From Octopus sinensis (lineage: Eukaryota), in NCBI RefSeq assembly GCF_006345805.1, contig NW_021831925.1, positions 1 through 36,084 on the forward strand: 36,084 bases of DNA. Direction: 5' to 3'. This document shows positions 1 through 36,084 of this stretch, one piece after another. The notes under the pieces are model-generated. The model ran no database searches. It saw only the letters and a program-made list of their open reading frames with translations, and was not told where the DNA came from. The stretch's first letter is position 1. Every line of letters begins with the position of its first letter. The translations under genes were made by a program, and so were the position numbers.

Positions 1-261
1 CTGTCGTATATATGTGTATATATATGTATGTGTGTATATGTTTGTGTGTCTGTGTTTGTACCCCCAACATCGCTTGACAACCGATGCTGGTGTGTTTGCG
101 TCGCCGTCACTTAGCGGTTCGGCAAAAGAGACCGATAGAATAAGTACTGGGCTTACAAAGAATAAGTCCCGGGGTCGATTTGCTCAACTAATGGCGGTGC
201 TCCAGCATGGCCGCAGTCAATTGACTGAAACAAGTAAAAGAGTAAAAGAGTAAAAAGAGTA
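1..261 (+). mobile_element. SINE family A, 3' body and (GTAAAAGA)n tail; head lies outside the window
   Basis: Matches the body of the copies at 14945-15375 and 35236-35836 (cgcttgacaaccgatgctggtg...ggcggtgctccagcatggccgcagtca...gactgaaacaagtaaaagag). Confidence 0.9.
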
Positions 262-280
262 GACTGTACCAGCCACTATC

Positions 281-1040
281 ACGCCAGGTGAAATGCTTAG
301 CGGTATTTCGTCTGTCTTAGGTATTTCGTCTGCCGTTACGTTCTGAGTTCAAATTCCGCCGAGGTCGACTTTGCCTTTCATCCTTTCGGGGTCGATTAAA
401 TAAGTACCAGTTGCACACTGGGGTTGATACAATCTACTTAATCCGTATGTCTGTCCTTGTTTGTCCCCTCTATGTTTAGCCCCTTGTGGGTAGTAAAGAA
501 ATAGGTATTTCGTCTGCCGCTACGTTCTGAGTTCAAATTCCGCCGAGGTTGACTCTGCCTTTCATCCTTTCGGGGTCGATTAATTAAGTACCAGTTACGC
601 ACTGGGGTCGATGTAATCGACTTAATCCGTATGTTTGTCCTTGTTTGTCCCCTCTGTGTTTAGCCCCTTGTGGGTAGTAAAGAAATAGGTATTTCGTCCG
701 TCTTTACGTTCTGAGTTCAAATTCCACCGAGGTCGACTTTGCCTTTCATTCTTTCGGGTTCGATAAATTAAGCACCAGTTGCGTAATGGAGACGATCTAA
801 TCAACTGGCCCCTCCCCCAAAATTTCTTGTGCCTAGAGTAGTAAAGAATTACTAAAGCGGTAAGTAGAATCGCTAGCGTAGCGAACAAAATGCTTAATGA
901 TATTTCTTCCGACTCATTACGTTCTGAGTTCTAACTCCACAGAAGTCAGCTTCACCTTTTATCCTTTGGAGTCGATAAAATAAGTACCAGCCCTCCCACC
1001 CAAAATTTCAAGCTTTGTGCTAAAATTCGAAACCATTATT
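281..1040 (+). mobile_element. Tandem array of SINE family B units (184-bp period) plus a diverged copy
   Basis: ggtatttcgtc starts at 320, 504 and 688. Each unit has gagttcaaattcc (B-box-like) and gtcgactttgcctttcatcctttcggggtcgat...aagtaccag, matching the full copy at 33624-33858. A diverged copy follows at about 856-1040. Confidence 0.88.
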
Positions 1041-1331
1041 TCTTGAATCAGTCTAAGAATACAGTATCCGATATTCTTTGATAAATTTCCATTCATTTTC
1101 TTTAAATACTTAAATTCTTCTCTGAGGACAATCAACAAAAATTTGATTTCTCCAAACAACAATTTTCAATTTCTATAGCAATTCTTTTCATATTTAATTT
1201 AAAAATTCCATCGCTATACCAAATAAAAAGATATTTATTTACCATTTCATAAAATACTTTCCTTATCTTTCAGAAGATACAATCACCAATAACTACTTTG
1301 TAAGATTTCTATGAAATACTTAGAATATTTC

Positions 1332-1484
1332 AGGCTGTCTGGCTGCGAAATTTAATTTCCGATAACGTGAGTTTGGATTCAGTGTCACTGCGCGGTTCCT
1401 GGGGTAAGTTTTGTTTACTATAATTCCTGGGCCACCAGTGCCTGGTCAGTGAATTTGCCAGACGAAAACTGTGAGGAAACCTGC
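1332..1484 (+). mobile_element. Old degenerate SINE A head
   Basis: ggattcagtgtcactgcgcggttcctggggtaagt...gtgaatttgccagacgaaaactgtgaggaaacc aligns with mismatches to the A head. Confidence 0.6.
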
Positions 1485-2007
1485 TACTTTCGCACATTTC
1501 TTGCCTTAATTCTGTTCTATAGTTCAAAGTTTTCATTGTATGTGAATACCTGTGTTGTTTACTCTCTGTTTTCCGTAACTGTCTTTGCTTGTTCGTTTTA
1601 TAAACATCCGCATTCTCCTCATAACTCATCCTTTATACTGTTCGTGATACAGACCCCGTCTTTTTGTACTTGCCTTATTCTGTCCTTCTTGTCCACTCAT
1701 TTATACACCAGCTGCAATTTGCTGTTAACGCCACCGTACTGAACAATATTATTGATAAGGTGTCGAAACGGTAATGAGTTTTGGTCGATAGCGGAACTCC
1801 CGTTTTCCGTATAATGTTCTTTCGTCGTTTTTCTGTGCCATATTCACGTAAACGGGCGTTGCAAACAGAGTTGCTGCTACAGAAACAAATGCAACAAATT
1901 ATCAAAGATGTATTAAAGGATTTCGTTGTCTTTTTATCATTAGGATAAATATTTAATATTCGCCACAACTACACAACACAACAGTTTTACAGTCGTGAAA
2001 CCAGGAT

Positions 2008-2215
2008 TTCCCCTCGCACCGTTTGACAATCGCTGTTACTCTGTAGAAATACCCGTAACTTTGCCGTTCGGCAAAAAGATACCAACTTAATAAGAACCAA
2101 AGTTAAAAAGACACAAATGTAGACTCAGGTCGCGATTTGATCGGCTAAACATTTCAAGGAGGTGCCCCAGCATGGTCGGAGCCCAATTACTGAAACAAAT
2201 AGTAAAAAGTAAAAA
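2008..2215 (+). mobile_element. Old degenerate SINE A body
   Basis: cccgtaactttgccgttcggcaaaaag...ggtgccccagcatggtc...actgaaacaaatagtaaaa. Confidence 0.7.
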
Positions 2216-2635
2216 AAAATAAAGAAGAAGAATAACTTTTTTTTTCTACGATGTTCTCTTTCACCCCAGGGTCTCAATGATTTGGAACGGAATCATTAAA
2301 AAGAAAAGTAGTTTGACTGAAGACACGGCTAATGACGAGTGCTTAATAAAACTATTACGTTATAAGAAAGAAATATTGATTGAATTTAATCGATAAATAT
2401 CGATCGAAAAGTGAAATGTTAATGAAGAAGGAAGCGGAACGAGAAAAGCCATGGCAACGGCGACAGTATATTTGATACTGTAATGAGGGCGGCGGTGGAA
2501 ATCATGACGAGAGGTGGTGGTGGTGATGGAGGTGGTGGTGGTGGTGGTGGTAGATGTAATGATGATGGAACTGATGGTGATGGTAGTGGCGGCGGTGCTA
2601 TGTATCGATTAACGAATAAAGATAAAAGGAATAAA

Positions 2636-2790
2636 CAGGCTGAGTGGTAAGAAGCTGCTTCTCAACCACATAGTTCCGGGTTCAGGCCCACTGTGTTGGT
2701 ACCTTGGGAAGTGTTTTCTACTATAGCCTCGGACCGACCAAAGCTTGTGAGTGGATTTGGTCGGCGGGGAAACTGAAAGAAGCCCGGGAT
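2636..2790 (+). mobile_element. SINE A head followed by its internal (TA)n/(TG)n tract
   Basis: ggctgagtggtaagaag...gttccgggttcaggcccactg...accttgggaagtg...gaaactgaaagaagccc. Confidence 0.85.
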
Positions 2791-2819
2791 ATATAATATA
2801 TAATAATATATATATATAT

Positions 2820-2894
<75 letters not shown>

Positions 2895-2978
2895 ATATAT
2901 ATATATTATATATATATCTATATATATATAATATAAAATATATATATATGTGGTGTGTGTGTGTGTGTGTGTGTGTGT

Positions 2979-3284
2979 GGGGCGCAATGGCCCAGTGGTT
3001 AGGGTAGCGGACTCGCGGTTGTAGGATTGCGGTTTCGATTCTCAGACCGGGCGTTGTCAGTGTTTATTGAGCGAAAACGCCTAAAGCTCCACGACGCTCC
3101 GGCAGGGGGTCGTGGCGATCCCTGCTGTACTCTTTCGGCACAACTTTCTCTCACTCTTTCTTCTGTTGGCCTGGTCGCTTAGCGGGGTGGCGTCATTTGA
3201 AGGCTAAAATAATGCAAAGCGCATTGTGACCAGCGATGTGTAGCAACAACTGATAGCCTGGTCGGTCATGGTGATCACGGTGAT
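2979..3284 (+). mobile_element. SINE family C (tRNA-derived head), tail type 1
   Basis: A box tggcccagtgg, B box ggtttcgattctc. Same head as 11250 and 31170-31478. Tail ends aatgcaaagcgcattgtgacc...ggtgatcacggtgat. Confidence 0.88.
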
Positions 3285-3370
3285 GTGTGAATTTCAGAGG
3301 AGAATATTTTGAATAAAATCTTAATTAACTGACCCTCTGTATTTTCTTTAAGCCAAAACCAGGAACTTTT
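3285..3370 (-). mobile_element. Fragment of mariner-type MITE, inverted relative to 3893-4093
   Basis: Reverse complement matches aaaagttcctggttttggctt and tcagttaattaagattttattcaaaatattctcctctgaaattcacac at 3903-3975. Confidence 0.8.
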
Positions 3371-3402
<32 letters not shown>

Positions 3403-3423
3403 TATATATATATATTATATATA

Positions 3424-3486
<63 letters not shown>

Positions 3487-3529
3487 CATATATATATATA
3501 TTATATATATATATATATATTATATATAG

Positions 3530-3560
<31 letters not shown>

Positions 3561-3669
3561 TATATATATATATATAATATATATATATATTATATATTAT
3601 ATATATATATAATAATATTATATATATATATTATATATATATATATATATATTTATATATTTATATATA

Positions 3670-3710
<41 letters not shown>
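3371..3710. repeat. (TA)n microsatellite
   Basis: Direct reading. Confidence 0.95.
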
Positions 3711-3711
<1 letters not shown>

Positions 3712-4300
3712 GGTACAGGCGTGGCTCTGTGGTAAGAAGTTTGCTCCCTAACCTTATGGTTCCGGGTTCAGTTCTATTACGTGGCACCTTGGGCAATTGT
3801 CTTCTACTATAGCCTCGGACAGGCCAAAACCTTACGAGCGGATTTGGTAAAAGGAAACTGAAAGAAGCCTGCTGTATAAAATATATAAAAAAAGGGATGC
3901 TTAAAAGTTCCTGGTTTTGGCTTAATCTCAGTTAATTAAGATTTTATTCAAAATATTCTCCTCTGAAATTCACACAGGTATTGCATTCGACTTTCAGTTT
4001 TTCGAAGCCCTATAACAGAACTCGGAAGGTTGAACCTCTAATAAGGCTTTCCGTGATATCCTTAAATCCAAGAACTTTACGTCACAACGTCGTTTGTGTG
4101 TGTGTGTGTGGTGTGTGTGTGTGTGTTTTCATCCAATGTCGCTTGACAACTGATGCTGGTGTCTTTACGTCCCCGTAAATTAGTGGTTCGGCAAAAGAAT
4201 CGATAAATAAGTATTGGGGTCAATTCATTCAACTAAAAATTATTCAAGGCGGTGGCCCAGCATGGGCGTACTCTAATGATTGAAACAAGTAAAAGAAAAA
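3712..4300 (+). mobile_element. SINE A with a mariner MITE nested in its internal microsatellite
   Basis: Head 3712-3875, MITE 3893-4093, (TG)n, then body 4130-4300. Confidence 0.8.
3893..4093 (+). mobile_element. Tc1/mariner-type MITE (~200 bp)
   Basis: Degenerate TIRs gggatgcttaaaagttcctgg / ccaagaactttacgtcac. Full-length homology to 21958-22177. Confidence 0.7.
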
Positions 4301-4336
4301 AAATATTCATTTTATATAGTCTTCGGAGAGTCTATA

Positions 4337-4766
4337 CTCTCTCTCTCTCTCTTCTCTTTCTCTCTCTCTCTCTCTATCTATCTCTCTTTTACTTGTTTCA
4401 GTCATTTGACTGCGGCCATGCTGGAGCACCGCCTTTAATCGAGCAACTCGACCCCGGGACTTATTCTTTCTAAGCCCAGTACTTATTCTATCGGTCTCTT
4501 TTGCCGAACCGCTAAGTGACGGGGACATAAACACACCAGCATCGGTTGTCAAGCGATGCTAGCGGGACAAACACAAACATACACGCAGACACACATATAT
4601 ACATATATATATACGACGGGCTTCTTTCAGTTTCCGTCTACCAAATCCACTCACAAGGCTTTGGTCGGCCCGAGGCTATAGTAGAAGACACTTGCTCAAG
4701 GTGCCACGCAGTGGGACTGAACCCGGAACCATGTGATTGGTAAACAAGCTATTTACCACAAAGCCA
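4337..4766 (-). mobile_element. SINE A, near full length, with 11-bp TSD
   Basis: TSD gagagtctata at 4326-4336 and 4767-4777. The tail region is expanded into (CT)n. Confidence 0.92.
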
Positions 4767-5429
4767 GAGAGTCTATATATCTCATAGATATATTTTGAAA
4801 TTTCATTTCCACTTTACGTTAGTCGGCCCCCAAAAATATCTGTTCATGCGAATCGATCACGGAACAATTTTAATTTCAAGCGAATTTGCCTATCATACAG
4901 CTAAGCGCATGTTTGCACTCGCGTACCTAATTCTGTAATAAAAAATATATAACATTAACAAAAAAGATCAAAAACAAACTATATTTAAAGAAATAGAAGT
5001 CAATGAAAGTTACTATAAAATAAATAAAAGGTATAAAATAAAATAAAAATAGTTCAGTTAAACATCGATTAATCGAATTCCAATCAGACAATACCTGAAG
5101 AAGAGAAATTTTAAAAAAAACAACAATAATAATTATCACGATGATGATGAGGAGGAGGATGGCGACGATGATGATGATGATGATGAAAATAATATTTCTG
5201 GTGTGACATCAGCAATTCTGTAGTTGAATAATAAATGACGTAGCGATATTTGTGATCAACGTTGAAAGAAAATGTGCTTCGTTCGAAAAAAAAAAAAAAA
5301 AACCCCCAAAACTCAAAAACAACCAAACTGCAACACAAAAGCAAACACACAAAAAAAAACAAACAAACGAACGAACAATACATGCGTAGTTATTCGCATT
5401 TCTGAAACTGTAGGAGTCAGTATTCCGAG

Positions 5430-5441
5430 AGTATGTATGTA

Positions 5442-5476
<35 letters not shown>

Positions 5477-5615
5477 TGGGTGGGTGAGAAAGAGAGCTAG
5501 AGAGAGAGGAGATTGTGTGCGCACGCACACGTACGTGTATTATATATAATATATATACATTACATACATACTATATATAATATATATTATATATATATAT
5601 ATATATATATTATGT

Positions 5616-5650
<35 letters not shown>

Positions 5651-5733
5651 ATATATATATATATAATATATATATAGTATATATGTATATAGGTATATAA
5701 TATGTATATAATGTATATATATATGTATATATG

Positions 5734-5768
<35 letters not shown>

Positions 5769-6070
5769 ATAGGTATATTATATATGTATATATATATATA
5801 TATTATGCATATGTATATATATGTATATGTATATTAAATATATATTTTGATATTTAAATAAATATATATATATGTACATGCACAGATTCAAACATATATA
5901 CATGTATATATATACATGATATACATACATACACACATATAGATATAGACAAAAAATTATACATCTATCCGTGTATCCCATACATCCATCCATCTAATCA
6001 TCCGTCCATCCTTACATACATACGTAATGTATATATACATGCATACATAAATTCATGCATATGTATATAC
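5430..6070. repeat. Compound (TG)n/(TA)n/(TATG)n microsatellites
   Basis: Direct reading. Confidence 0.9.
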
Positions 6071-6264
6071 ACACATGTAGCTAATCGTGAGACTACATTA
6101 TATAGATCTATATTCAAGACAGCAGGGTGTTGCGTAATTTTCGAATTGTGTTTGTTGTGTTGCTGTGAACACGCGCGAGTGTGTGTCTTTGTTTCTTTGT
6201 TGTAACTTTTTCTCTACTTAGTTTCTATTTCTTAACACACACACTCACGCACACACACACACAC

Positions 6265-6306
<42 letters not shown>

Positions 6307-6361
6307 TATGATATGCATATTTAAATATATACATATATATATACATACCTACATAAACACA

Positions 6362-6563
6362 AGACGCCATGATAGATCGTTTGCTCTTACACGTATTTTT
6401 TTCTCTCCTTGTTTCTCTCCTTGTTTTTTTTCTGTGTATCTTTCTGTCGAAGAGCGTAGGCTCGAAAAGGAAAAGACTTTTTCTATTCCTGAGCGCTATA
6501 CTAATACAATTGTTTGTTTGTACTCCACCTGCCTTCGTCTTTTGTTTATTTTCGTAAACTTCC

Positions 6564-6570
<7 letters not shown>
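6362..6570 (+). mobile_element. Non-coding Penelope-like 3' module (family E) with a mutated hammerhead motif
   Basis: Inverted homolog of 10685-10912. Contains tcttt-CTGTCGA-A-GAGC-gtag-GCTC-GAAAAGG (6439-6476) and ends in (TA)n. Confidence 0.72.
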
Positions 6571-6642
<72 letters not shown>

Positions 6643-6663
6643 ATTGTATATATATAATGAATA

Positions 6664-6946
6664 CAGTGTACATTAAACACATAAGAGGTATCCTTCAAGA
6701 TACCTTTTTTCACGCTAGAAGGAACAGCTAAAGTAAAAACAACTATTAGTGATAAAACCTCGAAGGGAATGAAAAACAAAAACATTTACCATCTATTTAA
6801 TCTACTAGGAAATAGATGGTAAATGTTTTATTATTCATTCCCTTCGAGTATTTTTTATCCCTAATAGTGGTGTGAACTTTAGCTGTTCCTATTAGCGTGA
6901 AAGGAATCGTATGAAGGATACATCTTATTCGTTTAAATGTACACTG
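6664..6946. mobile_element. Foldback MITE, Tc1/mariner-type ends (TA|CAGTG...CACTG|TA)
   Basis: Imperfect inverted arms 6660-6798 and 6810-6950 (acatttaccatctattt / aaatagatggtaaatgt) with an 11-nt loop. TA on both sides. Confidence 0.8.
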
Positions 6947-7046
6947 TATTTATATGAATAATATATAGTCTATTGACTAACTTTTCTACACGCTAGGCCA
7001 CAGGTAGTAAACATTTCTAAAATCTTTATTACCCTGATATTATTAA

Positions 7047-7106
<60 letters not shown>

Positions 7107-7271
7107 TAGGGAATAAATCCAAATTTACAGGAAAAAATCAGATTTAGGATTAAATCCAATTTTATAGTAAAATATTATATAAATTAATTAGAGACAAAAC
7201 CACTATTTTGCAAAACAAACAAGGAAAGACTTAATCAATACATAAAATTTTAATAAAAAGTAAAAAAACCG

Positions 7272-7315
7272 CCACTACAATTGTTTCATGTCCTCAAATG
7301 ACAATCTTCAGGTGG
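7272..7315 (-). ncRNA. Minimal type-I hammerhead ribozyme motif
   Basis: Exact reverse complement of 7382-7425. Confidence 0.78.
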
Positions 7316-7381
7316 AATTCCGATTTTCAAATCAGTTTTCAATTTACTTCATAAATTGAAACTGATTTGAAAATCGGAATT

Positions 7382-7425
7382 CCACCTGAAGATTGTCATT
7401 TGAGGACATGAAACAATTGTAGTGG
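7382..7425 (+). ncRNA. Minimal type-I hammerhead ribozyme motif
   Basis: Stem I CCAC/GUGG; core CUGAAGA 7386-7392; stem II UGUC/GACA with a U-U at its base; GAAA 7410-7413; palindromic stem III ACAAUUGU; cleavage triplet GUA (A7421). Confidence 0.78.
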
Positions 7426-7659
7426 CGGTTTTTTTACTTTTTATTAAATTTTATGTATTGATTAAGTCTTTCCTTGTTTGTTTTGCAAAATAGTGGTTTT
7501 GTCTCTAATTAATATTATAATATATATATATTATATATATATTATATATATAATATACATATATACATACATACATACATACATAAATACATACATACGT
7601 ACACGTATATACATACATACATACATACATACATACATACATACATACATACATGTATA

Positions 7660-8085
7660 TGTTGTTCCTGGCGGAAATGTTAGCCTACCTCTGATGAGAC
7701 AACAATAACACTCGAAAATTGATCAAGGCTTTTCATTATTGTTTCAATCGGAGAATAGTTAAATTTGCCCTGTTTATATATCAGCAACGCTGGTTACATA
7801 TTATATCGTAACTTGATAGTGTGTGGACTGAGACCTCTGATGACAAGACTCCTGATATTAAATGAACTGTTAAATATTACGGTATGCAAATTAGTAACCC
7901 CACTTCTCTGCGGCTAGTTGACTTGTTGAGCATACAAACAGATTGGCAGCTTGCTTTTCTGGGAGTATCAAAATGATGTAGACACTTCTGATGAGAATCC
8001 AATAAGTTCCGAAAATCGTTTAAGGTTGTGTTTCACTTTTTCAATCCACAGAGAAATGGCTGTTTATATTTCCACTGCATAGGTT
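7660..8085 (+). other. Non-repetitive island with three periodic CUGAUGA cores (degenerate hammerhead array)
   Basis: cct-CTGATGA at 7691 (...ctcGAAAattgatcaagg), cct-CTGATGA at 7837, ctt-CTGATGA at 7988 (...ttccGAAAatcgtttaag). Spacings are 146 and 151. Confidence 0.45.
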
Positions 8086-8102
8086 CTACATACATACATA
8101 CA

Positions 8103-8136
<34 letters not shown>

Positions 8137-8239
8137 CATGCATGCATACATACATACATGCATACATACATACATATGTGTGTATATATTATACGTATGT
8201 GTACATATATATTATATATGTATATATATGTATATATAT

Positions 8240-8278
<39 letters not shown>

Positions 8279-8299
8279 TATAATATATATATATATATA

Positions 8300-9662
8300 T
8301 TCAGAAGGAAACTAATCACCTTCCTTGAGAAATGACTTGCTGCCTGACCCCCCAACATGGTTTCCGACCAGGAAGAATCCTGCTTAACTCAGCTCCTACA
8401 ACCTATGACTGGGTGCTGAAACGACTGCTCAACCACTCAAATGTGGAAGTGATATATCTCGACTTTGCAAAGGCCTTTAATAATGTCGATCATGGAATGA
8501 TATGTCACAAACTGCGTGATCTTGGCATAGTTGGAAAATTGGGAGAATGGCTTCATGACTTTCTGAAGGATAGAAGTCAGGTGGTAGTAGCCAATGGGGC
8601 CACTTCCATTAACATACAAATAGTGAGCGGTGTTCCGCAGGGCACTGTTTTGGGACCACTACTGTTCATAATGGCCCTCTCAGACATGCCCTCAGCCACG
8701 CAGAGAGCCACGATCACAAGTTATGCAGATGATACAAAAGTTTCACAGGCAATACATAACCCTGAAGACACTAAGCACCTGCAATGTGAGCTGGACGAAA
8801 TATACAAGTGGACTGAAAAGAATAGCATGCAGTTCCATGCTGAAAAGTTCCAAGCTTTATGCTATCAGCATGCAAAACTAAATGTAATACCCAATGAATA
8901 CACTGGACCTGGAAGGATTGCAATCCCAGAGGCACAATCAGTGCGTGACCTTGGTATTTACATGAGTGATGACGCAACCTTTCATGTACATGTTGCTAAA
9001 TTGGCAATGAAATGTAGGCGGCTGGCTGGGTTGATTCTTAGAAACTTTAGAACAAGAGACTAAGAAACCATGATGGTCCTCTGGAGGACACTTGTCCTAA
9101 GCCACTTTGACTAATGCTCTCAGCTATGGTCACCATCCAGTGTCAAGTTGATCACAGAACTTGAGGCGATCCAACGAAGCTACACGAAGAAGATAGCCTC
9201 TGTGCAGCATATAAGCTACTGGGAAAGACTCAAGAGATTAAAACTCTATTCCTTGGAGCGTAGGCGAGAAAGATATGCCATAATATACATCTGGAAGATC
9301 CTGGAAGGACTTGTCCCAAACTTTGGCATCGAGAGTTACACAAATACCAGAACTGGGCGCCACTGCGTGGTGTCAAGGACTCCAAATTTGCCATCAAGAT
9401 GTAGGACAAGATACTGTGATAGCCTGGGCTTCAGAGGCCCACAGCTCTTCAATATCCTCCCGAAGAACCTGAGGGACCTGCATGGGGTGGATGCGGATGT
9501 CTTTAAAGTAGGACTGGATCTCTTCCTGTCAGGTGTCCCGGATGAACCAACTTCACGGAAGGAGGTGCAGATGAGGGCAGCTGCATCGAACTCTCTCATG
9601 TACCAAATGGCAGTTGCTAAAAAGCATTCGTGAAGTAAAATCATGTAGCAACACCAAATGGC
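8300..9662 (+). pseudogene. 5'-truncated non-LTR retrotransposon ORF2, reverse transcriptase and C-terminus (CR1/L2 group)
   Basis: Motifs QHGFRPGR, IYLDFAKAF, SGVPQGTVLGPLLF, YADDTK, RDLGI, SYWERLKRLKLYSLERRR. ORFs 8332-9063 and 9148-9633 are in the same frame, broken by TAA at 9061 and 9112. A probable frameshift lies near 8375. No endonuclease domain. Confidence 0.95.
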
Positions 9663-10224
9663 TAGGGGAACACCCCTCTCAATCCTACCCTCTCCCCAAA
9701 AGCCGAAAGTGGTGCGGTTCATGTCATTTACCTCCGCCGAATATTACGTCTTTAGGATATCAAAGGCAAGGAGTGCCACGGTATTCTGAGCCAGTTCTAG
9801 TTTTAACACAGTACACATGATACAAATGAAGCAGGACCAGAACCCTACATAAAGGGACACATAACGAAAATATGGTTAAGGTTGAATGAGGGTTAAGAGG
9901 CAATATTTTGCATCTTTCGAACAACGGGCAGCTATAAGCTTAGAAAAGTACTGTAAAATAAATTGTTTCAATCTAAAATATTTCTTAATTCGATTTCTTT
10001 TTCTTATCACATATTAAACATCTACATCGATTTCCCATTGTTATCAATAAAAGCTTACATTGATATTTTCGCACTATAGCAATTTGAAAATTAGATTAAA
10101 AAATATTTTGCAAGTTCGCCATTTTTACTAACTTTGATCTTTCGCGTTTGTTGGTATTTCAGTTTAAATAAATAGAATTATAGGATAAAGATAATATTTA
10201 AATAACAAGATTATAAAGATAAAT

Positions 10225-10310
10225 GCACCGTGGGCAAGTGTCTTCCATATTACCTAGGGCCAATCAAAGACTTGTAAGAGAATTTGGTAAACGGAAACTA
10301 GAAGACGCTT
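10225..10310 (+). mobile_element. SINE A head fragment
   Basis: gcaccgtgggcaagtgtcttcc...ggccaatcaaagacttgtaagagaatttggtaaacggaaact. Confidence 0.7.
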
Positions 10311-10367
10311 GTTGCGTGTGTGTGAGTATATACATACATTCATACATATATATATATATATATATAT

Positions 10368-10570
10368 AGTCAATCCAAACATGAACAAGCAAGAAAAAAC
10401 AACAACGCGAGGACGTGGACTAAGTACAGTGTTATTGGACGCTCAGAAAAGGAAAGAAAAGAAAGAGGATTTCACGTTTCGAGCGGAGCTCTTCATCAGA
10501 AATATAGAAAAAGTCCAAAGAATGGAAGACGGAGAAAGAAAATCGCCAACGATACATACGTGGTCACTTA
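10368..10570 (-). mobile_element. Non-coding Penelope-like 3' module related to family E
   Basis: Same layout as E (pyrimidine-rich, hammerhead motif, ctgagcg..aata, T-rich end). Flanked by (TA)n/(TACA)n. Confidence 0.6.
10469..10503 (-). ncRNA. Hammerhead ribozyme motif (GUG at the cleavage site, probably impaired)
   Basis: Reverse complement reads AUUU-CUGAUGA-A-GAGC-ucc-GCUC-GAAAC-GU-G-AAAU, with stem I AUUU/AAAU. Confidence 0.65.
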
Positions 10571-10582
10571 AGAATATTATAT

Positions 10583-10685
<103 letters not shown>

Positions 10686-10814
10686 ACGGGAAGGTTTACG
10701 AAAATAAACAAAAGACGAAGGCAGGTTTACGAAAGTAAAACAAAAGACGAAGGCAGGTGGAGTACAAACAAACAATTGTATTAGTATGGCGCTGAGGAAT
10801 AGAAATAAAACAAG

Positions 10815-10852
10815 TCTTTTACGTTTCGAGCCTACGCTCTTCGACAGAAAGA
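10815..10852 (-). ncRNA. Hammerhead-like motif with variant core CUGUCGA
   Basis: Reverse complement reads UCUUU-CUGUCGA-A-GAGC-guag-GCUC-GAAAC-GU-A-AAAGA, with a 5-bp stem I and palindromic ACGU stem III. Confidence 0.6.
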
Positions 10853-10930
10853 TACACAGAAAAAAAAGGAGAGAAAAAAAATGCGTGTAGGAGCTAACGG
10901 TCCATCATGGCGTTCTGATTTCAGGCTGAA

Positions 10931-10979
10931 GTCAGAGGTCAGAGGTCAGACGTCAGAGGTCAGACGTCAGAGGTCAGAC
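10931..10979 (+). repeat. Seven tandem copies of GTCAGA(G/C)
   Basis: gtcagag gtcagag gtcagac gtcagag gtcagac gtcagag gtcagac. Confidence 0.95.
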
Positions 10980-11249
10980 GTTTGACGCTAGAGGGATAGT
11001 AGGGGAGATAACAGGGTCAAGTGACTTCGCCCCAACATGAAGGTGCGTGTGTGTATAAGGGAGTATGTATGTTCGTGTGAAAGAGGGCTGGTGGTTTGGA
11101 GGTGTGTATGTATGAGTGGGTGTAGAGATATGGGGATGGGTGTGTGGGTGGTGGGTTGTGATGTGATGTGTAATGTCGTATGGTGTAGTGTAGTGTGGTG
11201 TGATGTTGTGGGGAGGTGGGGGATGCATATATATATATATATATATCTC

Positions 11250-11454
11250 GGAGGCGCAATGGCCTAGTGGTTAGGGCAGGGGTGGTGATCCCTGCTGTAC
11301 TCTTTCACCACTCTTTCTCCCACGCTTTCTTCTGTTGGCCTGCTCGCTTAACCAGCAGGGTGGCTTCATTTGAAGGCTAAAACAATGCGAACGCATTGTG
11401 ACCAGCGATGTGTAACAACATCTGATGGTCTGGTCGGTCACGTGATTACGTGAT
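11250..11454 (+). mobile_element. SINE C, tail type 1, with an internal deletion removing the B box
   Basis: ggaggcgcaatggcctagtggttagggcag joins directly to gggtggtgatccctgctgtac. Inserted in (TA)n. Confidence 0.88.
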
Positions 11455-11699
11455 ATATATATATACATACAAACCACTGCGGTCGATTTCTTCGACTAAA
11501 ATTCTTGAAGGCTAAATAAATAATATTGTGAATATGAATTTATAGAAGAAGTTATTATTCAAATAAATATAATAAAAACACATTTGTATAAATAAAAATA
11601 ATAAAATGGAAATTTTATATTATTAAAATAATATTTATTAAGACAGTATTAGCATTAAAATAGAAATACTTAAATAATTAATAGTTAACATTACTGAAG

Positions 11700-12140
11700 C
11701 AGAAATAGTTTTTTTTGGGGGGGGGGGAAAGTGAATCTCGAAGTACATAATGTATTATGGGCACAAGGCCTGAAATTTGGAGGAGGGAAATAGTCGATTA
11801 CATCGACCCCAGCACTTAACTGGTACTTAATTTATCGACCCCCGAAAGGATGAAAAGCAAAGTCGACCTCGGCGGAATTTGAACTCAGGCGAAATACTGC
11901 TAAGCATTTCGTCCAGCGTGCTAACGATTCCGCAAGCTCCATGCCTTTCACGAAGTACATAATGCTATGAATAATAGCTTAAACTAGGTTAAAATACCTC
12001 TTGCATAGAAAAAGTCAAATGCTCAATATTTAATTTTTTTTTAGCTCAATTTTTACACGGTATCATTTATAGGTTTATGTGTTTCGACATTCACTGTTAC
12101 AAAAAGCGACTATTTCACGATCTCTTGAAAGTATCTAAAT
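11700..12140 (+). repeat. Diverged copy of hairpin repeat family H, interrupted by SINE B
   Basis: gaatctcgaagtaca...tgtgtttcgacattc...tatttcacgatctcttgaaag matches the 15422 and 16003 copies. Confidence 0.6.
11753..11950 (-). mobile_element. SINE B (alternative tail) with 14-bp TSD
   Basis: TSD cgaagtacataatg at 11739-11752 and 11951-11964. Confidence 0.9.
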
Positions 12141-12429
12141 TCTAACGACGTCAATAAAACAGATTTATTCAAAGAAATAAAATTGTAACAAAATATTTAA
12201 CCAAATAAAATTTAAAAAAAAATATATTTAATTAAATAATAACATAATAAAAACAACAAAAAAAAAGAATCTAAATAAATAATTGAATAAAATTAAATAA
12301 ATCATTAAAAAAACCCTCAGATATTTAAATAAATAAAATTATATAAAAAATATAAAATTTTTACCCTGTTTCACTGCGAAATTGAATTTCACAATTACAT
12401 GAATATTCCAATAATAATGTAAAATAGCT

Positions 12430-12455
12430 ACAACTACAACATCAACAATAATGGT

Positions 12456-12520
<65 letters not shown>

Positions 12521-12557
12521 TAATAATAATAAATAAATAAATATATAAATAAATTAG

Positions 12558-12594
<37 letters not shown>

Positions 12595-12662
12595 GCAACA
12601 ACAACAATAATAAGAATAATAATGATGATGATGATGATGATGATGATGAGATGATGATGATG

Positions 12663-12701
<39 letters not shown>

Positions 12702-12762
12702 TAATAAAATAACAGCAACAACAACAATTATAATAATAATGATGATGATGATGATGATGATA

Positions 12763-12809
<47 letters not shown>

Positions 12810-12851
12810 GTAACAACAACAATTATAATAATAATGATGATGATGATGATG

Positions 12852-12892
<41 letters not shown>

Positions 12893-12980
12893 ATAATAAC
12901 AGCAACAACAATATCAACAACAACAATAATAACAATAATAATAATAATGATGATGATAATAATAATAATGATAATAATAT
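12430..12980. repeat. Higher-order (AAT)n/(CAA)n/(GAT)n compound microsatellite
   Basis: aacag(c/t)aacaaca recurs at about 12591, 12711, 12806 and 12898. Confidence 0.9.
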
Positions 12981-13511
12981 GCATTTTCTGCAAGTCACGT
13001 TGCTTCAGTAAGTTTAATATCTTGGTGAAAAATAAAGTTGAAAATCACATTCGTGAAGAAAATGGAGAATGATATGTAAAATTGCTTCCCGCAGTTAACG
13101 GTAAGATAATTTTAAGTGGGTATATCTGATTTCCGCTGTAAAAGCGCTTAACAAATGAATTCGTAAAAACCACATCATATTCGTGAACGGCATATATAAT
13201 ATATGTGTGATACACAGATAGCTATAAAATTGATAATATTTAAATAAATAAAATTATGTTAACTGATAATATTGAAATGAATAGAATTATAAAAGTAAAT
13301 AACCTTTAAATTGATAAAAGTTAAAAATTTTTTTTTTTTCAATATTTAGTTGTAGGATCTGGCCTAAAGGTTAGCCTGAAGGGAAACTGAATTTTTCTCG
13401 TTTCGCACTTACAACATCTTAACGATTTGTCAGTTATATAATGGAAGGGTCGACGAGAAAGCCATTGTTGGATGGAGCTTAAGGCATCAACTAACTAACC
13501 TTAATTCAACT

Positions 13512-14070
<559 letters not shown>

Positions 14071-14304
14071 GTCTGTATGTGGCTTTAGGTATGTCGTTTA
14101 TGTTTGTAAACTTTGCCCCCCCCCCTTTATTTCACTTTAAATCCTGTACACCTCCACCTTCAACAAAGCTTACATCATCACCGCTATCATCACCAGAGAT
14201 ATTAGTTATGCAAGTACTATCATCATTATCATCATCATATGATTATTATATAATCAACTCGCCCTATACCAAAAATTTCAGGACTTGTGCCTTTAGTAGA
14301 ATGC

Positions 14305-14744
14305 AGACAGTGCATGCCATCAAAGTGATGCTGGGGTAAAACATACGAAGCCCAATATACCCATCATGACAATCCGTCTTATAAGGGTACGCCAGGCAGC
14401 TGCATCACAACCGTATGTACATGACATGGTGATCTCATATCAAGATAAACAGCTCATGACCTTGCAGGTGGGGACCCAGTTAGAATTTTCTTCAGGTCTC
14501 GTCGCCCATCCCACTCAAAAGGTCTCCGAATAAGGGTTGTTCAAGGATGTTGAACGAAACATCTACATTTCCAGCAGTGAATTATTCAAACATCAAAAAT
14601 TCCACTCGTCAAATGGTTATGATACTCCCCCACTTTTGCTCGTGATCAGAGATGCACATATCATCAACCATCAAGGGACATGCTCAACTAGTTATGGTCA
14701 AACAACTGACAAGCAAATCTGTGGTATTGAGCAGAATATTTGCT
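14305..14744 (-). mobile_element. Retroposon 3' end, family D (diverged copy)
   Basis: Reverse-complement homology over about 440 bp to 24125-24570. Confidence 0.88.
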
Positions 14745-14822
14745 TTACGTTCTGAGTTCAAAATTCGTTGAGGACGTCTTTGTTTATCATCCTTTTGTGG
14801 GTCAATAAAATAAGTACCAGTG
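14745..14822 (+). mobile_element. SINE B internal fragment
   Basis: ttacgttctgagttcaaaattc...tcatcctttt...aaataagtaccagt. Confidence 0.75.
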
Positions 14823-14839
14823 TTATATCCTTAGTGATG

Positions 14840-14871
<32 letters not shown>

Positions 14872-14944
14872 AACAATATAGCACAGTATCAAAATGTAAT
14901 CGTATAACAGGAAGCAATGTAAGAAGTGTTGGTCTTTCTAGGTG

Positions 14945-15106
14945 AAGGAGTGACTTGCTTACGAACAACATGGTTCCGGGTAGAGTCCCACTGCGTGGCA
15001 CCTTGGGTGAGCGTCTTCTACTATAGCCTCGGGCCGACCAAAGCCTTGTGAGTGGATTTGGTAGACGGAAACTGAAAGAAGCCCATCGTATATATATATA
15101 TTTATT

Positions 15107-15157
<51 letters not shown>

Positions 15158-15375
15158 TTTTGTATGTCTGTGTTTGTCCCCCCAACATCGCTTGACAACC
15201 GATGCTGGTGTGTTTACATCCCCGTAACTTAGCGGTTCGGCAAAAGAGACCGATAGAATAAGTACTAGGCTTACAAAGAATAAGCTCTGGGTTCGATTTG
15301 CTCGACTAAAAAGGCAGTGCTCTAGCATGGCCACAGTCATATGACTGAAACAGGTAAAGAAGTAAAAGAGTATAA
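14945..15375 (+). mobile_element. SINE A (head, internal microsatellite, body, tail)
   Basis: ggttccgggtagagtcccactgcgtggcaccttggg...; (TA)n(TG)n; body; tail gtaaagaagtaaaagag. Confidence 0.92.
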
Positions 15376-15421
15376 AAGAGGATAACCGTTTGCTCAATAA
15401 CAAACCAGTTCGACCTTTACT

Positions 15422-15625
15422 GCAATAATTCTATTTTGGAACGTTGAATCTCGAAGCACACATGTGAATATTGGACTGCTCGTGGGATTTCGACTTTTCC
15501 TACTTAAATATTTTAAACCCAGTATTTACATTGTAGCTTCATGATGTGTTTCGAGATCCAATGTTCCAAAGAAAAATTATTTCACGATCTACTGAAAGGT
15601 TATAAATTATTATGGTAATTTTACT
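15422..15625 (+). repeat. Hairpin repeat family H, copy 1 (MITE-like)
   Basis: Inverted ends aataattctattttggaacgttgaatctcgaagcaca / tgtgtttcgagatccaatgttccaaagaaaaattatt. Direct repeat of 16003-16220. Confidence 0.8.
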
Positions 15626-15789
15626 AGAGACAGTAGTAGTAGTAGTAGTAGTAATAGTAATAGTAATAGTAGTTGTAGTAGTATTAGTAGTAGTAGTAGT
15701 AGTAGTAGTAGTTGTAGTAGTAGTAGCAGTAGTAGTAGCAGTAGTCGTTGTTGCTGGCACTGAAAGGAAGAATAATGGAAAATTAGGAA

Positions 15790-16000
15790 GAGTTATTCTG
15801 GCAGCATCGTTAAGGAATCAGACGTAATCGCTTGTTTTCTCCGGATCTTTGACTTCTGTGTTCGAATCCCGTTGGGGGTTAACTTTCGTCCCATTCAGAG
15901 TTCCAAAATAATGTACCAGTCATTAACTAGGGTCAAAGGTGTAGACTGACACCATCCCCTCAAAACTGCTGACTCTGTACCTAAACCATAAATAATTATT
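15790..16000 (+). mobile_element. Highly degenerate SINE B
   Basis: ctggcagcatcgttaag...ttctgtgttcgaatccc...aatgtaccagt...ccatcccctcaaaactgctgactctgtaccta. Confidence 0.55.
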
Positions 16001-16002
16001 GT

Positions 16003-16220
16003 TGCAATAATTCGATTTTGGATCGTTGAATCTCGAAGCACACATGTAAAATATTGAGCTGCTCGTGGGATTTCGTATTTTTTTCTATCTAAGTATTTAT
16101 AACCCAGTATATTTACATGGTATTATTTATAGCTTCATGTGCATTTCGAGATCCACTCTTCCAGAGAAAAATTATTTTACGATCTATTGAAAGTTTATAA
16201 ATTATTATTGTAATGTTACA
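16003..16220 (+). repeat. Hairpin repeat family H, copy 2
   Basis: Aligns along its length with 15422-15625. Both copies are followed by (GTA)n. Confidence 0.8.
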
Positions 16221-16319
16221 ACAAATAGTAGTAGTAGTTGTTGTTGTTTTTGTTGTAGAAGTTTTTGTTGTATCAGTGTTTATGCCATATCATCAGGAGA
16301 AAAATCAATATGATATCAC

Positions 16320-16860
16320 GCTTTCATTGCTCTTCTTCATTTCACTTTTGTCTTTCTCTCTACTTTGTCTTTCTCTCTCTGTCCCCCACCCCAAGTCCTT
16401 CTCTCTCTCTTTCTCCCCTTCATACCTTCTCAGGCATACTACTTCACACTTTTATCTTTGTTTCTCACTTTATCTCTCACTCTCTTTCTTTCTTTCTTTC
16501 TTTTTTCCCTTCACCTCTATTTCACATTCTCTTATTTCTTATCCTTTATTTTCTTATTTTGCTACACTTCCCTCTCTCTTTGTTTGTCTCTCTCACACTC
16601 TTTATCCCTTTCTCTCTCTACACACACAACCTATCCCAACCAAAGACTCTCTCTCCCCGCCTCCCTCTCTCTCCTCACCTCACTTTATCTTTCACACATC
16701 ACTCTTACTCTCACTCTCTCTTCCTTTATTATGATTATTACGCTCCTCTACATTCCCCACTCTCTCCTTCTCTCCTCCTGTCTCACTGTTTCTCTCCATC
16801 TTTCTCACCCTCACTATCTCTGAAGCTCTGTTTCCCCCTTTCTCCTTCCCCTCTCACTTC
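16320..16860. repeat. CT-rich low-complexity tract
   Basis: Direct reading. Confidence 0.85.
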
Positions 16861-16874
16861 CTGCACGTATACAT

Positions 16875-16949
<75 letters not shown>

Positions 16950-16971
16950 CACATACATGCATTCATATACA

Positions 16972-17397
16972 CTTTACTCTCTTTACTCTTTTACTTGTTT
17001 CAGTCATTTGACTGTGGCCATGCTGGAGCACCGCCTTTAGTCGTGCAACTCGACCCGGGGACTTATTCTTTTGTAAGCCTAGTACTTATTCTATCGGTCA
17101 CTTTTGCCGAACCGCTAAGTTACGGGGGTCATAAACACACCAGCATCGGTTGTCAAGCAATGCTAGAGGGACAAACACAGACAAACATATACACACACAT
17201 ACATACATATATAGGACAGACTTCTTTCAGTTTCCGTCTACCAAATCCACTGACAAGGCTTTGGTCAGCCCGGGGCTATAGCAGAAGACACTTGCCCAAG
17301 ATGCCACGCAGTGGGCCTGAACCCGGAACCATGTGGTTGGTTAGCAAGCTACTTACCACACAGCCACTCCTGCGCCTATAGCCGCTCCTGCGCCTAT
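16972..17397 (-). mobile_element. SINE A, full length, with duplicated 5' end
   Basis: Full head and body. agcc(a/g)ctcctgcgcctat occurs twice (17362, 17380). Confidence 0.92.
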
Positions 17398-17439
17398 GTA
17401 TATATATATATATATACATACTCATACATGCATTCATAT

Positions 17440-17483
<44 letters not shown>

Positions 17484-17954
17484 TATATATATACATACAC
17501 ACACATACATAAATACATACACACACACACATACATACATACATACACACATACATACATACATACATACATACATACATACATACATACATACATAGAA
17601 TAATCGTTCAGGATCTCACTCAGGACCTCCTCTTTTTGTCGTTCCCTTTTCCTTTCAGCCAATCTCTGTTACTGCCTACATATAATTCCTTATCTACTCA
17701 CAGTCACTCACTCACTCACAGTCACTCACTCACTCTCTCACTCACTCACTCACTCACTCACTCACTCACTCACTCACCTCACTCAATCACCCATTTACCC
17801 GTATCATCCAAGATTATGTTAGGGCATTCTTTGCAATGGTTTTCTGTCTGTGTACATACAAACCAACTTAACTATACATACATGTGCGCAGAAAACAAAC
17901 ACACTCATACATGCACGCGTACACACTTGCAAATATATATATGTACATATCTTC

Positions 17955-17957
17955 ATA

Positions 17958-18015
<58 letters not shown>

Positions 18016-18024
18016 ACTATCTAA

Positions 18025-18097
<73 letters not shown>

Positions 18098-18114
18098 AAT
18101 CTATCAATCTATCA

Positions 18115-18171
<57 letters not shown>

Positions 18172-18172
18172 A

Positions 18173-18227
<55 letters not shown>

Positions 18228-18370
18228 CTTTAATTCTCTCTCTCCCTCTCTTACACGGTCTGTTCTTCCGTCTCTGTATGTATGTATGTATGTATGTATG
18301 TATGTATGTATGTATGTATGTATGTATGTATGTATGCATGCATATATGCATGTATATATGTATGTATGTA
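17955..18370. repeat. (TATC)n and (TATG)n microsatellites
   Basis: Direct reading. Confidence 0.95.
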
Positions 18371-18419
18371 TCAGTCTGTCTATCCGTCTATCTCTTTTTC
18401 TCTTTCTCTTTCTCTTTTG

Positions 18420-18630
18420 TTCTCTTTTACTTGTTTCAGTCATTTGACTGCGGCCATGCTGGAGCACCGCCTTTAGTCGTGCAACTCGACCCCGGGACTT
18501 ATTCTTTAGTAAGCCTAGTACTTATTCTATTGGTCTCTTTTGCTGAACCGCTAAGTAACGGGGACATAAACACACCAGCATCGGTTGTCAAGCAATGCTA
18601 GGGGGACAAACACAGACACAAAGACATACA

Positions 18631-18663
<33 letters not shown>

Positions 18664-18840
18664 GTATACATACATACAACGGGCTTCTTTCAGTTTCTTT
18701 CTACCAAATCCACTCACAAGACTTTGGTCGGCCCGAGGCTATAGTAGAAGACACTTGCCCAAGGTGCCACGCAGTGGGACTGAACCTGGAACCATGTGGT
18801 TGTTAAGCAAAATACTTATCACACAGCCACTTCTGTACCT
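18420..18840 (-). mobile_element. SINE A, full length
   Basis: Homology to the other A copies over body and head. Confidence 0.92.
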
Positions 18841-18846
18841 ATATAT

Positions 18847-18960
18847 AGCGGTTCGGCAAAAGAGACAGATAGAATAAGTACTGGGCTTACAAAGAATAAG
18901 TTCCGGGGTCGAGTTGCTCGACTAAAGGCGGTGCTCCAGCATGGACGCAGTCAAATGACT
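18847..18960 (+). mobile_element. SINE A body fragment, inverted against the adjacent copy
   Basis: agcggttcggcaaaagagac...cagtcaaatgact is the reverse complement of about 18437-18553. Confidence 0.88.
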
Positions 18961-19926
18961 ACATATTTGTGTCGGTGTCGATCTTCCAACATGAATGCAT
19001 ATACATACATATATAAAATATACATTCAAAAATGCATACATATATATCGATATAGACATAGATACATTTAGACACACACACACACGTGTGTGTGTGTGTG
19101 TGTGAGTGTGTGTAAGTACAAATCTATCTATATATCTTCAAGCATGCAAGTATAGATTAACGTGCATAAATATATTTACCACACACACACAGAGATAGAA
19201 AAATGCGTGCGCACACACACACATACGCGCACACACATATACGCACACACACGCACACACAGAAAGAAACACACATATATGTATGTATGTCTGTATATGT
19301 ATGTGTGCGTGTTTATATACATATACATATATATATATATAAATATATATATATATATTTATAAATATATATATATGTATAAAAGTATATATGTATACAT
19401 ATAATATATGTGTGTGTGTGTGTGTGCGTGAGTGAGTGCGTGTGTGTGTATCTATATATTTCCAAACGCATATAGAAAAAAGTAGAGGTTAATTTTCTGC
19501 ATCAATTATTTTCTTTATTCAGAGTGGTTTTTCTTACGCATCCTTTGCTTTTCTCATTTTTCCAGTTACACCTTGAAACAGCCTTTTGTTTGTTGTTCAC
19601 TTTTTGGTTGTCGATCTGCTTCTTCTTCTTGTTCTTGTTCTTGTTCTTGTTCTTTTTTTTTTTTTTGCTGTTGATGTTGTTACTGCTGCCTTTGTTGTTG
19701 TTGTTGTTGTTGTTGTTATTGTTCTTGTTCTTGTTGTTTATCAGTCAAAATTTTTTTTTTTCTATCCATTTTGCTTTCCTGATTCGAGGATCATTTTTAA
19801 AGTAGGAATCAATAATTCTTGCGTAACAGCTCACTGCTGTGGCACTGACTGAAGTCAATTACATAATGTAGAACAGTATCATCAGCATCAATAGCAACAT
19901 CATCAACAGCACCTACTTCGAAAACA

Positions 19927-19943
19927 CTATTATTATTATATTA

Positions 19944-19998
<55 letters not shown>

Positions 19999-20028
19999 AA
20001 TAATAATAATAATAACAATAATAATAAC

Positions 20029-20074
<46 letters not shown>

Positions 20075-20315
20075 TAATAATAATAATAATGATGATGATA
20101 AAAAATTAATTTTTTTTTTGTAATTATAAATATTATTATTTATATTTTTATTATTGAAATAATGACGACCGCAATGATAATAATAATAACAACAACAATA
20201 ATAATAATAATGATAATAATGATAATAATAATAATAATAATAATGATAATAATAATAATAACAACAACAGCAACAATAATAATAATAATAATAATAACAA
20301 CAACAACAACAATAA
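19927..20315. repeat. (TTA)n switching to (TAA)n/(CAA)n microsatellite
   Basis: Strand switch at about 19995. Confidence 0.92.
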
Positions 20316-20694
20316 TTGCCTGTCAGCTAGATGTAGTTACCACGAGACCACTTTAAACCATAGTATGATTTATGAAAATAAATGTTTTATGGTGTTTTTC
20401 GTCTAATGACAAACTCTTGACTCGGAGTAATATAGTCATAACGAGTGATGCATGAAGATGTAGATAGCCGAGTGTCTTCTTGAGACACAGCAGGTGTAAG
20501 ATTAATCTAGGTTCATGGTACTAATGCACATTGGACAAGGAATATCAATGCACTTACTAATAGAATCTTCTTCCAAGGTATCAAGTATGCTGTTACACCA
20601 AACAGGTGTTCAATGAACTTATACTGGGGACAAATATATACTGGTGAAAATTAACAATGAATGGCTGGTTGAAAAATACCAACCACACGGGTAA

Positions 20695-21445
20695 TACTCA
20701 AATGTACAGCAACACTGGTTGACGAAGTTAGAAATCTAGGTTGAGGAGAGATTGTTACTGTTTATATGATGGTGTTTTAAGTAGAGAGACTGATAGTAGT
20801 GATATTTATAAAAGTAATAACATTATCAATGATAAATGTAACATAATTTATTACTCTTCGATAAACATAACATTAACTATTTTAATAATGTAAGCATTGA
20901 TATTTCTGAACACCATATTTCTTCATTTACTTTTGGGTATGTGTCTGAACTGCTTCCAGTAATAAGGCCCTGGTTCAGGAGTTACAGGATTTCAATAAGT
21001 GTAGAACCATCTCTCAGTCACTAGTGTTCCCAGGTCTACTCTCAAGCAACCACGCAGGCATTACTTAAATGCACCGCAACATTGGTTGACGAAGTTTAAA
21101 ATCAGGGTTGTAAAAAGCGTTTGTTACAGTTTATTTGATGATGCTTTAAATAGAAAAACTGATAGTAATGATATTTATAATAATAAGAATGTTATTAATT
21201 ATAAAATTAATATAATTACGTAACGATAAGCATAACATTAACTATCTTAATAATGCGAACATTCATATTTCTGGACATCGTATTTCTTCATTTTGTCCAA
21301 GGTATGACAGTAAATTGCATCCAGTAATGAGACCCTTGTTCAGGTGTTGCAGGATTTTGAGAAGTGTAGAACCATCTCTTAGCCACTGTTTGTTCCAGAT
21401 TTACTCTCACCCAGAATAGTAACACCACCAGGGTCCCATTTATTA
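20695..21445 (+). repeat. Diverged tandem duplication, period about 367 bp
   Basis: ggttgacgaagtt at 20717 and 21084. cataacattaactat and aagtgtagaaccatctct occur in both units. Confidence 0.9.
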
Positions 21446-21785
21446 GACTGATCATAATGTTATGGAAGAAACTCCAAGTACAAACCCTCAGTGCTTTGTG
21501 AATGCAATGGGAAAGGGAAAAGGCTAGGGGTGTCAAGTTCGACTGAAAATCAGGGAGTGGAATCACTCAGGCGGTCCAGTGTCCTCTTTTACTGTAAACC
21601 GGCAACTTCAGCGTAGGTGGAGCTCACCAGCTCTGTAAGCATAAGGCCACTCCACTGTAAAACCTACAGCTTGCAGGTCATCGCAGTCGTCTTAGTTCAC
21701 TGAGCCACGTGGACTGACTTCCACCTTAAAACGACTCTGCGCTGGCAAGAAGAAAACTCCAGCAGGGTCAAGGATCGGTTTATAT

Positions 21786-22241
21786 CAGTGATTCTCAATC
21801 AAGGTCCATATGACCGTTAGGGGCCCATACATGATTTTGTTGTTAAAGCTTATGAAAAATAAATTGGTTATACTTTTAGAACATAAAAATTATTTTAACA
21901 ATTTTTTCATACCACTCCTAATGATATCTAATTATAAAAATATAATAGGATTTCTGTTAACAGGCGTTGAAAAGTTCCTGACTTTGAGTAACAGTAAATA
22001 CAGGAAAAACAGTTAATTATGATTTTATTCAACAAATTCTCATCTCAAATTCACGCACACATATTGCATCAGTCCTTCAGTTTTTTAAAGCTCTGTAAAA
22101 GAACTCAGAAGGTCGGGCCTCCAGTCAAGCCTTTCGTTGGATCCTTAAAGCCATGAACTTTTCAGCGCCCTCTCATATGGGCCAGTAGAGCAAAATAAGA
22201 ATCAAAGGGGTCCATAGGCAAAAAATGGTCAAGAGCTACTG
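21786..22241. mobile_element. hAT (Charlie-like) MITE with 8-bp TSD
   Basis: Termini cagtgattctcaa / tcaagagctactg. Flanks gtttatat (21778-21785) and atttatat (22242-22249) match at 7 of 8. Subterminal ggtccata motifs at both ends. Confidence 0.75.
21958..22177 (+). mobile_element. Mariner-type MITE nested in the hAT MITE
   Basis: TIRs ggcgttgaaaagttcctgacttt / aaagccatgaacttttcagcgcc. Homologous to 3893-4093. Confidence 0.82.
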
Positions 22242-22664
22242 ATTTATATAGTTACTTGAGGGAATGCCACTCTTCCTCACGATCTTCGGATACGATGAAA
22301 CTGCGATCACCATTTCTCAATAAATAGCAAATACGACTTCTGTTGCTGTTAGAATTCGGTAACACTCTTTGGCACTCCTTAGCAGGCGAAAAAGAAGAAT
22401 TCGATGATACATGTATCCACAGCTTTCTAAAATACAAACTGAACTAGCATTCACAATTTGTATTCACAAGTTTAAGAGCCAGCCTTTTTCATTAGATACA
22501 AAATAAATTAAAGGATATTGCGTGCCAAAGGATATAATGAATCATAACCTTATCATATCGGCCATGAATTTGTGAGTTTGCAGGTTACTTGATTAATCTT
22601 GGTACTTGACGAGTACTAAGGTTAGTAAAAAGTAAATTTGACTTCGGTGGGTAATAATAATGAT

Positions 22665-22904
22665 ACTCTTTTTCTCTCTTTTTTACTCTTTTACTTGTTT
22701 CAGTCATTTGACTGCGGCCATGCTGGAGCACCGCCTTTAGTCGAGCAAATCGACCCCGGGACTTATTCTTTGTAAGCTCAGTACTTATTCTATTGGGCTC
22801 TTTTGCCGAACCGCTAAGTGATGGGAACATAAACACACAAGCATCGGTTGTCAAGCAATGCTAGAGGGACAAACACAGACACACAAACATATACACACAT
22901 ACAT

Positions 22905-22993
<89 letters not shown>

Positions 22994-23160
22994 TACGACG
23001 GGCTTCTTTCAGTTTCCGTCTACCAAATCCACTCACAAGGCATTGGTCGGCCCGAGGCTATAGCAGAAGACACTTGCAAAAGATGGCACGCAGTGGGACT
23101 GAACCCGGAACCATGTGGTTGTTAAGCAAGCTACTTACCACACAGCCACTCCTGCGCCTA
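22665..23160 (-). mobile_element. SINE A, full length
   Basis: Tail, body, internal (TA)n, and head ending ccactcctgcgcc. Confidence 0.92.
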
Positions 23161-23177
23161 TATGATGATAACAATAA

Positions 23178-23284
23178 TCCTCTTTATTAAAGGCACGAGG
23201 CCTGAAATTTGGGGGAGGGGTATAGTCGATTACATTGACCCCAGTACTCAACTGGTTCTTGATTTATCGACATCGAAAGGATGA
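23178..23284 (-). mobile_element. SINE B 3' fragment (alternative tail)
   Basis: ggcacgaggcctgaaatttgggggagggg...gaccccagtac...ttatcgacatcgaaaggatga. Confidence 0.8.
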
Positions 23285-23400
23285 TTTAAATCAATTTAAA
23301 TCTCTCTGTTGTATTACATGAACATATTTAGCTACTGACATAACAAAGATTAGTAAGAAAAGTCTACCTTTCACGCATAATCTTAACAAACAAATTATAA

Positions 23401-23700
23401 TATGACAGAATTACTTTAGTGATTAACTGGTACCGAAATTTCGCTGGCGTTTCAAAAATGTTCCATGAAATTTACCAGCATGTTGCGGAAAAATATCCTC
23501 GTTTCAAACAAATATTTCCTCAGCCGCCTATTGTAGCCTTTTGACGGAATAAAAATATAAGATAACTATTAACCTTTACTTCTGACTCTAAGAAAACTAA
23601 CATATTGGAGTTTCTGCCCGCTGTACCTTGAAAAACAGTCGCAAGAGAGGTAAACTCTATGCACTGTGCAGCAACATGAGTCAAGTTAATTCCATCGGAA
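23401..23700 (+). pseudogene. Degenerate Penelope-like retroelement ORF fragment (RT to GIY-YIG linker)
   Basis: Manual translation from 23401 gives YDRITLVINWYRNFAGVSKMFHEIYQHVAEKYPRFKQIFPQPPIVAF*RNKNIR*LL. This fits the PLE pattern RxxLVxxY...FPxPPxVAFRRxxNLRxxL as I recall it. After a frameshift comes ARCTLKNSRKRGKLYALCSNM, resembling a Cys knuckle. Not present in the ORF track. Confidence 0.8.
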
Positions 23701-23797
23701 TTTCATAACGGAAATGTTATGATTTACACGAAGGATTGGACGCGGAGAGATTTCCATTTGGTCAGTTTACCTTTGTGGATAGTTACGTCAATCCTTT

Positions 23798-23903
23798 TAT
23801 AATAATAATAATAATGATGATGATGATAATGATAATAACAACAACAATAACAACAGCAACATTAACAACAACAACAACAACAATAATAATAATAATAATA
23901 ATG

Positions 23904-23937
<34 letters not shown>

Positions 23938-24012
23938 TAATAATAATAATATAATGATAATAATGATAATAATAATAATAATGATGATGATGATGATAAT
24001 AACAATAACAAT

Positions 24013-24057
<45 letters not shown>

Positions 24058-24102
24058 AATAATAATAATAATAATAATAATATTAATAATAATAATAATA
24101 AT
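23798..24102. repeat. (AAT)n/(AAC)n/(GAT)n microsatellite
   Basis: Direct reading. Confidence 0.95.
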
Positions 24103-24597
24103 GTCTTGGTATAAAAGATGGGCTACAGCAAATATTCTGCTCAATACCACAGATTTGCTTGTCAGTTGTTTGACCTTAACCAGTTGAGCATGTCCCTTAG
24201 TGGCTGACGATATGTGCATCTCTGATCACGAGCAGAAGTAGTGGGGGAGCATCATAGCCATGTGTTGAGAGGGATTCTTTGGGTTTTGAATAGTCACCTC
24301 TGGAAACATGGGTGGTTCTTTCAACATCCTTAAACAACCCTTATTCAGGGACCGTTTGAGCGGGATGGGCTACTCAACCTGAAAGAAAATTCAACTGGGC
24401 CCCACCTGCAAGGTCATGTGCTGTTTATCTTGATATGAGATCACCATGTCGCGCACATATGGTTGTGATGCATGTGCCTGGTGTACCTTTATCAGACGGG
24501 TAGTCATGATGGGTATATTGGGCTTCGTATATTTTACCCCAGTGTCACTTTGATGGCATGAACTGCTCTCTCACTCAATAATAATAATAATAATAAT
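24103..24597 (+). mobile_element. Retroposon 3' end, family D, with (AAT)n tail
   Basis: Homologous to 14305-14744. Ends ctctctcactc(aat)n and begins directly after an (AAT)n tract. Confidence 0.88.
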
Positions 24598-24599
24598 TA

Positions 24600-24666
24600 T
24601 AGTCCTTTCTACAATAGGCCCAGGCCTGAAATTTTGGTGGGAAGGGACAAGTCAATCACATCGATT
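24600..24666 (-). mobile_element. SINE B tail fragment
   Basis: cctttctacaataggcccaggcctgaaatttt...gtcaatcacatcga. Confidence 0.7.
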
Positions 24667-24667
24667 C

Positions 24668-24885
24668 CATGATCATCATGATCGCGAAGACGACGACAAC
24701 GTTGATGCTAATAATAGTGAGGGTGATGATAGTGATGATTACGATAGTGATGATGATGATACGACCACTATGATGGCGTAGACTGAGGATGAAGATGATA
24801 GCGAAGAAGAAGGCGACAACGTTGTTGATGATGATGATGGTGATGTTGATGATAGTGATGATAATGATGATGGTGATGATGATGG

Positions 24886-24922
<37 letters not shown>

Positions 24923-25400
24923 AGTGATGATGATGATGATGATGATATTGTTGCTACTGCTGCTGCTAATGCTGATGAAGTTGATGATGATGCTGATGCT
25001 GCTGCTGCTGATGATGATGATGACGACATGACGACTACGTTGACATACACGATGATGACGAGGATGACTGCAAAGAAGGTGACGGCAGCAACGAAGATAA
25101 TGATAATGATGATGATGATGATAATGATGATGATGCTGACAGTGATGATGATGATGATGATGATAATGATGATGATGCTGACAGTGATAATGATGATGAT
25201 GCTGACAGTGATGATGATGATGATGATGATAATGATGATGATGCTGACAGTGATGATGATGATGATGATGATAATGATGATGATGCTGACAGTGATAATG
25301 ATGATGATGCTGACAGTGATGATGATGATGATGATGATAATGATGATGATGCTGACAGTGATAATGATGATGATGATGATAATGATGATGATGCTGACAG

Positions 25401-25435
<35 letters not shown>

Positions 25436-25485
25436 ACGCTGTTGATGATGAGGATGATGATGATGATGACGACGACGACGTTGAA
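24668..25485. repeat. (GAT)n-based tract with a gatgctgacagtgat minisatellite
   Basis: gctgacagtgat recurs eight times between 25135 and 25405, separated by variable (GAT)n. Confidence 0.92.
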
Positions 25486-25759
25486 GTAATTAAAACCAAG
25501 AAGGAGGAAGTAAGGAATGTTAGGAAGTGAAAGGGAGAATAAGAAGGGTGTGTCGAAGTGTGAGTGCGTTAATTGGCTTTTTTTTTAAAATTGTTTTCGT
25601 GCTTTTTTTTTTTTGCTTTTGTAATTTTTAAGTTCCGGCAAATTAGTGGTTTGTTTGTCGGAATAATTTAGAAACAAAAGGGAAGAAAAATAGAAGAAAT
25701 GTAAAATAACGAAAGAAATAGGGGAAAAAAATTCATTCCGAATAAAAGAGAAAAATGTG

Positions 25760-26670
25760 AAAATAGCAACTACAACAACAACAACGGGCAAAACAGCAGC
25801 AGCAACAACGACAGTAGAAATAACAACAATGGGGACAATAACCGCAACAGCAGAACCAGCAGCAGCAACAATAACAACAAAGACTGCAGCAGCAACAACA
25901 AGGGGGAAAAATTGCAGCAGCGTCAACAATAACAACAGCAGCAATAACAACAACAACAACAAAGACCGCAACAGCAGCAACAATAACAACAACAATAAAG
26001 ACAGCAACAGCAGCAACAGCAGCAACAATAACAACAAAGACAGCAACAACAACAACAACAACAACAACAGTAAAAACAACAGCAACAACAACAGCAACAA
26101 CAACAAAGACTGCAACAACAGCAACAATAACAATAGCAACAACAACAATAACAACAACAACAACAGCAGTAAAAACAACAGCAACAGCAATAACAACAGC
26201 AACAACAGCAGCAGCATCAGCAGCAACAATAACAACAACAGCAACAACAACAATAGCAGCAACAAAAACAAAAAAAGAATGCCGCAGCAACAACCATAAA
26301 GACAGCAGCAGCAGCAACAGAAACAACAGCAACAACAAAATAGTAACTACAGCAGCAGCAATAGCAACATCAATAACAACAACAGCAACAGCAGAAACAA
26401 CAATGATAACAACAGTGATAGCAGCAGGAAAAGCAGTAGTATCAGCAGTAAAAACAACAATAACAACAACAACAGCAGCAGCAGCAGCAACAACAACAAC
26501 AACAACAACAACATCAACGATGATAGCAACAAAAACACGAAGAGCAACAACCGCACTAACAACAACAAAAACTACAACATCGGCTATAATTACTACAACA
26601 GCATAAAATAAAAAGAATAACAAGAACAATAATAGCAGGAACAGCAGCAGCAGCAACAACAACAACAGAA
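25760..26670. repeat. (CAA)n/(CAG)n degenerate trinucleotide tract
   Basis: Direct reading. Confidence 0.92.
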
Positions 26671-27639
26671 CAGTGATCTTAAATTTAGAATAGCGAATGC
26701 GTGATTACGCAACTGACAAAAAATAAATTAAAAATAAATAATTCTTCATATAGAATATTAAAAAAAAAGTGGTGGAAGAAATAAGCAAAAATTTTAAATT
26801 TGTATCCCATAATGCATTATTGATATCCGGTGTCATCATTTAAGAATTATGTAAAACGAAAAAAAAAAATATGAATATTTAATGAAAAACAAATAAAACA
26901 ATGCACTTTGTTTCAGAAAAAGAATAAAATCGGTCAAAAGCAACAAAACCAAAATAAAAAAGAAGAAAAAAAACCCCACTAAAATAAATAAATAAATAAA
27001 TAAATCAATGCTGTTAAAGACGAAAGGAAGTCTGTGAGAATTGGTACATCAATAAAATCTTTGGTCCATATAGATTGTTTTAAAATACGGATGAACTTAA
27101 AGGCGACTTTGAAAGTTGATTGGGTCAGCTTTTGAATATTTCATGCAGACATTGATTTCAACGTCTGAGCAAAATTAATGGATTATTTGTTGTTGTTGCT
27201 CTTCTTGTTGTTGTCGTCGTTGTTGTTGTTGTTGTTATTGATGTTGTTGTTCTCGAGCGTGTTGCCGTTATTTTTAGCGTTTTTTTTAAAAATAAAATTC
27301 TTTTTGATGATGTGTTCTAATTTCCACTAAATTGAAGGAGTAAAACAGTGACTATAACATCAAATAGAAGGAGGGTTCTTGAAAAATCAAGACTAAACGT
27401 CAAGGGATCAATGTAATGCAGGGTTTTACATAAACAGAAGGGGCACATAATTTAAACAGATTAAAACGTGTGAGAACTGCTTGAGTATTACGAATGAACA
27501 AATTAGTGTTGCCTTCTCACGAATAAATATATCTTAACCCAGTGAAAAACGCAGTCATCACAAGACTAACTTTTGCCCTAACAGATAATAAATAGACTCC
27601 ACCGCGTAGGAAGTACACTTTTTAAAAATCTATTTGTCA

Positions 27640-27820
27640 ATTATTTCAGTCATTAGACTACGGCCATGTTGGGGCACCACTTTGAGGAATTAATAGTCAA
27701 ATGAATCAACCAAAGTACCTTTTTTTAGACTGGTACTTATTTATTGTTATCTTTTGCCGGACCACTAAGCTTACAGGAATGTAAACATACCAACAGCTGT
27801 TGCCAAGCAGTGGTGGGAAA
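27640..27820 (-). mobile_element. Degenerate SINE A body
   Basis: atttcagtcattagactacggccatgttggggcacc...ttttgccggaccactaag...gtaaacataccaacagctgttgccaagc. Confidence 0.8.
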
Positions 27821-28351
27821 CACACACACACACACACATACACACGCAAACACATAATACATAAACACACACACACACAAACATATTAATACATAAACAC
27901 GCGGGCGCACACACACACACACACACACAACACACACACACACAAAAGCACACACATAATGATGAAGGCTCCTGCTCGTGAAGTCATTTCTGTTTTTTAT
28001 TCTAAAACTTTCATTGAACGCCAGTCTAATATAATCTTTGCGTACACCTTATTGGCTTTTGTTTCCTCCTGCTTTTTCATTTTTGATTTGTCTATTATCG
28101 TACGCTCGCACGGATATTCTACATCTTTCCGACGATGATTTGGATTACTTAATTCGTGGATTACTTTATACTTGATTACCATACACCTCTGATTTTTCCA
28201 CTTTCTTCTTCCAACACTGCTCCTTTTCTTACCCCTATTTAATCATTATGCCCGGCCTTCATTCCGTCCTATTTCAAGCAACTCAACTTGCTTTCCTCTG
28301 AACTATCTGCTCCATCCTCCTTTTCCTCCTCTCTGGATTTCTTTCCTCTTT

Positions 28352-28378
28352 CCGACGAAGAGCCATGCTCGAAACGTC
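28352..28378 (+). ncRNA. Degenerate hammerhead motif in a PLE-like pyrimidine-rich segment
   Basis: CCGACGA-A-GAGC-cau-GCUC-GAAAC-GUC has the same stem II as 10469 and 10815. Stem I is eroded. Confidence 0.55.
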
Positions 28379-28494
28379 ATTTTCACTCCTATTTTTTCCA
28401 TCTAAAGCTTTCACTCATCGCCAATCTAATATATTCAACTGTGAATAAATTAAATTTTGCTGTTTTCCAGTTTTATTTTCACTTTTGATTTGCT

Positions 28495-28725
28495 TACATA
28501 TTCATATATATATATTATATATATATATATATTAGTATTATTATATACGTATATGTATGTATGTAGTATATATGATGTAGGTATGTATGTATGTATGTAT
28601 GTATGTATGTATGTATGTATGTATGTATGCAGTATGTATGTATGTATGCATGTAGTAATTATGTATGTATGTATGCATGTAATGTATGTATGTATGTATG
28701 TATGTATGTATTGTATGTATATTGT

Positions 28726-28807
<82 letters not shown>

Positions 28808-28831
28808 TATATACGTATGTATGTATGTATG

Positions 28832-28864
<33 letters not shown>

Positions 28865-28967
28865 TGTATGTATGCATGTATGTATGTATGCATGTATGTA
28901 TGTATGTATGTATGCATGTATGTATGTATGATGTATGTATGTATATATGTATTATAAATATGTATTA

Positions 28968-29036
<69 letters not shown>

Positions 29037-29090
29037 CACATACACACACATATATATATCATCCACATACATATGCCTTCATATATATGG
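28495..29090. repeat. (TATG)n/(TA)n microsatellites
   Basis: Direct reading. Confidence 0.95.
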
Positions 29091-29445
29091 AGAATAGCTA
29101 TTCTTTTAGACATGCTCTGTTGAAAATACGGCAGTATTCCACTTCAGTGCTTCGTTTTATTAAAACTTTTTCGTATTTCTATGAGTTCTTTGTAGTTGAA
29201 AACAGTAAAATTCCTAATTCCATCTTCAATGTTTCTGCTTGTGACTAGAGTATGCTGACTGCGTGGTTATATAAGCATTGTATATAAGCATTGTGCTATC
29301 AGTATTACTTCTCTCATGAATCAGCTATTGTTGTGAAGTGGTTTGTAGAGTATAAAAGTGTTATTTACTCATGTTTTCCTAAAAACATTTTTGTGTTGTA
29401 TACTGCAATCACTCCTAGTATGTTCAGGAAAGTTTTCAGTAGAGA

Positions 29446-29520
29446 AGGCATGGACAACCTCTTTTCGAGAAGCGGGCAGCTTGAAACATTGACCATCATC
29501 AGACGGGCCGCATTACAAAA
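29446..29520 (+). mobile_element. Possible hAT left end
   Basis: aggcatggacaacct...gcgggc...cgggccgca resembles Charlie-type termini. No matching right end was found. Confidence 0.3.
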
Positions 29521-30212
29521 AAAAAAAAACCACTGAGGGTAAGTTTTCTTTAGGCGTACCATTTACAAATTCCCGAGGGTCGCAGGTTACCTTGACTGTA
29601 ATAGCGTGTCGTGTATGTTTATGGCCAGAATAAAAGTTGGAGCCATGGTGTTTGCAATTTTGCAATCAAATATATAAATTTCATTGATCATTTGCAGACC
29701 GTCATCTAATTCCCATACTTGCTGCTTGTTATTGATAAGGTCATTAAATTTAGCGTTCTGCAATGTATTATGATGTGATGTAATGCGTTTCGTATTTTCC
29801 TGTATATATTCGATTCATATAACACAATTCATGTGTAGTTTACGTATTTCTAATAAACTTCGTATCTAACCTATTTCTCAGAGCTTTTTTCTTCTCCGAC
29901 TCTCTTCTTCTATGGCACGGCCTGTTTGCCTAGAATACCCGTTAATGATGTTCGTTTTATTCTGTCGTTGAGAGAAAATTTACGAAGCACAAAAGCCTTC
30001 CTTGAATCTTTCACTCTATTTCCGTTCTAATCAACTGCTACATATTTTCAAGTTTTAATCGTTCTCTACAAAACGCTGTATCCAAAACCATCCACCTCAT
30101 ATCTCTCTTTCAAGTTCTCTCAGCATCTTTCTATTTCTATATTGTTCCATTCTGCCCTTCATCTACTCAAAATTTATTTTCAAGATATGAAATATTTTAA
30201 CAAACACACACA

Positions 30213-30243
<31 letters not shown>

Positions 30244-30289
30244 TACACACACACACACATGCACAATCACCCCCACACATACAAACATA

Positions 30290-30422
30290 TACGATGGGCT
30301 TTCAGTTTCCATCTACCAAATCCACTCACAAGATTTTGGTCGGCTCTAGGATATAGTAGATGACCCTTGCCCAAGCAACAATGTGGTTGGTAAGCAAGCT
30401 ACTTACCACGCAGCCACGCCTG
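30290..30422 (-). mobile_element. SINE A head with internal deletion
   Basis: cagtttccatctaccaaatccactcacaag...cttgcccaag...cttaccacgcagccacgcctg. Confidence 0.85.
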
Positions 30423-30457
30423 TATATTGTACACACCCACACACACACACACACACA

Positions 30458-30530
<73 letters not shown>

Positions 30531-30531
<1 letters not shown>

Positions 30532-31006
30532 GTAAAGGCTATTTGCCAACATAATGTCGCTGTCAAAAAAAGGACGATGTTACTATTGTTTTAGCCCCGA
30601 GAAACGTAGTTTCTAGCTGGCTAATAAGGACACTATCTCTGTCCTTATATTTTCGAACAGGGAGTCCAGCGCAATAATCTAGCGCTAGACAACATCCGTG
30701 GACTAGTTTCTGGGTTATTGCTCTTTATCAACACAGAGCTGCTGCTTTGGCCAGACGGTGTTGCTGAATTCACCGTTCGAACGTATGGTTTTCAAAGGGA
30801 CGTCACTTTGAAAGAGCAATAACCCAGAAACTAGTCTACGACTGTAGTCTTGCGCTAGATTGTAGCTCTGAACTTCCTATTCGAAAATATAAGGACACAG
30901 ATAGTGTGTTGTATAGCCAGCCAGAATCGACGTTCCTTGGGGCTAGAACAACAGCAACATCGTCCCTTTCGGGACAGCCACATTATGTTGGCAAATAGCT
31001 TTTACT
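30531..31006. mobile_element. Foldback MITE with 196-bp TIRs, Kolobok-like ends
   Basis: Arms 30531-30726 and 30811-31006 (gctatttgccaacataatgt / acattatgttggcaaatagc; ctagtttctgggttattgctcttt / aaagagcaataacccagaaactag). Right end is CT|TTAA, left end ATAA|TG. Confidence 0.85.
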
Positions 31007-31079
31007 TTAAAGAACTGTTACTAAATATCTTTCTTTGAGAGATTTAAAAATAATAATATTTCTCTCTCTCTCCCGCCCC

Positions 31080-31141
<62 letters not shown>

Positions 31142-31169
31142 ATATATATATATATATATATATTTCTTT

Positions 31170-31478
31170 TTTTCGTCGCCATTTTTAAGCCTAGCCAGGC
31201 TCATGGGCTCGGTTTCCCGGTTTCTGTGGCGTATGTGTTCCCTCCCAGCTGGACGGGACGCCAGTCCATCGCAGCGTTACTGAAGAAACAGGAAGAGAGA
31301 GTGAGGGAAAGTTGGGGTGAAAGAGTACAACAGGGGTCGCCACCACCCCCTGCCGGAGCATCGTGGAGCTTTTAGGTGTTTTCGCTCAATAAACACACAC
31401 ATCGGCCTGTCTGGGAATCGAAATCGCGATCCTACGACCGCGAGTCCGTTGCCCTAACCACTGGACCATTGCGCCTCC
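31170..31478 (-). mobile_element. SINE C head with a different 3' half (V-domain-like, tail type 2)
   Basis: Reverse complement: ggaggcgcaatggtccagtggttaggg...ctgcgatggactggcgtcccgtccag...cagaaaccggg. Confidence 0.88.
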
Positions 31479-31489
31479 ACTCTCTCTCT

Positions 31490-31544
<55 letters not shown>

Positions 31545-31744
31545 TTACTTATTTACATATGACAGATGGTTTATATCCGTAATTCACTGTTATTACATTG
31601 TCAAGATTATCTTGCTCTAGGCTTACCTCAAGGTTACAAGTGTCAGTGGAATACTCGACCACATCAAATATAATACAATGTGTAATTAGTTCAATTGAAT
31701 GAATAAGTGATGCAATCTACAGATAACCATTTATATTCACTTGT

Positions 31745-32910
<1,166 letters not shown>

Positions 32911-33014
32911 TTGTTTATTTGTCATCCCACGTGGATGCAATTCTATTTCATATTTTGATTAAATGTCAATACATAGCTCGACAGATATAGAAGAACAGCT
33001 ATGTAAAATTATGC

Positions 33015-33057
<43 letters not shown>

Positions 33058-33623
33058 ACACACACACACATACATACAGACACTAAAACATGTGGACCTA
33101 CTTTTAATTTCATACTTCTTCGTGTATATGTATTTATAAGCACACTTCCGCACCCCGCCATTCACACACTTATAACCACATTTAATTTATATATAAATGA
33201 GACCAGATTTGACTTCTTTAATATATCTGGGCGTCATGTGTCAGCGTCTATTTTTCTCCTCCTCTTCCTCCTGCTCCTGATCCTCCTCCTACTCGTGCTC
33301 CTCCTCCTCCTTTAGCCGCTCTCTTTCTTTCTCTTATACAGTGGCACACATGCACATAGACGTATAATGGTGACGTCATAAGAATTTATAAACCTGGAGA
33401 AAATGTGAAATAAATCATTTTGGGAAGAGAGACTCTCGAAGCATATAAAGTAGGAAAAGGCAGCGTGTAAATATTGGATTAAAAAAAAAAGAAGAGATTT
33501 TAGATAGAAAAACCAATGACTGCCCGTGGGAAACGAACCCATATCTGCAGACATGACAGGTGTAGCCTTTGACTCTTTCTAAGACCGAATATTTACATGG
33601 AGTTCTCTATAGCTTATCTGCTC

Positions 33624-33858
33624 TAAGGCGGCGAGCTGGCAGAATCGTTAGCACGCCGGGCGAAATGCGTAGCCGTATTTCGTCTGCCGTTACGTTCTGA
33701 GTTCAAATTCCGCTGAGGTCGACTTTGCTTTCATCATTTCGGGGTTAATTAAATAAAGTACCAGTTCCGCACTGGGGTCGATGTAATCGACCTAATCCGT
33801 TTGTCTGTCCTTGTTTGTCCCCCTCTATGTTTAGCCCCTTGTGGGCAGTAAAGAAATA
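33624..33858 (+). mobile_element. SINE B, full length, with 16-bp TSD
   Basis: TSD tatagcttatctgctc at 33608-33623 and 33859-33874. Head ggcggcgagctggcagaatcgttag, B-box-like gagttcaaattcc. Confidence 0.95.
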
Positions 33859-33914
33859 TATAGCTTATCTGCTCCAGTATTCACCGTTCCGAAAGAGAAT
33901 TTACATAGATAGAC

Positions 33915-34076
33915 GCAGGTTTGGTTGGGTGGTAAGAAGATCGATTCCCAACCACATGGTACGGAGTTCAGTCCCACTATGTGGCATCTTGGGCAAGTGT
34001 CTTCTGCTATAGCCTCGGGCCGACCAAAGCCTTGTGAGTGGATTTAGTTGATGGAAACGTAAAGAAGCCCGTCGTA
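33915..34076 (+). mobile_element. SINE A head only
   Basis: gtggtaagaag...gagttcagtcccact...aagaagcccgtcgtata. Confidence 0.88.
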
Positions 34077-34274
34077 TATATATGTATTGAGTTGTCACAT
34101 GAATAATGCGGTTTTTTTCAATTGCATGAACTGAAAGTCGGATGGGGACGGGATTAACTACCTGCATCAACTTGCTATAAAAGCAGGTAGCAATTTTACG
34201 TAGTACTTATTCTTAGGGCAAGTTTTGAAGAGTATAGTTCGGTTTCAATAGTTATTTTTCAAAGCTATAATGGA

Positions 34275-34460
34275 AGTGTTGTTGTTGTTGTTGGTACTCT
34301 GTCGGTTACGACGACGAGTTTTCCAGTTGATCCGATCAACGGAACAGCCTGCTCGTGAAATTAACGTGCAAGTGGCTGAGCACTTCATAGACACGACTAC
34401 CCTTAACGTAATTCTTGGGGAGATTCAGGCAACACAGAGTGTGACAAGGCTGGCCTTTCA
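34275..34460 (-). mobile_element. SINE 3' half ending in (CAA)n, single copy in the window
   Basis: Reverse complement: gccagccttgtcacactctgtg...tacgttaaggg...cacttgcacgttaatttcacgagc...cgtaaccgacagagtacc(aac)n. Recalled as a common octopus SINE tail. Confidence 0.6.
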
Positions 34461-34661
34461 ATGGCAAACGATGCCCAACCAACCCACCATATTCGCCGGT
34501 TGATGATTCCTGTCCCTGGATTGCAAACGCAAACCCTTCAAAGTGGGAGGTAGTAATCCGGCTATTGGTCCATGATAAACTGCTTTGATGAACGATGTTA
34601 CTATCATGCCGATGTATATATGTATGTATATATGTATTATGTATGTATGTATGTATGAATC

Positions 34662-34695
<34 letters not shown>

Positions 34696-34739
34696 TGTAT
34701 GTATGTATGTACGCACGAGATGATATAAAAAAACGTTGA

Positions 34740-35039
34740 GGGGCGTCACTTTAACGTGCAGCTTAACGATATACATTAAACCTAGCCCTAACTCTAAACC
34801 ACAACCCTAATCCCAACCTTAATATTAAACCTAATCCCTAAACCCTAATCTTAAACACTAAATTCTAACACTAAATCCTAAAATTTAACCCTAACCCTAA
34901 CCATAAATCCTAATGCTTACCATAACCGTAAACCCTAAAACAAAACCCTAACTTTAACCCCAAACCCTTAACTGAACCCTGACGCTGATCATACCGTAGA
35001 CTCCGGATGTTACAGTTGAGTGCACGCTAAAATAGCACC
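34740..35039. mobile_element. MITE-like element enclosing degenerate telomeric (CCCTAA)n
   Basis: CCCTAA-like array at 34778-34985. Flanks ggcgtcactttaacgtgcagcttaac and gttgagtgcacgctaaaatagcacc are decayed inverted repeats. Confidence 0.65.
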
Positions 35040-35235
35040 GTTGAAGTTCTACAGGGAGTTTCGCAGTCGGCAGGCTTGCTATTCTCGTATGCTCGTATCT
35101 CGAGCGGCCCAGCCAAGGTGGGTTACCAGAGAACGTTATCAGCATTTGGTGTAATATAAATATTTATTCACACTATCCAACCTATTGAGATCTCTATCTG
35201 ATAATGTTTGCACTTTGGAAAATATATCCTATCAT

Positions 35236-35836
35236 ACGCAGCAGTGGCTGTGTGGTTAAATGCGCACGAGTGGCTGTGTGGTAAGTAGCTTGCTAACCAG
35301 CCACATGGTTCCGGGTTCAGTCCCACTGCGTGGCACCTTGGGCAAGTGTCTTCTGCTATAGCCTCGGGCGAGACCAAAGCCTTGTGAATGGATTTGGTAG
35401 CTTGCTTACCAGCCACATGGTTCCGGGTTCAGTCCCACTGCGTGGCACCTTGGGCAAGTGTCTTCTGCTATAGCCTCGGGCCGACCAAAGCCTTGTGAGT
35501 GGATTTGGTAGCTTGCTTACCAGCCACATGGTTCCGGGTTCAGTCCCACTGCGTGGCACCTTGGGAAAGTGTCTTCTGCTATAGCCTCGGGCCGACCAAA
35601 GCCTTGTGAGTGGATGTATGTGTGTGTATATGTTTGTATGCCTGTGTTTGTCCCCCAACATCGCTTGACAACCGATGCTGGTGTGTTTACGTCCCCGTAA
35701 TTTAGCGTTTCGGCAAAAGAGACCGATAAAATAAGTACTAGGCTTACAAAGATTAAGTCCTTGGGTCGATTTGCTCGACTAAAGGCGGTGCTCCAGCATG
35801 GTCGCAGTCAAATGACTGAAATAAGTAAAAGAGTAA
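35236..35836 (+). mobile_element. SINE A with triplicated head
   Basis: gtagcttgct starts at 35285, 35397 and 35508 (112 and 111 bp apart), followed by one body and tail. Confidence 0.93.
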
Positions 35837-35871
35837 ACGCACTCTTTGCAACTTTTACATTAATTACGACG

Positions 35872-36075
<204 letters not shown>

Positions 36076-36084
36076 ATCTCTGTA

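Follow-up and report, generated by a model that had tools for sequence, protein, structure and literature searches.

A hammerhead-bearing palindrome of Octopus sinensis as a probable head-to-head pair of spliced leader copies of a Hydra-type Penelope-like element

Among retroelements, Penelope-like elements (PLEs) are generally regarded as exceptional because they keep introns. Earlier work on these elements has already described their inverted pLTRs, their tails, their hammerheads and their targeting of (TA)n. A useful point of reference outside the PLEs is LINE-1 twin priming, in which microhomology links two target-primed cDNAs of the same RNA into an inversion. Craig et al. (2021; PMC8557442), who described the Hydra clade of EN+ PLEs, including Hydra-1_Obim, stated that what intron retention means in PLEs is unknown. 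PLE hammerheads are minimal dimer-type motifs with poor cleavage in vitro, and dual hammerhead motifs on opposite strands, 100-700 bp apart, have been mentioned (PMC4209133). In Penelope of D. virilis, transcription starts 46 bp before the intron, which has been removed from most transcripts (PMC2377424). A TCACT initiator-like motif was noted in Adineta pLTRs, and an antisense template was proposed for PLEs, the question of an antisense or an unspliced sense template being left open (Arkhipova, 2013; PMC3846280). Furthermore, in vitro experiments on a Poseidon PLE found that both target strands are nicked and extended, that synthesis starts at two internal sites bounding the tail, that the substrate is uncleaved RNA, and that the hammerhead requires protein and is dispensable (Frangieh, 2024; PMC11167929). 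In the full-text literature covered, which lay mostly outside subscription journals, neither spliced retrocopies nor twin priming was found to have been reported for PLEs.

The window analysed in this study is the whole of one unplaced contig (NW_021831925.1; 36,084 nt) of the 2.72 Gb genome of Octopus sinensis (GCF_006345805.1). A preliminary description of the window, made from its letters alone, reported a near-perfect palindrome with a 5-nt loop and two 1-nt indels, and arm pairing recovered exactly this: the arms at 7183-7346 and 7352-7513 have no substitutions and two 1-nt indels, and the loop is CTTCA (7347-7351). The boundaries given for it, 7183 and 7513, hold for the core pairing; however, the left arm actually reaches 82 nt further as the tail of a PLE, running to 7101 and then into (TA)n, and the right arm ends 82 nt short of it. 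The loop is likewise present but is not a separate spacer, consisting simply of extra 5' bases of the right arm, and A7346 is common to both arms (Table 1). Each strand carries the motif CCAC-CTGAAGA-T-TGTC-7 nt-GACA-T-GAAA-CAATTG-TA-GTGG, which has the CUGANGA, GAAA and UH core and the stems I-III of a type-I hammerhead. A full descriptor scan, which gave 0.017 matches per Markov-shuffled window (60 shuffles), confirmed the minimal type-I motif with self-complementary stem III that had been described on both strands, whereas the Rfam Hammerhead_1 model suggested as a check gave no hammerhead match (E<=1 on 6000-9000 and E<=10 on the arm), the Rfam matches on the arm and region being just generic hairpins (miRNA) below threshold. 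A fold-back of reads or assembly as the source of the palindrome is strongly contradicted by head-to-head pairs at dozens of independent loci with differing inner junctions (38 junction types among 47 pairs). A search of the genome with one arm gave 568 candidates, 40 of which were scored and yielded 67 matches at 88-100%, mostly head-to-head pairs elsewhere.

Table 1. Features of the palindromic insertion, in positions of the window
Feature	Position	Strand	Basis or remark
(TA)n target microsatellite, left flank	7050..7100	.	Sequence; (TA)n-like flank test over 99 pairs
82-nt PLE tail, left arm only; its end is the putative outer priming site	7101..7182	-	3'-end clusters
Left arm, putative spliced leader copy with tail; begins 21 nt before the exon junction	7101..7346	-	
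Minimal type-I hammerhead motif, left arm	7272..7315	-	Full descriptor scan
Left-arm exon-exon junction, intron absent	7324..7325	-	Comparison with long copies
Exon 1, 27 nt, from the A of initiator-like TTCACTTC, the putative transcription start	7346..7372	+	
Right-arm exon-exon junction	7372..7373	+	Site of the 1006-1206 nt GTATGT...TTTAG intron in long copies
Minimal type-I hammerhead motif, 9 nt past the splice acceptor; predicted cut after A7421	7382..7425	+	
Right arm, putative spliced leader copy without tail; ends at an internal AT-rich site, the putative inner priming site	7346..7520	+	
(TA)n-like target microsatellite, right flank	7512..7564	.	

The parent of these arms was reached from L021, a solo copy that has additional sequence at its 5' side and that led to long copies, including a tandem array with a 5.57-kb unit. 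The PLE origin, the inverted terminal repeat and the young age proposed for the palindrome all stood: the parent RT and GIY-YIG element was found by genome search, each arm is the pLTR of this 5.6-kb Hydra-type PLE, and the arms within a pair differ by 0.96%, as against 3.96% between insertions. What the preliminary description missed is that the unit is an intron-less copy of the leader of the element, built anew at each insertion rather than existing as a unit by itself. The tailed arm of the window differs from its nearest intron-bearing copy, arm L173, by one mismatch in 220 bases. The parent ORF contains SDKT, YRDD, CTCRDKSKC, CYLC and CRH (P0001/P0002), as well as RIKWK in the place of an RWK motif, with R.RWK or R.KWK in 17 of 45 homologs. 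A VY...YIG motif at residues 668-692 of the L213 frame agrees by eye with the Hydra alignment, and no profile or fold match was obtained for the C-terminal GIY-YIG domain. Pfam and PDB sequence searches of the ORF returned no RT match, and none of its 47 homologs is informatively named; a model built with 46 sequences (pLDDT 83) has TERTs as its top six structural matches (E 2e-9 to 1e-8), so that the YRDD core and these matches together characterize a telomerase-like RT. The 156 ORF matches have longest open frames of 762, 827 and 859 aa, and no complete ORF was present in the 20 loci fetched from them. The tandem or inverted pLTR structure with a one-sided tail is that of PLEs, and the DKT motif, the CxCX5C linker, CxxC and CxH near the C-terminus and the (TA)n target are those of Hydra; judged by its motifs, the parent carries the marks of the clade and appears to be a Hydra-clade C-terminal EN+ PLE. 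Between the RT thumb and the linker, residues 453-558 of the L213 frame form a disordered asparagine-/lysine-rich insert, which resembles the N-rich inserts of Adineta Penelopes (PMC3846280). A 1189-aa open frame at L227:3851-7420, inserted beside a PLE copy, looks by eye like a Polinton-type B-family DNA polymerase, with Endonuclease_7 as its sole Pfam match.

All 19 long copies examined have the arm interrupted after ...GATTTGAAA by a stretch of 1006-1206 nt, which starts with GTATGT and ends with TTTAG. This GT-AG intron interrupts the arm after 27 nt in the long copies and is missing from the arms of the window exactly, as in a processed retrocopy, and the palindrome is almost certainly a copy of a spliced PLE leader. 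In exact counts over the genome for its own subfamily, the spliced junction occurs 76 times and the donor 30 times, with no control match for either, and the acceptor 126 times (control 5). In sister subfamilies, the letters of exon 1 differ and the initiator, donor and acceptor are kept; the junction predicted for one sister subfamily had 347 matches (control 22), 26 of the 30 sampled being real, and that of a second sister subfamily had 122 (control 0; 30 of 30 sampled real) against 748 acceptors. Such intron-less head-to-head copies number hundreds in this genome. One palindrome (L176, G000:C5:119858115-119860201) uses the exact donor in both arms, joined 13 nt upstream of the usual acceptor and leaving 13 extra intron bases at the junction; the master copies seen have no AG there. 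In four long copies of a sister subfamily (L221, L222, L224 and L225), the block of initiator, exon 1 and donor is present as two or three repeats at a spacing of about 1 kb. Many sister copies have at their 5' end a T-rich tract, which was considered as an antisense poly(A) and rejected, since in long copies it runs on into the intron and is therefore templated.

At the level of RNA, the contigs of four presumed-RNA runs cover exon 2 and part of the ORF, with no splice joint or start among them. None of 49 tailed spliced arms continues into the ORF, and all seven ORF leaders found are preceded by an unspliced pLTR; therefore, no full-length spliced-mRNA copy was observed, and the upstream pLTRs of partial tandems do not derive from a spliced 5' end. 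Short spliced RNA may, as judged from these arrangements, come from solo or terminal pLTRs. Nine hammerhead variants are common to the spliced and the intron-bearing classes. When each insertion is represented by a single tailed arm and L176 is excluded, the resulting tree (102 arms) requires 20 changes between the spliced and unspliced labels, three of them forced by strong branches, and rejects a single spliced clade (p-AU 0.0003). Its resolution is weak (7 of 98 branches are strong), and the splice label is still more clustered than in shuffles. Since spliced junctions lie on several branches of the tree, intron loss has recurred.

The spliced arms also share a 5' limit. With two mismatches allowed, the loci at all 76 exact junctions yielded 90 spliced arms, of which 88 end within 33 nt of the junction and 15 at exactly 27; four end at 31-33 nt, which is read as chance extension into the partner arm, and two that reach 95-101 nt are evidence against such a wall. 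Intron-bearing arms at the donor extend at least 75 nt upstream in 42 of 42 cases, past the initiator-like site, so that 88 of 90 spliced and none of 42 unspliced arms stop at or below it (p=2e-32); many of these 42 loci were chosen with an upstream query, and all 30 unbiased exact donor matches are among them. The donor-anchored comparison was used instead of the 5' ends of long copies, whose chaining is confounded by internal repeats (32 of 107 arms unchained). The same limit is found in the sister samples, where none of the 56 real arms extends beyond 27. Position -27 is the A of TTCACTTC, which contains the TCACT initiator-like motif, and this A is the likely transcription start of the leader RNA, as the arm ends suggest. 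An extra G precedes nine of 16 arms that end at -27, compared with seven of 66 other ends; as a cap-derived base, it is taken as a hint only, because the partner arm accounts for most cases.

The architecture of the insertions was surveyed over all exact junction and donor matches, together with the acceptor matches among the 100 of 126 listed, giving 269 arms and 99 head-to-head pairs (L149 counted twice). Exactly one arm carries the tail in 95 of the 99 pairs (p=1e-23) and in 19 of 20 pairs of the sister subfamilies, and the 3' ends of arms cluster at exon-2 positions 150-154 and 231-234. A (TA)n-like sequence flanks 96 of the 99 pairs on at least one side, against a background of 7.8%. Where one arm is clearly shorter (58 pairs), it is the tailed arm in 29 and the tail-less arm in 29; in five pairs, the shorter arm consists of tail sequence only, absent from its partner, and the arms do not overlap. 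The inner junctions of 27 spliced or truncated pairs have overlaps of at least 2 nt in 17 and filler in eight. Of 36 informative pairs, 35 are concordant in splice state; in the remaining one (L135), a 3-kb intron-bearing arm is joined to a spliced arm of the same variant, which requires either an RNA with two pLTRs or a second RNA. Only half of the pairs compared (20 of 40) have the partner as the nearest arm, and the similarity of paired arms could come in part from gene conversion.

The hammerhead core is 98-100% conserved over 191 arms, and the variable parts are N7, the bulge, loop II and stem III; stems I and II are invariant, and these copies, too closely related for a covariation test, display no covariation. 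Stem III has one G-U-preserving variant, and full compensation in it was observed solely in a distant relative. As for the G10.1-C11.1 pair, stem II opens with U-U or A-U followed by U-A. Self-pairing of stem III is retained in 163 of 171 parsed arms (duplexes of -6.4 and -5.8 kcal/mol), and the monomer ribozyme fold is predicted at -3.0 against -6.7 kcal/mol for the best fold. From its sequence, the hammerhead appears to match the minimal dimer-type motifs of PLEs. The two ribozymes of the palindrome cannot dimerise in cis, since any one transcript contains only one sense arm, and a read-through RNA of the insertion is predicted to form a hairpin of -261.6 kcal/mol that would bury the motif and that the preliminary description regarded as a possible substrate of Dicer or ADAR. 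None of 65 truncated arms starts at the cut site, a weak test given that about two were expected by chance; cleaved RNA as the template, a candidate that was considered, was set aside for want of a pile-up of arm ends there. No host function for the ribozyme or the palindrome is indicated by the sequence data.

Several other repeats occur in the window. At 7660-8085, an older repeat contains two hammerhead-like cores 298 nt apart (near 7690 and 7988); it matches other copies at 71-77% (1149 candidates), several of which keep both cores about 300 nt apart, and looks like a decayed tandem retrozyme. A second palindrome, flanked by TA at 6657-6970, has arms that are 81% alike, 1684 candidates and no hammerhead core; its ends, TACAGTG...CACTGTA, resemble those of Tc1/mariner-type MITEs. 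A third, at 30528-31009 beside (TA)n, has arms that are 79% alike, 1561 candidates and again no hammerhead core. Broken frames of LINE-type reverse transcriptase were recognized by eye from motifs at 8329-9631, and tandem or dispersed SINE-like repeats with 184-nt and 111-nt units lie at 318-806 and 35285-35615, with further dispersed copies.

The parent element, the exact intron loss, the 5' wall, the combination of a tailed with a tail-less arm and the (TA)n flanks are read directly from the genome, and on this basis the template was very likely a sense RNA and the head-to-head pair was probably made by twin priming on one spliced molecule at a nicked (TA)n target. Pol II would initiate at the initiator of the pLTR, and the intron would be spliced out after the 27-nt first exon. 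The PLE protein would then nick both strands of the (TA)n target, one of which would prime at the end of the tail and the other at the AT-rich site 82 nt upstream, and both cDNAs would proceed to the 5' end of the RNA, the later one displacing the earlier, before their 3' ends were joined via short overlaps or filler. The hammerhead would be carried along uncleaved. Repeated copying of one RNA assumes that the PLE RT, which is not known to have RNase H, indeed has none. In a read-through RNA, the intron of the downstream pLTR would escape splicing, which would be why the long copies keep it. Neither arm is systematically a copy of the other, yet variants and splice state are shared within pairs; twin priming from two fixed sites therefore fits best.

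The main rival is a fold-back with trimming, in which a single cDNA from spliced sense RNA copies itself via microhomology and the tail is trimmed off one end at integration. It would account for the variants and splice state common to a pair and for the short overlaps at the inner junctions (17 of 27), and the tail was ascribed to endonuclease resolution by Craig et al. (2021; PMC8557442). However, two trimming routes would have to be in equal use to yield the 29:29 ratio, pairs with both arms at 26-27 nt (L024; L281/L282; L287/L288) leave no space for a hairpin loop, and the mixed insertion L135 could not be produced in this way, so that we consider the fold-back conceivable but unlikely. 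L135 would follow readily from two separate RNAs, each primed once and held together by a protein dimer or by the self-complementary stem III of the hammerhead, a reading with which the self-pairing of nearly all parsed stems and a predicted dimer of the PLE protein (PMC11167929) also agree; nevertheless, frequent mixing of spliced with unspliced arms and of loop variants would then be expected, whereas mixing is present in one of 36 pairs, and we hold this reading to be improbable.

The remaining explanations dispense with a spliced sense template. Self-priming on an antisense template (Arkhipova, 2013) is the published reading of head-to-head PLE palindromes (PMC3846280), and under it the intron-less copies would be a self-propagating family arising from a few intron losses, as some small clades that are entirely spliced might suggest. 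However, antisense RNA is not spliceable at sense GT-AG sites, and the exon variants found in the spliced copies are those of the intron-bearing sublineages to which they belong. These copies also do not form one clade, end at the initiator of the sense strand and are joined at junctions that are distinct in most cases; we regard this reading as highly improbable, and the spliced palindromes, taken as sequence, argue against the antisense-template idea. Long inverted arms in TA and the two MITE-like palindromes in the same window would suggest a DNA transposon of the fold-back type (MITE) or else an artefact of assembly; either is scarcely credible in view of the unequal ends, variable centres, free 5' truncation and solo arms, of the 99% identity to the end of a retroelement that has lost its intron, and of the dozens of independent loci. 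A MITE, in particular, is refuted by the pairs, which have neither fixed symmetric termini nor a fixed length. Twin priming on a spliced sense RNA thus retains our preference for this insertion. Our judgement is evenly balanced on its extension to PLEs in general, according to which their integration would proceed through coordinated twin priming on a single sense RNA, with one fixed start site per target strand, the intron of the cap-proximal pLTR being spliced to give short palindromic retrocopies and that of the downstream pLTR being kept, so that an antisense template would be unneeded.

The locus itself is ordinary repeat DNA, and it is the family that makes a stated open question testable. 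Its hundreds of exactly spliced head-to-head copies record the use in vivo of a template that was sense and spliced; they map the likely start site and tie the two start sites known in vitro to the two target strands. In addition, PLE integration could readily be tested with the 270-nt leader as a minimal substrate, and MITE-like palindromes can arise from a PLE, which would lead repeat annotation to misfile them.

Compared with the Hydra clade as described by Craig et al. (2021; PMC8557442), the parent has the same order of RT and GIY-YIG, the DKT motif, the CxCX5C linker, the (TA)n target and the hammerhead, and its copies are similarly inverted and 5'-truncated with a one-sided tail. It differs in length (5.6 kb against less than 3 kb), in its tail (82 nt against 30-40 nt) and in having a 1-kb pLTR intron and an N-rich insert; no pLTR intron is noted for Hydra in the clade section or the supplement of that paper. 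By eye, against the printed alignment, both the protein and the hammerhead differ from those of Hydra-1_Obim, and the two are different families. Non-LTR retrozymes (Li et al., bioRxiv 10.64898/2026.07.22.740005) likewise consist of short hammerhead units that are non-coding and are related to the pLTRs of PLEs; however, they are head-to-tail tandems, an arrangement that the spliced arms, being head-to-head or solo, do not have, and the word 'spliced' is absent from the text of that preprint as available. Penelope of Adineta vaga shares head-to-head palindromes, a tail on one arm, the TCACT motif and the N-rich ORF insert, but an antisense template is favoured there (PMC3846280), whereas the spliced palindromes described here point to a sense template. 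In Penelope of D. virilis, as here, transcription starts in the pLTR, an intron follows soon after with its acceptor beside the hammerhead, and most transcripts are spliced; its genomic copies are described as mostly intron-retaining, in contrast to the hundreds of intron-less copies in the octopus (PMC2377424, PMC4209133), although the wording of Schostak, 'majority contain introns', allows for intron-less copies seen earlier (PMC2377424). Poseidon PAc likewise has two internal start sites that bound the tail, observed there in vitro and deduced here from insertions; no strand difference in start site was reported for it in vitro and inverted joins are not treated in the sections covered (PMC11167929), whereas one of each site is used per insertion here, so that the octopus copies would add the coupling of one site to each strand and a spliced template. 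Finally, LINE-1 twin priming leaves non-overlapping arms from a variable inner primer, whereas in the octopus pairs the inner site is fixed and the arms mostly overlap fully.
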